From Candidatus Poribacteria bacterium (GTDB taxonomy: Bacteria > Poribacteria > WGA-4E > PCPOR2b): DNA of 64,000 nt. The stretch covers positions 3,520,001 to 3,584,000 of the forward strand of contig OZ244042.1 in NCBI GenBank assembly GCA_965215015.1. The letters are read 5' to 3'. Numbering within the stretch: position 1 is the stretch's first letter; each line of letters starts with the position of its first letter. Positions 1 through 64,000 of this stretch are shown here, piece by piece. Position numbers and translations under genes: made by a program. The notes below the pieces were generated by a model. The model did not search any database. It worked only from the letters and a program-made list of their open reading frames with translations, and was not told the origin of the DNA.

Positions 1-2
1 TC

Positions 3-761
3 CGCGTTGAACATCCAGAGCTGCCTCTCATCCTTGCCCTGACCGGAACAGACCTCTACGGTGATATTCATACGGACGCCTCCGCCCAGGAATCTCTGGA
101 GATGGCGGATCGTTTTATTCTTTTGCAACCCGCAGGCGTTGAAGAACTCTCCGAGCATCTGCGTGACAAAGCGTGGGTAATCTATCAATCAATAACGGCA
201 CCACCGGGTAAATTTTCTCCAAAAAAAAACGTTTTTGAGTTGTGAGTGCTGGGGCATCTGCGTCCCGTGAAGGACCCATTTCGCACTGCGATAGCAGCCC
301 GAGGGCTGCCTCCATCATCCCAGATTCAGGTAGTGCATGTTGGGGGTGCACTCACCAACGACATGAAAACCGAGGCAGATGCTGAAGCAGCCACCAATCC
401 ACGTTACCGTTGGTTGGGTGAACTCCCACGCTGGCGGGCCCTCCGCGTCCTCGCACGGAGTCGGGTTCTCGTGCTGACCTCGCGAATGGAGGGAGGGGCG
501 AATGTGGTTTCCGAGGCAATAGCGTGTTCCGTTCCCGTCATTTCGTCGCGGATATCTGGCTCGATCGGTCTCTTGGGAGAGGATTATCCGGGCTACTTCC
601 CGGTAGGAGAGACACAGGCGTTGACGGAGCTGCTCATACGTGTTGAGACGGATACCGCTTTTTATAACACACTCAAAGCATGGTGCGAAAGATTAAAGCC
701 GATTGTTAATCCTGACCGTGAACGTCAGAGTTGGAAACGTCTGCTGAAGGACTTACAGTAA
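3..761 (+). CDS. senB: GT4-type glycosyltransferase, SenB/TIGR04348-like (selenosugar synthase family); 5'-truncated by window edge; in-frame TGA at 243-245
   Basis: Frame 3 is open from base 3 (LILALTGTDLYGDI...VIYQS) through FEL*VLGHLRPVKDPFR to GT4 motif SRMEGGANVVSEAIA. LTGTDLY and GHLRxVKDPF are motifs I recall from TIGR04348. The ORF track splits it at the TGA. Confidence 0.75.
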
Positions 762-809
762 ACCTTTAGGGGGGATAATGTTCAATCTATTGGATCGGTG
801 GAGACAGGT

Positions 810-1781
810 ATGAAAAAGGTTAGCGTTGTGGGTGCCGGTGCGTGGGGAACTGCGCTCGCTGTTACGGCGGCGCGTGCCAGTAGCGAAGTCACCTTATGGG
901 CGCGTGAGCCGGAGGTTGTGGCATCTATCAACGAACAACAGGAAAATAAAATGTTCCTTCCCGGTATCAAGCTGCCCGACACTATCCATGCGGTCAACGA
1001 TTTAGGTGCGATGCTGGCGCAGGATGCTCTGTTGATGGTAGTGCCTGCCCAATATGTGCGGGGCACCTGTGAGCAGCTGGCTTCAGCCGGTTTGGAGGCC
1101 TCTCGCCCCATAGTTATTTGCAGCAAGGGGATAGAACAACAGCACTTGAAACTGATGAGCGAAGTTGTGGCAGAGCACTTCCCCAATCCGCTGGCGATAC
1201 TCAGCGGACCCACCTTTGCGGTGGAGGTGGCAAGAGGATTGCCCGCTTCGGTGACACTTGCATGTGGAAACCTAGAGCTTGGGCGAAAACTAGCACGGTT
1301 GGTAACGCACCCAAAATTCAGCGTCTATCATTCCGACGATGTGGTAGGCCCCCAAATCTGTGGTGCCATGAAAAATGTCATTGCCATCGCTTGCGGTATT
1401 GTCGAAGGCAAAGGGCTCGGAGAAGGTGCGAAAGCCGCGTTAATCGCCGAAGGTTTGGCGGAGATAAGCCAACTATGTGTTGCCAAAGGCGGCAAACCTG
1501 AAACAGCGATGGGACTATGCGGTCTTGGGGACCTAATCCTGACTTGTAACAGTCATACTTCGCGCAATATGTCTTTGGGTTACGCATTGGGACAGGGGAA
1601 AACTTTGGAGGAGATTTTGTGTGAACGAAAAAGCGTTGCCGAAGGTGTTGCATCGTCCAACGCTGTGGCGGGCTTAGCAGTCCAATTGGGTATTCGGTTG
1701 CGGATCTGTGGGATTATTGATCAGATTGTGCGGGGCGATGCAGATGGAGATCAGATGCTCTTGGAACTTGTTCAGGGCTGA
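810..1781 (+). CDS. gpsA: NAD(P)H-dependent glycerol-3-phosphate dehydrogenase
   Basis: GAGAWGTALA, SKGIE, LSGPTFA, GAMKNVIAIACG, GLGDLILTC, SRN, VAEG motifs. Confidence 0.95.
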   Translation: MKKVSVVGAGAWGTALAVTAARASSEVTLWAREPEVVASINEQQENKMFLPGIKLPDTIHAVNDLGAMLAQDALLMVVPAQYVRGTCEQLASAGLEASRPIVICSKGIEQQHLKLMSEVVAEHFPNPLAILSGPTFAVEVARGLPASVTLACGNLELGRKLARLVTHPKFSVYHSDDVVGPQICGAMKNVIAIACGIVEGKGLGEGAKAALIAEGLAEISQLCVAKGGKPETAMGLCGLGDLILTCNSHTSRNMSLGYALGQGKTLEEILCERKSVAEGVASSNAVAGLAVQLGIRLRICGIIDQIVRGDADGDQMLLELVQG

Positions 1782-1907
1782 AAACGGAAACACCGGTTGA
1801 GGTGCTATTATTGTCTGAATCACGGATTAAGCAGATGATGCGGAGGACACACGGACTTGCGCCGTTGACCTCTCGAGGCCTTGTCGGTCTATACTCATAT
1901 CTCGACA

Positions 1908-2210
1908 ATGATTAAATATACCCCATTGACCCTTGATGAAATTCCCGAAGATGAGCAGGAAGCACTCCTCACAAAGGTTGCCACGGAGATTGTGAAACGA
2001 CGCCTGACTGTGCCTGCGATTTTATTCTTGGAAACTTGTAAACCGATCAACTTTATCGGCAGTCAAATGCTTATTGCGCTCAACCCTTTTGTAACTTCAA
2101 TTTTTAACACCGCCGAATATCAAAAATTTGCCTTGATCATTGAAAAAGACGCAAACGTTGAGTTGCTGACTCAACTCATTGAGAAATTAGACGGAGAGGA
2201 GAAAGAATAG
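1908..2210 (+). CDS. Small hypothetical protein, coupled to the downstream GlmL-like gene
   Basis: 100-aa ORF (PAILFLETCKPINFIGSQ); stop is 1 nt from the next ATG. Confidence 0.75.
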   Translation: MIKYTPLTLDEIPEDEQEALLTKVATEIVKRRLTVPAILFLETCKPINFIGSQMLIALNPFVTSIFNTAEYQKFALIIEKDANVELLTQLIEKLDGEEKE

Positions 2211-2211
2211 G

Positions 2212-4020
2212 ATGTCGGACCAGGCACAGGGGATACGCTCGATCCTCGCGACGGATTGTGGTAGCACCACCACGAAAGCCATCTTGATCGAGAAACGGGG
2301 GGACGAATACCATCTTGTGGTTCGTGGGGAGGCGCCAACGACGGTTGAGGCACCGGTAGAGGATGTCACCGCCGGGGTAATCAACGCGATAACAGAGGTC
2401 GAGGAGCTCGCTGGGCGCAGGCTCTTGAAGGACGGGCAGATTCTCAAGCCGCAACGAGGAAATGAGGGCACAGACCTGTATATCTCGACGAGTAGCGCGG
2501 GCGGTGGTTTGCAGATGATGGTCGCGGGTGTCGTGCGGAACCTGACCGCCGAGAGCGCGGAACGTGCCGCACTGGGTGCTGGTGCGATTGTCATGGACGT
2601 GATCGCTTCCAACGACAAGCGCCTTCCCCACGAGAAGATTGAGCGCATCCGACATCTTCGGCCGGATATGGTGCTTCTTTCGGGCGGTGTTGACGGAGGG
2701 ACAACCTCTCACGTTGCGGAGTTAGCGGAAATCATTGAGGCGGCAAATCCCAGACCCCGCTTGGGGGTGAGTTATGAATTGCCGGTGATTTATGCCGGAA
2801 ACAAGGATGCACGCGAAGTTGTCGATGAACGGCTTGGCGATAAAATGGCACTAGAGGTGGTTGATAACCTGCGTCCAGTTTTGGAACGCGAAAATCTGAT
2901 GCCGACCCGTCTGAAGATTCAAGATCAGTTTCTAGAGCATGTCATGGCGCACGCCCCCGGCTACAGGAAATTAATCTCTTGGACCGATGCGCCGATTATG
3001 CCGACGCCCGGTGCTGTCGGCGCAATTATGCAAACGATCGCTGCGCAGCAGAATATCGAGGTGCTTGGTGTGGATATCGGGGGCGCAACAACAGATGTGT
3101 TCTCTGTCTTCAGAAATCAAGAGGGTGAGGCGATTTTTAACCGCACGGTGAGTGCCAATCTGGGGATGAGCTACAGTATCTCCAACGTTCTCGCGGAGGC
3201 GGGGATGGAGAACGTTTTGCGGTGGGTACCCTTTGATATTGATGTCGGCAATCTTGGGAATCGAATCAAGAATAAAATGATAAGACCGACAACGATTCCG
3301 CAGACATTGGAGGAGCTAATTATTGAGGGCGCGATTGCGCGTGAAGCCTTGCGATTGGCGTTTGATCAGCACAAGCAACTTGCGGTCGAACTGCGTGGGG
3401 TGCAGCAGCAGCGCACCATCTCCGAAGCGTTCTCCCAATCCGAGACCGGCGCGACACTTGTGGATATGCTTTCGTTGGACCTGATTGTCGGAAGCGGCGG
3501 CGTACTTTCCCACGCGCCACGCCGGAATCAGGCGATGTTGATGATGATTGACGCATTCCAGCCGGAAGGGGTGACCCACCTCGCTGTCGATAGCATTTTT
3601 ATGATGCCCCAACTCGGTGTGCTGGCTCAGGTCAACGAAGCGGCGGCGACGCAGGTCTTTGCGCGTGATTGTCTCATCCACTTAGGCACTTGCATTGCAC
3701 CGGTCGGGGTTGCCGCCCCCGGTGATTTGGGTGTCACAATCACCGGCGATTTGACGGAAACCGTGCCATTTGGCGAATTGCGTCTCTATCCGTTGGGTGT
3801 TGGGGAGAAGGCACGGGTGACAATCCAACCTGAACGTCGTCTCGACATGGGGGCGGGACGTGGACAGCTGGTGGAAGCGGAGGTCGAAGGGGGCGTAGTC
3901 GGCTTGGTAGTGGATACGCGCGGGCGTCCCCTCGAAGTTTCTAATCCGTCCACCGAGCGTGTCGCACTACTCAAAAGGTGGTTCCAAGCGTTGGAGGTAT
4001 ATCCCGAAAGGTTCATATAA
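2212..4020 (+). CDS. Glutamate mutase L (GlmL/MutL-family, actin-fold ATPase-like reactivase)
   Basis: TDCGSTTTKA, TSSAGGGL, LSGGVDGG, IMPTPGAV, VDIGGATTDVFS, RTVSANLGM motifs. Confidence 0.85.
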   Translation: MSDQAQGIRSILATDCGSTTTKAILIEKRGDEYHLVVRGEAPTTVEAPVEDVTAGVINAITEVEELAGRRLLKDGQILKPQRGNEGTDLYISTSSAGGGLQMMVAGVVRNLTAESAERAALGAGAIVMDVIASNDKRLPHEKIERIRHLRPDMVLLSGGVDGGTTSHVAELAEIIEAANPRPRLGVSYELPVIYAGNKDAREVVDERLGDKMALEVVDNLRPVLERENLMPTRLKIQDQFLEHVMAHAPGYRKLISWTDAPIMPTPGAVGAIMQTIAAQQNIEVLGVDIGGATTDVFSVFRNQEGEAIFNRTVSANLGMSYSISNVLAEAGMENVLRWVPFDIDVGNLGNRIKNKMIRPTTIPQTLEELIIEGAIAREALRLAFDQHKQLAVELRGVQQQRTISEAFSQSETGATLVDMLSLDLIVGSGGVLSHAPRRNQAMLMMIDAFQPEGVTHLAVDSIFMMPQLGVLAQVNEAAATQVFARDCLIHLGTCIAPVGVAAPGDLGVTITGDLTETVPFGELRLYPLGVGEKARVTIQPERRLDMGAGRGQLVEAEVEGGVVGLVVDTRGRPLEVSNPSTERVALLKRWFQALEVYPERFI

Positions 4021-4098
4021 AAAGAAAGTACAAAATGCGAAGATTACCCCAATTTTTGTCAAAAACGCAGGTTCTGTTGCACCATTTCTTAACATGAA
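4011..4098. mobile_element. Short MITE-like element, family A (degenerate)
   Basis: Left end GTTCATATAAAAAGAAAGTACAAAA and right end TGTTGCACCATTTCTTAACATGAA match the ends of the elements at 25479-25660 and 55139-55253. Confidence 0.5.
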
Positions 4099-4160
4099 TT
4101 TACAGAAATGGTCAGATAGGATTAAAGGGAGACAAATTTACCCCTAAGGAGTATCTTATT

Positions 4161-5144
4161 GTGGCATCAAGGCAGATTAATCTTTTCGACCGCGTCATGA
4201 AAATCTTGGGACGGCATTACGCGGAATCGTTTCTGAAACTTGCTTTTCCCGATACCATTTTCCAACTGGTCGGAACGCTGGAAAATGTCGAAATCACCCT
4301 ACCAGATCGGCGCGTTGACTTTCTCCATAGACTTCAGTTCGGAGGGGAGGAATATTTGCTCCACTTTGAGTTTCAACTTCAACATAGGACTGATTATCCC
4401 CGCAATGTTTTTACTTTTTCAGGTGGACTGACGGATCAACATCAGAGGCCAACAATTACTATCGTTTTGTATCTAGAGCGGCGAGAGTCGGACCCACCTA
4501 GTGAATATGTCGTTCAAATCGGGGAATGGGTTATCCACCGGTTCACCTATCCGATCCTAAAGCTATGGGATTATACAGACCGTATCCGTTCTGGAGAGTT
4601 AAGAGAGTTTGCGCCGTTACTGATTATGTTGGAACCAGAGAAGACGGAAGCGGTACTGCATCAAGAAAGGGAACTAATTTTGCAGGAAACCCATCCGCAG
4701 AAACGAGCGGATTCATTGGCAACAGCGGTGATGATCGCGTCCCGCTATTTTGACCTTAATTGGTTGTGGGACTTTTTTGGAGAGGAGGTGGAACAGATGC
4801 GCCAATCTGGTTTTATCACTGACTGGATCGAGGATGGCATCCAGCGAGGACTCCAGCAAGGGCTAGAGCAAGGGCTAGAGCAAGGGCTAGAGCAAGGGCT
4901 AGAGCAAGGGCTAGAGCAAGGGCTAGAGCAAGGACTGGAGCAGGGACTGGAGCAAGGACTCCAGCAAGGGAAGCGGTTACTCCTAATCCAGCAGCTTATG
5001 GCAAAATTTGGGGCACTGCCTGAATCCGTAACGGATCAAATTCAGGGGATGACCGTGGATGAAGAACTGGATCAGCTAGGGGTTCGTCTCTTGACAGCAG
5101 AAACCCTTGAAGAGATGGGGCTTGATGGTAGAGGGTCTCATTGA
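4161..5144 (+). CDS. Rpn-family (recombination-promoting nuclease/putative transposase) PD-(D/E)XK protein with C-terminal EQGL repeats and DUF4351-like tail
   Basis: FDRVMK, RRVDFL, HFEFQ nuclease motifs; GLEQ repeats; QLMAKFGALP...LDQLGVRLL tail. Confidence 0.85.
   Translation: MASRQINLFDRVMKILGRHYAESFLKLAFPDTIFQLVGTLENVEITLPDRRVDFLHRLQFGGEEYLLHFEFQLQHRTDYPRNVFTFSGGLTDQHQRPTITIVLYLERRESDPPSEYVVQIGEWVIHRFTYPILKLWDYTDRIRSGELREFAPLLIMLEPEKTEAVLHQERELILQETHPQKRADSLATAVMIASRYFDLNWLWDFFGEEVEQMRQSGFITDWIEDGIQRGLQQGLEQGLEQGLEQGLEQGLEQGLEQGLEQGLEQGLQQGKRLLLIQQLMAKFGALPESVTDQIQGMTVDEELDQLGVRLLTAETLEEMGLDGRGSH
4848..4970 (+). repeat. 12-bp tandem repeat (GGGCTAGAGCAA and variants), about 10 units encoding GLEQ
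   Basis: Seen directly: six perfect GGGCTAGAGCAA units flanked by degenerate units. Confidence 0.95.
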
Positions 5145-5339
5145 GAGAAGGTAAATGGCTGCGCTAATCCGGTTCTATCACCGATTGGATTGAGATTGTG
5201 TCATCTGCCAAAGTCGCTTTGAAGCCTTTGGAAGGTTGCGCGCCAGTCCATAATTTCTGCCTTTGCGCCCTATCAGTGTGTTTCATGAATGTGGATTATT
5301 GGGGCAACAAACAGACACTCAGAACAGGAGAAACCGACG

Positions 5340-6167
5340 ATGCCCATAACAGATGCGCTGCCGGAAATGAAGCGAGAACTCAAATTCTTTCCGGTCACGA
5401 ATGAAAATCCCCAAAAACTGACAGCGGAACAGATTCGCCAATTTAACGAAAAGGGCTACATCTTTCCGCTGGATATATTTACAGAAGCGGAGGTGATAGC
5501 AAACCGGGCGTATTTCGATCAGATTATGGGGATGGCAAAGGCAGCCGGCTTAAACAGTTATTCAATCAACGGTTGGCATCCTACTTGTCGGGGGATTTAC
5601 GATCTGGCACTAGACAGCCGCATCCTCGATTATGTGCAAGACCTGCTCGGCGAAAACCTGATCTGCACGATGACTCACTATTTCTGTAAGGAGCCGGGTG
5701 ATGAGAAACAGGTCACGTGGCATCAAGATGCCTCCTATTGGCCCCTCACCCCCAGCAAAGTCGTTACAGTTTGGTTGGCGATTGATGATGCAGATGAAGA
5801 AAATAGCGCGATGCGGGTTATCCCCGGCTCCCATTTACAGGGACAGATTCCCTTTGAGCACAGTACGGCGGAGGAGAACAACGTCTTGGGCCAGTCGGTG
5901 CATCAACCGGAAGATTATGGAGAGGCACCTGTCGCTTTTGAGATGAAGGCAGGTCAGATTTCGTTACACACCGATCTGTTGTTACATGGATCGGAGCCGA
6001 ATTCCTCGAATCGGCGGCGTTGCGGTCTCACCCTGCGCTACTTTCCGCCGGACGTGCGTGGGAGAGATCCGGAGCACGGTTCGGGTATCATTTGTCGTGG
6101 AGATGACAGCCGGGGCTATTGGCAGCACATTCCCAGACCTGAAGGCGATCAGATCCGGAGGACGTAG
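5340..6167 (+). CDS. Phytanoyl-CoA dioxygenase (PhyH) family Fe(II)/2OG dioxygenase
   Basis: WHQDASYW, VTVWLAIDDA, HGSEPN...RRR motifs; AGGAG before ATG 5340. Confidence 0.9.
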   Translation: MPITDALPEMKRELKFFPVTNENPQKLTAEQIRQFNEKGYIFPLDIFTEAEVIANRAYFDQIMGMAKAAGLNSYSINGWHPTCRGIYDLALDSRILDYVQDLLGENLICTMTHYFCKEPGDEKQVTWHQDASYWPLTPSKVVTVWLAIDDADEENSAMRVIPGSHLQGQIPFEHSTAEENNVLGQSVHQPEDYGEAPVAFEMKAGQISLHTDLLLHGSEPNSSNRRRCGLTLRYFPPDVRGRDPEHGSGIICRGDDSRGYWQHIPRPEGDQIRRT

Positions 6168-6203
6168 AGCTTGGCCGATACCGTGCCAATTCTAAAAGGA
6201 ATA

Positions 6204-6410
6204 GCTCATGTCAAAGGAAAGTGCAAAACGTAAAAAGCGTGAAACGTAAAAATAATTGGTTCATCGGTGTAGTCGGGCTAGGAAACCTGTCCTGCGGATT
6301 GAAAAAACAATAGAAAACACAAAGAGAGACCGAGCCCCCTCTAATCCGAATACCTACACGGTTCTTTTCCCCCTGCTTTCGGGGGAGTTAGAGGGGGTGC
6401 GGAGGCATTT
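6204..6410. repeat. Family A end plus CCCCCTCTAATCC...CCCCCTGCTTTCGGGGG palindromic repeat
   Basis: GCTCATGTCAAAGGAAAGTGCAAAAC at 6204; 6333-6390 matches the reverse complement of 32481-32540. Confidence 0.6.
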
Positions 6411-6485
6411 GACTGTGTAAGGTCTATAGATTTCAAATGGGACTTGGCTTCCAAGGCTTTGACCCAGATTAACAAGGAGAAAAAT

Positions 6486-7307
6486 ATGTCAGTTTTAAGT
6501 GCAGCAGATGTAGATTTTTGGGCAGAGAACGGTTACGTTGTTGTTCACAACGCGGTGCCCCCGGAAAACTGCAAGGCGGCCGAGCGTGCTGTCTGGGACT
6601 TCCTTGAAATGGATTCAGACAACCCAGAGACTTGGTATCCAGATCCACCACGTCGTGGCATTATGGTCGAGATTTATCAGGACCAAGCCCTGTGGGACAA
6701 TCGGCAATATCCCCGAATCCATCAAGTGTTTTCTGAGATTTGGGATACGGAGGAGCTGTGGGTCAGCTTCGATCGTGCCAGCTTGAACCCTCCAGAACGA
6801 CCGGATTATAAGTTTCCGGGTCCCCACCTGCACTGGGATATGCCTTTGGATATGCCGTTTGGTCTTAGGGTGCAAGGGGTGTTATATCTGACCGATACAC
6901 CTGCCAATCAGGGGGCATTCACCTGTATACCGGGCTTCCATCGGAAACTGGAAGATTGGCTCAACGGTCTTCCTGAGGATACGGATCCACGGCGGGTTAT
7001 CAAGCAAAGAGATGCTGATGCCGTGCCGATTGCGGGGAAAGCGGGGGATTTGGTTATTTGGCACAGTGCGCTGCCACACGGGAGCAGTCCGAACAGCAGC
7101 GATCGCCCTCGAATCGCGCAATATATCACCATGTCGCCGGCACCGAAGGATAATAAGGAAGCACGTCAGAACCGGATCACCGGCTGGCGAGAGCGACTGA
7201 CAGGACTAGGTAAGGAGGAAAAGGAGAAGGAACACTTCCAAGGCAAGACAGCAGAATTGACCCCGTTGGGACGAAAACTTTTGGGACTGGATTCTTGGGA
7301 AGATTGA
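6486..7307 (+). CDS. PhyH family dioxygenase
   Basis: LHWD, QGVLYLTDT, GDLVIWHSALPHGSSPN motifs; AAGGAG before ATG. Confidence 0.9.
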   Translation: MSVLSAADVDFWAENGYVVVHNAVPPENCKAAERAVWDFLEMDSDNPETWYPDPPRRGIMVEIYQDQALWDNRQYPRIHQVFSEIWDTEELWVSFDRASLNPPERPDYKFPGPHLHWDMPLDMPFGLRVQGVLYLTDTPANQGAFTCIPGFHRKLEDWLNGLPEDTDPRRVIKQRDADAVPIAGKAGDLVIWHSALPHGSSPNSSDRPRIAQYITMSPAPKDNKEARQNRITGWRERLTGLGKEEKEKEHFQGKTAELTPLGRKLLGLDSWED

Positions 7308-7308
7308 A

Positions 7309-7362
7309 TAACTCAAGTTGCTAGGTAGCCCGTAGGTCGAGCTTCCATACTCGCTCGACGAC
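7309..7362. repeat. Intergenic repeat family B (TAACTCAAGTTGCTAG...GTAGGTCGAG)
   Basis: Closely matches the reverse complement of 51521-51568; related ends near 31426-31443 and 56850-56863. Confidence 0.6.
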
Positions 7363-7622
7363 TACTAGAAACGACCAAATTTACCTAAAATTACTATTAT
7401 CACCCTAATGTGATACACATATCGCTTCGCTGGGGCTTCTTGTTGGTGCATTGGTTGATTGGGGACTGATGAACCTATACTGCGTGCGCTTCCCTCCGAT
7501 AAAATCGGGGGTTCAAAGCGACTAGAGCGGGAGGCAGCACTTGACGGTTGGGGAGATCGCGCCCCTACAGGAAAACCGATGGATTTCCAATATCTAGAAC
7601 TTAGGTTAATTTATGGAGGTTT

Positions 7623-8666
7623 ATGATGTATAAATGTGCATTTTTAGGTTGTGGCGGACGGGCGCGTGCCCATGCACACGCATATCAATATATCAAACGC
7701 GGTGAAATTGTCGCACTGTGCGATATGAACGAAGAACTACTTAATAGTTTCGGCGATGATTTTGGGATTGAGAGACGGTACACGGACATCCATGAAATGT
7801 TAGATAAAGAACGGCCTGACCTGCTGCATATCGTGACTGCGCCGGTGCTGCGAGGAACAAACCAACTGATCCGCTACCCGTTGATGAACATTGCATCGGA
7901 GCATGAAGTGCCTGCCGCGATTGTCGAAAAGCCGATTGCGGTCATGGGAGAGGATTGGCGTCAACTGAGCGAACTATGTCAGAATACCAAGACCAAATTC
8001 GCTGTGAACACGCAGCTCAACTTTCATCCGCCGAATCTGAAATTGAAGACTGATGTTGCCGCTGGAGGGATTGGAGACCTGGACTTTATTGACGCTAGTG
8101 CCCGTTCAACGCCAATCGATCAGGGGCCCCATGTGCTTCAACTGGTCTCGTCTTATATCGACAATTCGCGTCCGGTGGAGGTTTTCGGTCAGGTCTCAGG
8201 GGGTGAGCATCTGGATACCGCTCAACCCTCGCCCGACCATGCCACAGCGTCGATCACGTATGCCAACGGGGTTCGGGCGTTGGTTACATTTGGCACCAAA
8301 GGATCGCCCGAAATTAGTGATCACGAATCGGTGTTCCTGCACAAACGGGTCCGCGTTTTTGGGAAGCGTGGGTTTGTCCATTGGTGGATGTTCGGATGGG
8401 AGCGCAACACACCGACGGATGGCTATAGTCGTGGAGAACACGATTACGGTGAGCAGGATGTCTTAGGACAGGCGGGGCTCACCGAGGCGATGTTCGATTG
8501 GCTTGACGATGACGAAAAGGTGCATCCCACCCACTTGGCACAGTCGCTGGCGGAGTTTAATGCGATTTTGGGTATCTATCATAGTGCATTGACGCACGCG
8601 CCGGTTGAGCTTCCGTTTGATCCGCCCGATGGGTTGATTGAGTCTCTCAAAACGCTACTGCTATGA
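7623..8666 (+). CDS. Gfo/Idh/MocA family oxidoreductase
   Basis: GCGGRA Rossmann motif, ALCD, VEKPIA; GGAGG RBS. Confidence 0.88.
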   Translation: MMYKCAFLGCGGRARAHAHAYQYIKRGEIVALCDMNEELLNSFGDDFGIERRYTDIHEMLDKERPDLLHIVTAPVLRGTNQLIRYPLMNIASEHEVPAAIVEKPIAVMGEDWRQLSELCQNTKTKFAVNTQLNFHPPNLKLKTDVAAGGIGDLDFIDASARSTPIDQGPHVLQLVSSYIDNSRPVEVFGQVSGGEHLDTAQPSPDHATASITYANGVRALVTFGTKGSPEISDHESVFLHKRVRVFGKRGFVHWWMFGWERNTPTDGYSRGEHDYGEQDVLGQAGLTEAMFDWLDDDEKVHPTHLAQSLAEFNAILGIYHSALTHAPVELPFDPPDGLIESLKTLLL

Positions 8667-8898
8667 GATAAGCTAGTAGGGGCATAGCCCGGAACCCTTC
8701 AGAAAGTCATTCGTTCGGTAGGCTGCTTACTTAGATGAAGGTTTCACGCGCAATGAATTGCGCTACTACTAACTGGGGCAGAAAGCCATTCGTTCGATAG
8801 TCTGCTTAGATGAAGGGCTTTCTGAGGAGGGTAAAACATAATGGCGAGTGCTTTGCACTTTCTTTTTATCATGAACCAATGGAAATAGGAGGTTTGAA

Positions 8899-9744
8899 AT
8901 GGCGTATAGTAACGTTCCTATCGGAACATCTAATCCCTGTTGCGTTGTCATTTTAGTGGATCAATCTTGGTCAATGAGCGAAGATTGGGGAACAGGAACG
9001 AAGGCCGAGCGAGCTGCCCTCGCTGTCAATCGTATCCTCGAGGAACTCGTTATTGCCTGCCGAGCCGGAGATGAGATAAAGAATCGGTGTCATGTTTCTG
9101 TTATTGGGTATGGTGAACGGGTTGAGTGTGTCGTCGACGGTATGATATCAGAGGTCGCCTCCTCCCTCATCGAAGTCAAAAAAATTAAGAAATCCATCCC
9201 TGACGGAGCGGGTGGAATTGTTGAGGTCGATTTGGAAATACCGATCTGGGTGCAACCAACGGCGGGTAATGGCACCCCAATGCACGAGGCATTTGAACAC
9301 GCTGCTGAAATCATCCAACGCTGGTGCGACGATAAACCTGATGGTTTTCCGCCAACCGTTATCAACATCACAGACGGTGCTGCTACTCAGCCTGATTTGA
9401 CAGGAGATGCTGCGAGAAAGGTCATGAATCTCCGCACGACAGATGGTAACGTTTTAGTCTTCAACGTTCACATCGCTAATAATAAATACGGAGTGAATTT
9501 CCCACACAGCACAGACCTGTTGGTGGATGATACCTTGGCAGAATTTCTCTTCAGCCTCTCTAGTGTTTTGCCAGAACCCCTGCGCGAAATGGCAAAAGAG
9601 GCGGGACTTTCAGCAAATCCCGATGCACGATGTTTTAGTTATAATGCGGATGAAGTTACGATGATTAAGATCCTGGAGTTTGGTTCTTTGGGCTTAACAC
9701 AAATACGAGTACTTCCACCTCCCGCACTTCCATCTCCCGATTAA
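8899..9744 (+). CDS. TerY-like vWA domain protein (TerY-P triad)
   Basis: MIDAS DQSWSM, NGTPM, INITDG; PCCVVILVD; upstream of PP2C-like and kinase genes. Confidence 0.85.
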   Translation: MAYSNVPIGTSNPCCVVILVDQSWSMSEDWGTGTKAERAALAVNRILEELVIACRAGDEIKNRCHVSVIGYGERVECVVDGMISEVASSLIEVKKIKKSIPDGAGGIVEVDLEIPIWVQPTAGNGTPMHEAFEHAAEIIQRWCDDKPDGFPPTVINITDGAATQPDLTGDAARKVMNLRTTDGNVLVFNVHIANNKYGVNFPHSTDLLVDDTLAEFLFSLSSVLPEPLREMAKEAGLSANPDARCFSYNADEVTMIKILEFGSLGLTQIRVLPPPALPSPD

Positions 9745-9748
9745 AAAT

Positions 9749-10663
9749 ATGATCAAATTGACAGCGAATTCCTTCATTACCCATAAAGAAGCCGAAAGTC
9801 CAGATGATTGTCAAGACGCTTGTGACCAGAATGATGAGAAAGGGTGCTACGCTATCGCAGATGGCGCGACTCGTTCCTTTTTTCCAAAGGAGTGGGCAAC
9901 CCTTCTGGTAGAGCACTTCTGCAAAAATACCGATTTGTCTTCAGCGAAAGCAGATTGGCGAGGCTGGATAGGTCCCATCCAACAAAAATGGTATGAGCAG
10001 ATAAAAGAAAAGGTAAAGGAACGAAGCCTATTTTATCTTACAAATTCGTTCAACTCTCAAGAGTCCGCCGTTTCTACTTTTATTGGCATCGAATTCAATA
10101 AAGATAACGGTGCATGGGAGGCTATGATTGTGGGCGATAGTTGCCTATTTCATGAAAGCGATTTTAAGTTTAAAAGTTACCTGATAGAAAATTCAGCGGG
10201 TTTTACGAATCGTCCCGAGGCTTTCGCTAGTTTTGCAAAAGACAATCATTTTGAGCCCTCATTTGAGAGTGGACGCGCCAACCCCGGTGATACCTTTATC
10301 TTAGCAACGGATGCCTTAGCGAAATGGGTACTTGAACATAAGGAAGCTGGGGAATTAGAGGCGGCACTTACTTCTCTCAGAGAGCTAAAAACGGATGAAC
10401 AATTCTACCAATTTGTCCATAAAGCGCGCCATGACAAAGCCAGCCGCCTCGTTAATGACGACGTAGCACTTATGCTAATTTCGGTTGAAGAAGTTCAAAA
10501 GCCAGAAGAGATCGGACTGGAAGCACCATCAGAGGCGCAAAGCCAAGAACCAATTCAACAACAGAACGGCTTGTCGCGTATCCTCTTTTGGGGGATTCTC
10601 GTAGGAGTTTTTGGGGTCTTTGTTGGGTTTATTATTCTTTTTGTATTACTCAATCCCAAGTAA
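9749..10663 (+). CDS. PP2C-like protein phosphatase of TerY-P triad, with C-terminal transmembrane helix
   Basis: CQDA, AIADGATRS, VGDSCLF, LATDAL, VNDDVA; hydrophobic tail ILFWGILVGVFGVFVGFIILFVLL. Confidence 0.85.
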   Translation: MIKLTANSFITHKEAESPDDCQDACDQNDEKGCYAIADGATRSFFPKEWATLLVEHFCKNTDLSSAKADWRGWIGPIQQKWYEQIKEKVKERSLFYLTNSFNSQESAVSTFIGIEFNKDNGAWEAMIVGDSCLFHESDFKFKSYLIENSAGFTNRPEAFASFAKDNHFEPSFESGRANPGDTFILATDALAKWVLEHKEAGELEAALTSLRELKTDEQFYQFVHKARHDKASRLVNDDVALMLISVEEVQKPEEIGLEAPSEAQSQEPIQQQNGLSRILFWGILVGVFGVFVGFIILFVLLNPK

Positions 10664-10686
10664 CGAAATCACAACTGGAGCATCTT

Positions 10687-12666
10687 ATGCTTTGGCCAGG
10701 CCGGATTGATTATACCCAGGCAGTGGGTAATTTTCCACATATCAGTGTATTAGACCCGATACTTAGAGGGGGAACCCCCCGGAGAGGGACTAGCAACTAT
10801 CCAATAGTTTACTCCGGCGGCTTTTCGACTGTGTTTCCGGTTGAGGTGTTGTCGAACACCTATGCGCTGCGGTGCTGGATTGCAGACATTGGAGATGCTG
10901 AAACTCGGTATCAAGAAATATCAGACTATCTGAAGCAATGCCGTTTACCCTACTTTGTTGATTTTGCGTATGTTCCCGAAGGTATTTTGGTGAATGGTAC
11001 TAAGTATCCCATCACGCGCATGGAATGGGCGGAGGGGGAAACACTTTGTGGTTTTATTAAACACAATTTGCAGGACGCTGGGTGTCTGAAAACCGCAGCG
11101 GCAGAGTTTCAAAAGATGGTTGAAACCCTCCATATACACCAGATTGCACACGGAGACTTTCAAGATGGAAATATCCTGCTCAAGCGAAACGGAACTTATG
11201 TCGAAATCAAGTTGATAGACTACGACAGTTTGTTCGTTCCGACACTTCGTGGGCAACCTGATAATATTGTTGGACTTCCAGAATATCAACACCCCCAAAG
11301 AATAGCAGGCGGTGGGGGTGCCAACGAAAAGATGGATTATTTCTCAGAGTTGGTGATCTATCTTTCCTTGTTGAGTCTTGCGGAAAAGCCCGATCTCTGG
11401 AGTCAGTTTGGGGATCGAACAGAAAAAGGGTTGCTATTCACTGCCGAGGATTTCAGAAATCCAGACCAATCTGATGTCTTCCGAGAGCTTGAAAACCTGT
11501 CGTCAGATGTGAAACGGTTGGCTTCAAAATTAAAAGAATCTTGTAAGCGATCCGTTGACCAATTGGAACCCTTGGAAGCGATATTGGCATACAATCAGGG
11601 GCTCGTTTATCTTCAAAATAGCCGATATAATGAAGCTGTCATCGAGTTTGAAAAGGCGACAGGTCTTGACCCGAATTATAAAGAGGCACATCATGGGCTT
11701 GGCCTTGCACACTTACAGATGGGCAATCTTGAGGAAGCGGAAAAGGCGGCGGAAGCGGCTTTACAGATTGATTCGGGCTATCAACCTGCTCGTCAACTTT
11801 TAGATGCTATAAAAAGAAAATTCCCTGGGCCCCAGCCAGTACCGCCTTCCTCAAAGAGCGCGCTTAATCTCTGGCAGTACATTGCACCTAACCTTTGGCA
11901 GTACATCACTGGTACTTTAGCTTTTGTCCTATTGATTTGCATTGTGGCACTTGCAACGCAGATAAGCGCAAAAGATGAAGCTCTCCGCCAAATTGAGGTG
12001 TTAAACCAACAGGTCAAAACAGGGTCAGAACTCTATGCTATAATTTCAATGTTGCGGAATCAACTGACTGAACAGGAGAAGAAAACTAAGACTCAGTTCG
12101 CTATAAGCCAGCAATTGCGAAATGAAAAAGAGGAGATCCGTAGTCAAAACCAAATATTACAGAACGAGAATGTGAGGTTACGAGAGCAATTGGACGAACA
12201 GCACTCATCTCTTAATCCTTTCTCTAGAGATGACGAGCGGTTCCGTATGGCCTCTCCCCAAAAGATTTATAGTATTCCCCGAATAGTATTCCCCGAGAGA
12301 GGGGCTGCGATTTATAAAAATAATCTAGGATGCGATGCCTTTGACAACAACCAGTACAGCGAAGCTATTGAATTTTTTGACGACGCTATAAGGAGTGCCC
12401 CACAATCTGCAGTAGTCCACTACAACCTGGGTTGCACTTACTTAGCGATGAACAGGTATGATAAGGCCGTAAATTATCTTAACCGGGCGGTAGTCCTTGA
12501 TCCAAGGTTTAAAGAAGCGCACTACAACCTTGCCCTTGCTTTTCTTAGGCGCGGTTATCAGCTTGATCATCACACGGCGATAAATGTGGTTCAAGAAGCC
12601 TTGCAAATTGATAGGCACTATCAGCCTGCTCGCCAGCTTTTAGAGGCTATTGAACAGGTTGATTGA
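10687..12666 (+). CDS. TerY-P-type protein kinase fused to TPR - transmembrane helix - coiled coil - TPR
   Basis: SGGFSTVF, YALRCW, MEWAEG, HGDFQDGNIL, LIDYD, YQHP; TPR repeats on both sides of TM YITGTLAFVLLICIVALA; GGAG before ATG 10687. Confidence 0.85.
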   Translation: MLWPGRIDYTQAVGNFPHISVLDPILRGGTPRRGTSNYPIVYSGGFSTVFPVEVLSNTYALRCWIADIGDAETRYQEISDYLKQCRLPYFVDFAYVPEGILVNGTKYPITRMEWAEGETLCGFIKHNLQDAGCLKTAAAEFQKMVETLHIHQIAHGDFQDGNILLKRNGTYVEIKLIDYDSLFVPTLRGQPDNIVGLPEYQHPQRIAGGGGANEKMDYFSELVIYLSLLSLAEKPDLWSQFGDRTEKGLLFTAEDFRNPDQSDVFRELENLSSDVKRLASKLKESCKRSVDQLEPLEAILAYNQGLVYLQNSRYNEAVIEFEKATGLDPNYKEAHHGLGLAHLQMGNLEEAEKAAEAALQIDSGYQPARQLLDAIKRKFPGPQPVPPSSKSALNLWQYIAPNLWQYITGTLAFVLLICIVALATQISAKDEALRQIEVLNQQVKTGSELYAIISMLRNQLTEQEKKTKTQFAISQQLRNEKEEIRSQNQILQNENVRLREQLDEQHSSLNPFSRDDERFRMASPQKIYSIPRIVFPERGAAIYKNNLGCDAFDNNQYSEAIEFFDDAIRSAPQSAVVHYNLGCTYLAMNRYDKAVNYLNRAVVLDPRFKEAHYNLALAFLRRGYQLDHHTAINVVQEALQIDRHYQPARQLLEAIEQVD

Positions 12667-12683
12667 GGGAGAACATTTAGCCA

Positions 12684-15600
12684 ATGAATGTGACGAATTC
12701 TATACAAACAAAATTAGACACAGCCCGGGCGGAGCTGCTTGATCAGAGTTTACGCAATCCCCTCATTAACTACAGGTTGTTGAGGGCACGAGGGGTTGAG
12801 ATTGTTGATGAATCCCCTCCAGATGTTTATCGCATCCTTGTGCAAGAAGGTGAAAACCTACAACTGTTTGCAGATGATGAGGTGGAGAAAGATTCTGCTC
12901 GGTATACCGATAGGACGCTTCAAACGGGCTATTCATCAGCGGAGCTTCAAAGGCGTTTGCTGAACACCTACTATACAGCGCGGACAGCTATCGAAGAACA
13001 GGGGGTGAATACACTCTACCTCGCACTCGGTATGCTCCAATGGTATGAATCCGGATCGAGTGATATACTACGTCACGCACCACTCATCCTGATTCCGGTG
13101 GAAATTAACCGTGCTAGTGTCCGAACCCACTTCCGTATTGGCTACACAGGGGAGGATATCGGGACCAATCTCTCCCTTCAGGAAAAATTAAAATCTGAAT
13201 TTGGTGCCCAATTTCCAGACCTTCCTGATGCGGATGACCTTGAGAAATCCGGCATTCAGAGCTATTATCGAACAGTAGGTGCGGCAATTGATGGACTCAG
13301 GTGTTGGTCGGTTGATGAGTCTGCAATTGCGCTTGGTTTTTTTTCGTTTGCTAAGTTTCTGATGTATCGTGACCTAGACACGGCAAATTGGCCCGGCAAT
13401 ACCCTATCTGAGCATTCAGTATTACAGTCCCTACTGGCAAGGGGATTTCAAGAACCGAGGTCAGTCATTGATCCTAGCACACCTAATATTGACGAACACC
13501 TCAATCCTACTGAGACACATCATGTCGTTGATGCGGATAGTTCGCAGGCGTTGGCTATCCATGATGTAGGTCAAGGACGAAATCTCGTTATCCAAGGCCC
13601 ACCGGGCACCGGAAAGTCCCAAACCATTACCAACCTGATTGCGGAAGCCATCGCAAAGGGGAAACGGGTGCTATTTGTAGCAGAAAAGATGGCGGCTTTG
13701 GAAGTGGTCAAGCGTAATCTGGACAAGGTAGGGCTCGGAGATGCGTGTCTGGAGCTACACAGCCATAAGATGAACAAAAAGGCTGTCGTTGATGAGCTAA
13801 AGCGAATCCTAGAACTCGGCGAGCCACGGAGAACAGTCTTTGAAGAGGAAGTAAGGTTACTACTCAATAACCGACACCGCTTAAACAGTTACTGTCAGGC
13901 AGTCAACACGCCCATTGGCGAGAGTGGGATCACGCCTTATCAGGCGTATGGCGAACTTTTAGCGGTGGAACGTCGCCTTTCAGAGGTACAATCTCCACCT
14001 TTGGATTTACGTCAATTTCAACATTCGGCATCAGAATTTAGAAAAGGGGTAGACCTCACAGAAGAATTACAACGTCATCTCAAGCAAATGGGGGTACCTG
14101 TAAGTCACCCGTTTTGGGGCAGTGGTTGTAAGCTCTTTCTTCCAACTGACAGAGATTCGCTGGAACGGACAGCAGCCAAAGCAAAAGAAACGGTCACAGC
14201 ACTCAAGGATTCATCCGAACGCCTCGCACAACATCTCAAACTTCCGGTGCCAGATACTTATGGAGCGGTCAAATTTCTGATCCGGGTGGCGCATCGTGCG
14301 TTAGATGCGCCACACTTAGCAGGTGTCAACGTGCAGTCAACCGAATGGCGGACGCACCGTAGCGATTTGGAGGTAGGATTAAGGGCGGGGAAACGGTTGA
14401 GCGAACTTCATGCTGAATATGATAGTATCCTTATCTCTGAAGCGTGGGCACAAAATGTTCTGGAGATTCGGCAGATGTTGGCAGCCTATGGAGATAAATG
14501 GTGGTGTTTTCTTTTTGGCAAATATCGCCGCGCCTGCAATGAACTAACAGGCTTATGTACGCAACCACTACCCAAAACCCAAGAAGCGCGCCTCCGTATC
14601 GTTGACGCGATTCGTGACGCACAACGTGAATTACCCCATCTTGAAAAGATACAGGGACTCGGACAACGACTGTTCGGCACACGCTGGCAAGGGGAGTCCT
14701 CGAATTGGTCTCAACTTCAAGAAATTGTCGGGTATCTTTCAGCATTGCACGAATCCGTAGCGAGGGGCGAATTGCCAGGGGCATTGGTTGCATATCTCGC
14801 AGCAAACCCTGATTTGGAAACACTTCGGACACTAGTTTCAACGGTTAAAGAGTACCAGAACAGTCAGTCACCTCTCCTTCAGACTGTTACCGAAAAGATT
14901 CAACTTGATGAAACAATACGTTTTGGAGGCGATGATGGACTAAAAGGGTGTACGTTCGCAGAGCAGGTGCACTTTCTTGAGCGTTGGGAACAGGAATCGG
15001 AGAGAATCCAAGATATCGTTACCTATAATCACTTGGTGAAGGCATTAAGGGACAGCGGCTTCGCTGAAATTGTGGAGGTTGCAAATGGCTGGCCCGAGGC
15101 GAATCAGTTTCTATCGAGCGTGCTCAAACTGGCTTGGTATAGTGCACAGGTTGAGACAGCAATGCAAGAACGCCCGATCCTTGCTTCTTTTGATGGCGAG
15201 GGTCAGCAGTTTATTGTTGAACTGTTCAAAGAGCAAGACAACCTTTCACTTGAGTACAATAAGGCTAAAGTTGCATACGAACATTGGAAGCATTTGCATC
15301 AACATGAAGCGTCTAGTGGACAGTTAGGTGTACTTATCCGTGAATTTCAAAAAAAACGGCGGCATCTGCCAATTCGTCAGCTTATGGACAAAGCAGGAAA
15401 TGCGATACAAGCAATTAAGCCGATATTCATGATGAGTCCGCTCTCAGTGGCAACATTCTTACCACCGAACAGTGTTGATTTCGATTGGGTGGTGTTTGAC
15501 GAGGCGAGTCAAGTCAAGCCAGTTGACGCTTTCGGGGCAATAATTCGGGGCAAGCAAACGGTTGTTGTTGGGGATAACCGTCAACTTCCACCGACCCGTT

Positions 15601-17363
15601 TCTTTGATAAGCACATAGCGGAGGACGATGTAGATGAAGATGCGGAAGAAAACCTAGTAGGCGATATGGAGAGCATCTTGGGGTTATTTAGTGCCCAGAA
15701 TGCGCCGGAACGTATGTTACGTTGGCACTACCGCAGCCGACACGAATCGCTAATTACCGTCTCCAACATTGAATTCTACGACAATAAGCTTCAACTCTTC
15801 CCAAGTCCTGATGCCGCAAAGAAGGAAGTTGGGCTAATTTATCATCACCTACCAGATACCACTTTTGACCGCGGAGGAAGTCGAAGCAACAAGGCAGAAG
15901 CCCGAATCGTCGCGGAACGGGTAATGGAACATGCTCGTAACCGTCCCCAATTGACGCTCGGCGTCTCTACATTCAGCACAGCTCAGATGGAGGCGGTTCA
16001 GAATGAACTTGAAAGCCTGCGGCGAGAAGATCCATCATGCGAACAAACATTTTTCAACGTGCATCCTGAGGAACCGTTTTTCGTCAAAAATTTAGAGAAC
16101 GTCCAAGGCGATGAACGCGATGTTATTTTTATTAGTATCGGCTACGGACGGGCTGCCAATGGATACCTCACGATGAACTTTGGGCCACTCAACCAGGATG
16201 GTGGGGAGCGGCGATTAAATGTATTGATTACGCGAGCGCGGCGGCGTTGCGAAGTGTTCACCAACCTGAAAGGTGACGACATTGATTTGAGTAGTACCAA
16301 TGCCCGTGGTGTTGTGGCACTTAAACGTTATCTCCAATATGCAGAGACAGGCAAATCCGATATCGTAATACCGACCGGCAAGGCGGCGGACTCCCTCTTT
16401 GAAGAAGAGGTCGCGTATGCCCTGCGGAACCTTGGCTACCAAGTTGACCATCAAATCGGTTCCGCCGGATATTTCATTGATCTTGGGGTCAAAGATCCAG
16501 AACATCCGGGACGCTACCTATTGGGTATTGAATGTGATGGTGCGACCTACCATAGTGCACAATCAGCCCGTGACCGTGATCGGCTCCGACAACAAGTGCT
16601 TGAAGGACTGGGTTGGCGTATCCATCGCATCTGGAGTACCGATTGGTTTAGACGTTCAGACCGAGAACTTGAAAAGGCAGCCAAGGCAATTGAAGCAGCC
16701 AAGGTACACATCCCTTCCTCACTTAAGCCTCCTCCCGAAAGCGATATCCCTGATCCTAGTGAGCGCGGGAAAGGACCAGAAAGCGAAACTCCAAATAATG
16801 TACCGAAACAGTCCAGGGAACCCCTTAAGTATAAACCTGCTGAACCTATCATTTCCACCAACGGGCGCGATTTACATGCTGTTTCGCCATTCGTGATGGC
16901 AAAATGGATTCAGGCTATTGTTAAAATCGAGAGTCCGATGCATCTCGACGAAGTGGCGAGACGAATCGCAACCGCTGTGGGGGTAGGTCAAGTAGGTAGT
17001 CGCATCCAAGACACAGTTAACACCGCTGCGAGGCAAGCAGCGCGTTCTGGCAGTATTCAGATTAAAGGAAAATTTCTCTATTGGACGGAGCAAGGGGAGG
17101 TCGTCGTGCGGGATCGGAGTGGACTCCCGAACGCTTCACGAAAGATAGAGCTTATCGCGCCTGAAGAGATAGAGATGGGTATCAAGCAGGTCGTATCGGT
17201 TGTCTTTGGGATCGAGCGGGTTGATTTAGCCCGTGAGGTTTGCAAGCTTTTCGGATTCAAGTCAACTAGCCAAAATATGCGACGAGAGGTTGAGAGAGTC
17301 GTAGAGGGGTTGATCAAGAATGAAGGGTTGATTTGCAAAGGGGACTCATTATCTATTCCTTGA
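12684..17363 (+). CDS. DUF4011 / SF1 (Upf1-like) helicase / Vsr-like endonuclease / DUF3320 protein (Hhe-like defence protein)
   Basis: LLDQSLRNPLIN (DUF4011), GPPGTGKSQT, FDEASQ, GDNRQLPP, HYRSRHESLI, ENVQGDERD, RRLNVLITRAR, IDLGV..GIECDGATYH, HRIWSTDW. Confidence 0.88.
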   Translation: MNVTNSIQTKLDTARAELLDQSLRNPLINYRLLRARGVEIVDESPPDVYRILVQEGENLQLFADDEVEKDSARYTDRTLQTGYSSAELQRRLLNTYYTARTAIEEQGVNTLYLALGMLQWYESGSSDILRHAPLILIPVEINRASVRTHFRIGYTGEDIGTNLSLQEKLKSEFGAQFPDLPDADDLEKSGIQSYYRTVGAAIDGLRCWSVDESAIALGFFSFAKFLMYRDLDTANWPGNTLSEHSVLQSLLARGFQEPRSVIDPSTPNIDEHLNPTETHHVVDADSSQALAIHDVGQGRNLVIQGPPGTGKSQTITNLIAEAIAKGKRVLFVAEKMAALEVVKRNLDKVGLGDACLELHSHKMNKKAVVDELKRILELGEPRRTVFEEEVRLLLNNRHRLNSYCQAVNTPIGESGITPYQAYGELLAVERRLSEVQSPPLDLRQFQHSASEFRKGVDLTEELQRHLKQMGVPVSHPFWGSGCKLFLPTDRDSLERTAAKAKETVTALKDSSERLAQHLKLPVPDTYGAVKFLIRVAHRALDAPHLAGVNVQSTEWRTHRSDLEVGLRAGKRLSELHAEYDSILISEAWAQNVLEIRQMLAAYGDKWWCFLFGKYRRACNELTGLCTQPLPKTQEARLRIVDAIRDAQRELPHLEKIQGLGQRLFGTRWQGESSNWSQLQEIVGYLSALHESVARGELPGALVAYLAANPDLETLRTLVSTVKEYQNSQSPLLQTVTEKIQLDETIRFGGDDGLKGCTFAEQVHFLERWEQESERIQDIVTYNHLVKALRDSGFAEIVEVANGWPEANQFLSSVLKLAWYSAQVETAMQERPILASFDGEGQQFIVELFKEQDNLSLEYNKAKVAYEHWKHLHQHEASSGQLGVLIREFQKKRRHLPIRQLMDKAGNAIQAIKPIFMMSPLSVATFLPPNSVDFDWVVFDEASQVKPVDAFGAIIRGKQTVVVGDNRQLPPTRFFDKHIAEDDVDEDAEENLVGDMESILGLFSAQNAPERMLRWHYRSRHESLITVSNIEFYDNKLQLFPSPDAAKKEVGLIYHHLPDTTFDRGGSRSNKAEARIVAERVMEHARNRPQLTLGVSTFSTAQMEAVQNELESLRREDPSCEQTFFNVHPEEPFFVKNLENVQGDERDVIFISIGYGRAANGYLTMNFGPLNQDGGERRLNVLITRARRRCEVFTNLKGDDIDLSSTNARGVVALKRYLQYAETGKSDIVIPTGKAADSLFEEEVAYALRNLGYQVDHQIGSAGYFIDLGVKDPEHPGRYLLGIECDGATYHSAQSARDRDRLRQQVLEGLGWRIHRIWSTDWFRRSDRELEKAAKAIEAAKVHIPSSLKPPPESDIPDPSERGKGPESETPNNVPKQSREPLKYKPAEPIISTNGRDLHAVSPFVMAKWIQAIVKIESPMHLDEVARRIATAVGVGQVGSRIQDTVNTAARQAARSGSIQIKGKFLYWTEQGEVVVRDRSGLPNASRKIELIAPEEIEMGIKQVVSVVFGIERVDLAREVCKLFGFKSTSQNMRREVERVVEGLIKNEGLICKGDSLSIP

Positions 17364-17392
17364 GTTATGTATAAAGAGCGGCGAGCGAGTTC

Positions 17393-17815
17393 TTGATGCG
17401 TTTTGTGGTGTTGGGTCTACATTATTGGAGTATTCTAACGAAGGATGCAGATCACAAAGTAAAAGAAATGAGGCTTTCAGGGAATCTAGCTACTCAATAT
17501 TCAAAAAGTGAGAGTGATTTGGGGAATATTGAAGGATATGAATCGTTTTTAGAAGAACTGGCAGGTGTATTTCGTAAGGTCTTGATGAAGGTGGAGAACA
17601 GGCCGTACATGGCAATTATTGTTAGTGATTTTCGTCATGCCTCCGATTTCTATCCCTTCCATTCTGACTTATACCAACGATTGAATTGGTTGGTGTGTCA
17701 ACTCTTGAGCAGAGACATAAGAAATTATACCCATACGGTTAACCTTTTTGTTATATCCCAAACATCCATCATTAATATATCCTTTTGTTTCAGGTCTTTC
17801 ATCAGTGCCTTCGGG
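17393..17815 (+). pseudogene. Degraded N4/N6 DNA methyltransferase fragment
   Basis: YWSIL...DLGNIEGYESFL...IIVSDFRH...PFHSDL, then in a shifted frame QRHKKLYPYG*PFCYIPNIHH*YILL with stops; catalytic PPY motif lost. Confidence 0.6.
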
Positions 17816-17828
17816 AGGCAGTTAGACA

Positions 17829-18659
17829 ATGAAGCCGAACCAGATTATTCAGGGAGATGCTCTTGAACTTCTAAAGGAAATCCCTGATTGCTTCGCTGAA
17901 TTGATAATAGCTGATCCGCCTTATAACATTGGCAAAGACTTTGGGATAGGCAAACATTTTAATAAGGTTGAAGTCTGGCGTGAGTGGTGTAGACATTGGT
18001 TAGCCGAGTGTCATAGGATCCTAACTGACAATGGGTCTCTGTTCGTATATGGAATTCATAAATATATTTGTTATGTGCAGGTTGATTTAATGGACATGGG
18101 GATGGAGTATGGCCGGTTGCTTATATGGCACTATGAAAACGGTTTTGCCGGGTATACGAAGAAACCTGCTGCCCACTATGAGCCGCTTCTTTGGATGACC
18201 AAAAGCAAGAATTTTGTATATCACACGATTCGGGAGCCTTATAAAAGTCAAGAACGTTTGAAGCACAAGATAACCAAGAATGGGAAGATATGGAAACCTC
18301 ATCCGGAGGGCAGATTAGCAGGAGATGTGTGGAGATTTCCTACGTTGGCAGGTCGTCGTTTTGCAGGGGAAAAGGTCGATCACCCAACCCAGAAGCCACT
18401 GAGTTTGACACTTCGGATTATAAAACACTTTTCTAATAAGGGGGATACGATTCTTATTCCATTTACAGGTTCTGGCACAGAATGTGTTGCGGCAAAAATA
18501 CTTGGAAGAAATCATCTCGGATTTGAGTTGAATCCAGACTACATAATCTTAGCAGAAGAACGTTTGAAGAACGCAGAAGAATCCGCTGGTTCTTCAAATG
18601 AGGCAAATCAACAGCTATATCTTGAGGGTTGTGAGATCTCTACTGATTTGATCTCGTAG
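17829..18659 (+). CDS. Site-specific DNA methyltransferase (N4-C/N6-A, beta class)
   Basis: ADPPYN near the N-terminus, HPTQKP, PFTGSGT, GFELN. Confidence 0.92.
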   Translation: MKPNQIIQGDALELLKEIPDCFAELIIADPPYNIGKDFGIGKHFNKVEVWREWCRHWLAECHRILTDNGSLFVYGIHKYICYVQVDLMDMGMEYGRLLIWHYENGFAGYTKKPAAHYEPLLWMTKSKNFVYHTIREPYKSQERLKHKITKNGKIWKPHPEGRLAGDVWRFPTLAGRRFAGEKVDHPTQKPLSLTLRIIKHFSNKGDTILIPFTGSGTECVAAKILGRNHLGFELNPDYIILAEERLKNAEESAGSSNEANQQLYLEGCEISTDLIS

Positions 18660-18907
18660 GTATGAAGGCACCCTAGCTTGGTCCATTAGTTCAAGAATAT
18701 AATCTCCGTTAATTCGCCCATGAAATTAGGTATCCAAATATAGTTGCTGTGTTTTTTTCCAGTGTAAGCCATGACTACCTGAGAAATTAACGAAAAATTA
18801 GGAGGATGAGTCGAACCGTAGGACTATTGTAGATGGTATGTGGATATTTTGTCGATCTGAAAATTTTAGCAGGAACGTAAAGTTGTTCTTAATTACGGAG
18901 GTATTAA

Positions 18908-19948
18908 ATGGCACAAAAGACATGCTTGATGATTGGCGGAAGCGGCATGGCAGGCGGCTGGATCCGAAACTTTGTCGATAACTTCAGCGATCGGATAAAA
19001 ATTATTGGATTAGCGGATGTGCTGCCGGATGTGCTGGCGCAGCAGGGAGCGGCACTCGGTCTCAGCGAAAATCAGCTGTTCACAGACTTTAATGAGGCGT
19101 GTGCGGCGGTCAAAGCGGACTTCTGCGGTGTTGCGACACCCCCACCATTCCACAGTCCTGCAGCGATTGCTGCGATGGAAAACGGAATGCCGGTAATCTG
19201 TGAAAAGCCGATCGCCGATACACTTGAAGCGGCGAAGGCGATGGTGGCTACTGCTCAGAAAACCGGAATGCCGTGTGCGATTATCCAGAATTACCGTTAT
19301 GCAAGGAATAAACAGGAGTTGGTTCGCATTCGGGGAGAGGAACGGTTAGGGCGGCTCCAGCATATTGTGGGGCGGTACGCCTGTGACTACCGTCGCTATC
19401 AATCGTGGGGTAAGGCGTGGCGGCACGATATGAATTTCAGTCTGCTCTTTGAGGGCTCTGTTCACCATCTTGACATGCTGCGCTTCCTCTCCGGCGGCGA
19501 CTGCGAGATGCTAATCGGGTTTGGTTGGAATCCTGAGTGGTCCAGTTTTAAGCACTATTCGAGTGGATTGTACTTGATGCAGATGGACAATGGAGTTCAT
19601 ACCTGTTACGAGGGGAATAGCTCTGCTGCGGGCATCGTCAACTGTTGGCATAACGAACATTATCGCGCGGAATTTGAGGAGGGGTGTGTCGAAATTGCCG
19701 GTGGAGATCAGGTTACGATTCATCGGGTCGGTCAGGAGGCGGAGGTATACGAAGCACCGGAGATACCTCGCTTCGGTCATGAGCATCTGTTCGACGAATT
19801 TATCAACTGGCTTGATGGCGGTGCACCCTCTGCAACGCGAATTGAGGACAACATCAAGAGTTTCGCGTTGGTGATTGCGGCGATGGAGACAAGTGTTGAC
19901 GGGCAACCGAAACGGATTGCGGACTACTTGAGCGGACTGGATCTCTGA
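18908..19948 (+). CDS. Gfo/Idh/MocA family oxidoreductase
   Basis: GGSGMA, ICEKPIA, HHLDMLRF; GGAGG RBS. Confidence 0.88.
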   Translation: MAQKTCLMIGGSGMAGGWIRNFVDNFSDRIKIIGLADVLPDVLAQQGAALGLSENQLFTDFNEACAAVKADFCGVATPPPFHSPAAIAAMENGMPVICEKPIADTLEAAKAMVATAQKTGMPCAIIQNYRYARNKQELVRIRGEERLGRLQHIVGRYACDYRRYQSWGKAWRHDMNFSLLFEGSVHHLDMLRFLSGGDCEMLIGFGWNPEWSSFKHYSSGLYLMQMDNGVHTCYEGNSSAAGIVNCWHNEHYRAEFEEGCVEIAGGDQVTIHRVGQEAEVYEAPEIPRFGHEHLFDEFINWLDGGAPSATRIEDNIKSFALVIAAMETSVDGQPKRIADYLSGLDL

Positions 19949-20010
19949 TTTATAAAAAGTAGGGTGTAACAAGGTCGCATTATGCTTTATGTTATAGCGA
20001 GGCGATTATC

Positions 20011-20293
20011 ATGGCAAAAAAATCAACCGTATTTCCGTATTCGGAACGCCGACAAAGCACTTGAGTTTTTGAAGCAGTGGGGATATGCGTCGCAAAAGCC
20101 TTGGAACGAATATCCTTTTTCTTATCAAGTGGTTGGAACTGATTTGTATATCAGGACCTTTTCGACAGGGCAAGCGGATATCCAGCTACCCTGGAATTAG
20201 AACCGTGAAGATTGCAACCTATTCCGGTGCCTGAAACGACAATTTTGGGATGACCACCTATACTTCAAAAAACTTTTTAAGACCTTGAAATGA
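20011..20293 (+). pseudogene. Probable degraded hypothetical gene (A7 frameshift and internal stop)
   Basis: ATG 20011 would join the 19982-20200 frame if the A7 run at 20016-20022 were A6; frame continues past TAG 20198-20200. Confidence 0.3.
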
Positions 20294-20568
20294 ATACGGT
20301 AACAGCTATCGAACAACTCAGGTAAATCCTCAGTGGATATGTGCGACTGCCGGAGCAATCTCCTATTCGAGAACATGTCCTACAGACTTATTTGAGGGGG
20401 GTTCGCTAGATAAACGAGTTCCGGTTTCGTTGTCTTGATGCTTTGGTGTAAGGAGCACCGATCATTATTACCTATGAGATCGTGAATTTCGATGTGGGCT
20501 TGTAAGAAGCCCCGATGGGATTGGGATTAAGAAGTATGCGCTCACCCCAAAGTACAAGGAGAACAAAC

Positions 20569-21771
20569 ATGGCAAATTTAGCGATCAACGGCGGCACACC
20601 CGTTCGGACCGAACCGTATCCCTCTTGGCCCACCTTTGACGATAACGACCTCAAAAGTTTTGAAGCGGTCTATCGGAGTGGGAAATGGGGCACCGGCGGG
20701 GCACGGGTTCCTGAGTTTGAGGAGCGTTTCGCTCAATTTCAAGACGCAAAATATGGTGTCTGTGTGAATAGCGGTACGGCGGCACTATTCGTCGCGCTCA
20801 AGGCTGCAGGTGTCGAACTTGGCGATGAAGTTATCACAACGCCGTACACGTTCCAAGCGACGGTGGTGTCAATTCTGATGGCGAATGGAACGCCGGTTTT
20901 TGTGGATACGCTCCCCGACGGTTTTAACATTAATCCATCGAAAATCGAAGCGGCGATCACACCGAATACCAAGGCTGTCCTACCGGTTCATATTGCGGGT
21001 TATCCTGCCGATATGGATGGGATTTTGGAAGTTGCTGAACGAAATGACCTCGCTGTGGTTGAGGATTGTGCCCAGGCACACGGCGCAGAGTGGCGGGACA
21101 GAGGGGTCGGCGGTTGGGGGCATCTCGGTTGCTTTAGCTTTCAATCCTCCAAGAACCTCTGTGCAGGCGAAGGCGGTATTGTTCTGACCAATGATCGAAA
21201 ACTGTATGAACGGGCGTGGGCGATTCATAACTGTGGACGTTCTCTATCTGAGTCTCAGTTTGAGACGGAGCCGTTCGGCGGGAATTTCCGGATGACGGAG
21301 TGGCAGGGCGGGTTGCTCCTCTCGCGTCTTGAGCGGCTGAATGGCGAGATCAACCTACGCAATACAAATATGCGAGCTCTGGATGCCGGACTCGGCGAGA
21401 TTCCCGGCATCAAGGTGGTGCCGCTCGATTCACGCGCAACCCGTGGTGGTTGTCACGGTTATAAAGCGATTTTCGATTCAGAGGAGTTTGCGGCCATCTC
21501 CCGCGAAACGTTCCTCAAAGCAATGCGTGCAGAGGGGGTTCCAATGGGGCATTGGTACACGACGCCGATGTATCGAGAACCGTTTATGGGATCGGGACTC
21601 TTGAGCCCGAAACCTGACTATTTGAATGTCTCCTGCCCAGAGACGGAAAAGCTGTGTACAAACGGTTTGGCACTCAGTCAGAGCATTCTGATGGGCACTG
21701 AGGAGGATATGGCGGATATCGTTACGGCAGCGACAAAGATCCGTCGCTATGTGGGAGAGTTGAAGTTGTGA
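20569..21771 (+). CDS. DegT/DnrJ/EryC1/StrS family PLP-dependent aminotransferase
   Basis: LAINGG, NSGTAAL, EDCAQAHGA, FSFQSSKNL (PLP lysine), GEGG, NFRMTEWQ; AAGGAG RBS. Confidence 0.93.
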   Translation: MANLAINGGTPVRTEPYPSWPTFDDNDLKSFEAVYRSGKWGTGGARVPEFEERFAQFQDAKYGVCVNSGTAALFVALKAAGVELGDEVITTPYTFQATVVSILMANGTPVFVDTLPDGFNINPSKIEAAITPNTKAVLPVHIAGYPADMDGILEVAERNDLAVVEDCAQAHGAEWRDRGVGGWGHLGCFSFQSSKNLCAGEGGIVLTNDRKLYERAWAIHNCGRSLSESQFETEPFGGNFRMTEWQGGLLLSRLERLNGEINLRNTNMRALDAGLGEIPGIKVVPLDSRATRGGCHGYKAIFDSEEFAAISRETFLKAMRAEGVPMGHWYTTPMYREPFMGSGLLSPKPDYLNVSCPETEKLCTNGLALSQSILMGTEEDMADIVTAATKIRRYVGELKL

Positions 21772-22007
21772 AGCCATGCAACTAGCGGATAAAGGGAGTG
21801 TTTACGTATAAGTTAGGTAAAGTGACCGACTGATATCCGTCAAAGTCCGTAGGGGTGGTTAAAGTAGGGATACCCCTACTTCAGTGGGAGAAGCATCGTG
21901 GCAGCGATGCACCGTCTGCAAAGACACTAGAAACCGAGTTTTTGTCAAAAACTCGGTTTCTTTATTCTGCTATCTATACTCTCCGAAGAAAAACAAACAG
22001 ACGCGCA

Positions 22008-22526
22008 ATGCACCAAGAACTCACCTACAAGCTCGCTCAATGTTGTTCACCAGAGGCGGGGGCGGACATCATTGGATATTTTAAGGAAGATGGCACGGTT
22101 GCTGTCCACCGGTCCGATTGCGCTTCCGTCCAGTACCTGCGTCTTGAGCGACTTCTTGAGGTGACATGGGATGAAATCCACGCAGCGGAAGCATCCACCG
22201 ATATAGAAACAAAAGATCCGACATTTGATCAACTGGATGAGGTGGATTACCTCATCCTGAAACACCATCAGGAATTTGGGTTAGACTATTCGATTGTTGT
22301 CTCTGAGGTGCTCGGTCTGCCTCTTGAGGAGATCCGTAAACGCCATCAGAAGTTGCGGAAATTGGGGGGCTTGAAGCGTGTGGAGCGGCGGATGATTCAG
22401 TACCGCAAGAACATTGTGAAGGGGAAGTGGATCAAACACCGCAACCATACCTACTATGAATTGACGCCCATAGGGGATCGGTGGGTACGCGCGTTTGAGG
22501 AGAAGACAGCGACAATTGCCTTGTAG
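22008..22526 (+). CDS. RelA/SpoT zinc-finger (CC/RIS)-like domain fused to DUF2250-like winged helix
   Basis: YKLAQCCSP...IIGY...AVHRSDC...LEVTW; LKH..GLDY...LPLEE...KHRNHTYYELT. Confidence 0.7.
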   Translation: MHQELTYKLAQCCSPEAGADIIGYFKEDGTVAVHRSDCASVQYLRLERLLEVTWDEIHAAEASTDIETKDPTFDQLDEVDYLILKHHQEFGLDYSIVVSEVLGLPLEEIRKRHQKLRKLGGLKRVERRMIQYRKNIVKGKWIKHRNHTYYELTPIGDRWVRAFEEKTATIAL

Positions 22527-22570
22527 AATCTGTGAAACGCGGCACAACGGAATCGTCCTAGGAGACTGGA

Positions 22571-23941
22571 TTGCAACAAAAAGTAGAAATTCGGGGTGTA
22601 AAAGGAGGGGTAACGGGACCCGGTGGCTATCGCGAGGTCTGGCTGTTAGCATATCCGATTGTTATCACGATGTTATCGCGGACAGCGATGATGTTCGTGG
22701 ATGCGGCGATGGTCGGACGTTTGGGCGCGACAGAATTAGCAGCTGTCGGATTGGCAGGAATATTGACATGGACATTATTCTCCTTTTTTCAAGGATTTTT
22801 GGGTAGTGTCAACACCTTCGTTGCACAACGTTATGGAGCGGGGAATCGGCAGGGCGTCACCGTTGCGGCGTGGCAAGGGATTTATCTCGCACTTGGTTCG
22901 TATCTCGTCATACTCCTGATTAATCTATTCACAGAGCCTGCGTTTGCTCTGATGAAACCGTCTCTAGAGGTTCAACGTCTGGCGGGCACCTATACGCAAA
23001 TTCGGTTATACGGTGGGATTACTGTCTTTATCTCTTTTGGGATGGCAAGCTTTTTACGGGGCATCGGTGATACAAAGACACCGATGCGGATTGAGATTGT
23101 CGCCAATCTGGTCAACCTCCTCCTCGACTATCTGCTGATCTTTGGAAAATTGGGTTGTCCAAGGCTTGAAGTCGTTGGTGCTGCGGTTGCCACGTTGATT
23201 GCGGGTGTGGTCGCAGCCGTTTGTTATCTTGTTGTTTTCCTCTCACAGAAGTCGGATCAGGCGTTCCAAACCCGATCTCATTTCCGGCTTGATTTCGGGG
23301 ACCTCCGCCGCATTCTGCGGATTGGCTTACCGATGGGCGTGCACAATTTGATGGATTTGGGGAGCTTTACGGTGTTTGTCGCCTTAGTTGGACGCATGGG
23401 CGATATTGCGCTTGCAGCGAATAATGCTGGGGTTACTTTGATTTCTACATCGTTTATGCCGCTATATGGGATTTCTATGGCAGCAATGACGCTGGTTGGG
23501 CATTATATCGGATCAGGGCAACTTCATTATGCCCGCAGAAGTGGCTATACGGCGATAAAGTTGGGGGTTGTGTATACCTTCTTCGTTGCCATTGCGTTTT
23601 TTTTAGTACCGGAATTTTTAATCTCGCTGGTGACACCGGATGCGGAGGTTATTCGTCTCGGAACGCGGCTCCTGTTTTTCGCGGCACTCTTTCAACTTTC
23701 TGACGGATTCGGCATCTGTGCATCAGGCGCGCTCAAGGGAGCCGGCGATACCTTTTTCACAATGTGTATTGGCATTGGCTATGCGTGGCTGCTCTTTCTT
23801 CCGCTAGCATACATTTTGGGATTTTGGTTGGGATATGGGGTGCCTGGCGCGTGGTGCGGCGCAACAATCTATATTATTTTGGCGGGTATAACCTATTTCC
23901 TTCGTTTTCGCAGCGACCGGTGGGAACGAATTCGGATTTAA
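22571..23941 (+). CDS. MATE family efflux transporter
   Basis: LAYP, DAAMVGRLG, AQRYGA, LRGIGDT, GAGDT; multiple TM segments; start uncertain. Confidence 0.92.
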   Translation: MQQKVEIRGVKGGVTGPGGYREVWLLAYPIVITMLSRTAMMFVDAAMVGRLGATELAAVGLAGILTWTLFSFFQGFLGSVNTFVAQRYGAGNRQGVTVAAWQGIYLALGSYLVILLINLFTEPAFALMKPSLEVQRLAGTYTQIRLYGGITVFISFGMASFLRGIGDTKTPMRIEIVANLVNLLLDYLLIFGKLGCPRLEVVGAAVATLIAGVVAAVCYLVVFLSQKSDQAFQTRSHFRLDFGDLRRILRIGLPMGVHNLMDLGSFTVFVALVGRMGDIALAANNAGVTLISTSFMPLYGISMAAMTLVGHYIGSGQLHYARRSGYTAIKLGVVYTFFVAIAFFLVPEFLISLVTPDAEVIRLGTRLLFFAALFQLSDGFGICASGALKGAGDTFFTMCIGIGYAWLLFLPLAYILGFWLGYGVPGAWCGATIYIILAGITYFLRFRSDRWERIRI

Positions 23942-24010
23942 TCGTTGATTCTAATACTGTGTCTTGACGATGTTATAACCTTCATACATATCAATGGGAG
24001 GGATGGACAA

Positions 24011-25213
24011 ATGCTTCAACGATATACAGAATCTAACAAAATTCGGCGGCGGTCGGCGATACTGGCCGCTTTAATTTTGCACCTGATTATTGGAATCCTT
24101 TATGTTTTGAGACCGGACAGTGAGGACTTCAAAGATAGGGACCGTATCACGGTTGAGTGGGTGAAAGAGCCTCCGAGACCCGAGATGAAAACAATCAAGA
24201 CCAAGCCGCCGCTGAAGATGCAAATTCGTAAGCTTGATGAAGATTTGGCTCGCAGATCGAAAGAAAAGATTCTTGAATCCTCACGCCACAAACTGACAGA
24301 AGTTGCCCGCCTCAGTCAACGGATTGTACGCGAGAATCTCGACGTGACCACAGCACCACTCACTGAGAAGCTGCCGGAGGTAATGACAGATGTGGACTTA
24401 CGGGAATCGGAAAGGTCGGATATTGGGCGTCCTGTTTCGCTTCGAGCGGATGGTCAGGGCAAAGTGACAGGACGGATGCGGGTGCGCGGTCAACGCAGTG
24501 GCCTTGATATGGTTGATTCCTTGGGGGATTCAAAAGATGGATTGATTGGTGGAGGTGGGTCCCCAGGTATGCTGAAAAAGTTGGGGAAAGTAAAAGACAA
24601 ATTGGGTATCATTGAATTCATCGAAGAAGCGGAGGGGGCCCAACAGGTTGTCTTCTGCCTTGATGTCTCGGCAAGTATGCAGGCGGCTGGACTAAGAAAA
24701 CTGGAATTGGCAGTTGAGGCGATCAAGGAAGCGTTGTCTTCGCTTAACGCGGATGATTCTTTCAATATCATTACCTTTGCAGCGAACGCCAAGATGGGGA
24801 AGCGTAAGCTGGCACCGGTAACAGAGAAGAATATTGAAACAGTATCGAAGTATCTGGATCGGTTTACGCCCGAAGGGATTGCAAATAACCAGGGAACGAA
24901 CCTCCTCGAAACTATTGAAACGGCACTTGAGATCAATCCGTCAATTATCGTGTTGGTCACCGACGGTTTACCCACGACAGGTCCCAATCAAAATATTGAA
25001 ATAGATTCGACAAAAATTCTGGAAACCGTCAAGGCGAAAAATGTGAATGGCGCAAGCATCTATATCGTGGCACTTGAGATAGATCTGGAGCTTTCGCCTG
25101 GTGCTGCCCTCCTTGTTGATCTGGTTGATCAAAACAGCGGAGAGATCAAAGTCGTTGATTACAATCAGCTCGTAAAATATGCAAAGGAGGACTTGAGTAC
25201 ACAGAACTTTTGA
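24011..25213 (+). CDS. Membrane-anchored vWA domain protein
   Basis: N-terminal TM (ILAALILHLIIGILYVL); CLDVSASM MIDAS, GTN, VTDGLP. Confidence 0.8.
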   Translation: MLQRYTESNKIRRRSAILAALILHLIIGILYVLRPDSEDFKDRDRITVEWVKEPPRPEMKTIKTKPPLKMQIRKLDEDLARRSKEKILESSRHKLTEVARLSQRIVRENLDVTTAPLTEKLPEVMTDVDLRESERSDIGRPVSLRADGQGKVTGRMRVRGQRSGLDMVDSLGDSKDGLIGGGGSPGMLKKLGKVKDKLGIIEFIEEAEGAQQVVFCLDVSASMQAAGLRKLELAVEAIKEALSSLNADDSFNIITFAANAKMGKRKLAPVTEKNIETVSKYLDRFTPEGIANNQGTNLLETIETALEINPSIIVLVTDGLPTTGPNQNIEIDSTKILETVKAKNVNGASIYIVALEIDLELSPGAALLVDLVDQNSGEIKVVDYNQLVKYAKEDLSTQNF

Positions 25214-25364
25214 TGACGGATCTGTGAACAGTCTCGGCACCATTAAGATGGGAGAACGGAAAGCGTGAAACGTGATGCGTAAACGGTTAGTCCATTAGTT
25301 CAGGGGGTCATTGGTTTATTAAGTCCTATCGGGGCGGCAGAGGACAGCTTGGGTTAGAATAGGG

Positions 25365-25393
25365 TTGACAGTCTCTTTGTGATTCCATATAAT
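25365..25393 (+). promoter_or_regulatory. Consensus sigma70 promoter upstream of the BMP/ABC genes
   Basis: TTGACA(25365-70)-17 nt-TATAAT(25388-93). Confidence 0.75.
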
Positions 25394-25478
25394 TTGCACT
25401 GATTTAAGTTGAGTTGCAGACAACATGCGTTGTCCTGTACGCAGGAATTTTTCGTAAACTCTAACTCATTAGATTGAC

Positions 25479-25660
25479 GGTCATGTGAAGAAATCGTGCA
25501 AAGCCCCCGAGTTTTGCTGCTCCCCTCTAATCCCCCGCAAGCGGGGGAGGGGCAGTTTCAAATACCAATCGTGTTGGACTCTCGTGTTTGGTGAATTGAG
25601 CCAAGATGGTTGCGCGATGTTCCGGGTATCTTTGCTCTGCACTTTCTTTTGACATGAACC
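25479..25660. mobile_element. MITE-like element, family A
   Basis: Imperfect terminal IRs GGTCATGTGAAGAAATCGTGCA / TGCACTTTCTTTTGACATGAACC; internal CCCCCGCAAGCGGGGG hairpin. Confidence 0.65.
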
Positions 25661-25684
25661 TAAATTGATTGTTGAGGTGTTTTT

Positions 25685-26674
25685 ATGTTTAAAAAAAATT
25701 GGATTATTTTTGGTTTACTCGTTCTCTTGTTTGGATTTACTAGCGGTACAACCGATGCAGCGAAGTTCAAAGTTGCCTTATTGACGCCCGGTTCAATCAG
25801 CGATGCTGGATGGAACGCGCTGGCTTATGAAGGGCTCAAGCGTATTGAAAAGGAATTGGGAGTCGAGGTCAGCCATGTCGAAAGCAAAACCCCATCGCAG
25901 TGGGAGGAACATTTTCGATTCTATGCGAGTAAGGGGTACGGTCTAGTCTTTGGACACGGATTTGAGTATCAAGAACCCGCAAAAGCAGTCGCGCCCGATT
26001 TCCCGGATACAGTGTTTATCGCAACCTCCGGGAATACGGTTTTGGATAATGTGGCGTCAATTGTTTTCGAGCTTGAGGAGGCAACATATCTGCTAGGGGT
26101 CATTGCCGGCACAATGACCCAAACAGGCAAGATTGGGCTTATTGGTGGCATGAACATCCCACCAATCAACAGCACCTTTCACGCCTTTGAAGAAGGGGCG
26201 AAATCTGTCAATCCAAATATCAAAGTTTCCCGTTCCTACGTCGGAGATTGGGAGAACATCGGAAAAGCGAAGGAGTTAACATTGTCCCAAATTACGGAAG
26301 GGGTTGATTTCATCTTCCACAACGCGGATGCTGCTGGGCGTGGGGTTTTCCATGCTGTCGAAGAGAGTCGCAAAGTCGGTCAGGACATTTACGCTTTCGG
26401 TTCAAATCTAGATCAGAACGACATCGCCCCCGATGCGATACTTGCCAGTGCCGCCATTGATACCAAGGCCTTTGTATATGCTGCCGATTTGGTACAGACT
26501 GGCAAATTTGAACCTCGAGTGATGTGGATGGGGATGTCGTTTAATGAGACTGTGAAGTTGGTGTACAATCCGAAACTAAAAGATCGCATCCCGGAAGATC
26601 TCCTCGCTAAAGTTGAGAAGATTCGTCAGGATATTCTCGCCGGTAAGTTTAAGGCACCTCGCGTGAAATTTTAG
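25685..26674 (+). CDS. BMP-family ABC transporter substrate-binding protein (nucleoside type)
   Basis: Signal peptide; SISDAGWNALAYEG, GHGFEY, HNADAAGRG. Confidence 0.9.
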   Translation: MFKKNWIIFGLLVLLFGFTSGTTDAAKFKVALLTPGSISDAGWNALAYEGLKRIEKELGVEVSHVESKTPSQWEEHFRFYASKGYGLVFGHGFEYQEPAKAVAPDFPDTVFIATSGNTVLDNVASIVFELEEATYLLGVIAGTMTQTGKIGLIGGMNIPPINSTFHAFEEGAKSVNPNIKVSRSYVGDWENIGKAKELTLSQITEGVDFIFHNADAAGRGVFHAVEESRKVGQDIYAFGSNLDQNDIAPDAILASAAIDTKAFVYAADLVQTGKFEPRVMWMGMSFNETVKLVYNPKLKDRIPEDLLAKVEKIRQDILAGKFKAPRVKF

Positions 26675-26695
26675 GAACAAAGGGGAATTCAGCCA

Positions 26696-28249
26696 TTGGC
26701 ATCACCCGCACTTGAACTGCACGGCATCATCAAAGCATTCGGGAACAATCTCGCCGTGGATCGCGTGGACTTCGCATTGGAACGAGGAGAGATTCATACC
26801 TTACTCGGCGAAAACGGGGCGGGTAAATCCACACTGGTGAACCTAATCTACGGCTTGTATCAACCCGACGCCGGGGCAATTCTGATCGATGGCAAGCCGA
26901 GCGTTGTCGATTCGCCAAAGACGGCGATTGCCCTGGGGTTGGGCATGGTGCATCAGCACTTTATGCTGGTGCCTTCGTTAAGCGTGGCTGAAAATATTGC
27001 CCTCACTTCTGAACGTGGCAAATTCCGGTTCCGGCGGAACGAAGCGGAGGAAAACGTTCAACAGCTTTCCACCCGTTACGGTCTGTCCATCTCACCGCAC
27101 ATGAAGGTCTGGCAGCTTTCGGTTGGGTTTCAGCAGCGGGTTGAGATTCTCAAGGCACTTTCAGCGGAGGCGCGAATCCTTATCCTTGATGAGCCGACTG
27201 CGGTCTTGTCTCCACAAGAGATCGTGGAACTGTTTACCATCCTGCGTCGTCTCAAGTCCGATGGGCATTCGATTATCTTCATTAGCCATAAGCTGAAGGA
27301 GGTAATGGAAATCAGCGATCGGATTACCGTGTTACGTCGCGGCAAAAGTGTCGCGACGACGAAGGTTGCTGACACCTCGTCCACCCATTTAGCGAAACAG
27401 ATGGTCGGACACGAGTTGCCGCAGATTCGGCGAAGCACACAAGTGCCCGGCCCGCCAATCCTTGAAATCCGCGATTTAACTGTTACAGATCATCAGGGCC
27501 GGACAATTGTTGATGGTCCTTCGTTTGATGTTTGCGCCGGTGAAATCGTAGGCATCGCTGGCATTGACGGTAATGGACAGATTGAGCTTGCCGAGACAAT
27601 TGTTGGACGCCGCAGGTCCCAGAACGGTGCCATCCGCTTTAATGGACAATCAATCGTCAATCTTCCGACGAGCAAAAGCCGTCAATTGGGATATGGCTAT
27701 ATCCCCGAAGACCGACAGGCTGCTGGGCTCATCCTGAGTTTCACAATCGCGGAGAATCTGATTCTCAACGTTCATCGACTCAAGGGGTATCGGTCGAAGC
27801 TCTTGAAAGATTGGGGGGCGTTTTTAGATCTTAAACGGATTGACGCTGATAGCGAGGGGCTTATCCGAAATTATGACGTGCGAACGCCCCACACACATGC
27901 ACCGGCGAGGTCATTATCCGGGGGCAACCAGCAAAAGGTTGTTATCGCACGGGAGCTCTCACAAGAGCCAGAACTGTTGCTGGCTGTCAATCCGACCCGT
28001 GGGTTGGACATCGGTGCCGCCGACTACACACATCAGCAGTTTCTTGAGCAACGTCGGCAGCAACGCGCTGTCTTGTTAATCTCAACGGAACTTGATGAGG
28101 TTTTGGCACTGAGTGACCGAATCTTTGTCATGTATAGAGGCAGATTAACTGAAGCAACGGAGTTTCGGGATGACCGGTCCAAAATCGGATTGTTGATGAC
28201 AGGGAATTGGCAAAATGAATTGCAAAATGTGAAACGCAGCGCGGATTGA
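26696..28249 (+). CDS. Nucleoside/sugar ABC transporter ATP-binding protein (two ABC domains)
   Basis: GENGAGKST, VHQHFML, ILDEPTAVL, LSGGNQQK, PTRGLD; TTG start. Confidence 0.93.
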   Translation: MASPALELHGIIKAFGNNLAVDRVDFALERGEIHTLLGENGAGKSTLVNLIYGLYQPDAGAILIDGKPSVVDSPKTAIALGLGMVHQHFMLVPSLSVAENIALTSERGKFRFRRNEAEENVQQLSTRYGLSISPHMKVWQLSVGFQQRVEILKALSAEARILILDEPTAVLSPQEIVELFTILRRLKSDGHSIIFISHKLKEVMEISDRITVLRRGKSVATTKVADTSSTHLAKQMVGHELPQIRRSTQVPGPPILEIRDLTVTDHQGRTIVDGPSFDVCAGEIVGIAGIDGNGQIELAETIVGRRRSQNGAIRFNGQSIVNLPTSKSRQLGYGYIPEDRQAAGLILSFTIAENLILNVHRLKGYRSKLLKDWGAFLDLKRIDADSEGLIRNYDVRTPHTHAPARSLSGGNQQKVVIARELSQEPELLLAVNPTRGLDIGAADYTHQQFLEQRRQQRAVLLISTELDEVLALSDRIFVMYRGRLTEATEFRDDRSKIGLLMTGNWQNELQNVKRSAD

Positions 28250-28286
28250 CCGAGATTTACAGGATATTGATAGGAGAAATGTCTAA

Positions 28287-28958
28287 GTGTTACCAACACA
28301 GAAGGTAGCTCGTAAAAAAAGAGAAATACAAGCATTTGGGTGGGCGCTACGGTTGAGCGCATTTACGATTGGCTATAATTTCGTAGAGGGGACAGTTTCA
28401 ACCTTGCTAGGATTTCAAGACGAAACGCTCGCACTTTTGGGTTTTGGGGTAGATAGCTTTATTGAGGTCATTTCAGCAATTGGTATCGCTCATATGATTA
28501 CTCGAATCCACCGTTTCCCAGATGTATCACGGGATAGATTTGAAATCACTGCGCTACGTATTACGGGAAGCTGTTTCTATCTGCTAACAGCAGGGCTTGT
28601 TATTACTGCGGTTTTCAATATCGTTCAAGGGCATCAACCTGAAACAACCTTCTGGGGGATTGTCATTTCAGCGATTTCAATTATCACCATGTGGATTCTA
28701 ATCGTTTTGAAGATGAAGGTTGGAAAACAATTAGATTCTCAACCCATCATCGCTGACGCGAAATGCACGAAGGTATGTCTTTACATGTCGTTTCTCCTAT
28801 TAGCATCAAGCTTCATCTATGAACTGACGCACTTAGGTTACTTAGATAGTATAGCTGCTTTGGGAATTGCCTATTTTTCAGCAAAGGAAGGAAAAGAAGC
28901 ATTTGAAAAGGCACAAGGTAAAGCCTCGTGCAGTGATTGTGAAGAGGATGAGATGTGA
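28287..28958 (+). CDS. Short CDF-like cation transporter membrane protein
   Basis: YNFVEG, GFGVDSFIE, ADAKCT, DSIAAL; C-terminal CSDC. Confidence 0.75.
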   Translation: MLPTQKVARKKREIQAFGWALRLSAFTIGYNFVEGTVSTLLGFQDETLALLGFGVDSFIEVISAIGIAHMITRIHRFPDVSRDRFEITALRITGSCFYLLTAGLVITAVFNIVQGHQPETTFWGIVISAISIITMWILIVLKMKVGKQLDSQPIIADAKCTKVCLYMSFLLLASSFIYELTHLGYLDSIAALGIAYFSAKEGKEAFEKAQGKASCSDCEEDEM

Positions 28959-29188
28959 TGGCTACTCTGCTGCCAAAATCTGTAACCTTTTTAGTAGGAA
29001 ACACCGATCGTTGTTCCTTACACTAAACCGAGTGCCCACGGTTTAGCGGGTCCCAAGTAAACCGTTGTGCTAACGGAATCAGAATTTGTAGTAGAGCAAT
29101 TCATAGACTGTCCAAACAGAGATTAAATTCCTTACACGGGCGGGGTGCCCCCGCACCTATGCTGCAGTGCGTAAGTTCTATCTCTGGA

Positions 29189-30193
29189 TCAAGTGGTCTT
29201 GTCTGTCAAGAATCGGCGGAACCATTCGACCATCCACTCAAAATATTCGATAAGAAAACGGTGATTGCCCTCCGGCTGATAAACCTTGAATCGTTCTGGG
29301 TGCCCCAATGATGCGTAGACCTGTCCCACAACCTGAATCAGTTCATCGACTCCCTTGCGGGGCATGTCCTCGTCTTGAGTGGGTGCCACCATCATGAACG
29401 GACGTGGCGGCATACACGCAGCGACAACCTCCGGATGGTCAAAATAGCGAAGCATGTGGGGGACAAAGAAGTAGGCACTGTGGCGTCGGATGTCCCCTTC
29501 ATGGATAAGGCTTGCTATGCGTCCGACGCCGCCGCAGATTGGCACACCCACTCGAATCCAAGGCGCAGCTGCCATCGCATACCACGTTGCATTCCCACCG
29601 AGCGACATACCGGTGATCCCGATGCTATCGGAATTGACCCCGTCGCTTGTTGCGAGGATACGTGCTGCTCTCAATGTTTCTTCGACAAGGATTCCCATCT
29701 GTGGGCGGCCATAAGGCGTGAGGAGTTTTCCTTCAAGATTCCAACTTTCGACGCTCGGGCGTCGGGTGACGCTCCCTTTGGGTGAAATCGCCAACGTCAC
29801 AAAGCCGCGTCGTGCCAGTTCACGCGCCCAACCGATCAGCGAACCGGGTGGGGCTTCCATCCGATAAAACTGCCGATCGGCAACTTTCTCGGCAGAACCG
29901 CCCGTTCCGGGTATGCAGACGATGCCGGGCATTTTCTGACTTGACGCATTGAGTGGTGTTATGATAATCCCCGGAACCGTTTCGCCGAGCGAGTTTGCGT
30001 AGGTCAACTGCGTAACCCGGAGCTCCTCCTGTCCGCGCCAAGGGTCCAAAACCTGCGTTGTTCCCTCCGTGAAGTCAACCTCTTTAGGAATCTCATCCAA
30101 TCCCAGCAGCTCTAACAGTTTTGAACGCACCGCGTCTTTTGGAATATGCACCGGGAAAGCCGGTCGGATGTCCTTTGGAATAATTTCAGACAT
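29189..30193 (-). CDS. Alpha/beta hydrolase (dienelactone hydrolase/acetylxylan esterase-like)
   Basis: GMSLGG nucleophile elbow, DED, GNH. Confidence 0.82.
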   Translation of the reverse strand: MSEIIPKDIRPAFPVHIPKDAVRSKLLELLGLDEIPKEVDFTEGTTQVLDPWRGQEELRVTQLTYANSLGETVPGIIITPLNASSQKMPGIVCIPGTGGSAEKVADRQFYRMEAPPGSLIGWARELARRGFVTLAISPKGSVTRRPSVESWNLEGKLLTPYGRPQMGILVEETLRAARILATSDGVNSDSIGITGMSLGGNATWYAMAAAPWIRVGVPICGGVGRIASLIHEGDIRRHSAYFFVPHMLRYFDHPEVVAACMPPRPFMMVAPTQDEDMPRKGVDELIQVVGQVYASLGHPERFKVYQPEGNHRFLIEYFEWMVEWFRRFLTDKTT

Positions 30194-30275
30194 TCACCTG
30201 CTCCAGTTCCAATCAGCAATTCTCAACATAGAATAACTCAGGTTCCCATCCGTCGCCCTGCATCCGCTTAGGTTC

Positions 30276-31019
30276 TTACTTCAGTCGGAGAATCTCACGT
30301 TGTGCCTCTGACAGGCCATCCATGACGCGGTCGCTAAAGATTAAGCCTTGACCACCCCAATCGGGCATGTAGCCGATACTGTAGCAGTAATAAATGGTGC
30401 GCCGCGGACGTTTTGAGGTGTTTACCACCGAGCCGTGTGTCAAGGCTTCAGTAAAAATAATGGCGTCCCCTGCCTTGGCGGGGATAGGCGTCAATACCGG
30501 ATTTTCGTCGGGATGGTTGCCCCAGGGCCTGAGGAAGTTGCTCTTGTGTGCCCCCGGAATCACAGCGAAGCATCCGTCCTCGACATCACAATCCAGCATT
30601 GGAAATACAGCTTTGGTCAGCGTTGAAACCATTTGACTGTTGCGACAATGGTACTGACATTTGGGGATGATTGGGGTACCTTGCATGTGTAGCCCTGTAT
30701 AACCGCCACCCCATCGGTAGATTGTATAGGTATGGTTGAGTCGGTAAGGTCCACCGGTCACGCCTTCAATCACCTCCAACACCTCGGGAAGGTCAATCAA
30801 CGGATTGAAAATGGGGTCGGCTTCGAGGATATTGGAGATGTAGAGCTCCATTTCTGTCTTGGGTGTGCCGAGGCAGAGTGGCGGCGGATAGTCTTCTGGC
30901 GGCATGTCTTCAAGGGGATCTAATGCCTTGTTACACGCTTCTACCACGGATTGAGGCACCACATTTTCCAAAACAATGTAGCCTTGTAGGTCAAATAGAT
31001 ATTTTTGTTCTTCTGTCAA
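30276..31019 (-). CDS. PhyH family dioxygenase
   Basis: QKYLFDLQGY, IPGAHKSN, AGDAIIFTEALTHGS; GGAGG RBS before TTG. Confidence 0.88.
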   Translation of the reverse strand: MTEEQKYLFDLQGYIVLENVVPQSVVEACNKALDPLEDMPPEDYPPPLCLGTPKTEMELYISNILEADPIFNPLIDLPEVLEVIEGVTGGPYRLNHTYTIYRWGGGYTGLHMQGTPIIPKCQYHCRNSQMVSTLTKAVFPMLDCDVEDGCFAVIPGAHKSNFLRPWGNHPDENPVLTPIPAKAGDAIIFTEALTHGSVVNTSKRPRRTIYYCYSIGYMPDWGGQGLIFSDRVMDGLSEAQREILRLK

Positions 31020-31099
31020 TGTCTCCGCCTCCTTAGTTATCGGTCATGCTGTTCGGGAATAGGTTTCAATCTGATGCCCCGGTAAGATTAGAATTTAAA

Positions 31100-31445
31100 G
31101 CAACTTGAGACTTTTGTCGGTTGATTTTCCAAAATCGAAAATGCCGAGAACATTGTGCTATAATCTAGGTTCAATCACCCCGGGTTACTGCGCTATAGTC
31201 CGGGGCGTTTGTCGAGATGTGAATCTTGACCTACAGGCTAGGCGTAACGAAATCCCGATCTATCGGAGCTGAGATCGGCACCCGTAGGTCGGTCATCTTG
31301 CCCGACCGCTCCGTGCTGAAAGCCTTCGACATGACAATCCGCATCGGTTGGGCGATCAAGCTCAACCGCTGAATGGTTGACATTTTCTAGATTTCTAATT
31401 GGCGACCACACAATGTCAACACGCTCTAGCCACTTGAGTTATTGT
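31100..31445. repeat. Cluster of REP-like palindromes
   Basis: TGTCGGTTGATTTTCCAAAATCGA and TGTCGAGATGTGAATCTTGACC recur at about 55064-55126; CCCGATCTATCGGGA; GTAGGTCGG...CCGACC. Confidence 0.55.
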
Positions 31446-31450
31446 AAACG

Positions 31451-32278
31451 CTAGGGCCACTGCGTTTCAAAGGCATCGGTTCCATCGCCATATACCAACT
31501 TACCGTATGCCTCCCAAAGCGGGAGATTTTGTGAGAGGTGTTCCCCTCCCTTCAGGGCGATTAGGTTCTCTTCCAATTGTGCTAGCGTTGTTGGTGCGGT
31601 TAGTGCAATATGGACAGCGGGATGGTGCAGGACATATTGATAGCAATACGCCGCGCTTGGTACAGGACCGTCCCAATCTTGATGACCTGTCAGCAGCGAT
31701 CCCCACCGTGTGCATGTAAATGCAACCACCGGAATCCCAGCGTTAAGTGCTGCCGGGAGTACCTGTTCTTCTGCCCCTCGGTGTGCCATGTTATAACGGT
31801 GCATAAGCACATCAATGCGCCCACTCTCAATGAGCTCGACTGCCATCGGTCGGTTATGTGCTGTGGCACCGACGTAACGGATGAGTCCTTCGGCTTTCCA
31901 ACGATGCAGTTCGTCAAACACACCCCTCGCGCCCAGCAGCGTGCTCATGTTATCCCCAGGAGCGACATACTCTGCGTAGAAGACATCCACTGCCTCTACC
32001 TCCAGTTGACGCCGTATTTGATCGAGGTAGGTACGCAGCGTTTTGGGGTTGCGAGATTCGCTTCCCATTGCTACGACTATCGACTCCCGATTGTCGGCTA
32101 GCAAGGATTTCAGTTCGCCGATGAGTATTGGATATGACTGATTATAAAAGAAGAAGTAATTGATACCCGCATCATAAGCCTTGATAACACAGCCTTCCTC
32201 CATATTTGGATTGCCCGCCAAACCGAGCGGTTGTACCGGTTGGTTCAGCAGGGTTGTTATCTCGACAGTTTTTTCCAT
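31451..32278 (-). CDS. Aldo/keto reductase family protein
   Basis: GINYFF, GLIRYVGATAH, YNMAHR, QLEENL. Confidence 0.85.
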   Translation of the reverse strand: MEKTVEITTLLNQPVQPLGLAGNPNMEEGCVIKAYDAGINYFFFYNQSYPILIGELKSLLADNRESIVVAMGSESRNPKTLRTYLDQIRRQLEVEAVDVFYAEYVAPGDNMSTLLGARGVFDELHRWKAEGLIRYVGATAHNRPMAVELIESGRIDVLMHRYNMAHRGAEEQVLPAALNAGIPVVAFTCTRWGSLLTGHQDWDGPVPSAAYCYQYVLHHPAVHIALTAPTTLAQLEENLIALKGGEHLSQNLPLWEAYGKLVYGDGTDAFETQWP

Positions 32279-32330
32279 AAGCCACTCCCGTGTTTTCTAT
32301 CTTCACAATAGCCCCACATCATATATCCTC

Positions 32331-32358
32331 ATTATACACCTTTGCATCGCCGTGTCAA
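32331..32358 (-). promoter_or_regulatory. Sigma70 promoter for the aldo/keto reductase
   Basis: Minus strand TTGACA-16 nt-TATAAT. Confidence 0.65.
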
Positions 32359-32480
32359 CCAAATTTTTGTATACATCTACTGAGATGTGTGCTAATATAA
32401 TCGATGCGGAATCGAACGCGGGAAATTATTTCTACCTCGAATTGAGCAACCTATTCTAATAGAGTCTAGACATTGTCGAT

Positions 32481-32540
32481 CCTTCCCCCGCAAGCAGGGG
32501 GAGGAGAACCGTGTGGGTACTCGGGATTAGAGGGGGTGCC
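32481..32540. repeat. CCCCCGCAAGCAGGGGG / GATTAGAGGGGG palindromic repeat
   Basis: Inverted copy of 6333-6390; core also at about 25521-25550 and 55185-55213. Confidence 0.65.
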
Positions 32541-32612
32541 TACCCAAGATATAGAATGCCAGAATACTGAAACTTAAAACCGTCTCAAGTAGATAAAGAT
32601 AGATTCAGTTTG

Positions 32613-34151
32613 TCAAATGTCAACAGAACCTACCTGTTTTATGTGGGGTTGATGACCTCTAGCTTGTGTAGGGAACGCAAATCTGCGTTCCCTATTATTG
32701 ACGAAATCCGAAACATAAAAGACAAGCCCAATAAGAAACCAGAAGATTAGCAGTGGTCGTTGATGGAGAATCTGATCTGCGAGTCCGTAGACAAGGGCGG
32801 AAATCAGAAAACCGCTGCCTCCGATGAACAGACCGGAACACCAGAAATCGTCCCTTTTGCGTAGAGCAAAAAGCTGACGGAAGATGAGAAAGAGTATCGC
32901 TAAAAACAGAATTAGCGATGGAATTCCCTGTTCGACAGCGATGTGCAGGTAGATGTTATGAGCGTGATACGGTTTGTGGTGGGTGCCTGCCGGGGCGTGT
33001 AGTTGGTATTCATGGCGAAACCTCCCCAAACCGATGCCGGTGATTGGATGCTTCGCTATCAGTTGGGCGGACGTTTTCCACCATTGGGGACGCTCGCTCA
33101 GAAAGCCCTGTGGACGTTGGCGAATCGTCTCAAATCGATCCTTGACGGTCTGGGGCATCAAGGAGGGGGATAGAAGCACGAGGGCTAGCAATCCCCAGAG
33201 TAATTTCCGCTGAAAATAGATTGCGATATAAATTGTTGCAACAAACACTCCAATCCATGCAGCCCGCGTAAGTGTGAGTGCGAGGTTAGCCCCTATTGCA
33301 CATAAGAGAACCCCTAACACGGCGATGTGCTTCCAGTTTCGGGGTACGTGCCAGCTTGCAACAAAGTAGCCTATCGCTATCGGCATAACAATTACGAGGT
33401 AAGCCCCTAAGTCGTTAGGCATCTTGAAAGTGCCGGCGAGTCGAGGTTCAATCATGTAAACTTTGAATTGCCCCTCGCTTTTCCAGACAGCGTACTTGCG
33501 GTTGTTACTATCATCCACTATCAACCAATCCCCATATTTTGTCGAAGGGAAAATGGTTGCATTTTGAGAGAGCTGTCTGCCGTTTTTCTCATAGGCCCGC
33601 TGCAAATCCTCCGAGATCCGAACCCCGTCGTTACGGTGGGCTGCATGATTGAAATGGCTTTCTAATTCTGGGTCTATGTTGAACATATAGGCGGTTCCCA
33701 TGTGTGTGCCGGTTGCGTAAAAAAATAGACCAAGGACAGAGGAAAAACCCCCGGCAAACACAAAGGTGATGATAAGATAACGCCAACGATGACCTATCCT
33801 ACTGTGGACGACAGCATAAAACAGTAACGCAGCTCGGAGCAGTTTCCAAAAATACCCCAGACTACTTGGTGCTGGATGCGGTGCAAAAAGTGAAGCGACA
33901 AGCGCAAGGAGAAGAAAGATGGCAAGCGGGAGGTCTAGCGGTGTTCTTTTCCATTCAAACCGACGTTCGTGGCAGATACGCCCTACCCACCCAAACAGTA
34001 CGAGTAGTAGACTCGCGTTCAAAATTGCCGTTGCATAGCCGAACGGGAGAATAAGTACGAAAAGAAGAAAGCCGACGTAGATAGCCAGATCGAAACACTG
34101 GCTTGGGCAGCGATAGTATTGAGTTGCGATTTGCCGAATTTTGTCTAACAT
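32613..34151 (-). CDS. O-antigen ligase (Wzy_C) family membrane protein
   Basis: RTPLD, GTFKMPNDLGAYL, TLTRAAW, PITGIGLG, HAHNIYL, EQGI. Confidence 0.9.
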   Translation of the reverse strand: MLDKIRQIATQYYRCPSQCFDLAIYVGFLLFVLILPFGYATAILNASLLLVLFGWVGRICHERRFEWKRTPLDLPLAIFLLLALVASLFAPHPAPSSLGYFWKLLRAALLFYAVVHSRIGHRWRYLIITFVFAGGFSSVLGLFFYATGTHMGTAYMFNIDPELESHFNHAAHRNDGVRISEDLQRAYEKNGRQLSQNATIFPSTKYGDWLIVDDSNNRKYAVWKSEGQFKVYMIEPRLAGTFKMPNDLGAYLVIVMPIAIGYFVASWHVPRNWKHIAVLGVLLCAIGANLALTLTRAAWIGVFVATIYIAIYFQRKLLWGLLALVLLSPSLMPQTVKDRFETIRQRPQGFLSERPQWWKTSAQLIAKHPITGIGLGRFRHEYQLHAPAGTHHKPYHAHNIYLHIAVEQGIPSLILFLAILFLIFRQLFALRKRDDFWCSGLFIGGSGFLISALVYGLADQILHQRPLLIFWFLIGLVFYVSDFVNNRERRFAFPTQARGHQPHIKQVGSVDI

Positions 34152-34244
34152 GATGGGTAGAGTTCCTAGGATGCGTGTCAGAACATAAACTACGGTGTGT
34201 TGTCCATAAATGTAACATATCAGGTGTCGAAAGAACGAATAAAA

Positions 34245-35017
34245 ATGACACCAGTTGAAGGGCCTGAATGTATCACTGGTAGAGACAGCGCATCAATGGT
34301 GCTGATTCCCGCCGGGGAATTTCTCATGGAGACACCCCATGACGATGACATGGGTTACACAACCGAGTTTCAGAAGGAGAAGCCTCAACACGTTCCCTAT
34401 TTAGATGCGTTCCACATCGATGTGTACCAAGTCGCCAACGCTCAATACAAAAAGTTCATGGATACCACAGGACAACCGCTACCAAGCGAATAGGACAATC
34501 TTGATTTCAACGTGCCCAATCGGTCTGTCGTCGGTGTAAATTGGTATGATGCCCTTACTTATGCCGAGTGGGCGGAGAAGCGACTTCCTACTGAAGCCGA
34601 ATGGGAGAAAGCCGCACGTGGCGGCCTTATCAACAAGCGAGACCCATGGGGCGATGAACCATCAGATGGTACACTGTGCAACTTCAAAGATTAAGACATT
34701 GACATCAACACATTATACCATCCAAATGTAATGTGGACGATGGCTATTGATACACCGATCCTGTGGAGAGCTATCCACTCAACGGCTTTGGTCTCTACGA
34801 CATAGCGGAAAATGTGTTTGAATGATGCGCGGATGACCGAATTAGTTACGCGAAATCTCCACACCGAGTCCCGGTAGGACCAACGGACAGGAAAGCGCGA
34901 ACTGTTCGCGGTGGTGCCTTTCTCAGTTCAATTTTTCACTGCCGTGTGACCCGTCGCGGTAGATGTCTGGTTCATATCAAAAGTAGTAATATCGGGTTCT
35001 GTTGCACGATTTCTTAA
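34245..35017 (+). pseudogene. Formylglycine-generating enzyme (SUMF1/FGE-sulfatase) family pseudogene
   Basis: [49 protein letters not shown] motifs interrupted by TAG 34491, TAA 34692, further TGAs and frameshifts. Confidence 0.85.
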
Positions 35018-35044
35018 CATGAGCGTAAATAAGGGGAGATAATC

Positions 35045-35665
35045 ATGGATCAGGCCCAAGACCTCAAGAATGCACTATTTGAGGCAGCTAAAAATGGAGA
35101 TCTTGATCAGGTTCAGCAGCTTGTCGAAAGCGGTGCCGATGTGAATGCCGTGGATGGGCATCACATCACGCCGTTTTTGTGGGCATACTTCGATGGTCAC
35201 ACTGAGGTTGTGAAATACCTATTAAGCAAAGGTGGAAACGTCAATCACGATGAATTTAGTGAGGGGACGCTTTTAACACTTGCTGCCTTCACTGGCGATG
35301 TTGGGTTCATCCCCTATCTGCTTGAGATAGGCGCGGAGATTGACCACACCATGCCGCGGGGCGGTGAGACGGCGTTGCATCATGCTGCGGATAACGATCA
35401 AACTGCCGCTATCAAGCTGCTCATCCACCACGGTGCCGATGTCAATCACCGAACAAAACACCACGGTCCCTCCGAGTTAAATTTCGGAACGTTTTGGGGG
35501 GAGACACCGCTACATGTCGCTGCGGTGCGGGGTGATAGGGAGATGATTGAAACCCTGCTCGCTGCGGGAGCGGATAAAACGATTAAAACAGCGAAAGGAG
35601 AAACGCCTCTCGACCAGGCGGGACGACACCAGAGGTCCGAGGAGATTCTCCAACTGCTTCGATAG
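35045..35665 (+). CDS. Ankyrin repeat protein
   Basis: GADVN, ETALHHAA, GETPLHVAA, GETPLD repeats. Confidence 0.93.
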   Translation: MDQAQDLKNALFEAAKNGDLDQVQQLVESGADVNAVDGHHITPFLWAYFDGHTEVVKYLLSKGGNVNHDEFSEGTLLTLAAFTGDVGFIPYLLEIGAEIDHTMPRGGETALHHAADNDQTAAIKLLIHHGADVNHRTKHHGPSELNFGTFWGETPLHVAAVRGDREMIETLLAAGADKTIKTAKGETPLDQAGRHQRSEEILQLLR

Positions 35666-35696
35666 GATTGTATGACTCGACAACCGGAGGTATGTT

Positions 35697-36716
35697 GTGA
35701 AGGGATTTGGATTGTTATCTCTGCTTTTCGCCGTTGGTTTTCTAGCTTCTGCCGTAGGTGCTCAACAGAACGAAATGATAATTCCCCAGTTGTGGTCTCT
35801 CTTTGGCGTGAGCCAGCATCCGCCGGGCGATCGTTTACTACCTGAGGTTTCTCGGCGCATTGTCTTCAGTTTGGACAATACTAAAATCATCTCCAAACTA
35901 GTAGATGGACGCGTCAAGCAGTGGGATTTAGAAACCCGCGAAGAAAAACATATCACTACGACCAACGACCTATTTGCATACTCGCCGGCTCGCAATTTGC
36001 TCTTGGTCAGAAAAGAGAATTCTGATGTCACGCTTATCGCTCTGGACACCAATCACGAGACAATTCTTACCAATGGTGCATTTGAAAACGGGAGTCTGTC
36101 CGGAAACGGGAAATTCGTTGCACTGTCGGGGGGAAATAAAGAGATAGAAATCTGGGACGTAGACCAAAAGCGGCTGCTTAAGCATCTAAACACCATTGAG
36201 CCGGTGAGAAATGGTCTAGCTATTTCTCACGATGGACAGTACGTTGCAGCAGCTGAAGGCACGTACCGGGATGGGGAGGGGCATCGCACGAAGGTTGAAG
36301 TGTGGGACATCAAGGAAGACTCCCCGGCAGATCTGATTGATACCGGTATCATCTTGGGTGTTTGGAATGTACATTTTTCTCCTGACGCTTCAATGCTCGC
36401 TGTGGATAGTCAAATACAGGCGCAGGCTGGAATTCGTGTATGGGACAGAAGTACAAGAAGCCAACTATTTCAGAAAGACCTCTTGAAGGTGTATTGGGTG
36501 CGTGCCCTTACGTTTGCATCGGAGGGGAAATACATCGCGTTCGGCGATGAATCGGGAGTGATAGGACTCTGGAATATCAAAGAAGGTAAAGAGGCGTTTA
36601 CACTGAAAATCGATGCCGGAATTGAATCCCTTGCGTTTTCTCATGATGGGAAGCATATGGCAGTTGGGCTTTTCGATTCGACAGTTCAAATCTGGGAGAT
36701 CAAATCCGATCTCTAG
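35697..36716 (+). CDS. Secreted WD40 repeat (beta-propeller) protein
   Basis: Signal peptide; repeated FSxDG...xWD units. Confidence 0.88.
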   Translation: MKGFGLLSLLFAVGFLASAVGAQQNEMIIPQLWSLFGVSQHPPGDRLLPEVSRRIVFSLDNTKIISKLVDGRVKQWDLETREEKHITTTNDLFAYSPARNLLLVRKENSDVTLIALDTNHETILTNGAFENGSLSGNGKFVALSGGNKEIEIWDVDQKRLLKHLNTIEPVRNGLAISHDGQYVAAAEGTYRDGEGHRTKVEVWDIKEDSPADLIDTGIILGVWNVHFSPDASMLAVDSQIQAQAGIRVWDRSTRSQLFQKDLLKVYWVRALTFASEGKYIAFGDESGVIGLWNIKEGKEAFTLKIDAGIESLAFSHDGKHMAVGLFDSTVQIWEIKSDL

Positions 36717-36757
36717 CGTTTTCTCGGAATTTTTATGAATTGGAGGGCAAATCTGTT

Positions 36758-37267
36758 ATGGATCCAGAAGGTGACACATCATATACGGATGCAAAAGGTC
36801 GTACCCGTTGGCGACGCAATGACGAAACTGCTAAGAAACTCCAGCAACTCCACGAGCTCTTGGTCATTGGGGGCTACGAGGAATCCCATGCTACACGATA
36901 TTCAAGATTAGCCTACACTATTTCGCGCCACCCGGAATCGATAGAGGAATTGCATCGGAAAGGACGTTTGGCGACAATCTCCGGCGTCGGTGAAACGATT
37001 GCTGAGATTATCGGTGAGTTTATCGAGACGGGTACATGCACAAAGCTAGAGGAATTCGCTGAGCACACCCCGAAAACTGTGCTGGAGTTGACAGCACTTC
37101 CCGGGGTTGGTATCAAAACTGCAAAGGCGTTGTACGATGAGCTTGGTATTAATAGCCTTGCCTCTCTTGACGCAGCACTTAATGAAGGTAGGCTTGAAGG
37201 GCTCAAACTCATGACAAAAAGGACCCAGGAGAAGATTCGACAGCACATCAGCGAAACTCTAAAATGA
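36758..37267 (+). CDS. Stand-alone DNA polymerase X N-terminal (8-kDa/HhH) domain protein
   Basis: ISGVGETIA and LPGVGIKTAKALYDELGI HhH motifs; ends before palm and PHP domains. Confidence 0.78.
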   Translation: MDPEGDTSYTDAKGRTRWRRNDETAKKLQQLHELLVIGGYEESHATRYSRLAYTISRHPESIEELHRKGRLATISGVGETIAEIIGEFIETGTCTKLEEFAEHTPKTVLELTALPGVGIKTAKALYDELGINSLASLDAALNEGRLEGLKLMTKRTQEKIRQHISETLK

Positions 37268-37360
37268 CAGCGTCGTGTTTCTATCTACCAATTGATGCTT
37301 TATAGGTATGGAATATGGACGGCGAACTCAAATCCAAACCGCGGCAAAGGAGACAAAAAA

Positions 37361-38188
37361 ATGGAAAGACAAGATCAACCGTCTCAACCTACGCCAGAAT
37401 CTTCACGCCGCCTTGTCGGCAAGGTGGCAGCCGTTACCGGTGCAGGTCAGGGAATTGGCCGGGAAACTGTCTGCCGGTTGGCTCAGGAGGGAGCGTCGAT
37501 CTTCGCCAGCGACATCAGGGAAGATCTGCTAGAGAAACTGGAAAATGACGTCAAAGCGATTGGTGTTACTATCGCCATAGAAATCTTTGACGCTGCCAAA
37601 GCGGCGGACGCCCCACCTTTTGTTCAGGCGGTTGTCGAGCGGTATGGACGTATTGATATCATGGTCAACAACGCTGGAGGCATACGGACACAGCCGTTCC
37701 CAAATGTCACAGAAGAGACATGGGACTGGACGATCAACCTGAACCTCAAAGGACCTTATTTTTATATGCAGGAAGCGGCGAAACGGATGATAGCGCAAAA
37801 AAGGGGTACGATCATCAACATCGCCTCGGTGGCTGGAATTGCTGGGGGAATGACCTACTCGCCGCCTTATGCAGCGAGCAAGGCAGCAATCATTAATCTC
37901 ACTAAAGTGGCTGCCGCTAACCTCGCGGAGCACGGGGTTACGGTCAACGCTATCGCCCCCGGTATTGTAGAAACAGCTTTTAACTGGACGCTCGATGACC
38001 TGATAGGAGTTCAGCAGATGGGGCTGGCCCCCGGCGAGTTTATGGAGTGTCGCCGTGCCTCTATTCCACTGGGTCGGCTTCAGCAGCCGCAAGACATTGC
38101 CAACGTTGCGGCTTTTCTGGCAGGGCCAGATGCTTCCGAGATGACGGGCGAGACGGTTGTCGTTTCCGGTGGGTTGGTAACGCGGTGA
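37361..38188 (+). CDS. SDR family oxidoreductase
   Basis: TGAGQGIG, VNNAG, YAASK, VNAIAPG. Confidence 0.93.
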   Translation: MERQDQPSQPTPESSRRLVGKVAAVTGAGQGIGRETVCRLAQEGASIFASDIREDLLEKLENDVKAIGVTIAIEIFDAAKAADAPPFVQAVVERYGRIDIMVNNAGGIRTQPFPNVTEETWDWTINLNLKGPYFYMQEAAKRMIAQKRGTIINIASVAGIAGGMTYSPPYAASKAAIINLTKVAAANLAEHGVTVNAIAPGIVETAFNWTLDDLIGVQQMGLAPGEFMECRRASIPLGRLQQPQDIANVAAFLAGPDASEMTGETVVVSGGLVTR

Positions 38189-38206
38189 TGATTCAAAGGA
38201 AAAGTT

Positions 38207-39964
38207 ATGATCAAAGAATCAGTATTATCAAAACCTCAATATGAAACAACTCATAAAAAGAATCAAGAAATTTCCATGCGGGACGGCACGATTCTTCGCG
38301 CTAACATCACCCGTCCCAACGGGGATGGCAAGTTTCCGGTGCTGTTAGAGCGCACACCGTATAACAAGGAAGGTGGATCCGAAAATGGAGTGAGGTCCCC
38401 CCAATTCTTCGCGCAGCGGGGATATGTCGTCATTATCCAAGATGTGCGCGGCAGGTTTGCTTCTGAAGGTGACTTTTACCCATTTCGGGACGATGGGGCG
38501 GGGATAAACCGCGACGGCTATGATACCATTGAGTGGGCGGCGGTGCAACCGTGGTCTGATGGCAATGTAGGAACGATCGGCGGTTCCTATTCTGGTGCCA
38601 CGCAGTACAGAAACGCGCTGAGTCGTCCGCCTCACCTACGGGCGATGTTTGTCCGTGAGTCCTCCGCGGATTACTATCAGGAATGGGTGTACCGAAGTGG
38701 TGCATTTGAGCTCGCGTTCAATATGGCTTGGGCGCATGGTGTGACGTTGACTAATCTCGCACACCTTGCAGAAGGGGAGGAATTTAATCGACAAAAGGGC
38801 AGACTCGAAAGGGTTCAGGAGGAGATGGATAGCTGGTATGCGCGACTTCCGTTGTATCCATGTCCGTTCTTTGAGGATTTGAGCGATTGGTTCAACGATT
38901 GGCTTCAACACCCGGTGGCGGATGGATACTGGGACCTCTTTAACATCGACAAATTCCACGATCAGATAGAAACGCCCATGTACCACCTAGGGGGATGGTT
39001 TGACATCTTTTTGGCGGGGACTTTCAAGCACTATATGGGTATTAAGCAGCGTGGGCGCACAGAAAAAGCGCGCCAGGGCCAAAAGCTGATTATTGGTCCT
39101 TGGGTGCATGGCCCTGGGAACATCAACACCCAATTTGCCGGTGAATTCGATTTCGGTGTTGATGCGGCTAAGGATTTCAACGAAATGCGTCTCCCTTGGT
39201 TCGATTATTGGCTCAAGGGAATTGACACAGGGGTTATGGATGTACCGCCGGTACGCATTTTCGTGATGGGGCGCAACGAATGGCGCGATGAGTCCGATTG
39301 GCCCCTGCCCGACACGCAGTACACGAACTATTATCTGCACGGTGGACAGAGCGGTTCAGTCAAATCATTGAACGATGGAACCCTATTGCCAAAGCCTCCC
39401 GAAGGCAGTGAAAATCCTGATAGTTTTGTGTACGATCCACTCCAACCCATTCCCACTCAAGGAGGCAACACATTAAATGTACCCGGCGGCGTTTATGACC
39501 AGCGCGAGGTTGAGCAACTGTGTCTTACATTCACCAGCGAGTTATTAACGGAAGAACTCGAGGTCACGGGCCCTGTGAAGGCTGTGATATATGGGTTGTC
39601 CTCCGCGCCGGATACCGATTGGGTTGTGCGGCTCACCGATGTGCACCCAGACGGTTACTCGCGGTTATTATGCGACGGCATCCTTCGCGCACGATACAGA
39701 GATTCTTTCGAGCACCCTGAGCTGTTGGAGATTGGCAAGGTATATAGATATGAGATTGATATGTGGGCAACGAGCAACGTTTTCCTGCCTGGGCATCGGG
39801 TTCGCGTGTCGGTCACGAGTAGTTGTTTTCCTCGGTTTGACCGAAATCTCAACACCGGTGGATCTATTCACAATGAGGCCGTTGGGCAGGTTGCTATCAA
39901 CACGGTCATGCACGATGAGATGAGACCTTCCCACATTGTGCTGCCTGTGATTAAACGAGGATGA
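38207..39964 (+). CDS. CocE/NonD family hydrolase
   Basis: MRDG, RTPY, QDVRGRFASEG, GGSYSG, GGWFD, GPWVH, FPRFDRN. Confidence 0.93.
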   Translation: MIKESVLSKPQYETTHKKNQEISMRDGTILRANITRPNGDGKFPVLLERTPYNKEGGSENGVRSPQFFAQRGYVVIIQDVRGRFASEGDFYPFRDDGAGINRDGYDTIEWAAVQPWSDGNVGTIGGSYSGATQYRNALSRPPHLRAMFVRESSADYYQEWVYRSGAFELAFNMAWAHGVTLTNLAHLAEGEEFNRQKGRLERVQEEMDSWYARLPLYPCPFFEDLSDWFNDWLQHPVADGYWDLFNIDKFHDQIETPMYHLGGWFDIFLAGTFKHYMGIKQRGRTEKARQGQKLIIGPWVHGPGNINTQFAGEFDFGVDAAKDFNEMRLPWFDYWLKGIDTGVMDVPPVRIFVMGRNEWRDESDWPLPDTQYTNYYLHGGQSGSVKSLNDGTLLPKPPEGSENPDSFVYDPLQPIPTQGGNTLNVPGGVYDQREVEQLCLTFTSELLTEELEVTGPVKAVIYGLSSAPDTDWVVRLTDVHPDGYSRLLCDGILRARYRDSFEHPELLEIGKVYRYEIDMWATSNVFLPGHRVRVSVTSSCFPRFDRNLNTGGSIHNEAVGQVAINTVMHDEMRPSHIVLPVIKRG

Positions 39965-40054
39965 AAGGGCTCTGCTGCGCTATCGCTATTGGTATGGAGG
40001 GGTGGGGATCGCTTTTCAACTAGAGAAGGGTGCGGCGATGAATTGGTTAGTTAC

Positions 40055-41206
40055 TCAGTCCTCACGTGGAGGTTGAGGACGTGTCAGCTCGGCTGTCAGT
40101 GCTTCGATGGACTGACTCAGTACTAAATCTTCCTTGAGCAGTGTTTCAATTCGTTGACAACTTCTCACGACTGTTGCTCGGCTTTGCCCAAATCCTTGGT
40201 GAATCTCTTTCAGGGAAAGGGTGGTCAACTGACGCGCAAGATACATTCCGACTTGTCGAGGGAGTACAAACCGGCGTTCCCGCTTTCGAGAACATAGGTC
40301 TGATAAGGTGAGATGAAAATACCTAGCAACAGTCTCCTGAATATGTTCTAGCGTGATTGTGTCGGGAGGAGGTCGATCCGGGGTCTTGTTCTCCAGCACA
40401 TGATGAACAGCTTGGAGGGTCAAGGGTGTCCCCAAACGCACCTCTGCCATTAATCGGTTGAGTGCCCCTTCTAGCTGACGAATGTGTTGTGTCAAATGCT
40501 TTGCCAAGTAACGGAGTATTTTCAAAGGCACGGGCCCAGATTCGCGTTCTTTTAATTTCTGCTTCAGGATTGAAACCCGCAAATCAAACTCCGGCGCACA
40601 AATTTCAACGATGTGCCCCTGCATCGGGCTATTGGACGAATCCCAAAACTCCTGCAGAAATTGCGGCAAACTATCGCAGGTACATGCAAGCCGTTGACCT
40701 CGTTCGTTTAAGCAGTTTAGTAAATGGAAAAACTCTTCCTGAATTTCTTGCTCCGGCGATAAAAATTGAATGTCGTCAATTAGCAACAGATCGACATGCT
40801 CATACTGTTGCCGCAATGCGGCAGCTTTCCGAGGGTCCGCGATGGATCGAAGCCATTCACGCATAAATTTCTCTGCTGATGAGCAGTACACCGTACGATT
40901 CAGATGCCCCTGCCGAAATTGGTTCCCCATTGCATGCAACAGATGGGTTTTGCCTAGCCCAACCCCGCCATGTATAATTAATGCTCCCCCCACCTTTCCG
41001 CCCCCATTCATCATGTTTTTCGCTGCATCATGCGCCTCTTGATTACTTTGCCCAACGACAAACCGATCAAAAGTTAATGCTGGATTTAGTCCTGAATTAG
41101 CAGGTGCACGTGGTGCTGAGGTTGGCATACTAGTCGGTAATTCAGAAGGCTGTGAGGCTAGAGATTGGAAAGGGCGATCATCGCTGCCGCCATTCGAGTG
41201 GTTCAT
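40055..41206 (-). CDS. DnaA-family paralogue (domains III and IV only, divergent)
   Basis: LNPALTFDRFVVG.SN, GGVGLGKTHL, LLIDDIQFL, QEEFFH, IRQLEGAL, PRQVGMYLAR. Confidence 0.85.
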   Translation of the reverse strand: MNHSNGGSDDRPFQSLASQPSELPTSMPTSAPRAPANSGLNPALTFDRFVVGQSNQEAHDAAKNMMNGGGKVGGALIIHGGVGLGKTHLLHAMGNQFRQGHLNRTVYCSSAEKFMREWLRSIADPRKAAALRQQYEHVDLLLIDDIQFLSPEQEIQEEFFHLLNCLNERGQRLACTCDSLPQFLQEFWDSSNSPMQGHIVEICAPEFDLRVSILKQKLKERESGPVPLKILRYLAKHLTQHIRQLEGALNRLMAEVRLGTPLTLQAVHHVLENKTPDRPPPDTITLEHIQETVARYFHLTLSDLCSRKRERRFVLPRQVGMYLARQLTTLSLKEIHQGFGQSRATVVRSCQRIETLLKEDLVLSQSIEALTAELTRPQPPRED

Positions 41207-41474
41207 TGCCGTTTTCCTATGATTGGAGATTGAAGAATATTTCTACTGATACGAAATCTGCATCCAAAAATTACAAAGGTACCTTTAGGTAGGGACGACT
41301 AAAATCGTTCTTCTTTTGTAATTTGTGGCATCATAACTGAAGGTTTGTGTGGGGCTTGCCACCCTCTGCTACAATACAGGCTAGGAAGACAAGTTGAATA
41401 GGACTATAGTCTATCAAAAAATTAGAATGAGATCAAGCCTTTTTTAATTTTTTAGGGGCATTTAATTCTCCCTA

Positions 41475-41582
41475 TTATCTGAATCACGGATTAAACGGAG
41501 GACGCGGATTATTGCCCCGATGCGAAGATCCGGATTCAAAGCAATCTGAATCAGGATTGGCAGGATTTCAGGATGCACAGCA
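41475..41582. repeat. TCTGAATCA(C/G)GATT-type intergenic repeats and CCCGAT..ATCCGGATTCAAAGCAA palindrome
   Basis: Matches about 1811-1850 and, inverted, the AATCCTGATTCAGACAAT motif in the radC repeat units. Confidence 0.55.
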
Positions 41583-41808
41583 TAACCCCTCAACCCAAGA
41601 ACGGAGTCATTAGGCAATTCTTGGTGTCTTGGTCTCCGCTTTGTTCGCATCAACCGTGCAATATATTAGGAGCTAAGGGTTGAGTTGCCAGAATTGACCG
41701 GACACGAATCCCCGATAAGGTTGGGAAGTATTCACGGGGACACCCATCAAAACCTACTTATGTGCACCCCTGAACTAAATAGCCCTATTCGATTTTTAAC
41801 AATATCTT

Positions 41809-42705
41809 TTAGAGATACCCCATATCCTTCAATTTGCGTTCATCGCGTCGCCAGTCTGCCTTGACAGACACACGTAAATCTAGAAATACAGCTGTCTCCA
41901 AGAACTGCTCGATCTCTGCGCGGGCGAGCTGACCAATCCTTTTGATGGTTTTACCACCTTTCCCAACTAGAATACCTTTTTGTGATTGTCGCTCGACGTA
42001 AAGCATCGCACTGATGTAGATTTTTCCGTTTGGACGTTCTTTGAACTCTTCAACCACGACGCTGGAGGCGTAGGGAATTTCCTGGTTGGTTCTGAGGAAA
42101 ATCTTCTCCCGTATCGTTTCCGAGACAAAGAAACGTTCTGGCAGGTCACTGAGTTGGTCGGGAGGGAAGTAGGGGGGACCTTCGGGGAGGTATTTGACGA
42201 TGGATTCGTGAAGTTGGGACACTCCGTCGCCCGTTTTTGCAGACATTGGAATGATTTCGACGAAAGGAAACTTTTCCTGATAGCTGGCGATAATTGGCAG
42301 GAGTCCTGGGTTGGGTATCAGATCAATTTTGTTAATTACAAGTATGACCTGTTGTGCTGCTTTTTTTAGTTCGTTAAGAATTGTTTCCTCAATGCCGGAG
42401 TTTAGCCGACTTACATCGATCATGTAAAGCACAAGGTCTGCGTCTGTGATCGCGCTATATGCGGCTTTAACCATCTGGTTGTGCAAGCGATATTTAGGGG
42501 TAAGCACACCGGGCGTGTCTAGGAAGATAATTTGACACGAATCAACTGTGAGAATCCCTGTGATCCGGTTGCGCGTTGTCTGCGGCTTGGGTGTGACAAT
42601 TGCGAGTTTCTCCCCCATCATCGCATTCAGCAACGTTGATTTACCGACGTTTGGCTCACCGATGATGCTAACATAGCCGGATTTGAATGGATTTTGTTCT
42701 TGCAT
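41809..42705 (-). CDS. era: GTPase Era
   Basis: GEPNVGKST, PQTTR, DTPG, NKID, REKIF...EIPY, KH domain QKGILVGKGG. Confidence 0.96.
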   Translation of the reverse strand: MQEQNPFKSGYVSIIGEPNVGKSTLLNAMMGEKLAIVTPKPQTTRNRITGILTVDSCQIIFLDTPGVLTPKYRLHNQMVKAAYSAITDADLVLYMIDVSRLNSGIEETILNELKKAAQQVILVINKIDLIPNPGLLPIIASYQEKFPFVEIIPMSAKTGDGVSQLHESIVKYLPEGPPYFPPDQLSDLPERFFVSETIREKIFLRTNQEIPYASSVVVEEFKERPNGKIYISAMLYVERQSQKGILVGKGGKTIKRIGQLARAEIEQFLETAVFLDLRVSVKADWRRDERKLKDMGYL

Positions 42706-43071
42706 TTGAGGATTCCGTACTTACTTGGACGAAGAAGTTTGATTTAATCACATTAGCACTTACGCGGTTAAATGTTCAAAACCCTGTAGTTTGGAGATTT
42801 ATCGCCGCAGCAACAATTTCCAACGCCTCCCGCACTGCATCTTCCACAGTTGCTTTTGCATATCTGCTCTTATTTTCAATGAATCGCAGAAGAAAACCTA
42901 GCATGGTACAATCTTTTTTCAAATCCCTATCTCTTGAAATTTCGCCACAAGGGAGGATATGCCTGCTTTGTGACTTTTATCACTCACTACGCATTTATTA
43001 AGCATTTGTTTTTAGTATTCAGCTTGTTCGTTATTTGCCAAGGTTCAGGGATTCTATAATAATTGGTCAAG

Positions 43072-43614
43072 TCAATCCGCCCGTAACTCTCTCACGGTGT
43101 TCCCCGCCTTATCACGGACAAACACACCATTGGGAAGTACGCCCCCAGCTTGCAGTGTCAGGACGATATTGCTCTTTTGATCATAGACATTTACACTATT
43201 CCCCGTAAGAGCGTACGTGTTTAAAATAATCCCCACATTATCCCTTTGCCAAATCTGCACAGTATTACCCAAATCGTCTGAGCTTAAGGTGACTCCATTC
43301 TTGCCTGCCTGATTATATACCACAACACCATGAAAAGCAGGATATTTATCATGAGCGCGATGCGCCGCTAAGCTCACCGCCGGGCTGCCCGCCTTATTGA
43401 TTAGCGTTATACGATTGCCCTCTTCACGCGATTCTAAGTAAATCGCAAGTTTGCCATGCTTATCAACCACCGTTAGCCCGGTGCACTGAATTTCACCGAA
43501 CACCCCAGCCCTTTGTGCAATCAACGGTGGCGAAACGATAGATCCCGCTCCAATCCCGACCAACATAATCAACGCGCCCAGTGCCGTATAGCCTAACTTC
43601 TGCTTGTGATTCAT
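43072..43614 (-). CDS. Hypothetical exported/membrane-anchored beta-rich protein
   Basis: MNHKQKLGYTALGALIMLVGIG hydrophobic N-terminus; repeated V.DK.G units; GGAG upstream. Confidence 0.7.
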   Translation of the reverse strand: MNHKQKLGYTALGALIMLVGIGAGSIVSPPLIAQRAGVFGEIQCTGLTVVDKHGKLAIYLESREEGNRITLINKAGSPAVSLAAHRAHDKYPAFHGVVVYNQAGKNGVTLSSDDLGNTVQIWQRDNVGIILNTYALTGNSVNVYDQKSNIVLTLQAGGVLPNGVFVRDKAGNTVRELRAD

Positions 43615-43703
43615 GACCTTCTCCCGTTGCCCCCAAGTGAACGCCGACACGCCGGGGGCAAGGCGTGGACAGCGTTAATGTCTGCACCCAGTAGATTTGC
43701 CTC

Positions 43704-44045
43704 TCATGATTGGTGGTGGGATAGGTGGTCGATGTGGTTCTGGTTAAGCTTGCTCAGTTCAGACCTCACATCACCGATTTCAGACCTCACATCACCGATT
43801 TCAGACCTCACATCACCGATTTCATTCCGAAGTTCGTCTCGGAATTCGATTCGTATCTCTGAGATCTGTTTGGCTATCTCCAATCTCATGGATTCGATTC
43901 GGTTGTCGGTCTTGTCCTGTCGTTTCTCCAGTTGCCGAGTCCGATAGAACAGTACCGCGACCTGTCCGATGAACCCGACCATCGTAACAACCACCATAAC
44001 AACTACCAAAATCGTGTGGCTTGGCGACCATGCAGAAAAATCCAT
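43704..44045 (-). CDS. Hypothetical single-TM coiled-coil protein with EIGDVRS heptad repeats
   Basis: N-terminal TM; three 21-bp repeats; GGAG RBS. Confidence 0.7.
   Translation of the reverse strand: MDFSAWSPSHTILVVVMVVVTMVGFIGQVAVLFYRTRQLEKRQDKTDNRIESMRLEIAKQISEIRIEFRDELRNEIGDVRSEIGDVRSEIGDVRSELSKLNQNHIDHLSHHQS
43758..43824. repeat. 21-bp perfect tandem repeat x3 (TTCAGACCTCACATCACCGAT)
   Basis: Seen directly; in frame within 43704-44045. Confidence 0.95.
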
Positions 44046-44634
44046 TTATATCTTTCTCCCTTCTGGAATAATAAAGGAACAGCTCTAAAATGACATGGCT
44101 TTTTCCTTTCATTTACTTAGAACCTTGCTAAGAAGATTGCCAATGATAGTACTAATAATAATACACGTAGTTACAACGCCAATACTAAAAAAAACGCAGC
44201 TAAGAAATCTAACATCTTATCACGCTCCTATTATTTATTCCACGGCTTGAACCCTTTCAGATTTCCCCCAGGTGGTGAAAATGTTCAGTAATCTCTTAAA
44301 GTCCACTTTGTTTGACTGATAAAAAAAGCCTGATGCCTGCACCGAAGGAGATTAATCTTCTATTACAGGTACCAAGCTTCCACGGGGAAAACATTCCTAA
44401 TATTAGGAGCACTCATCACAGAGAAAAGACATTTGGGGAATGTTTGACAGTCCCCCTAATCTTTTATCTATCGACTATTTTCGCACAGTTTCGGTCTTTG
44501 GCCAAGCACACAATGATTACACCATTTCCTGAACTCGCGACAGCAAAATATTAACAAACTCTAAGTTTATCAAGTAAATTGATGGATTTTTTAGGGATAC
44601 TGCGATTTTCTTTCTTCTGCTATGAATCCCTGCT

Positions 44635-46095
44635 TCACTCTCGCCTTAACCGGATGCGCTTCTGCCTTGAAACTGGGCGGGGCTGCTGACTTAACCGATT
44701 CAACAGTGCCTCAACTTCTACGTCGTAGGTCTCGAAGGGGTCTTTCATCTCAAAGGGTTCTTCGTGCGAAAAATAGATCTGATTCCAATCAATGATACAC
44801 GGCAGGCGATTGTGGGATAGATAACGCATTATGTGGGACCGTGCTTTTGCTCTGGTATTTTCGGGGGCATTCCGAATCGCTGCATCAATCTGTTCGTCCG
44901 TCGTAACTCGTCTCACATGTCCTTCACGCTCAAGTGCGTAATACAGCCCCTTTTCTCGGTTGAGATGGTGGTACTCAAGGTCAAGACTCTCAATCCATGC
45001 GTCGGTCCAATCCAAGCCCTCCTCCTCCATAAAAGCTTCGAGCAGCCATTTCTTCGTTACCCAATCGATGCGATCGATTAAACGCTCCGGATCCGTTTCC
45101 AAGTCGTCCAAAACCGACTCCCACTCGGTCAATACCCAATCCGTATCTGCGTCTCTACCTTTCAGGACATTCTGCGCAAGGTTGAGATATTCGCGTTGTA
45201 GGTCTATCGCTGAGATGGTGCCGCCGGATTCCAGTTCGACAATCCACTGGAAGGTCTGATCACGTGAAACCTCTTTGATAGCGTGCACTGGATTGACTAA
45301 GCTTAAATCGGGGGGGCGATGCCCTGCCTCAAGAAGGTCTAGTATCAGAGAGGTGGTTCCAACCTTCAAAGCCGCTGCAAATTCGGACATATTTGAATCG
45401 CCGACGAGCAGATGGAGGCGTCGATATTTGGTATAATCGCCGAGGGGTTCATCCCGTGTGTTGATAATTGCGCGACTGAACTGTATCCACTCGTAAGTCT
45501 CCGTGACGATGTGATCGGCACGTTGGGAGATTTGGAAGCCGACGAAATCGTCGCGCCGGTGGTGGGTATCTCCGAATTCGAGGATCTCTTCATGCCCGCC
45601 AACGCGACCAGTGCCTGCGTAAATCTGCCGCGTGACAAAGAACGGCAGCAGCGTGGGAATGACGACCTTGTAGAAGGGGATGTCCCGCCGGAGTTGATAG
45701 TTTTCGTGACAGCCGAAAGTTGCGCCTGTGAAATGATCAATGTTGTTTTTGAAGAAGGAGATATCGTCTTTCAACCCAACATCGTCGAGTATGGTGATAA
45801 TCAACTGCTCGATGGCTCTGTCGTAAGCGATTAGATCGAAAAGGTTGACACACTCTGGCGTTGCATACTCAAGATGCCCCATATCGATATAGAGCCGTCC
45901 TCCGTTGAACAGAAAACCACCATTGCCGGGCGGTTCTCCCCAATCGCGGTAGTGCATGTCCGACATCCCAAGTTTCAACTCATGAAAAATATAATCCCTC
46001 ACGAGTGCGGCGGTTCCCTCCGAAGACCCTAAAGCTCCATCGGAGTCTGCCATACATCCAAATTCAGTTTCGATACCAAAAATCCGTCTGCTCAC
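44635..46095 (-). CDS. pafA: Pup/UBact-protein ligase (PafA family)
   Basis: IFGIETEFG, FLFNGGRLYID, EYATPE, GCHENY, SQRADH, IINTRDEP, YRRLH...GDSN. Confidence 0.92.
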   Translation of the reverse strand: MSRRIFGIETEFGCMADSDGALGSSEGTAALVRDYIFHELKLGMSDMHYRDWGEPPGNGGFLFNGGRLYIDMGHLEYATPECVNLFDLIAYDRAIEQLIITILDDVGLKDDISFFKNNIDHFTGATFGCHENYQLRRDIPFYKVVIPTLLPFFVTRQIYAGTGRVGGHEEILEFGDTHHRRDDFVGFQISQRADHIVTETYEWIQFSRAIINTRDEPLGDYTKYRRLHLLVGDSNMSEFAAALKVGTTSLILDLLEAGHRPPDLSLVNPVHAIKEVSRDQTFQWIVELESGGTISAIDLQREYLNLAQNVLKGRDADTDWVLTEWESVLDDLETDPERLIDRIDWVTKKWLLEAFMEEEGLDWTDAWIESLDLEYHHLNREKGLYYALEREGHVRRVTTDEQIDAAIRNAPENTRAKARSHIMRYLSHNRLPCIIDWNQIYFSHEEPFEMKDPFETYDVEVEALLNRLSQQPRPVSRQKRIRLRRE

Positions 46096-46135
46096 TGTTT
46101 TGCCTCAGGGACAAACCTCGGTTTTTTCATTAGTA

Positions 46136-46930
46136 TCAAACCCAGTCTGCAATTGCTGCATCAATTTCGTCCGAAGTCAAAAGACGAAACTTATTATTGC
46201 TCCGACGTGAAGTCTCCAATACTGCCCCTTCAATCTCTCCTGCCTTCAATTCATCTCGGAGGGTTTCGTGTAATCGTTCTTTGTCTATCGTTGATTCTGA
46301 CCTCTCGTTTGCGTTCTCCTCTGAATCGTCCTCTGCTTGTTGCCCCCCCAGCTCCCAACCAACCACCCAGGTTTCTAGTGCTAACTGTAAGGCGGCGGTG
46401 AGCGAAAATTCGGAGGCATTCGCGGTGGATAGGTAATTCTGCATCGCCGTTTCGGCTTCGTGGGTTCCCCCGATAACCTCCCTGTGTTGATTCGCTTGCA
46501 CGGTGCCATCGTAGTTCAGGGAGATAAACCCCTCTGCCGCACCGCGTACACCAAGTTCTGCCAACAGCATTTTGATGATATAGGCAGAGCCAAAGATAGC
46601 TTCAAAGGATTGTTTGATGGTTGGTCCAAGCACAAAGTTTGTCAGACGATGGAGGGTTACATCATCAACTGAACTCTGAAAGCCCTGCACGGATGCGGTG
46701 TCAGTTGCCATCATACGCAGCCGTTCAATGTCGGCACTATGCCCGATAGCTGAGAGGGCAATCCGATCGTGCACTTCAAAGATTTTACGCTGCCCGCGTC
46801 CAATGGTCACAAGCAAAAGTCCATCATCATATTTCAGTCCGACGACGGGGCTCCCACCGCGAAGTTGATCTTCGATATAGTCGCGCCGATTATTAACAGC
46901 TTCGAGCCACCGATAAGGTTCATCTAGCAT
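46136..46930 (-). CDS. prcA: 20S proteasome subunit alpha
   Basis: EPY...RRDY...GSPVVGL, KIFEVHDRIA; operon context. Confidence 0.9.
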   Translation of the reverse strand: MLDEPYRWLEAVNNRRDYIEDQLRGGSPVVGLKYDDGLLLVTIGRGQRKIFEVHDRIALSAIGHSADIERLRMMATDTASVQGFQSSVDDVTLHRLTNFVLGPTIKQSFEAIFGSAYIIKMLLAELGVRGAAEGFISLNYDGTVQANQHREVIGGTHEAETAMQNYLSTANASEFSLTAALQLALETWVVGWELGGQQAEDDSEENANERSESTIDKERLHETLRDELKAGEIEGAVLETSRRSNNKFRLLTSDEIDAAIADWV

Positions 46931-47729
46931 AAGTTGTCTCTACAGATTCAGCGTAAATCTCTCGGAGTCTTTCGACAGAGAGATCTTGAATTCCGTCTTT
47001 CCTAATCGTTTTTACGGTTGGATAAATATTTGATTTTGGGTTATAGCCGCTTGTTGCCGAATCGTATTCTGAAGCTGCATCGAGTAGGCGTAAAACGGTA
47101 ACAGTTGCCTCCTGCTCATCCATGGCGGCAAGTGGTGTATCGCCCCAACGGTTCTGATAGAACAAGACCCCACGAATCCACACAGAGCCGGATCCGGATG
47201 TCGCAAAATCGGCGCTCTCAAAATGTGCGCCGAGCGCATCATAAAAGAAGATTTTGCCACCGTTTTCGTCGTCACTCTGCAGATCGTAGAGGGCATAAAT
47301 TGGTATCACACCTCCGATGCCCTGCAGCGTCATGGGCAAGTTTTCGCGGATCAGGCGGGCGAGGGTGCGCAGTTTGCCTTCAAGGCTTAATTCTTGAAGT
47401 TGGCTTCGGCGAAAATATTGGAACGAATGTTCGAGGACTCGCGCCATTTCATAAGCCATCGCAGGAGAGCCCGCAATAGCAAGGACGGAGAGATCGTCAA
47501 TCTGCAGTAGTTTTTCCGCGCGATCGTACATGACAACATTGCCCGCCGTTGCCCGCCGGTCCCCGCCGATGAGGACACCATCCTTGTAGCGCACAGCAAG
47601 GACGGTGGTTCCTTCTGTTTCTTCAATGGGAGGGGAAGTCCCCCGGGCAGGAGTTGCGGGCAGATCCAGTTGAATCTGGCAATTGTGTGCCTGCAAGAGG
47701 TCGAGGAAGTCCCCCTGGTAATTTGTCAT
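46920..47729 (-). CDS. prcB: 20S proteasome subunit beta (propeptide + Ntn Thr)
   Basis: EG/TTVLA cleavage site, GDRRATAG, LSLEGK, GSGS, DSATSG. Confidence 0.93.
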   Translation of the reverse strand: MTNYQGDFLDLLQAHNCQIQLDLPATPARGTSPPIEETEGTTVLAVRYKDGVLIGGDRRATAGNVVMYDRAEKLLQIDDLSVLAIAGSPAMAYEMARVLEHSFQYFRRSQLQELSLEGKLRTLARLIRENLPMTLQGIGGVIPIYALYDLQSDDENGGKIFFYDALGAHFESADFATSGSGSVWIRGVLFYQNRWGDTPLAAMDEQEATVTVLRLLDAASEYDSATSGYNPKSNIYPTVKTIRKDGIQDLSVERLREIYAESVETTYAR

Positions 47730-47732
47730 GAG

Positions 47733-47930
47733 CTATTCACCTGTTCGTTGGCGATAACGCCTAGATTGGTCTTTATCGACGCGCCGCATCCGCCTAACCA
47801 GATTTCTCGTATCCGGTCTCGTAACATCTGGACGTTTGGGCCCATCATCGTCCCCACCGTCGCCCGGTCCCACCGGTTTCACTGGTCGTTGAATCCGGTC
47901 GCGTAGATAAATCAAATGCTGTGCTGTCAT
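47733..47930 (-). CDS. ubact: Ubiquitin-like protein UBact (65 aa)
   Basis: GPGDGGDDDGP...RMRRVD...YRQRTGE C-terminus; GGAGG before ATG 47930; lies between dop and prcB. Confidence 0.9.
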   Translation of the reverse strand: MTAQHLIYLRDRIQRPVKPVGPGDGGDDDGPKRPDVTRPDTRNLVRRMRRVDKDQSRRYRQRTGE

Positions 47931-48015
47931 GGTAATGACCTCCTGTAAGGGAATAGATTGAGGGGTTGACTCAGTCAACAAGTTGACATCCATTTACCCC
48001 AGATTGAATCGTGCT

Positions 48016-49536
48016 TTACTTACTCAGTTCTAAACTTTTAACTAACGCCTCAACTGTCTGCGCCTGATCGAGGATACGATTGTACTTTTCTGCCATCGCT
48101 GCATCTGCGAGTTGGTTCATGCTCACTGAAATCGGGCTTTTGCCCTTTATCTTAAATGTGACGTTATCCCACTGGATTGATTTGACTTGCGGACGGAATT
48201 TTTCCAAAGATTTGCCTCGGAAATATGCACGGGTATCGGGGGGGGGATTGTGGATGGCATTTTCAATCTGCCGATCGGTGACAAGACGCCTCACTAATCC
48301 ACCCGCTTCAAGTTCATAGTACAATCCCGCCTCTTGATCGATGCTGTGATATTCAAGGTCAAGACTCTGTAACCAGGGGTTATCCCATGTGAGTCTTTCC
48401 TCATCAATGAACGCTTCCAGCAGCCATTTTTTGGCGACCCAATCCAATCGATCTGTGAGATCCATCGGGTCTTTTTCGAGCGCGTTGAGAGTCGATTCCC
48501 ATTCGACGAGGACCCAGTCGGTGTCGTCACCTGCTTCATTGAGGTGCTTTTGGGCTAGCGCGAGATATTCTCGCTGCAAATCGATTGCGGAAATGCTCTT
48601 GCCATTAGCTAATTTAAATTGCCATTGGTAGGTCTGATCGCGGGAGATTTCTTTAATTGTGTGGATCGGGTCTTGCAAGGCGAACCAATTGGGGACGCGT
48701 TGCTGCTCAATGAGATCGATGACGAGTGCGGTTGTGCCAATCTTGAGTGCCGTCGCGTACTCTGACATATTGGCGTCACCGACGATGCCGTGTAGCCGAC
48801 GATATTTTGCCGGATCCGCGTGGGGTTCATCGCGTGTATTCACAATTGGACGGTTGTGCATGGTATCAACGCTGACTTCGACATGGAAAAAATCGGACCG
48901 TTGTGCAATCTGAAAGAAAGCGGCGGAGGTCAGTCCTGACTCGGTTTCGATTCCAACCTTTCCTGCTCCAGCAAAAATCTGTCGCGTCACAAAAAATGGC
49001 ATGATACTTGCCTTGAGGGCGTCAAAGGGAATATCCCGCGACATCAGGTAGTTGTCGTGGCAACCATAACTATGTCCGTGAAAGTCGGTGTTGTTTTTGT
49101 ATAACAGGACGCGTTTGCCCAATTTCTCACTTCGCCTGACCGCGCACTGCTGAAGTATCCGCTCCCCTGCTTTATCGTGAGCGACCAGTTGAAAAAGGCT
49201 GCAACATTCTGGGGTGGAGTATTCGGGATGGGCATGATCGTTGTATAGACGGGCCCCATTGGTCAGAATTAGATCGCTTTTGATCTCGACAAAGGACAGA
49301 TTTCGCTGCCGGTCAGCTTCCTGATGTTCCCGCTCGTCGGGGTGTTCCTGTAAGGTCTTTGCACGGAAGCCCCGCTCGTCTTGAAACGGGTCCTCACCAC
49401 TATAGTCCCACATCGGTCGAAAATCATCCTGTCGGTAACTCTTAATTAACTCGACAGATTGGCTGACAGGATCGACGTTCTCCTCTGACTCGAGCGTAAT
49501 TCCATATTCAGTTTCGATTCCAAAAAGTCTTTGCAT
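48016..49536 (-). CDS. dop: Depupylase/deamidase Dop family
   Basis: GIETEYG, LTNGARLYNDHAHPEYSTPE, KNNTD..GHSYGCHDNY, TMHNRPIVNTRDEPH, DTRAYFRG. Confidence 0.92.
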   Translation of the reverse strand: MQRLFGIETEYGITLESEENVDPVSQSVELIKSYRQDDFRPMWDYSGEDPFQDERGFRAKTLQEHPDEREHQEADRQRNLSFVEIKSDLILTNGARLYNDHAHPEYSTPECCSLFQLVAHDKAGERILQQCAVRRSEKLGKRVLLYKNNTDFHGHSYGCHDNYLMSRDIPFDALKASIMPFFVTRQIFAGAGKVGIETESGLTSAAFFQIAQRSDFFHVEVSVDTMHNRPIVNTRDEPHADPAKYRRLHGIVGDANMSEYATALKIGTTALVIDLIEQQRVPNWFALQDPIHTIKEISRDQTYQWQFKLANGKSISAIDLQREYLALAQKHLNEAGDDTDWVLVEWESTLNALEKDPMDLTDRLDWVAKKWLLEAFIDEERLTWDNPWLQSLDLEYHSIDQEAGLYYELEAGGLVRRLVTDRQIENAIHNPPPDTRAYFRGKSLEKFRPQVKSIQWDNVTFKIKGKSPISVSMNQLADAAMAEKYNRILDQAQTVEALVKSLELSK

Positions 49537-49548
49537 AAACGCTTTATC

Positions 49549-51303
49549 CTAAATCACACTACTCGCAGTCTTTCGACGAGTTGATTTTTCCGGACGGATT
49601 GGTGTCACTTTGACGACGTTTTCCGGGTCGTAATCGAGGAGTTTGAGCCAATCCTCGACACTGTCTGTTGGGGGGAAAATATCGTTCTCGCGATATTCCG
49701 CCAATGCACCTTCCAACAGGTCTTCAAGCCGAATCCCCACCTCGTCTTTGGTGCCTTCTATCGCACGTTTGATTGCGGACTCTTTGGCGCGTTGAACAAT
49801 GGAATCAACGATAGCACCACTGCATAGATCGCCACGATACATAATATCACGACGCCCGCTTCGCAGGGCAACCTCTAAAAACTTGTTGCTTTCATCTCGT
49901 TGGAACAGTTCGTTGCAGACTTGGTCGATAAGATGGCAAACCGCTGCCTCTGCATCGCCGTTGTGGGCCTCAAGGATTTCTGGATGGAGCGGTAAATCTG
50001 GTGTGAGGTAAATGCGGAAGATTGCCTTTGAAGCCTCTCTGTCAGGACGGGTGACTTTAATCTTCCGATCAATTCTTCCGGGACGTAAAATCGCCGGATC
50101 GATGAGGTCAGGACGGTTTGTTGCAAGGATGATTACGACATCTTGCAGGGACTCAATCCCATCCATTTCGGCGCAGAACATTGGGACGACGGTATTAGAA
50201 ATATTATGGGATCGGAATGAACGGCGCGTGCCTAAAATTGATTCCGCTTCATCGATAAATACAAAGGGCAGATAACCTTCTTTACTCTTCTGACTCGCTA
50301 TCTGGAAAATTTCGCGAACTTTACGTTCCGACTCGCCAAGCCACATATTCAAGATTTCGGGTCCCTTGATGTGCAGGAAACACCCTTCTACCTCAACCCC
50401 TTCCTCTTCGGTCAATCGTTGCGTCAGGTTATGCGCTGTTGCCTTCCCGATGAGTGTTTTCCCACACCCCGGCGGCCCGTGCAAGAGAAAGCCTTTCGGG
50501 GGCGCATATTGAAACTTATCGAAGAGTTCCGGGTGCAAAATCGGCAGTTCGATGGTATCTTTGATGAGTTGGATGGTCTCATCCAGGCCGCCCACCTTCG
50601 ACCAAGGAAGGTCTGGCACCGCTTCGAGATAGTAATCCTGTGCTTCCTGTGCTTCTAATCGCTCCAATGCTACTTTGGAGTTCGGGTCCATGCGAATTTC
50701 GTCGCCGCCCTTAAGTTTCGCATTAGCTAAATCGGTCGAGCGCTGTAGAATAATTGATTGCAATCCGGCAGGTTCGCCTCCGACGCGCAGCCGCCCGTCG
50801 GGCATCAAATCGACAATTTTTGCAATCGATCCAGAGGTATTATATCCCAATTCACCGACGATGACATAAGCATCATTCAGGAGCACACTAAAACCGATCT
50901 TGAGTGCTGCGGCATCTAGTTGTGGGTCAATATTCGCATAGTATTCGGACCCGCCAATGATTATATGGGCGACCTCTTTTTTCGGCATTCCTAGTAGCGT
51001 TCCGATTCGATTCGCAGGAGAAGTCAACTTTTCGATTGTCTCCTGCATTTCGACGATGGCTTCCCTTGCCTCCTGGAAGGTCATTTCATCTTCCACAATC
51101 GCCCGCCGAAGTTGAAACAGTAGTGGCCGCCGCCGATCGTTCTCGTGGGTCGCATAAATGAGTCGATCCACTAACATCAGGGAACGCGGGGTGCCTACCT
51201 GATCATCCTCCTCCTCAATTTCGTCTTCGATGTCGTCGTCAAATAGTCGGAGATTGTCTTCTGGTATCGTCTCAGGTCGCTTTCTATCGTTCTGATTACG
51301 CAT
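49549..51303 (-). CDS. arc: Proteasome AAA ATPase (ARC/Mpa family)
   Basis: Coiled coil + OB region, GPPGCGKT, IKGPEILNMWLGESE, FIDEAE, NRPDLIDPAILRPGR; AGGAG RBS. Confidence 0.93.
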   Translation of the reverse strand: MRNQNDRKRPETIPEDNLRLFDDDIEDEIEEEDDQVGTPRSLMLVDRLIYATHENDRRRPLLFQLRRAIVEDEMTFQEAREAIVEMQETIEKLTSPANRIGTLLGMPKKEVAHIIIGGSEYYANIDPQLDAAALKIGFSVLLNDAYVIVGELGYNTSGSIAKIVDLMPDGRLRVGGEPAGLQSIILQRSTDLANAKLKGGDEIRMDPNSKVALERLEAQEAQDYYLEAVPDLPWSKVGGLDETIQLIKDTIELPILHPELFDKFQYAPPKGFLLHGPPGCGKTLIGKATAHNLTQRLTEEEGVEVEGCFLHIKGPEILNMWLGESERKVREIFQIASQKSKEGYLPFVFIDEAESILGTRRSFRSHNISNTVVPMFCAEMDGIESLQDVVIILATNRPDLIDPAILRPGRIDRKIKVTRPDREASKAIFRIYLTPDLPLHPEILEAHNGDAEAAVCHLIDQVCNELFQRDESNKFLEVALRSGRRDIMYRGDLCSGAIVDSIVQRAKESAIKRAIEGTKDEVGIRLEDLLEGALAEYRENDIFPPTDSVEDWLKLLDYDPENVVKVTPIRPEKSTRRKTASSVI

Positions 51304-51413
51304 TGAACCCCTCCTCAAACAGGCTAGTCAGTCGTATTGGATGGCATTTCGTATTAATTTCTTTTGCTGTAGGGGAAACGCGAGGAAGTTTCCCTAAAGA
51401 ACGTCCACAGTAA

Positions 51414-51568
51414 TATAGCCCAAGTTGCTAGTAGTAGGCATACTCCACATGCCGTAACCTTCCTCCTGATAGATCGGGATTCAAAGCAACATCCCTTCCA
51501 TAGCAATCCTTCTAGTACTTGTCGAGTATAGAAACTCGACTTACGAGCTATCTAGCAACTTGTGTTAA
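51414..51568. mobile_element. MITE-like element, family B, with both terminal IRs
   Basis: TAGCCCAAGTTGCTAG ... CTAGCAACTTGTGTTA; internal CCTGATAGATCGGGATTCAAAGCAA; followed by AATATAGAGCATTC x2 (51567-51594). Confidence 0.6.
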
Positions 51569-51894
51569 TATAGAGCATTCAATATAGAGCATTCAATTGC
51601 TAACATTTTCTTAAATTGACGGGTTTGATGAGGCTGCAACTTTAGCTAGAAAATAAATTGCCTCAGACCTTACTAGAGTCTCAACACCCAAGGTAAATCG
51701 AGAAATAGGCGAACAATGGAACGGTGTTAGCTGGCAAAAGTATGACGCCTATCAAATAGCTTATTTATAAATGCGGTTGTATTCTATCACATCGATAGGC
51801 AAACATCAAACAAAAAAGTCAAGATTCCGCATAAGCGTATTTCTTAGGCGCAGGGAATTTCTAACGAAAAAGCTGAGTCAACAACTGATAATTA

Positions 51895-51923
51895 TTGCCT
51901 TCCTCTCTTGATTTTGGTATAAT
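51895..51923 (+). promoter_or_regulatory. Sigma70 promoter for radC
   Basis: TTGCCT-17 nt-TATAAT with an extended -10 TG. Confidence 0.6.
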
Positions 51924-51985
51924 CTGCCTTACAATTTTCTATTTTAGTGGATAAGATACTATAGATAGCTACTAAGGATGTGATA

Positions 51986-52693
51986 ATGGAAACGACAGAA
52001 TACCGGCTTCGGCTAAAAGACCTTCCCGAGGATGAGCGACCGCTCGAAAGGCTTTACAAATATGGCCCGCAGGCACTCAAAACATCCGAATTGATTGCAA
52101 TTATTATTCGGACCGGCACGGGAACGGCGACAGCGGTTCAGGTTGCAGAGCAGCTGCTTCAGAAGTACGATGGCAATCTGAAGCGGTTGGCAGATAATAG
52201 CGAGAGACAAATTGCAGAAGGTGTTAAAGGGATGGGCACGGTGAAGGTGGGCCAAATCCGGGCAGCTTTTGAATTGGGACGACGGATGGCAGCGTTTCTT
52301 GAAGAAAAGCCGCAGATTAGTTCCCCCAACGATGTTGTCTATGTTGCGCGAATGGTCATGCCTTCGATGCGAGATTTGCAACAGGAGGAACTCCATGTCT
52401 TTAGCCTTGACACGAAGAACTATGTGACCAAGCAGCGCCGTATCTTTGAGGGGAGCTTAAATGCGAGCATTATCCATCCCCGCGAAGTCTTTCGGTTTGC
52501 GATAGAGGAAGCGGCGGCATCAATCATCCTTGTGCATAACCATCCATCCGGCGATCCCGCGCCGAGCCCGGAGGATATTAATGCGACGAAGCAATTGATC
52601 GAGGCGGGGAATTTGCTCCAGATCCCTGTGACAGATCACGTTATTATCGGGGACGGGTGTTATATCAGTATGAAGGAAGAAGGGATAGTTTAA
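51986..52693 (+). CDS. radC: RadC family JAB-domain protein
   Basis: ERPLERL, ELIAIIIRTG, AAFELGRR, HPREVF, HNHPSGD...PSPED, DHVIIG. Confidence 0.95.
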   Translation: METTEYRLRLKDLPEDERPLERLYKYGPQALKTSELIAIIIRTGTGTATAVQVAEQLLQKYDGNLKRLADNSERQIAEGVKGMGTVKVGQIRAAFELGRRMAAFLEEKPQISSPNDVVYVARMVMPSMRDLQQEELHVFSLDTKNYVTKQRRIFEGSLNASIIHPREVFRFAIEEAAASIILVHNHPSGDPAPSPEDINATKQLIEAGNLLQIPVTDHVIIGDGCYISMKEEGIV

Positions 52694-53554
52694 GTGAGGG
52701 CTGTGCATAAATCCAATCTGGTCGTTTAGATGTGAACGTGAGCCCTCTCATCCAGTGAATCCTTCAATCCTGAAAATCCTGATTCAGACAATAATTATGA
52801 GCATCCCTCATTATCTTTGAGGGGAGCTTAAATGCGAGCATTATCCATCCCCGCGAAGTCTTTCGGTTTGCGATAGAGGAAGCGGCGGCATCAATCATCC
52901 TTGTGCATAACCATCCATCCGGCGATCCCGCGCCGAGCCCGGAGGATATTAATGCGACGAAGCAATTGATCGAGGCGGGAAATTTGCTCCAGATCCCTGT
53001 GACAGATCACGTTATTATCGGGGACGGGTGTTATATCAGTATGAAGGAAGAAGGGATAGTTTAAGTGAGGGCTGTGCATAAATCCAATCTGGTCGTTTAG
53101 ATGTGAACGTGAGCCCTCTCATCCTGTGAATCCTTCAATCCTGGAAATCCTGATTCAGACAATAATTATGAGCACCCCTCATTATCTTTGAGGGGAGCTT
53201 AAATGCGAGCATTATCCATCCCCGCGAAGTCTTTCGGTTTGCGATAGAGGAAGCGGCGGCATCAATCATCCTTGTGCATAACCATCCATCCGGCGATCCC
53301 GCGCCGAGCCCGGAGGATATTAATGCGACGAAGCAATTGATCGAGGCGGGAAATTTGCTCCAGATCCCTGTGACGGATCACGTTATTATCGGGGACGGGT
53401 GTTATATCAGTATGAAGGAAGAAGGGATAGTTTAAGTGAGGGATGTGCATAAATCCAATCTGGTCGTTTAGATGTGAACGTGAAGCCATCTCATCCTGTG
53501 AATCCTTCAATCCTGAAAATCTTGATTCAGACAATAATTATGAGCACTCCTCAT
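52441..53554 (+). repeat. Three tandem 371-bp copies of the radC 3' end plus downstream intergenic DNA
   Basis: Units start at 52441, 52812 and 53183 (TATCTTTGAGGGGAGC); a few SNPs between copies. Confidence 0.95.
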
Positions 53555-53611
53555 TTAAGTGATTCTGTATTACAAGCGTTCACAATTCACAATCGAACAG
53601 GAGATTTTAAT

Positions 53612-54823
53612 ATGTCCGAAGAGAAAGCGTACAAAGTTCGTGCGATTCGCTGTAGTCATAAAGCCTCGCAGGCAGAAATTTACGAAAGACTCAAGACGAT
53701 TACTGCTCCCCTGACGCGCTCCTGGGAGAAGATCGAAAAAGCCCGCAAAATCGGTATCAAGGTAAACATGCAGATGCGTACGGACAATATCCGTCGCATT
53801 GGAGGACGACGGCAGGAGTTGGTTGACGACGATGTTCTCCGTGCATCGCTCCGTTTGTTGCGAGAGCGCAGCGACGCACATATCTTTGTGCTGGATACTA
53901 GCATGGCACCGACGGGACAGCGTCCCGGCGACGATTTTAATATGCACTCAATCTTTGAGGAGTTCGATATCCCTTATATTGAAGCCGGCGATCCACCCTT
54001 TACGCAGTACAAAGTTCCCGGTGGTGGTGTGATGTTCTCCGAATATCAGCTCTCTGCCTCTATTGGCGAAGCGGATGCCTTTGTCTCGATCGCTAAGATG
54101 AAGAACCACGCTTTTATGGGCATCACGTTGTGTCTGAAAAACCTTTTTGGTTTACCGCCTATACCGCCGCACGGTCGAGTGAGAACCTATTTTCACCATG
54201 TTATTCGGTTATCATACGTCCTACCTGACCTCGGTCTGATTGCCCAACCCTGTCTCAACATCATTGACGGTTTGACGGGACAAGCGAGACGGGAGTGGGG
54301 AGGAGAAGGACGTATCTGCGATGCGCTGATTGCCGGTGACCATGTGATTGCTACGGATGCCTGCGGTACTTACTTAATGGGCACCGACCCACGCCTCGAT
54401 TGGCCCAATCCGCCCTATCGCCGCGATCGAAGCCCGATTGCGGTGGCTGCGGAGCACGGATTTGGGACAGTGAATCTGGAGGAGATTGACTTTGACATGG
54501 GCGGCCTACAGCCTCCGCTTGCGGAGTTCGACTCCGAGGAGATGGATCCGAGTGAAAAAATCGCTAGCCTGCGTCAAACCGCATGTCAACAGGCGTTGTT
54601 TTATCGGGACAACCGAGAAGGGCTAGTGAGCCGTCATGCCGGTTCATTTATCTATCTGCAAGATGGGGAAGTTATCTGGAGTGGTTCGCATCCGAACCAA
54701 GCGGGTGCCGTCCACCAACTCAGCGGTGAACGAAAGGATCAGGCGGTATGGCTCAAATTGGTCGATCCAGAGGAGACAGAAGGTGAACGTATGCGCGTGT
54801 ACGAGCGGATTTTGGCGGCGTAA
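53612..54823 (+). CDS. DUF362 domain-containing protein
   Basis: IKVN, SIAKMKNH..MGITLCLKNLFG, IIDG, D.IATDA; AGGAG before ATG 53612. Confidence 0.82.
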   Translation: MSEEKAYKVRAIRCSHKASQAEIYERLKTITAPLTRSWEKIEKARKIGIKVNMQMRTDNIRRIGGRRQELVDDDVLRASLRLLRERSDAHIFVLDTSMAPTGQRPGDDFNMHSIFEEFDIPYIEAGDPPFTQYKVPGGGVMFSEYQLSASIGEADAFVSIAKMKNHAFMGITLCLKNLFGLPPIPPHGRVRTYFHHVIRLSYVLPDLGLIAQPCLNIIDGLTGQARREWGGEGRICDALIAGDHVIATDACGTYLMGTDPRLDWPNPPYRRDRSPIAVAAEHGFGTVNLEEIDFDMGGLQPPLAEFDSEEMDPSEKIASLRQTACQQALFYRDNREGLVSRHAGSFIYLQDGEVIWSGSHPNQAGAVHQLSGERKDQAVWLKLVDPEETEGERMRVYERILAA

Positions 54824-55138
54824 ACGCGCTTGCGTATAGCGACTAGATCGGACCGCGTTACTTCAACCTTTTAGGAGTTATGCCCTTGAGTTCGTGGCCA
54901 GGCCATTCAACCCGCATCACGATAGACCATAAATCGCTAACTGTCGCCCCCAATAAAGCGGATGTTGAGAGGCATGTTCACCGAATCTGTAAGGGTGGCG
55001 CAGAGCCTGTCCTCGATGAAATCGGGGTTGCCTAAACTGCCAAATGCACCCACGTAGGCCTGCTGTCGGTCAATTTTCCAAAATCGAGACTATGGACATT
55101 TGGGTGTCGAGATATGAATCTCAACCAACAAAGCTTCC

Positions 55139-55253
55139 GCTCATGTAAAGAATGAGTGCAACAGCAGCCCTAGAGGCTTGTATCTCCCCCTGCTTGCGGG
55201 GGGGTGAGGGGGGTAACTTATCTTCGTGTTTTGCTCTTTCTTTTAACATGAGC
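55139..55253. mobile_element. MITE-like element, family A
   Basis: GCTCATGTAAAGAATGAGTGCAAC ... TTTGCTCTTTCTTTTAACATGAGC; internal CCCCCTGCTTGCGGGGG. Confidence 0.65.
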
Positions 55254-55305
55254 CAAGGCTTTCAAGGGTTCAACTGCGTAAGTCCTACTTTTAATAAGGA
55301 ATAGT

Positions 55306-56727
55306 ATGTCCCAACAAAAACCCCATGTCTTGCTGCTAATCAATGACGAACATCGTCCTGACGTTTTGCCGATCGAAGGTGACCGGCAGATCCGCACTCC
55401 TACGTTAGATCGATTTATCAATGAGGGTGTATACTTTCGCAATGCGTACACACCTTCGCCCATCTGTGTGCCGGCACGGCAGAGTTTTATCTCTGGGCTT
55501 TATCCACGCAACTGTGGCAGCCTCAATTTTGGGGATCCGATGCCTACCGAGGTCCGAACTATTCCGGGGCATCTGGGTAACTATGGCTATTACTCATGTG
55601 CAGCGGGAAAGATGCATTTCGTGGGCAAAGATGTAATGCACGGTTGGCGGGAGCGGGTTGGTCGGGACATTGTGGGTGATAACGGCTATCCTTACCCAGC
55701 TGTTGATGATGAACACACCGCCCAAGTTCAGCGAGAGCCGGGGACCGGTTCAAAACAGAACAAGGTTATCCAAGAGATTCGCGATGCTCAACCCGGAATG
55801 GGATATTGGATGCTTCACGACCAATACGCTGTAGATGGTGCGTTGCTGTTCCTTGAGGAGTATTTTGTGGACGCCTCCTATGACCGGTACAAGCCGAATC
55901 CGCTGTGCATGGCGGTGAGTCTTTGGTGTCCACACTACCCGTATCAGTGTCCGCTTGACCTGTTTACCTATTACATGCAGCGTGTCGAGCCGATTATTGA
56001 GGAGCCGAACGATAAATTTGAGTGCAACGACTTCTTCAAGGTTCGCTTTGGCGAGGACGTGACCCATCGCCAAGCCCATCGTGCTACCGCTGCCTACTAC
56101 GGCATGATTGACTGGATGGACCAGCAGTTTGGTCGCGTCATCGAGAAACTTGAACACCTCAACGTTCTCGACGACTTCATCATCGTTTTCTTCTCTGACC
56201 ACGGTGAGATGCTCGGCACGAAAGGGCTATGGGAGAAACAGAGCTTTTTTGAGGCGTCGGTACGCGTGCCGTTCTCCATCTGGTATCCAAAGCGGTTTGG
56301 TCGTGAGCTACAGGTTATTGAACAGAATGTATCCTTGGTAGACCTGTTTCCGACGCTATGTGATCTGGTTGACGTCCCCGCTCCGGACGAACTTGACGGA
56401 CACTCGTTGGTGCCGCTCATCGAAGGATCCACTGATGACTGGCAGAACACAGTCTATAGCGAACTTTGGCGTGTCCTAAACGGTCGGTCCGTGATGGTCA
56501 AGCAGGATAGTCTGAAGTATTTCCGTTTCGATAATGGTGCCGGTTGGCCCGATCAGTTGTTCGATTTGTCGAATGATCTCGATGAACGTAACAATCTGGT
56601 TGACAACCCTGCTTATGCCGAAGCCCTCACAGGCCTGCGTGCTAAAGTGGATGCTCTGCCTCTACCACGACGCAAGGATGCGAATAATCGTTTTATTGAT
56701 CCGTATCGTCCGATGGGTAGGGATTGA
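55306..56727 (+). CDS. Sulfatase (choline-sulfatase-like, Cys type)
   Basis: DEHR, SPICVPAR (CxPxR), GKMHF, PHYPY, SDHGEMLG...WEK. Confidence 0.92.
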   Translation: MSQQKPHVLLLINDEHRPDVLPIEGDRQIRTPTLDRFINEGVYFRNAYTPSPICVPARQSFISGLYPRNCGSLNFGDPMPTEVRTIPGHLGNYGYYSCAAGKMHFVGKDVMHGWRERVGRDIVGDNGYPYPAVDDEHTAQVQREPGTGSKQNKVIQEIRDAQPGMGYWMLHDQYAVDGALLFLEEYFVDASYDRYKPNPLCMAVSLWCPHYPYQCPLDLFTYYMQRVEPIIEEPNDKFECNDFFKVRFGEDVTHRQAHRATAAYYGMIDWMDQQFGRVIEKLEHLNVLDDFIIVFFSDHGEMLGTKGLWEKQSFFEASVRVPFSIWYPKRFGRELQVIEQNVSLVDLFPTLCDLVDVPAPDELDGHSLVPLIEGSTDDWQNTVYSELWRVLNGRSVMVKQDSLKYFRFDNGAGWPDQLFDLSNDLDERNNLVDNPAYAEALTGLRAKVDALPLPRRKDANNRFIDPYRPMGRD

Positions 56728-56999
56728 TCGTATTAGTTCATTGGTTCGTTGGTTCATTAGTGCAATTAATGAATTTTTAACGCCTGAACTCTTCGGGTTA
56801 CAGCATACGGGGCCCCGATAAGATCGGTATTCAAAGCAATATGCGTACTACTAGCAACTTGGGTGGTTATATTATAGAAGAAAAGGGGTATACCGTGGGT
56901 TTTAGGCAGAAATGCCTCTTTTACAACAACGGAGAGATTGACACCTCTCTCCGTTCCCTTTCTTGTATACATTCAGAGTCAATATACTGAGGTGTAATT

Positions 57000-58019
57000 A
57001 TGTCAGATTATTCAAAGACTTACCGCGTGGGTCTCGTTGGGAGCGGCGGCATTGCACGGGCGCACGGCACCGCCTGCCGAGCCCTTGACGGTGCTGACCT
57101 CGCTGCTATTTGCGATGTTTCTCAGGAGGCATTGAATCGTTACGGTGAACAATTTGGTGTCCCTAACCGATACCTCAACTTAGACGAGATGCTTGAGAAG
57201 GCAAACTTGGATATCGCCATTATCTGTAACTGGGGGGCATACCACGCTGAAACTGGTATCCGAATCGCCAAATCTCGAAAAGTGCGAGCCATCCTGTGCG
57301 AAAAACCGTTTACCAATAACGCAGCTGAAGCAAGACAGATGGTCGCTGCGGCGAAAGAGAACGGCATCCTGATCGCCGAAGCCTTCAAATTCCGCCATCA
57401 CCCGATGCATCTCAAGGCCAAGGAACTGGCAGATTCGGGCGCAATCGGCGATGTACTGACGCTTCGCAGTACGTTCTGTTCGGGCGGCAGCGGTGCCGGT
57501 CCTGAAACGCGAAAGCCGGAAGACAATTGGCGTTTCAACAAGGCAAAGGGCGGCGGCAGTGTCTATGACCTTGCCTGTTACTGCATCCATCATGCACGTT
57601 TTATCTTTGGCGCGGATCCGGTTCGAGTCTTTGCTGCCTCACAGCCGGGGTTAGAGGTTGATGATGCTATGTATATACTGCTCGTCTTCCCGGAAGACCG
57701 TACTGCACAAATTTCTGTTGGATTCAATACAGCGAGCGCACAGTACGTTGAGATCTGTGGGAGGGCGGGAATGCTCCGAATAGAAATCGCCTGGAACAAC
57801 GAAAATCGGTCTGTGGATTTAGAACACCGTACCCCTGATGGAACGGAACTCATTAATTTTGAGCCGATCCATCAATTCACAAATCAACTCGCGCACCTGT
57901 GTGACTGCCTTGAAACGGGGCAACCGCATCGGATTTCACCCGAAAACAGTATCAACCAGATGCGGGTTATTGATGCTGTGTTTGAATCAGCCGCGACGGG
58001 AAAAGCGGTTCGTATGTAA
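57000..58019 (+). CDS. Gfo/Idh/MocA family oxidoreductase
   Basis: GSGGIA, LCEKPF, FRHHP, GGGSVYDLACY. Confidence 0.9.
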   Translation: MSDYSKTYRVGLVGSGGIARAHGTACRALDGADLAAICDVSQEALNRYGEQFGVPNRYLNLDEMLEKANLDIAIICNWGAYHAETGIRIAKSRKVRAILCEKPFTNNAAEARQMVAAAKENGILIAEAFKFRHHPMHLKAKELADSGAIGDVLTLRSTFCSGGSGAGPETRKPEDNWRFNKAKGGGSVYDLACYCIHHARFIFGADPVRVFAASQPGLEVDDAMYILLVFPEDRTAQISVGFNTASAQYVEICGRAGMLRIEIAWNNENRSVDLEHRTPDGTELINFEPIHQFTNQLAHLCDCLETGQPHRISPENSINQMRVIDAVFESAATGKAVRM

Positions 58020-58032
58020 GGAGTGCATAAAG

Positions 58033-59130
58033 ATGGAAACGACGCAAACATTTCAGCAAGATAAGATTGAGCGACCCCGGCGGAGATTGCCGGTTATTGA
58101 TTGTGATGTGCATAACACCCTTTCTTCAGAAACGGTGTTATATCCGTATCTCTCCGGGCGTTGGCGCCGGCATCATCAGATGTTGGGAGCACCTGACCGT
58201 GTCGGAGGTTATGTCCCGCGCGGTATGCCCTATGGTGCGCGTTACGACGCTTGGCCCCCTTCTGGGCAGCGTCCGGGCTCAGATTTAGACTTTCTGCGGG
58301 AACAGTTGCTTGATTCGTGGGATATTGAGTACGGCATCCTAAACTGTTTGACGCCTGTTTGCGAGATGCCCAATTTGGAGTATGCTGCGGCATTTGCACG
58401 GGCGGTCAACGATTGGCAGATTGATGAGTGGCTGGATCCAGAACCTCGGCTGCGGGCGTCGATGATAGTTGCCTGCGACGACGGTGTATTGGCATCACAG
58501 GAGATCGATCGACTCGCCGGAGATTCGAGATTTGTCCAAATATTGCTGCTCGCCCGCACAATGGAACCGTTGGGAAGGCGTAAATACTGGCAGATGTACG
58601 AGGCTGCAGTGCGTCATGATCTGCCAATTGGGATTCACTTCACCGGCGTTGGCGTGGGCCCAATTACCGCCGTCGGTAAGCCCTCTCACTACATTGAGGA
58701 TCACGCCGGCATGACCCAGGCGTTTCAGACACAGGTGACCAGTCTGGTTTGCGAGGGCGTTTTTGAGCATTTTCCCACGCTCAAGGTGGTCTTAATTGAG
58801 GGCGGCTTTGCTTGGCTCCCACCCCTGATGTGGCGGCTTGACCGTGCCTGGAAGAAATTGCGCGATGAAGTGCCTTACCTCAAACGGTTGCCTTCCGAGT
58901 ACATCCGTGAGCATTTCTGGATGACCACACAGCCAATCGAGGAGCCGCCCAAACCGGAATACTTTCAACAGTTGCTTGAGCATATCAACGCGGATGAAAA
59001 GCTAATGTTTGCCACGGACTATCCCCATTGGGACTTTGATTCCCCAGATCATACCCTTCCGACAAATCTCGCTCCGGGGTTAAAGCGGAACATCATGGCG
59101 GAGAACGCTCGCGCATTCTATCGGCTTTAG
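58033..59130 (+). CDS. Amidohydrolase_2 family protein
   Basis: IDCDVH, IGIH, IEGG, FATDYPHWD, ENARAFY. Confidence 0.9.
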   Translation: METTQTFQQDKIERPRRRLPVIDCDVHNTLSSETVLYPYLSGRWRRHHQMLGAPDRVGGYVPRGMPYGARYDAWPPSGQRPGSDLDFLREQLLDSWDIEYGILNCLTPVCEMPNLEYAAAFARAVNDWQIDEWLDPEPRLRASMIVACDDGVLASQEIDRLAGDSRFVQILLLARTMEPLGRRKYWQMYEAAVRHDLPIGIHFTGVGVGPITAVGKPSHYIEDHAGMTQAFQTQVTSLVCEGVFEHFPTLKVVLIEGGFAWLPPLMWRLDRAWKKLRDEVPYLKRLPSEYIREHFWMTTQPIEEPPKPEYFQQLLEHINADEKLMFATDYPHWDFDSPDHTLPTNLAPGLKRNIMAENARAFYRL

Positions 59131-59302
59131 GAGTCGAGAGTGGAAGAGTGAGGAAGACATTACGAACAATTAGATCCCATTCTCATAGTAGTCGGCGATT
59201 TGTTGCTCGTTGAGGGATGGAGTTATAGACAGCTATAATGGGAACTCCTTATAATTGATGTTCCCATCTATAGAGAAATCCATGAACGAAGGTAATACGT
59301 GA

Positions 59303-59399
59303 TCAGGGGTATTTAGTTTGCGCGTTTTTAGCTCCGTTCGAGGCTATTGTGTTTATAGCTCCCAAATCCGACGTGAAACCGAGAGCTAAATAACCCTGA
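59303..59399. repeat. Short inverted-repeat-bounded element
   Basis: TCAGGGGTATTTAG / CTAAATAACCCTGA (13 of 14 match); related CTAAATAGCCCT near 41775. Confidence 0.5.
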
Positions 59400-59461
59400 A
59401 TGTATTATGCATCATACGTAAAAAATGGCAAGTTGATGCCCCAGTCGAATCCGAGTACACA

Positions 59462-60670
59462 TCAGAAAAACGAGCGAATCGCTGTTTTCTCTTGAATTTC
59501 AGCCCCGCCGTGTGCACTCAACCGTGGGCGAACGCGAATCGTGCTAACCACTTCTGTTTCGTCGTCAACGAGAAGTGCCTCCCCATGCCGGTTCAACTCC
59601 CGAATATAACCCTTTAAATCCCCTTGCATGTACGTCGCACTCAGTCTGTCTAGCGCGTGGATATCGTCCCAAGTTGTGATTTTATGCGCGATAATTAGAT
59701 CACATTGCGAAAGCAGTTCCGCGTCAATCGCGGACGGTTGTTGTGTAGCAACAATCAGGCTCAACCCGGGCTGGCGCCCCTCTTTTACCCATCGTATCAA
59801 CATCTCTTTACAAAGCGAAGCACGCCCTTGCGGCACAAATTGATGCGCTTCATCTATTGCCATCCAAACGCGAGGGAGCCGTGTCTCAAGCCCAAATTCT
59901 TCTCGCCGGCGCAGCCGGGTTCGTTCCGTAAACAACCGCCGCGCTACAACGTCTAATACGAGGTTACGTAACCCTTTTGTGCCTGCATCAAGCACACTCA
60001 AATCCAAAACGTTAATATGTTCCAGTGAAAACACATCGGTTAAGCGCATCGGTTCTTCTGAGAAAATTCCCCATTTTCCTGCAACAGCTAGTCGGTTCTC
60101 TAATGCTTCAATGGTAACCTCTTTAGCTCGTTTATCTTTGCGGAGGCGTTCAATGAGGTCGGTAATGGTGAAGGGTTCCCCGGTGTCGTGGAGTTCCTCC
60201 ACCGCGCGCCACATTGCTATTCCCATCGGTTCATTAATTCCTAAGTTGAAGAGCTCGCACCATGCGTCTGCTGAGAGGTCGTGCGCGTTAATCCATAGGG
60301 AGGTTACCTCAACGTTGTTCATTCGTAGTTGGTTAAGTACCTCTGCATCCCCAAATCGGGCAAGCGGGTTACCGGGTACAATCAATCTGATGGGAAAGGG
60401 TTGCGTTAGCAGCCCTGCCTGACGCACCTCATCCCATTGGTTTTCATTGGCTAGTGCCATGGTGTGATAAATCCCCATTGGGTCCACGATAAGCAACACT
60501 GCTTTTCCACGTTCCTGAGAAAACAATTCTTCAACAATTACCCCTAAAGTGTAACTTTTCCCGGAACCTCGCTTACCGCAGATAAAAACAGCGCGCGAGC
60601 CGGTTGCGCGGATATAAGCCATTTCTCCGCTTTCATAGTCGGTCCCGATTCGTAAATTCACTTCAGCCAT
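59462..60670 (-). CDS. HerA/FtsK-superfamily ATPase (DUF87-like), no HAS barrel
   Basis: GKRGSGKSYT Walker A, VDPMG, IDEAHQF Walker B, KEGRQPG, ATQQPS; ATG 60670 overlaps upstream stop. Confidence 0.88.
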   Translation of the reverse strand: MAEVNLRIGTDYESGEMAYIRATGSRAVFICGKRGSGKSYTLGVIVEELFSQERGKAVLLIVDPMGIYHTMALANENQWDEVRQAGLLTQPFPIRLIVPGNPLARFGDAEVLNQLRMNNVEVTSLWINAHDLSADAWCELFNLGINEPMGIAMWRAVEELHDTGEPFTITDLIERLRKDKRAKEVTIEALENRLAVAGKWGIFSEEPMRLTDVFSLEHINVLDLSVLDAGTKGLRNLVLDVVARRLFTERTRLRRREEFGLETRLPRVWMAIDEAHQFVPQGRASLCKEMLIRWVKEGRQPGLSLIVATQQPSAIDAELLSQCDLIIAHKITTWDDIHALDRLSATYMQGDLKGYIRELNRHGEALLVDDETEVVSTIRVRPRLSAHGGAEIQEKTAIRSFF

Positions 60671-61769
60671 TGAACGTCCTCCGAACATCCCAAAATGGTA
60701 CCAATGATTCTTGTGCTGAGATTCCACCGTGAAAACCCCATTCTGTCACCTTGCGGTTTTTCGCGATAACCTTGTCTCCAGTCAAAACGGTGTAGGTGCC
60801 TTCATCGCTTTTAAGCGTTAGCACATTATCCCCGGACGCGACATTTCCCTCAGTATATCGGGCCTTGGATTTTTCCCGTGCGAGTGGAACGGTGTCCTGG
60901 TTAGTATACCAAAGAATCCCGTGGTCGGCGGTGATAAAGAGTCGAAATGACTCGCTTGTCTCCTGCAGAACTGTGATAAGCGATACGATATCCTTTCTTA
61001 AATCGTCAAGAAGCGAGGAGACATTCGGACGTTCTCTGTAGGAATGACAAACGCTATCCAACCCCGAACGAATAATTTGAACGTAGGTTGGCATTTGCCA
61101 TTCGGACTTCTCTAGTTCTTCCAAAACCTCGTCAAACGTCGTCACGCGATGAAGTTGGGGCTCTGGAAACTCCGTGAAAAGCGCATCGGTCAATTGATTC
61201 ATGGAACGTTCCCAATACGAGAAGCCCAGCCGACGGACGTACTCTAGGTCAAAAAGCCTATGCGTTAAAACCGGCGAACCAATGAGCCGCTGCATTGCAC
61301 TTTCTGTGGTGCTCACCCCATCCACAAGGCACGGTTCCAACATCGCACCTGATAACCCCCATTCCGCTACCTCATAAAAGGATAACCCGTCAAAGACCAA
61401 GAGCACTACTATCTGTGGCAATTCCCGGGCAAGCCGCTCTGTAATTTCGGCAGCCACTTCGGATTGCTTGAGCAAATTGGTAGTCTTAAAACGACTCGGC
61501 AATGCCTCGTTGACCTGTGCTATTGTAGGAAGTGGGGGAAATTCAACCGTTGGGAAACCGAAAACCTGTGTCAATTCTTCTCTGTCTGAGGGTGATGGGT
61601 TCACAAAAAGCGTTTGATCGGCGTCACTTCCGTCGGATGAATCAATCCGTTCGCGCCACCCGGCAAGCGAGGTTGGACACCAGACATCTTCTAGACAGAG
61701 TTCCCACAATGTGCGATAGTTTTCGGGTAACTCTGTTAGGCAAGGAATAAACCTGAATGCTTCTAACAT
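60663..61769 (-). CDS. PglZ-like alkaline-phosphatase-superfamily protein
   Basis: LVFDGLS, VSTTESA, LDSVCH, ITADHG, FHGGISAQESLVP. Confidence 0.8.
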   Translation of the reverse strand: MLEAFRFIPCLTELPENYRTLWELCLEDVWCPTSLAGWRERIDSSDGSDADQTLFVNPSPSDREELTQVFGFPTVEFPPLPTIAQVNEALPSRFKTTNLLKQSEVAAEITERLARELPQIVVLLVFDGLSFYEVAEWGLSGAMLEPCLVDGVSTTESAMQRLIGSPVLTHRLFDLEYVRRLGFSYWERSMNQLTDALFTEFPEPQLHRVTTFDEVLEELEKSEWQMPTYVQIIRSGLDSVCHSYRERPNVSSLLDDLRKDIVSLITVLQETSESFRLFITADHGILWYTNQDTVPLAREKSKARYTEGNVASGDNVLTLKSDEGTYTVLTGDKVIAKNRKVTEWGFHGGISAQESLVPFWDVRRTFNG

Positions 61770-61770
61770 C

Positions 61771-62316
61771 TCATTCTTCTCTTTGTGCTAGGGCTTTGAC
61801 ATGCCGCCACAAACCGGAACGTTGTTGCACATAAGGATTGCCCTGTTCAAGAGCGAATCTGCCAAACTGTTGCTGCAGGAGCCTATCCATGTAGGCAATA
61901 TCTGCATCTATCAACGTTAACGCGATTTGATGTACTGCATCCTCAATTGGTTGTCGGGTAATCAGAATTACATTCGCCACTGCGCTGTAATCCTTACCGG
62001 TCCAGCGGAGGTCATCATAGAGGAGGCGCGCTTCTTGCCGAGTGTGCGGGGCGTTATCTATCGCAACAACTGAATTCGAGGAGACCTGCCTATCGTAACG
62101 AATTGACGATGAAAAATAGATAAGGTCGGCGCGGTGGTGCAGGTAATGCGCTAAGAAGGTTTTCCCGACACCGGGGTTGCCCCACAGGTTGAGATACCCC
62201 TCCCTCCGTTGAATTGCGTTGTATATGGCATCTCGCGCAGATTCTTGAGACGGGGTTAAGGTCTCGCCCGTTTCCGCTAATCGCAAGAGGTAGTTGTGAT
62301 ACGCTAGCCAATTCAT
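61771..62316 (-). CDS. Small P-loop NTPase
   Basis: GNPGVGKT Walker A, VVAIDN Walker B-like, ILITR; ATGA overlap with upstream gene. Confidence 0.75.
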   Translation of the reverse strand: MNWLAYHNYLLRLAETGETLTPSQESARDAIYNAIQRREGYLNLWGNPGVGKTFLAHYLHHRADLIYFSSSIRYDRQVSSNSVVAIDNAPHTRQEARLLYDDLRWTGKDYSAVANVILITRQPIEDAVHQIALTLIDADIAYMDRLLQQQFGRFALEQGNPYVQQRSGLWRHVKALAQREE

Positions 62317-64000
62317 CTTCTATGAACAGTTAAGTTGACTAAGTTGGCTTGATAGAGCTCTTCTAGAGATTCAAGAATCTCTTTAGTTGAGTTGAAGTTT
62401 CCATCGCTAAGGAGTCTAACAATCAGTTCGGTGAAGTCCTCCGTGTGTGTTAGCTTATTTCGTAACCTTTGCGCTTTTAGGCTTAGATCTGGTCTCAACG
62501 CGTCCAGTTCGCGTTCAATCTGTTTCCGCCTGTCAGCGAGGGGCTCCCCCTCTTTGAGTTTTGAAAGGAGTTTATCAACCCATTCGGACAATTTTATATC
62601 AACTTCTTCTGGCATAAATTCACTGCAGACATGCTGAAATCCGTCATCTAGTTTGCCTAAATCTTGGCGCAACTGAACTGCTTTCGCTTTCAGTGCCTCG
62701 GGAACGTTAAAAACCTCAATTGGCTTCAGCAGTTCGCGTTTCCGTTGATCGCTTTCGGCTTGTACCTTATCAACCATAGATTTCAACTTTTCTACTGCAT
62801 TTTCGCGTACTTTTCGGTAGCAGCCTTCACTATCGATAGGATTGAAATCTACCAGTGGTGGTGTATCAGACACGCGTCTCAACTGCTCTACAATGCTGGA
62901 TTGGTAGGCGATAAATGCGTCTTTCCTTCCCGTTAGCAACTGATCGAATTCATCCTTAATCGCTGAGCACAGCGTTTTAAAATGCTCATGGTTCCCCAAA
63001 ACGTCCTTGAGGCTTAACCGCTTCTCGGCGAGATGTTGCCTTATATCCCGCTGCACAATATCCAGCCGATCAATGAGATTCTGCACCGCCGCGTCTTTTA
63101 CACTGTCAGCCATAAGCTGTCCATTACGCTCTATTTCGCTGGCTAAAACGCGCCATCGCTCAAAAAGCAGAAAGAGTTCCTCCACATTTTCACCGTCTTG
63201 CCCAAGTCTGCTCATGTCAGTCTCAATTTGGGCACGAGCACCTCGCAACCGAGTGGCAGTTTCAATGGCATTCTGCGGCGTTACATCTGCTTGGTATTTA
63301 ACGATTTCTCTATTGCAGAGGCCCTGAATCGTTGCCTGAATCTTGCCAATATTCTCTGAAAGCTTTGTATAAGCCAATTTCACTTCGGGCTGGATACTTT
63401 TCTGAAAAAGAATCGTAGAAAACTCAGTTGTGGGATAACCAGTCGTCTGTTCTAAGACTCGCGGCACCTCACGGCGCAGTGTTTCCACCTGATTAATCTT
63501 CCGGCGGAGGTTATCATGCTCAGTCTTAACCCATTCTGCACAGTGATTCTTTAGGTTCGTCTCAACCGAATTCAGTTCCTGCCGCAATGCATCTTTCTGT
63601 ACTTCGTCGTTTTCAATGCTGATGGTATGCGCTAAGGCTTGCGCGGCGGAGAGGTTCTCGCATTTGAAGGTAAAGCCGTTTTCCTGTGCCAAGGCAACAA
63701 TCCGTTCCAAACATTCCAGTTTGGTTTTCTGTTCGGCAAAATTGATGAACGTCTCTACCAGATAGAGGTGCGATGTACCGGCTACGTCTTTTCTATCTGC
63801 TATCCCGCGTGCTTGGAGCGTTTCTATCAATGCGTCAATCTCTTCTTCAAGATACCCTAGTTCGGCGGCTTGCCTATGAATTGCAGAGAGTTTTAGAGCG
63901 TTGGCCTCGGCTGCGCCAATCGTGAGCGTCTCCGAAGTGTTCTTGAGCTGCTCAAGGAGGCGTTTTTCAAGTGGATGGAGGGTAAAATAGACAGCCACTC
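62313..64000 (-). CDS. C-terminal part of a large coiled-coil protein with probable winged-helix end (5' end outside window)
   Basis: At least 561 aa open to the window edge; helical/heptad composition; C-terminal LEELYQANLVNLTV. Confidence 0.75.
   Translation of the reverse strand, partial: VAVYFTLHPLEKRLLEQLKNTSETLTIGAAEANALKLSAIHRQAAELGYLEEEIDALIETLQARGIADRKDVAGTSHLYLVETFINFAEQKTKLECLERIVALAQENGFTFKCENLSAAQALAHTISIENDEVQKDALRQELNSVETNLKNHCAEWVKTEHDNLRRKINQVETLRREVPRVLEQTTGYPTTEFSTILFQKSIQPEVKLAYTKLSENIGKIQATIQGLCNREIVKYQADVTPQNAIETATRLRGARAQIETDMSRLGQDGENVEELFLLFERWRVLASEIERNGQLMADSVKDAAVQNLIDRLDIVQRDIRQHLAEKRLSLKDVLGNHEHFKTLCSAIKDEFDQLLTGRKDAFIAYQSSIVEQLRRVSDTPPLVDFNPIDSEGCYRKVRENAVEKLKSMVDKVQAESDQRKRELLKPIEVFNVPEALKAKAVQLRQDLGKLDDGFQHVCSEFMPEEVDIKLSEWVDKLLSKLKEGEPLADRRKQIERELDALRPDLSLKAQRLRNKLTHTEDFTELIVRLLSDGNFNSTKEILESLEELYQANLVNLTVHRR

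Follow-up and report, generated by a model that had tools for sequence, protein, structure and literature searches.

The selD-senB locus

The window, that is the whole stretch of DNA analysed here, comprises 64,000 nucleotides (positions 3520001-3584000) of C1, the single 5.94 Mb contig of a Candidatus Poribacteria genome (G000). Positions are those of the window unless given on C1 or in the local coordinates L002, in which 11811 corresponds to C1 3519811. The window edge cuts senB, a gene of 316 codons with one in-frame TGA at codon 145 (U145), and the genome's only selD lies immediately upstream (Table 1). Apart from that TGA the frame 3..761 is open (…NVFEL*VLGHLRPVKDPF…), exactly as the initial annotation had described it; the coordinates that it had given for the two stems and the loop of a downstream hairpin are exact as well. 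Further into the window, a run of nine repeats of the QGLE/EQGL type (…GLQQGLEQGLEQGLEQ…) is encoded close to the C-terminal third of a 327-residue open reading frame (4161-5144, +).

Table 1 Features of the selD-senB locus and selenium genes elsewhere in the genome (window positions unless marked L002, L055 or C1).
Feature	Position	Strand	Remarks
senB (selenosugar synthase), part in the window	1..761	+	begins at L002 11811, 189 nt before the window; TAA 759-761
In-frame TGA, proposed selenocysteine codon U145	243..245	+	TGA, Cys or Ser in orthologues
Codons R151-P-V-K154 of the GHLRPVKDP motif	261..272	+	correspond to active-site R155/K158 of V. paradoxus SenB; overlap the hairpin
Proposed SECIS core hairpin	262..275	+	GUCC 262-265, loop CGUGAA 266-271, GGAC 272-275
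Lower stem AGUGC/GCACU	245-249 / 283-287	+	forms in this genome; not kept in the other 12 aligned TGA forms
selD, only copy in the genome	L002 10746-11807, TGA 10806-10808	+	TIGR00476 375 bits; ends 4 nt before the senB start
MetE-like gene	L002 9087-10214 (C1 3517087-3518214), TGA 9831-9833	+	about 1.8-2.9 kb upstream of the window
senA and egtD, side by side	C1 about 3302573-3304957 (L055 361-2748)	+	about 216 kb from selD-senB
selA-selB-tRNA-Sec, contiguous	C1 4763111-4766642

The read-through product, with C in place of U, matches NCBIfam TIGR04348 with 405.4 bits (cut-off 300) over positions 1-309 of the 310 in the profile, and Pfam assigns GT4-type glycosyltransferase domains to it. A six-frame search of the genome with TIGR04348 returned this gene (401.6 bits, 1 TGA) as the sole match above the cut-off, hence senB is single-copy. 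The AF2 model, built from 100 aligned homologues, has a pLDDT of 96.4, and Foldseek aligns it to the V. paradoxus SenB structures 8rz3, 8jjt and 8jjn with TM scores of 0.93-0.94 and an rmsd of about 2 Å. Passages of PMC10891094 and PMC11237966 describe the selenophosphate pocket, the catalytic lysine K158 and the donor-binding residues of the V. paradoxus enzyme. In the HMMER alignment to 8jjn, N17, T20, H53, R56, T78 and T80, all encoded 5' of the TGA, correspond to N20, T23, H58, R61, T83 and T85; 3' of the TGA, R151, K154, E227GGANV and E235 correspond to R155, K158, the EGGAxV motif (E231) and E239. R151 and K154 are invariant among the 100 aligned homologues. The SenB identity put forward in the initial annotation is directly supported by the profile score and by the fold (TM 0.94 to a solved SenB): the gene encodes a SenB with a GT-B fold, whose Se-glycosyltransferase activity is predicted from sequence and model. 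Since the donor-binding residues lie 3' of the TGA, a product that stopped there would be without the whole donor-binding domain.

TGA, Cys and Ser alternate at column 145

Of the 120 closest full-length homologues, which share 65-91% identity, 119 carry Cys in the TGA column and one carries Ser. The statement in the initial annotation that homologues have Cys here holds at this distance but not across the family: in 150 sequences that represent clusters at 50% identity the residue is C in 74, A in 21, L in 16, V in 15, S in 7, T in 7, G in 3, I in 2, M in 1 and F in 1 with 3 gaps (non-Cys total 76), and in the characterised V. paradoxus enzyme it is Val149. On these alignments Cys is fixed in a large SenB subfamily and is not a family-wide catalytic residue.

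A six-frame search of Poribacteria found senB in 45 of 176 genomes, with exactly one TGA in 10 (this genome included) and none in 35. A pattern scan for the TGA form identified 8 loci in genome_contigs (one from a Planctomycetia MAG) and a further 7 in metagenome_contigs. Reading the aligned codon at each of the 55 loci examined placed every TGA at column 145. Once identical genes are removed there are 48 distinct orthologous genes: 18 with TGA, 27 with Cys (TGT/TGC) and 3 with Ser (TCA, AGC, AGT). The carriers of TGA are the Poribacteria genera g2, g5, g6 and g7 and family f4, the Planctomycetia MAG (48% identity) and metagenome contigs; each has a single stop, at column 145, in a frame that is otherwise intact. 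Mapped on the gene tree, the TGA state requires 4 changes, at least 3 of which are forced by well-supported branches. The initial annotation had suggested a check of related genomes and MAGs for alternation of UGA and Cys, and this is what the 48 genes display directly. Alternation of this kind is the classical Sec/Cys signature, whatever the status of the TGA in the present genome, and on this comparison we regard it as highly probable that several lineages of Poribacteria make SenB as a true selenoprotein.

The codons that precede the TGA (234-242, F142-E-L) have a bias of their own. Phe142 is encoded by TTT in every one of the 17 Poribacterial Sec forms, and in the Cys/Ser forms TTT and TTC are found 15:15; this genome has TTT and its nearest relative TTC. 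The bias may be a context preference 5' of UGA, or may simply reflect shared ancestry.

A SECIS-like hairpin within active-site codons

The senB hairpin starts 17 nt after the UGA (+20 to +33), with the GU of its loop at +25/+26 counted from the U of UGA. The 17 distinct Sec forms from Poribacteria all have CGU CCC GUG AAG GAY here, which folds as GUCC-CGUGAA-GGAC. At third codon positions +21, +24, +27 and +30 all 17 share one base, and at +33 16 of them do, the one change keeping a G-U pair; in the Cys/Ser forms the commonest base at these five sites is present in 26, 20, 17, 25 and 21 of 30. Third positions flanking the hairpin are variable in Sec and Cys/Ser forms alike. The exact 14-nt core is found in 16 of 18 TGA forms versus 6 of 30 Cys/Ser forms, counts that are not independent as the sequences are related. 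In the Planctomycetia form a P-to-S replacement and an AAG-to-AAA change shift the register to GGUC-CGUGAAA-GACC, with the 4-bp stem and the CGUGAA(A) loop kept.

RNAalifold, applied to 13 distinct Sec forms, recovered the hairpin as the only conserved helix of this stretch, plus a 2-bp pair near the 3' end that we take as trivial. None of the four pairs of the stem has a compensatory change; the stem is invariant, and its support is conservation rather than covariation. Folds of the distinct Sec forms revealed no longer conserved stem around it. The initial annotation had described a hairpin of two stems. The upper stem, GUCC/GGAC, does recur in the other TGA orthologues; the lower stem is specific to this genome. 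Free and constrained folds of the 13 distinct Sec forms gave differing outer pairings, and the lower stem is probably dispensable to the proposed SECIS. A scan of L002 9000-13000 against Rfam (E up to 10) gave no SECIS or credible family and two chance-level matches.

The SECIS of selD offers a comparison within the same genomes. In 21 distinct relatives it reads AGUCC-(A/G)GU(U/C)-GGACU, with a G-U wobble in two. The selD and senB hairpins have in common the GUCC/GGAC stem and GU at loop positions 2-3, the GU of selD being three nt nearer to its UGA. Hairpins of the selD/senB type (4 Watson-Crick pairs, at least 3 of them G-C; loop of 3-7 nt with GU at positions 2-3; loop start at +21 to +25) follow 359 of the 222,120 TGA triplets in the genome (0.16%), a figure that gives a base rate and not a blind test, the criteria having been set post hoc. 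The E. coli fdhF SECIS, the general model for bacteria, is likewise a stem-loop placed soon after the UGA, with its loop GU at about +23/+24. The senB element differs in that it has only a 4-bp conserved stem, a 6-nt loop, no evident bulged U and no Rfam match. We propose that the senB hairpin is a SECIS-like element conserved specifically in Sec forms, with putative SelB binding.

Selenium genes elsewhere in the genome

The genome possesses selA (610 bits), selB (371 bits) and tRNA-Sec (76.5 bits, anticodon TCA). The selD product is a selenoprotein itself, with an in-frame TGA at the canonical site (…KTCGUAAK…) that is kept in 29 of 29 related loci covering the site, including all same-genus genomes with a Cys SenB. 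Both senA (NF041186, 516.6 bits, cut-off 420) and egtD (TIGR03438, 365.8 bits, cut-off 290.9) are intact, and the selenoneine genes are divided between two loci, senA-egtD and selD-senB. The search for selA, selB, tRNA-Sec and selD suggested in the initial annotation is answered in full by direct matches; senA, which it had also proposed to seek upstream of the window, lies about 216 kb from selD-senB. The presence of selA, selB, tRNA-Sec and selD together with senA, egtD and senB indicates a whole selenoneine route and an active Sec system.

Upstream of selD lies a MetE-like gene (Pfam Meth_synt_2; NCBIfam PRK06520 235 bits, below the cut-off). Its in-frame TGA falls within FGFHL-U-RGN, at the H-x-C position, a zinc ligand in MetE. 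An orthologue is present in 23 of 61 related genomes searched, with TGA in all 23; in 7 of 7 orthologues compared the TGA is at the identical column and is followed by a CAGCC-GGU-GG(U/C)UG hairpin. A paralogue at 31% identity has Cys. A search by term of the text of a 2026 selenoproteome review (PMC13188914) gave no hit for 'methionine synthase', 'MetE' or PF01717. The gene may represent a second undescribed selenoprotein family, linked to selD-senB. Between it and selD (L002 about 10250-10710), contigs from four runs have many loose ends (at about 10264, 10313, 10648, 10681 and 10703), depth spikes that reach 369 where about 20 is usual, and joints that skip or return about 320-400 nt. An 88-residue open reading frame without a family match (L002 10355-10621) lies inside this gap. 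The pattern suggests a repeat, mobile or present in several copies, with its ends on either side of that frame.

A loose scan of the genome for long open TGA frames with a hairpin returned 128 of 6,492, several resembling known families; as a definition of the selenoproteome it was rejected as too noisy. Long single-TGA frames with a GU-loop hairpin at +21 to +25 and motifs characteristic of known selenoproteins are found at C1 5235416 (-), 2692807 (-), 4900185 (-), 4932507 (+) and 5639723 (+). The motifs in such frames include …CSRA-U-HAPT… (formate-dehydrogenase-like) and …YRGSW-U-PFC… and …SPG-U-PKC… (thioredoxin-fold UxxC). Motifs and hairpins together suggest that the genome encodes six or more selenoproteins.

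Status of the TGA in this genome

The 18 other species of the genus all have Cys (TGT or TGC) at column 145, a situation which the initial annotation had held to count against Sec. It bears chiefly on the alternative that TGT/TGC changed to TGA by recent nonsense mutation in this species, which would leave senB a pseudogene or a gene for the 144-residue N-domain only. One transversion is enough for such a change, and in the best trees this genome is nested among the Cys forms, as sister to a TGT species with 84 SH-aLRT support for senB alone and 93/98 for selD+senB. The simplest history by these trees would be a TGY-to-TGA change in this lineage alone, and a fresh nonsense mutation would look alike. 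In line with the nesting, all Cys forms fall in one clade in only 4% of 200 bootstrap trees of selD+senB. However, the AU test does not reject trees in which the same-genus Cys forms group together with this genome outside them (p 0.337 and 0.325). The codon of the sister genus, TCA (Ser), is one step from TGA and two from TGY, which would probably place TGA near the base of the genus. On the AU test the TGA may be ancestral here, and the genome has either kept or regained Sec.

Several features of the gene argue against a nonsense mutation. Only one of the 110 single-base routes to a stop in senB falls on codon 145, and it is this codon that reads TGA in 17 further distinct genes. The hairpin of the Sec type is complete, with the exact 14-nt core; the nearest relative (G003) differs at 3 of the 14 bases. 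The exact core is found in 4 of the 18 same-genus Cys forms, so its presence here by chance would have a probability of about 22%. Downstream of the TGA there is no other defect, and dN/dS is 0.09-0.22 in seven comparisons versus 0.11 in one Cys-Cys control pair. The genes senA and egtD and the only selD are intact. Finally, an independently assembled contig, from a run that belongs to another study and sample, has no differences over 978 nt (L002 11923-12900), the codon included. We consider a nonsense mutation improbable. The Cys of the 18 same-genus relatives is outweighed by the presence of TGA in this very column in genera and families that are sister groups, by the intact Sec-type hairpin and by the independent contig with TGA.

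The same contig bears on the possibility that one base of a Cys codon was wrongly sequenced or assembled, a reading that the Cys of close relatives and the single base between TGA and TGT/TGC would favour, but which is scarcely credible given that contig and four runs of a further study with 100% of sampled words from window 1-1500. Two additional runs gave contigs (X6, X9) that cover the codon with 63 and 2 differences, and these neither confirm nor deny the TGA; a third run (X8) gave no coverage at this codon. No RNA run was listed among those matching window 1-1500.

Two further alternatives accept the TGA as real and the gene as functional, and we judge both to be very unlikely. Translation could stop at the TGA and restart at the GTG that follows it directly (246-248), where an open reading frame (246-761) begins, and the N- and C-domain polypeptides would then form a two-piece GT-B enzyme; GT-B enzymes consist of two separable domains. 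Yet the codon after the TGA is GTG in only 8 of the 17 Poribacterial Sec forms (GTA in 6, GTC in 2, GTT in 1), the hairpin is conserved, and no Shine-Dalgarno-like sequence was seen by eye just 5' of the GTG. Alternatively, the UGA could be read by a near-cognate tRNA (Trp or Cys) in place of Sec-tRNA. UGA is the leakiest bacterial stop codon and residue 145 looks non-essential, but read-through of this kind would explain neither why the hairpin is frozen in Sec forms in particular nor why it resembles the selD SECIS, in a genome whose Sec machinery is complete.

Decoding as Sec, the reading of the initial annotation, is supported by the Cys alignment, the SECIS-like hairpin, the Sec machinery and the TGA in other genera. 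With a hairpin of the SelB type intact, and in a cell that must decode UGA as Sec to make its only SelD, the TGA at 243-245 is likely to be decoded as Sec in this genome too.

Role of residue 145

The AF2 model places residue 145 within a strand (142-147) of the C-terminal domain; R151 follows six residues later and K154 nine. Its position inside a β strand, in a column that tolerates C, A, L, V, S and T, suggests that Sec145 is probably not catalytic. A search for a partner Cys that co-varies with Cys145 gave nothing convincing, the best column being 217 with a p value of 0.016 that is uncorrected over many tests. No chemical need for Sec at 145 is evident. The initial annotation had suggested that Sec may tie SenB expression to selenium supply, an idea with which a non-catalytic position would be compatible. 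The data fit both a gating role maintained by selection and Sec as a near-neutral alternative to Cys.

Discussion

SenB was the first Se-glycosyltransferase to be described and is the entry point to selenoneine. The protein encoded here shares with V. paradoxus SenB (8jjn, 8jjt, 8rz3, 8fbx; TIGR04348) its family, its fold and its active-site residues, including R155/K158 and EGGA(H/N)V. Its gene is likewise beside that for selenophosphate synthetase, and SenA and EgtD are encoded in the same genome. The two enzymes are about 37-38% identical and differ at the column of interest, Val149 in V. paradoxus, UGA here and Cys in close relatives of the present gene. The organisation differs too: V. 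paradoxus has one senABC cluster whereas senA-egtD and selD-senB are far apart in this genome.

We propose that the UGA is a Sec codon in the only senB of the genome. The GUCC-CGUGAA-GGAC hairpin, inside the R-P-V-K-D codons, would recruit SelB carrying Sec-tRNA(Sec), and the ribosome would insert Sec at residue 145 to yield the full two-domain SenB. Both the insertion of Sec and the binding of the hairpin by SelB, with delivery of Sec-tRNA(Sec), we infer from the conservation described above. SenB would then act with the Sec-containing product of the adjacent upstream selD, and with SenA and EgtD, whose genes lie elsewhere, to provide selenosugar for selenoneine. The likeliest consequence would be that full-length SenB is made only when Sec-tRNA(Sec), and hence selenium, is available, which in turn would depend on SelD activity.

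The location of the hairpin has a bearing on how Sec and Cys forms could interchange. The codons of the active-site motif R151-P-V-K154-D dictate most of its bases, leaving no more than five wobble positions to be maintained. As the hairpin is largely fixed by the amino acids, Cys forms often retain a near-SECIS, and switches between TGY and TGA, one base apart, recur. One could extend this to Sec-gated selenometabolite synthesis in Poribacteria, in which a MetE-like zinc methyltransferase, SelD and SenB would each need UGA recoding, and in which the Sec of SenB would be a checkpoint without a chemical role, switched by one base (TGA versus TGY) as the RPVKD codons happen to fold into a hairpin that SelB could bind. 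We offer this as a speculative extension, possible but doubtful on present sequence comparisons.

With Sec-containing SelD and other selenoproteins that have a SECIS within the open reading frame, senB shares an in-frame UGA at a Cys position and a GU-loop hairpin about 20 nt downstream; it also has in common with them the repeated exchange of Sec and Cys and, presumably, the dependence on selA, selB, selC and selD. In SelD and most of the families listed in the 2026 review (entries in PMC13188914), Sec is a catalytic or redox residue. The Sec of SenB, unlike that of SelD-type selenoproteins, would be in a β strand of a non-redox glycosyltransferase, at a column that tolerates A, L, V, S and T.

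No description of a Sec-containing SenB was found in the titles, abstracts and searched passages of papers on SenB, selenoneine, TIGR04348, Poribacteria selenocysteine and selenoproteomes, in a search that covered part of the openly accessible literature. The passages searched in three SenB structure papers and in the discovery preprint mention selenocysteine as background only, with no UGA or TGA. A term search of the whole text and family table of the prokaryotic selenoproteome review (PMC13188914) gave no glycosyltransferase, SenB, TIGR04348, PF00534 or selenosugar. The main texts of deep-Sep and BSepDB have no such entries. Judged by its sequence, such a SenB would add a Sec form to a known enzyme family by way of a known recoding mechanism.

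If this is correct, SenB would add one more family to the selenoproteins, and an unusual one in that it is a non-redox glycosyltransferase. Sec at a tolerant β-strand column would challenge the working rule that Sec marks a catalytic residue, and a SECIS that overlaps active-site codons would provide a concrete case of a one-step change from a Cys to a Sec codon. Gene callers would split or discard senB in these genomes, so that the selenoneine potential of sponge symbionts would be under-counted. The selD-senB pair, both members of which would need Sec, may offer a simple system for the study of selenium-dependent control of a selenometabolite pathway. The host of the present gene is a sponge symbiont, and a Sec SenB would make an enzyme of the selenoneine pathway itself a selenoprotein in several related bacteria.

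Follow-up and report, generated by a model that had tools for sequence, protein, structure and literature searches.

Organization of the locus

At the right end of the analysed window (64 000 nucleotides of a Candidatus Poribacteria genome), the minus strand carries the 3′ two-thirds, four genes, of a six-gene operon, ∼6.8 kb of which extends past the window edge (Table 1). A preliminary description of this DNA had reported four tightly coupled minus-strand genes, and their ORFs and all three junctions were found as described. Base-by-base reading gave an ATGA overlap at 62316-62313 and a gap of one base at 61770, and the HerA and PglZ genes overlap by 8 nt (ATGGCTGA, 60670-60663). Over the six core genes the junctions measure -4, +1, -8, +10 and +14 nt, which argues for a single operon, with the HerA gene as its last member. 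The HerA start at 60670, where GGAGGA lies 5′ of the ATG, is supported because alignments with homologues begin at residue 19-20 of the long ORF. It had also been expected that the large ATPase and modification genes lie past the right edge; extension of the contig beyond 64000 revealed a BrxC-like ATPase domain and a TGT gene there, a TGT/Dpd-like gene being among the options named in advance.

Table 1 Features of the operon and its surroundings, in window coordinates; positions beyond the window are extrapolated (coordinate in the extended locus, L002, + 58000)
Feature	Coordinates	Strand	Size or remark
Flanking amidohydrolase ORF	57838-59130		Pfam Amidohydro_2, E 9.4e-41
Left end of inserted block	59131..59461		331 bp from amidohydrolase stop codon to HerA stop codon
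HerA-like ORF	59462-60727 from GTG; alternatively from ATG at 60670	-	421 aa from GTG; 402 aa from ATG
PglZ-like ORF	60663-61769	-	368 aa
Small P-loop NTPase ORF	61771-62316	-	181 aa
Large ATPase, 3′ part	62313-63998, ORF open at window edge (feature 62313..64000)	-	C-terminal 561 codons
Large ATPase, full	to 66368, extrapolated (L002 4313-8368)	-	1351 aa
276-aa protein	66379-67209, beyond window	-	no family match
GNAT+TGT fusion	67224-68801, beyond window	-	525 aa
Orphan ORF	68779-69696, beyond window	-	305 aa
Upstream region	69697-70414, beyond window		718 bp; two sigma-70-like promoter matches, each 11/12

Components of the operon

To date, BREX-Related Capture (BRC) has been defined computationally (Rakesh & Krishnan, Nucleic Acids Res 2026, PMC12839542). 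The component description in that source lists PglZ, a BrxC-like ATPase, an active STAND NTPase, a DNA-binding protein, HerA/FtsK, GNAT and TGT, with HerA universal and GNAT and TGT, sometimes fused, in a subset of loci only. It further describes the PglZ as compact and as carrying an N-terminal 'inactive Swi2/Snf2' element, and gives DndH-HerA as the closest structure.

The HerA-like protein matched Pfam DUF87 (E 1.6e-11), PADLOC HerA (1.8e-23) and mad8 (1.6e-22, full model), the C-terminal region of DndH (1.3e-9), and PDB entries 8xau (HerA, 7.7e-14) and 7es4 (DptH, 3.5e-6), and the original assignment to HerA-like ATPases holds on the basis of the DUF87, PADLOC HerA and PDB HerA matches. 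Its Walker A (GKRGSGKS), Walker B (DEAH) and QQP motifs were invariant in 10 homologues, and no gene of the set is better conserved (49-89% identity by tblastn across related loci). Walker A occupies residues 32-39 of the 402-aa form vs approximately residue 150 in 8xau, and matches to HerA models begin at model positions of ∼380 and above. Length and alignment support the earlier view that the protein lacks a HAS barrel, for which its N-terminal part would be too short; on the same grounds it was rejected as a canonical HerA helicase, in which such a barrel precedes the RecA-like core.

The 368-aa protein matched PADLOC PglZ (6.2e-5), Pfam Phosphodiest (8.6e-4), Pfam PglZ (0.03) and NCBIfam BREX_PglZ_2 (1.1e-5, far under the model cut-off), and PF08665 was found on 3 of 120 PglZ-like homologues among the matches listed. 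When its family was compared with five BREX-size PglZ proteins by hhalign, a probability of 75% (E 2.6e-5) was obtained over 141 columns that span D..H, DHG and HGG and correspond to the C-terminal half of the domain. The metal motifs, previously noted as intact, are D127-G128, D238..H242, D282-H283-G284 and H347-G348-G349, all of them invariant in a 17-sequence alignment that takes in homologues of 31-35% identity. This profile-level evidence supports a predicted compact PglZ-like protein of the alkaline-phosphatase superfamily.

The 181-aa protein carries the reported Walker A (GNPGVGKT, residues 46-53), and G46-T53, R97 and the Walker-B-like D87, which terminates a hydrophobic strand, were invariant in 11 homologous sequences; its Pfam matches were weak (AAA_16 6.6e-4; nSTAND3 5.5e-3). 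By position it corresponds to the small STAND NTPase of BRC, which is described as an enzymatically active BrxB homologue (PMC12839542). The open ORF adjacent to it had been read as a coiled-coil protein of >561 aa. That ORF is real; it encodes the C-terminal part of a P-loop ATPase of 1351 aa, and these 561 residues are rich in E/L/K/R and poor in G/P. The N-terminus of this ATPase contains Walker A (GYGKT, residue 73) and Walker B (LLILPDE, residue 200), and its catalytic residues are invariant among homologues. The corresponding BRC protein is given as a BrxC-like ORC/Cdc6 AAA+ ATPase annotated DUF6079 (PMC12839542). Here, the full-length protein had no Pfam or PADLOC match; PF19557 (DUF6079) was detected by HMMER neither in it nor in four distant homologues, nor at the locus in a search of its own genome at E<=10. 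Among the matches listed for 120 homologues, PF10923 occurred on 3 and PF19557 on none. Comparison with five true DUF6079 proteins by hhalign yielded a weak match (probability 31%, E 5e-4) in the N-terminal 197 columns, which include both Walker motifs, and the lengths are similar (1351 aa vs 1347-1476 aa).

A tripartite, BrxA-like DNA-binding protein annotated DUF4007 is part of BRC, the assignment being structure-based (PMC12839542). The 276-aa protein and four distant homologues lacked PF13182 (DUF4007) in HMMER searches, and none was found at the locus in the own-genome search at E<=10; 0 of 50 family members matched, and hhalign against eight true DUF4007 proteins gave a probability of 2.4%. 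Hints of a wHTH are scattered through the family (HTH_12 and MarR_2, each in a single member; PDB Sso10a, E 0.074).

In the 525-aa fusion, the GNAT half matched Acetyltransf_7 (1.1e-12) and the TGT half matched Pfam TGT at 5.5e-6, with 26.1 bits in the protein search and 27.4 bits in the six-frame genome search vs a 26.3-bit cut-off. The residues FDSGG (D251), LPD (D288), GFGSF, H-x-FG and FDS (D415), as well as the zinc site H-x-C-P-F-C...H-N-L, were invariant in 10 homologues, and the TGT looks catalytically intact as far as conservation can indicate. Its top PDB matches were weak (archaeosine TGT 1iq8, E 0.11; DNA-guanine transglycosylase 7ui4, E 0.42), with alignments spanning the FDS and CPxC...HNL regions, and the NCBIfam DpdA model (NF041059) gave E 0.089 (11.6 bits vs a 200-bit cut-off). 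DpdB and DpdC homologues were not found within the operon by profile searches of the block's ORFs. Elsewhere, the genome encodes QueC (8e-77), a PTPS/QueD-like protein (1.2e-34), QueF (6.4e-31) and a canonical tRNA Tgt (2e-166, 554 bits); hence 7-deazaguanine precursors are available in trans.

Distribution and genomic site

We collected 27 related loci by PglZ-like alignment and searched each for the six proteins by tblastn. According to their titles, the loci belong to Poribacteria (14), Latescibacterota (8), Firmicutes (2), Gemmatimonadetes (1), Ignavibacterium (1) and Halorientalis (1). All six genes lay in one block in 25 of them; the set is kept together elsewhere. The two incomplete loci are a 3.8-kb contig (L023) and a haloarchaeal locus (L029), where tblastn found four of the six and ORFs of matching size fill the two remaining positions. 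HerA was present in all 27 loci (truncated in L011), TGT in 26, the remaining one being the 3.8-kb contig, and the 181-aa NTPase in 25 by tblastn and additionally in L029 by alignment; a protein of about 276 aa was in position in 26 (25 by tblastn and a 274-aa ORF in L029). GNAT was fused to TGT or present in the same block across the loci of the clade, the fusion itself occurring in Poribacteria, Latescibacterota and Gemmatimonadota. Directly next to the operon, 11 of the 27 loci have an additional sigma-70/alpha-CTD-like gene. In the phylum as a whole, the HerA marker was found in 21 of 176 genomes; within the genus it was absent from all 19 other genomes. The operon is accessory and patchily distributed.

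Comparison with an empty site in a genome of the same genus (G044) indicated an inserted block of 11.3 kb, standing in place of a 24-bp spacer between convergent genes; homology ends at L002 1130 (window 59130) and the right boundary is 70414. In 15 genomes of the same genus the two flanks share a contig, the distance between them being <=32 bp in 6, 280-445 bp in 2 and 2.1-8.1 kb, filled with other cargo, in 7. Such cargo included SIR2-APAZ with a short pAgo in three genomes (PADLOC scores 1067 and 489 bits for the single copy that was scanned); one genome has an HsdS gene there. The site is a variable chromosomal hotspot at which the block was probably acquired as cargo.

Two observations count against the explanation favoured below: the flanking genes are metabolic, unlike those of a classical defence island, and related copies look decayed in several genomes (internal stops, truncated ORFs). 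HerA/FtsK ATPases also act in repair and segregation. The block could be a non-immune cargo module for these or other DNA transactions, such as mobile-element maintenance, and the metabolic neighbours fit this, as does the fact that ORF profile searches found no integrase or transposase in the block. We regard it as highly improbable, considering the patchy distribution, the pAgo/SIR2 and R-M parts at the same site in congeners, the matches to PglZ, HerA/Mad8 and DndH-like proteins, which all come from defence models, and, again, the decayed copies. That the locus is a defence system appears quite probable.

Proposed working

The best explanation, which we hold with moderate confidence, is an anti-phage or anti-plasmid system of the BRC class, carried as 11.3-kb cargo at a variable hotspot and working along the following lines, as suggested by sequence comparison. 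The GNAT-TGT would replace guanine in the host's DNA with a 7-deazaguanine derivative, using a base supplied by the host queuosine pathway (QueC, QueD-like, QueF), which the GNAT half might alter further, and DNA modified in this way would serve as a 'self' mark. Together with the 276-aa protein, a putative DNA binder, the 1351-aa ATPase and the 181-aa NTPase may constitute a BREX-like complex that senses marked vs unmarked DNA. The barrel-less HerA, as a hexameric motor, would then translocate invader DNA that lacks the mark towards the compact PglZ, whose predicted phosphodiesterase activity would nick or cut it.

Self-marking by deazaguanine modification of DNA is the more tentative part of this scheme, plausible rather than probable. 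Against the favoured explanation count the TGT match at the Pfam cut-off, the low DpdA score, the PDB E-values of 0.11 or above, the lack of DpdB, DpdC, a methyltransferase and a recognisable nuclease in the operon, the DUF6079/DUF4007 mismatch and the restriction of the PglZ profile match to the C-terminal half of the domain. An alternative is a 'capture'-type defence without epigenetic self-marking, in which HerA and the BREX-like complex would intercept replicating or entering foreign DNA for degradation by PglZ, and the GNAT-TGT would have another role, for example on tRNA, as a regulator that acetylates a protein or small molecule, or as a sensor. It would be favoured by a TGT scoring no nearer to DpdA than to tRNA enzymes (NF041059 0.089; 1iq8 0.11 vs 7ui4 0.42), by an operon that lacks DpdB and DpdC and by the restriction of GNAT/TGT to a subset of BRC loci in which HerA is universal (PMC12839542). 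We consider such a system unlikely, since TGT is missing in this clade only from the 3.8-kb contig, GNAT is fused to it or shares its block, the catalytic and zinc-site residues are invariant and a canonical tRNA Tgt is already encoded in the genome.

It is also conceivable that the GNAT-TGT is directed at the invader, exchanging or removing bases in phage DNA or RNA and leaving lesions to be processed by HerA and PglZ. In its favour, deazaguanine occurs in the DNA of some phages, the operon has no classical nuclease and no candidate effector besides PglZ and HerA, and effector-type systems such as SIR2-APAZ/pAgo occupy the hotspot elsewhere. This direction of action seems very unlikely: there would be no precedent for it in the TGT family, no result points to it, and the genes are ordered and tightly coupled much as in modification-restriction layouts.

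A speculative and doubtful version of self-marking goes further: the conserved GNAT-TGT pair would write an undescribed DNA base, for which N-acylated 7-aminomethyl-7-deazaguanine, made from host preQ1, is a candidate; the genome has QueF. A complex of the BREX-like ATPase and PglZ, coupled to the HerA motor, would read this mark, with a tie to transcription through a dedicated sigma-70/alpha-CTD-like protein in some lineages.

Comparison with known systems

Classical BREX (types 1-6) shares with the locus a PglZ-type phosphodiesterase, a small NTPase in the BrxB position and a large BrxC-like ATPase that is comparable in length and aligns collinearly in its N-terminal part. In contrast, the operon has HerA and GNAT-TGT and lacks PglX/BrxX, PAPS reductase and BrxL, and its PglZ is of 368 aa vs 743-824 aa in the five BREX-size proteins compared. 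No methyltransferase, PAPS reductase or recognisable nuclease was found in the seven ORFs of the block by Pfam, PADLOC and NCBIfam searches, and classical BREX was rejected for want of the PglX/BrxX methyltransferase or the type 4 PAPS reductase. Dpd systems (DpdA/B/C + DpdD-K) likewise place a TGT-superfamily enzyme in a restriction-like operon, and a preQ0 pathway is available in the host studied here. However, the preQ0 genes lie outside the block, a GNAT is fused to the TGT and the restriction side is BREX/HerA-like instead of DpdD-K; Dpd was rejected with the DpdA score far under cut-off and no other Dpd-like match in the block's ORFs.

In MADS, MAD7/MAD8 are described as an ATPase-nuclease module (PMC13662399). 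The mad8 model aligns over its full length with the HerA-like protein, whose gene overlaps the PglZ gene; the protein also resembles DndFGH/DptH through the DndH and 7es4 matches given above. Unlike MADS and Dnd, the other six ORFs have no mad or dnd match, and neither a methyltransferase nor a phosphorothioation gene is present. The eight-gene mad1-8 set with methyltransferase was rejected, mad8 being the sole mad model matched.

On the basis of the published component description, the locus corresponds to BRC gene for gene, with all seven domains in a similar operon: a compact PglZ, a BrxC-like P-loop ATPase of ∼1350 aa, a small P-loop NTPase, a barrel-less HerA/FtsK with DndH-like affinity, a protein of ∼280 aa in the DNA-binder position, and GNAT and TGT that may be fused, with DpdB and DpdC absent. 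The distribution is also sparse yet phylogenetically wide, archaea included, as in the published survey, which covers 45 taxa (PMC12839542). The HerA/FtsK, the PglZ with apparently intact catalytic residues and the GNAT+TGT module agree with BRC as judged by sequence comparison. The differences from that description are that neither the large ATPase nor the 276-aa protein has its Pfam match, DUF6079 and DUF4007 respectively (for the latter, sequence comparison does not reveal the expected domain), that the present copy has an orphan 305-aa ORF, and that the sigma-70/alpha-CTD-like gene is not among the components listed there.

Membership of the locus in the BRC gene set is very probable. The preliminary description had proposed a hybrid BREX-related operon, an anatomy confirmed past the window, and had offered it as an uncharacterised system unless the full locus matched a named one. 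That novelty has not survived, since the locus matches BRC gene for gene and is not a new kind of system; the possible overlap with computationally described BREX-related variants had been foreseen, and BRC is such a variant. A full-text literature search returned only computational descriptions of BRC (PMC12839542 and a preprint) and no experiment on any BRC system. What is new here is the 11.3-kb insertion at a hotspot, the precursor supply in trans, the DUF6079/DUF4007 mismatch and the sigma-70/alpha-CTD-like gene.

Organization of the operon

The operon that crosses the right edge of the window was found to be a complete, single-copy locus of the BREX-Related Capture (BRC) type in the closed 5.94-Mb genome of the source organism, in which the window occupies G000:C1:3520001-3584000, with all predicted catalytic residues intact and with insertion boundaries that could be defined to the base. 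It forms one tightly packed minus-strand gene array, which was read in L002, a 20-kb stretch spanning the edge. From the orphan ORF at its 5' end to the HerA gene, successive junctions measure -23, +14, +10, -4, +1 and -8 nt. Coordinates are collected in the table below.

A preliminary description of this DNA had proposed a non-canonical BREX-related operon, and its finding is real and well read. Base-by-base reading returned the three gene junctions that it had given exactly, and the large ATPase and modification genes that it had expected beyond the edge were present in L002, namely the N-terminal part of a 1351-aa ATPase and a GNAT-TGT fusion; a 276-aa protein is encoded there as well. Its coiled-coil protein of more than 561 aa was correctly seen as the C-terminal part of an ORF; the whole is the 1351-aa protein, which carries Walker A and Walker B motifs near its N-terminus. 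The idea that the system was of a new kind had to be given up, since the operon corresponds gene for gene to BRC as set out in the available text of its defining paper (Rakesh and Krishnan, NAR 2026; PMC12839542). According to that text, BRC occurs in 45 taxa and comprises PglZ, a DUF6079 BrxC-like ATPase, an active STAND NTPase (BrxB homologue), a DUF4007 (BrxA-like) protein, HerA/FtsK, GNAT and TGT.

Genes of the operon and associated features (L002 position plus 58000 gives the window coordinate; G000 is the source genome, and the other L numbers are fetched related loci or sites)
Feature	Size	Coordinates	Strand	Position
Orphan ORF	305 aa	L002:10779-11696; extrapolated window 68779-69696	-	First in array (5')
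GNAT-TGT fusion	525 aa		-	Second in array
276-aa protein	276 aa		-	Third in array
1351-aa protein	1351 aa		-	Fourth in array
P-loop protein (small NTPase)	181 aa		-	Fifth in array
PglZ-like protein	368 aa		-	Sixth in array
HerA-like ATPase	402 aa		-	Seventh, last in array (3')
Extra gene		L016:11-2869; L017:580-2853; L018:591-2942; L019:565-2616; L020:1407-3146; L021:862-2931; L022:99-2174; L024:215-2605; L026:785-2545		Upstream of GNAT-TGT, gap -3 to +16 nt
Extra gene		L027:12039-13388; L028:8477-9898		9 nt downstream of HerA
Extra DNA	3.25 kb	L006:6750-10001		Between small NTPase and PglZ genes
Sulfatase gene		Window 55306-56727	+	Near operon
Sulfatase gene		L004:12381-13709	-	Near operon
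Archaeosine-TGT-like gene	635 aa	G000:C1:3862653-3863483; ORF L033:739-2646	-	About 275 kb from operon

Protein families and conserved residues

The HerA-like protein matched Pfam DUF87 (1.6e-11) and the PADLOC models HerA (1.8e-23), DndH (1.3e-9) and, end to end, mad8 (1.6e-22), as well as the structures of Sir2-HerA (PDB 8xau, 7.7e-14) and DptH (7es4, 3.5e-6). Its Walker A motif is found some 32 residues into the protein and thus leaves no room for a HAS barrel, as had been noted at the outset. Matches of the PglZ-like protein were weak but concordant (PADLOC PglZ 6.2e-5, NCBIfam BREX_PglZ_2 1.1e-5 and Pfam PglZ 0.03), and PF08665 was found on 3 of 120 homologues among the matches listed. 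Profile-profile alignment of this family with five PglZ proteins of 743-824 aa from the same phylum (probability 75%, E 2.6e-5) takes in the D..H, DHG and HGG motifs, which are invariant in 17 sequences. A profile search of the PDB with the family alignment returned ENPP5 as sole match (E 0.23).

The GNAT half of the fusion matched Acetyltransf_7 (1.1e-12), and the TGT half scored 26.1 bits against the Pfam cut-off of 26.3 bits and 27.4 bits in a six-frame genome search. The segments FDSGG, LPD, GFGSF, HxFG, FDS and HxCPFC...HNL of the TGT half are invariant in ten homologues. In PDB alignments, the 'FDS' segment of archaeosine TGT is paired with FDS, and its zinc segment, CPVC...HNL, with CPFC...HNL; we take these aligned segments to represent the catalytic Asp and the zinc site known for TGT enzymes. 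Profile searches of the PDB returned GNATs only with the full alignment, and TGT-family chains only at E>=0.11 with the TGT part. The 1351-aa protein has a Walker A motif (GYGKT) at residue 73 and a Walker B motif (LLILPDE) at residue 200. Neither it nor the 276-aa protein had a Pfam, a PADLOC or a meaningful NCBIfam match, and the best PDB match of the 276-aa family in a profile search was at E 0.074.

Occurrence of the gene set in other genomes

With the PglZ-like family alignment, we collected 27 loci from species-representative genomes. By record title, 14 belong to Poribacteria, eight to Latescibacterota and one each to Gemmatimonadetes, Ignavibacterium, Desulfovirgula, Syntrophomonadaceae and Halorientalis. 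All six core genes were located by tblastn with the seven proteins in a single same-strand block in 25 of these loci, which bears out the expectation that the set would be kept together elsewhere. The exceptions are L023, a 3.8-kb contig with PglZ and HerA only, and L029, where tblastn found four of the six and ORFs of 274 and 158 aa occupy the remaining two positions; the shorter of these ORFs can be aligned with the small NTPase family, whose Walker A motif it retains. The order of the small NTPase and large ATPase genes is swapped between Poribacteria and the other lineages. GNAT and TGT are fused in Poribacteria, Latescibacterota and Gemmatimonadota; L025 and L027 have a TGT ORF lacking the GNAT half with a separate ORF (148/165 aa) just upstream, and L029 has a separate GNAT gene that overlaps the HerA end. 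Extra DNA separates the small NTPase and PglZ genes, which lie 1 nt apart in the window, in L006 (see table) and in L004, L012 and L015 (0.3-0.85 kb).

Damaged copies were also observed, with short ORFs in L007, L008, L011 and L020 and internal stops in three genomes of the phylum (G069, G105 and G167). Of 176 genomes in the phylum, 21 carry the HerA marker; the 19 congeners of the source organism all lack it, and the best match (89% identity) comes from another genus.

Accessory and orphan genes

An extra gene family adjoins the operon in 11 of the 27 loci. In Latescibacterota and Gemmatimonadota its product combines two to four RNA-polymerase alpha-CTD repeats with sigma-70 region 4 and a C-terminal domain of about 350 aa; the product in the two Firmicutes loci contains sigma-70 regions 2 and 4. 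This gene, which is not among the seven BRC components in the available text (PMC12839542), might act in regulation or as a sensor tied to transcription.

The orphan ORF lies inside the inserted block described below and overlaps the start of GNAT-TGT by 23 nt. Its GC content is 0.42-0.44, compared with 0.47-0.53 in the operon, and it contains an internal low-complexity repeat. It matched no family in Pfam, PADLOC or NCBIfam, was found in none of the 27 loci, and among the 176 genomes of the phylum occurred in its own only. Near its C-terminus, 17 residues recall the alpha-CTD-like repeat of the Latescibacterota gene, but HHalign gave this match to the sigma/alpha-CTD family a probability of 2.6%, and it was rejected as evidence.

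A cargo hotspot at the chromosomal site

The operon is flanked by metabolic genes (amidohydrolase, GFO/IDH/MocA oxidoreductases, sulfatase, CrtC-like lipocalin and NIPSNAP), and a classical defence island was therefore rejected. The left flank occurs throughout the genus (20 of 20 genomes) and the right flank in 17 of these genomes, and both could be placed on one contig in 15 genomes other than the source. The two convergent flank genes are spaced 23-32 bp apart in six of these 15 genomes and 280-445 bp apart in two, and unrelated cargo of 2.1-8.1 kb lies between them in the other seven. Homology to the empty site extends up to the stop codon of the amidohydrolase gene (L002 1130) and is regained at L002 12415, some nine bases into the lipocalin ORF (its stop codon starts at 12406); thus, a block of 11,284 bp stands between these two genes in place of a 24-bp spacer. 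This spacer is a cargo hotspot in the genus.

Three genomes carry a 923-aa SIR2-APAZ protein and a 496-aa short pAgo at the site (G051, G054 and G045; L078, L080 and L081); the G051 copy scored 1067 and 489 bits in PADLOC, and the other two match it at 87-91% DNA identity and have ORFs of equal size. Only G051 has, in addition, a DDE transposase and a type II methyltransferase. Other contents are a lone type I specificity subunit (HsdS) in G042 (L084), an integrase and a 1267-aa Ig-repeat protein in G053 (L079), and LRR proteins in G049 (L082) and G048 (L083). The site contents, the patchy HerA distribution and the 89% match in another genus fit horizontally exchanged defence cargo at a hotspot. 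An immune role has support here that does not rest on domain homology, in that congeners have pAgo/SIR2, or no insert, at this 24-bp site. The hotspot comparison and the site boundaries are new context for the locus.

Sulfatase genes were seen near the operon in the window, in L004 and in seven other loci; in seven Poribacteria loci, such a gene follows HerA immediately and is encoded on the other strand, and in L014 a homologue is located upstream of the operon. These neighbours probably reflect the sulfatase-rich genomes of the phylum rather than a functional link.

Possible modification chemistry and mechanism

Genes for QueC (8e-77), a QueD-like PTPS (1.2e-34), QueF (6.4e-31) and tRNA Tgt (2e-166) are present elsewhere in the genome. 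The genome also holds a third TGT-family gene, whose archaeosine-TGT-like product (Pfam TGT 3e-14, PDB 1iq8 2.4e-12) is encoded here in a bacterium.

By analogy with Dpd and BREX, GNAT-TGT might swap guanine in DNA for a 7-deazaguanine derivative, a complex of the ATPase, the small NTPase and a DNA-binder would tell marked from unmarked DNA, and HerA would pass DNA to PglZ. A HerA-PglZ motor-nuclease pair is plausible, because the two genes overlap and MAD7/MAD8 is described in the available text of its source as an ATPase-nuclease module (PMC13662399).

Our search of the literature on BRC, or on PglZ with HerA and transglycosylase, found PMC12839542 and its preprint only, and no experimental work. 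BRC is known from comparative genomics only, and its defence function is a predicted one. Because the queuosine pathway is present in trans, E. coli could serve for a direct test of the deazaguanine-marking idea. If a new DNA modification or a motor-nuclease pair of HerA and PglZ were confirmed, this would bear on how BREX-type systems stop phage DNA. The locus is a good candidate for such experiments.

Comparison with BRC and other defence systems

PF10923, presumably the BrxC/BrxD P-loop family, was found on 3 of 120 large-ATPase homologues among the matches listed. HMMER searches with PF19557 for the large ATPase and PF13182 for the 276-aa protein gave no match to the protein, to four distant homologues of each or, in the whole-genome search at E<=10, to the locus, and PF13182 was found in none of 50 members of the 276-aa family tested from 115 representatives. 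HHalign aligned the N-terminus of the large ATPase with DUF6079 of the same phylum collinearly, both Walker motifs included (probability 31%, E 5e-4). The 276-aa family aligned with true DUF4007 members of the phylum at a probability of 2.4%, so that its sequence does not bear out the DUF4007 assignment. It should be noted that the published component assignments of BRC rest largely on structure models (PMC12839542).

Three other systems were considered and rejected. Of the MADS models, mad8 was the sole one matched. A Dpd variant would require DpdA, whose cut-off was not reached, and DpdB and DpdC are lacking. For BREX type 4, there is no PAPS reductase in the block, and the genome has no true DUF4007 gene. 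Among 176 genomes of the phylum, 108 have true DUF4007 genes (roughly 310-340 aa, scoring up to 320 bits), at other places in those genomes, which suggests widespread Ssp/BREX-type-4-like systems.

BRC, as described in the available text, likewise lacks DpdB and DpdC, has GNAT and TGT fused occasionally and a compact PglZ, and gives DndH-HerA as its top structural match (PMC12839542). The kind of system is thus one already described computationally in 2026, and the present locus is a further member, which we file under BRC on the identity of its predicted gene set.
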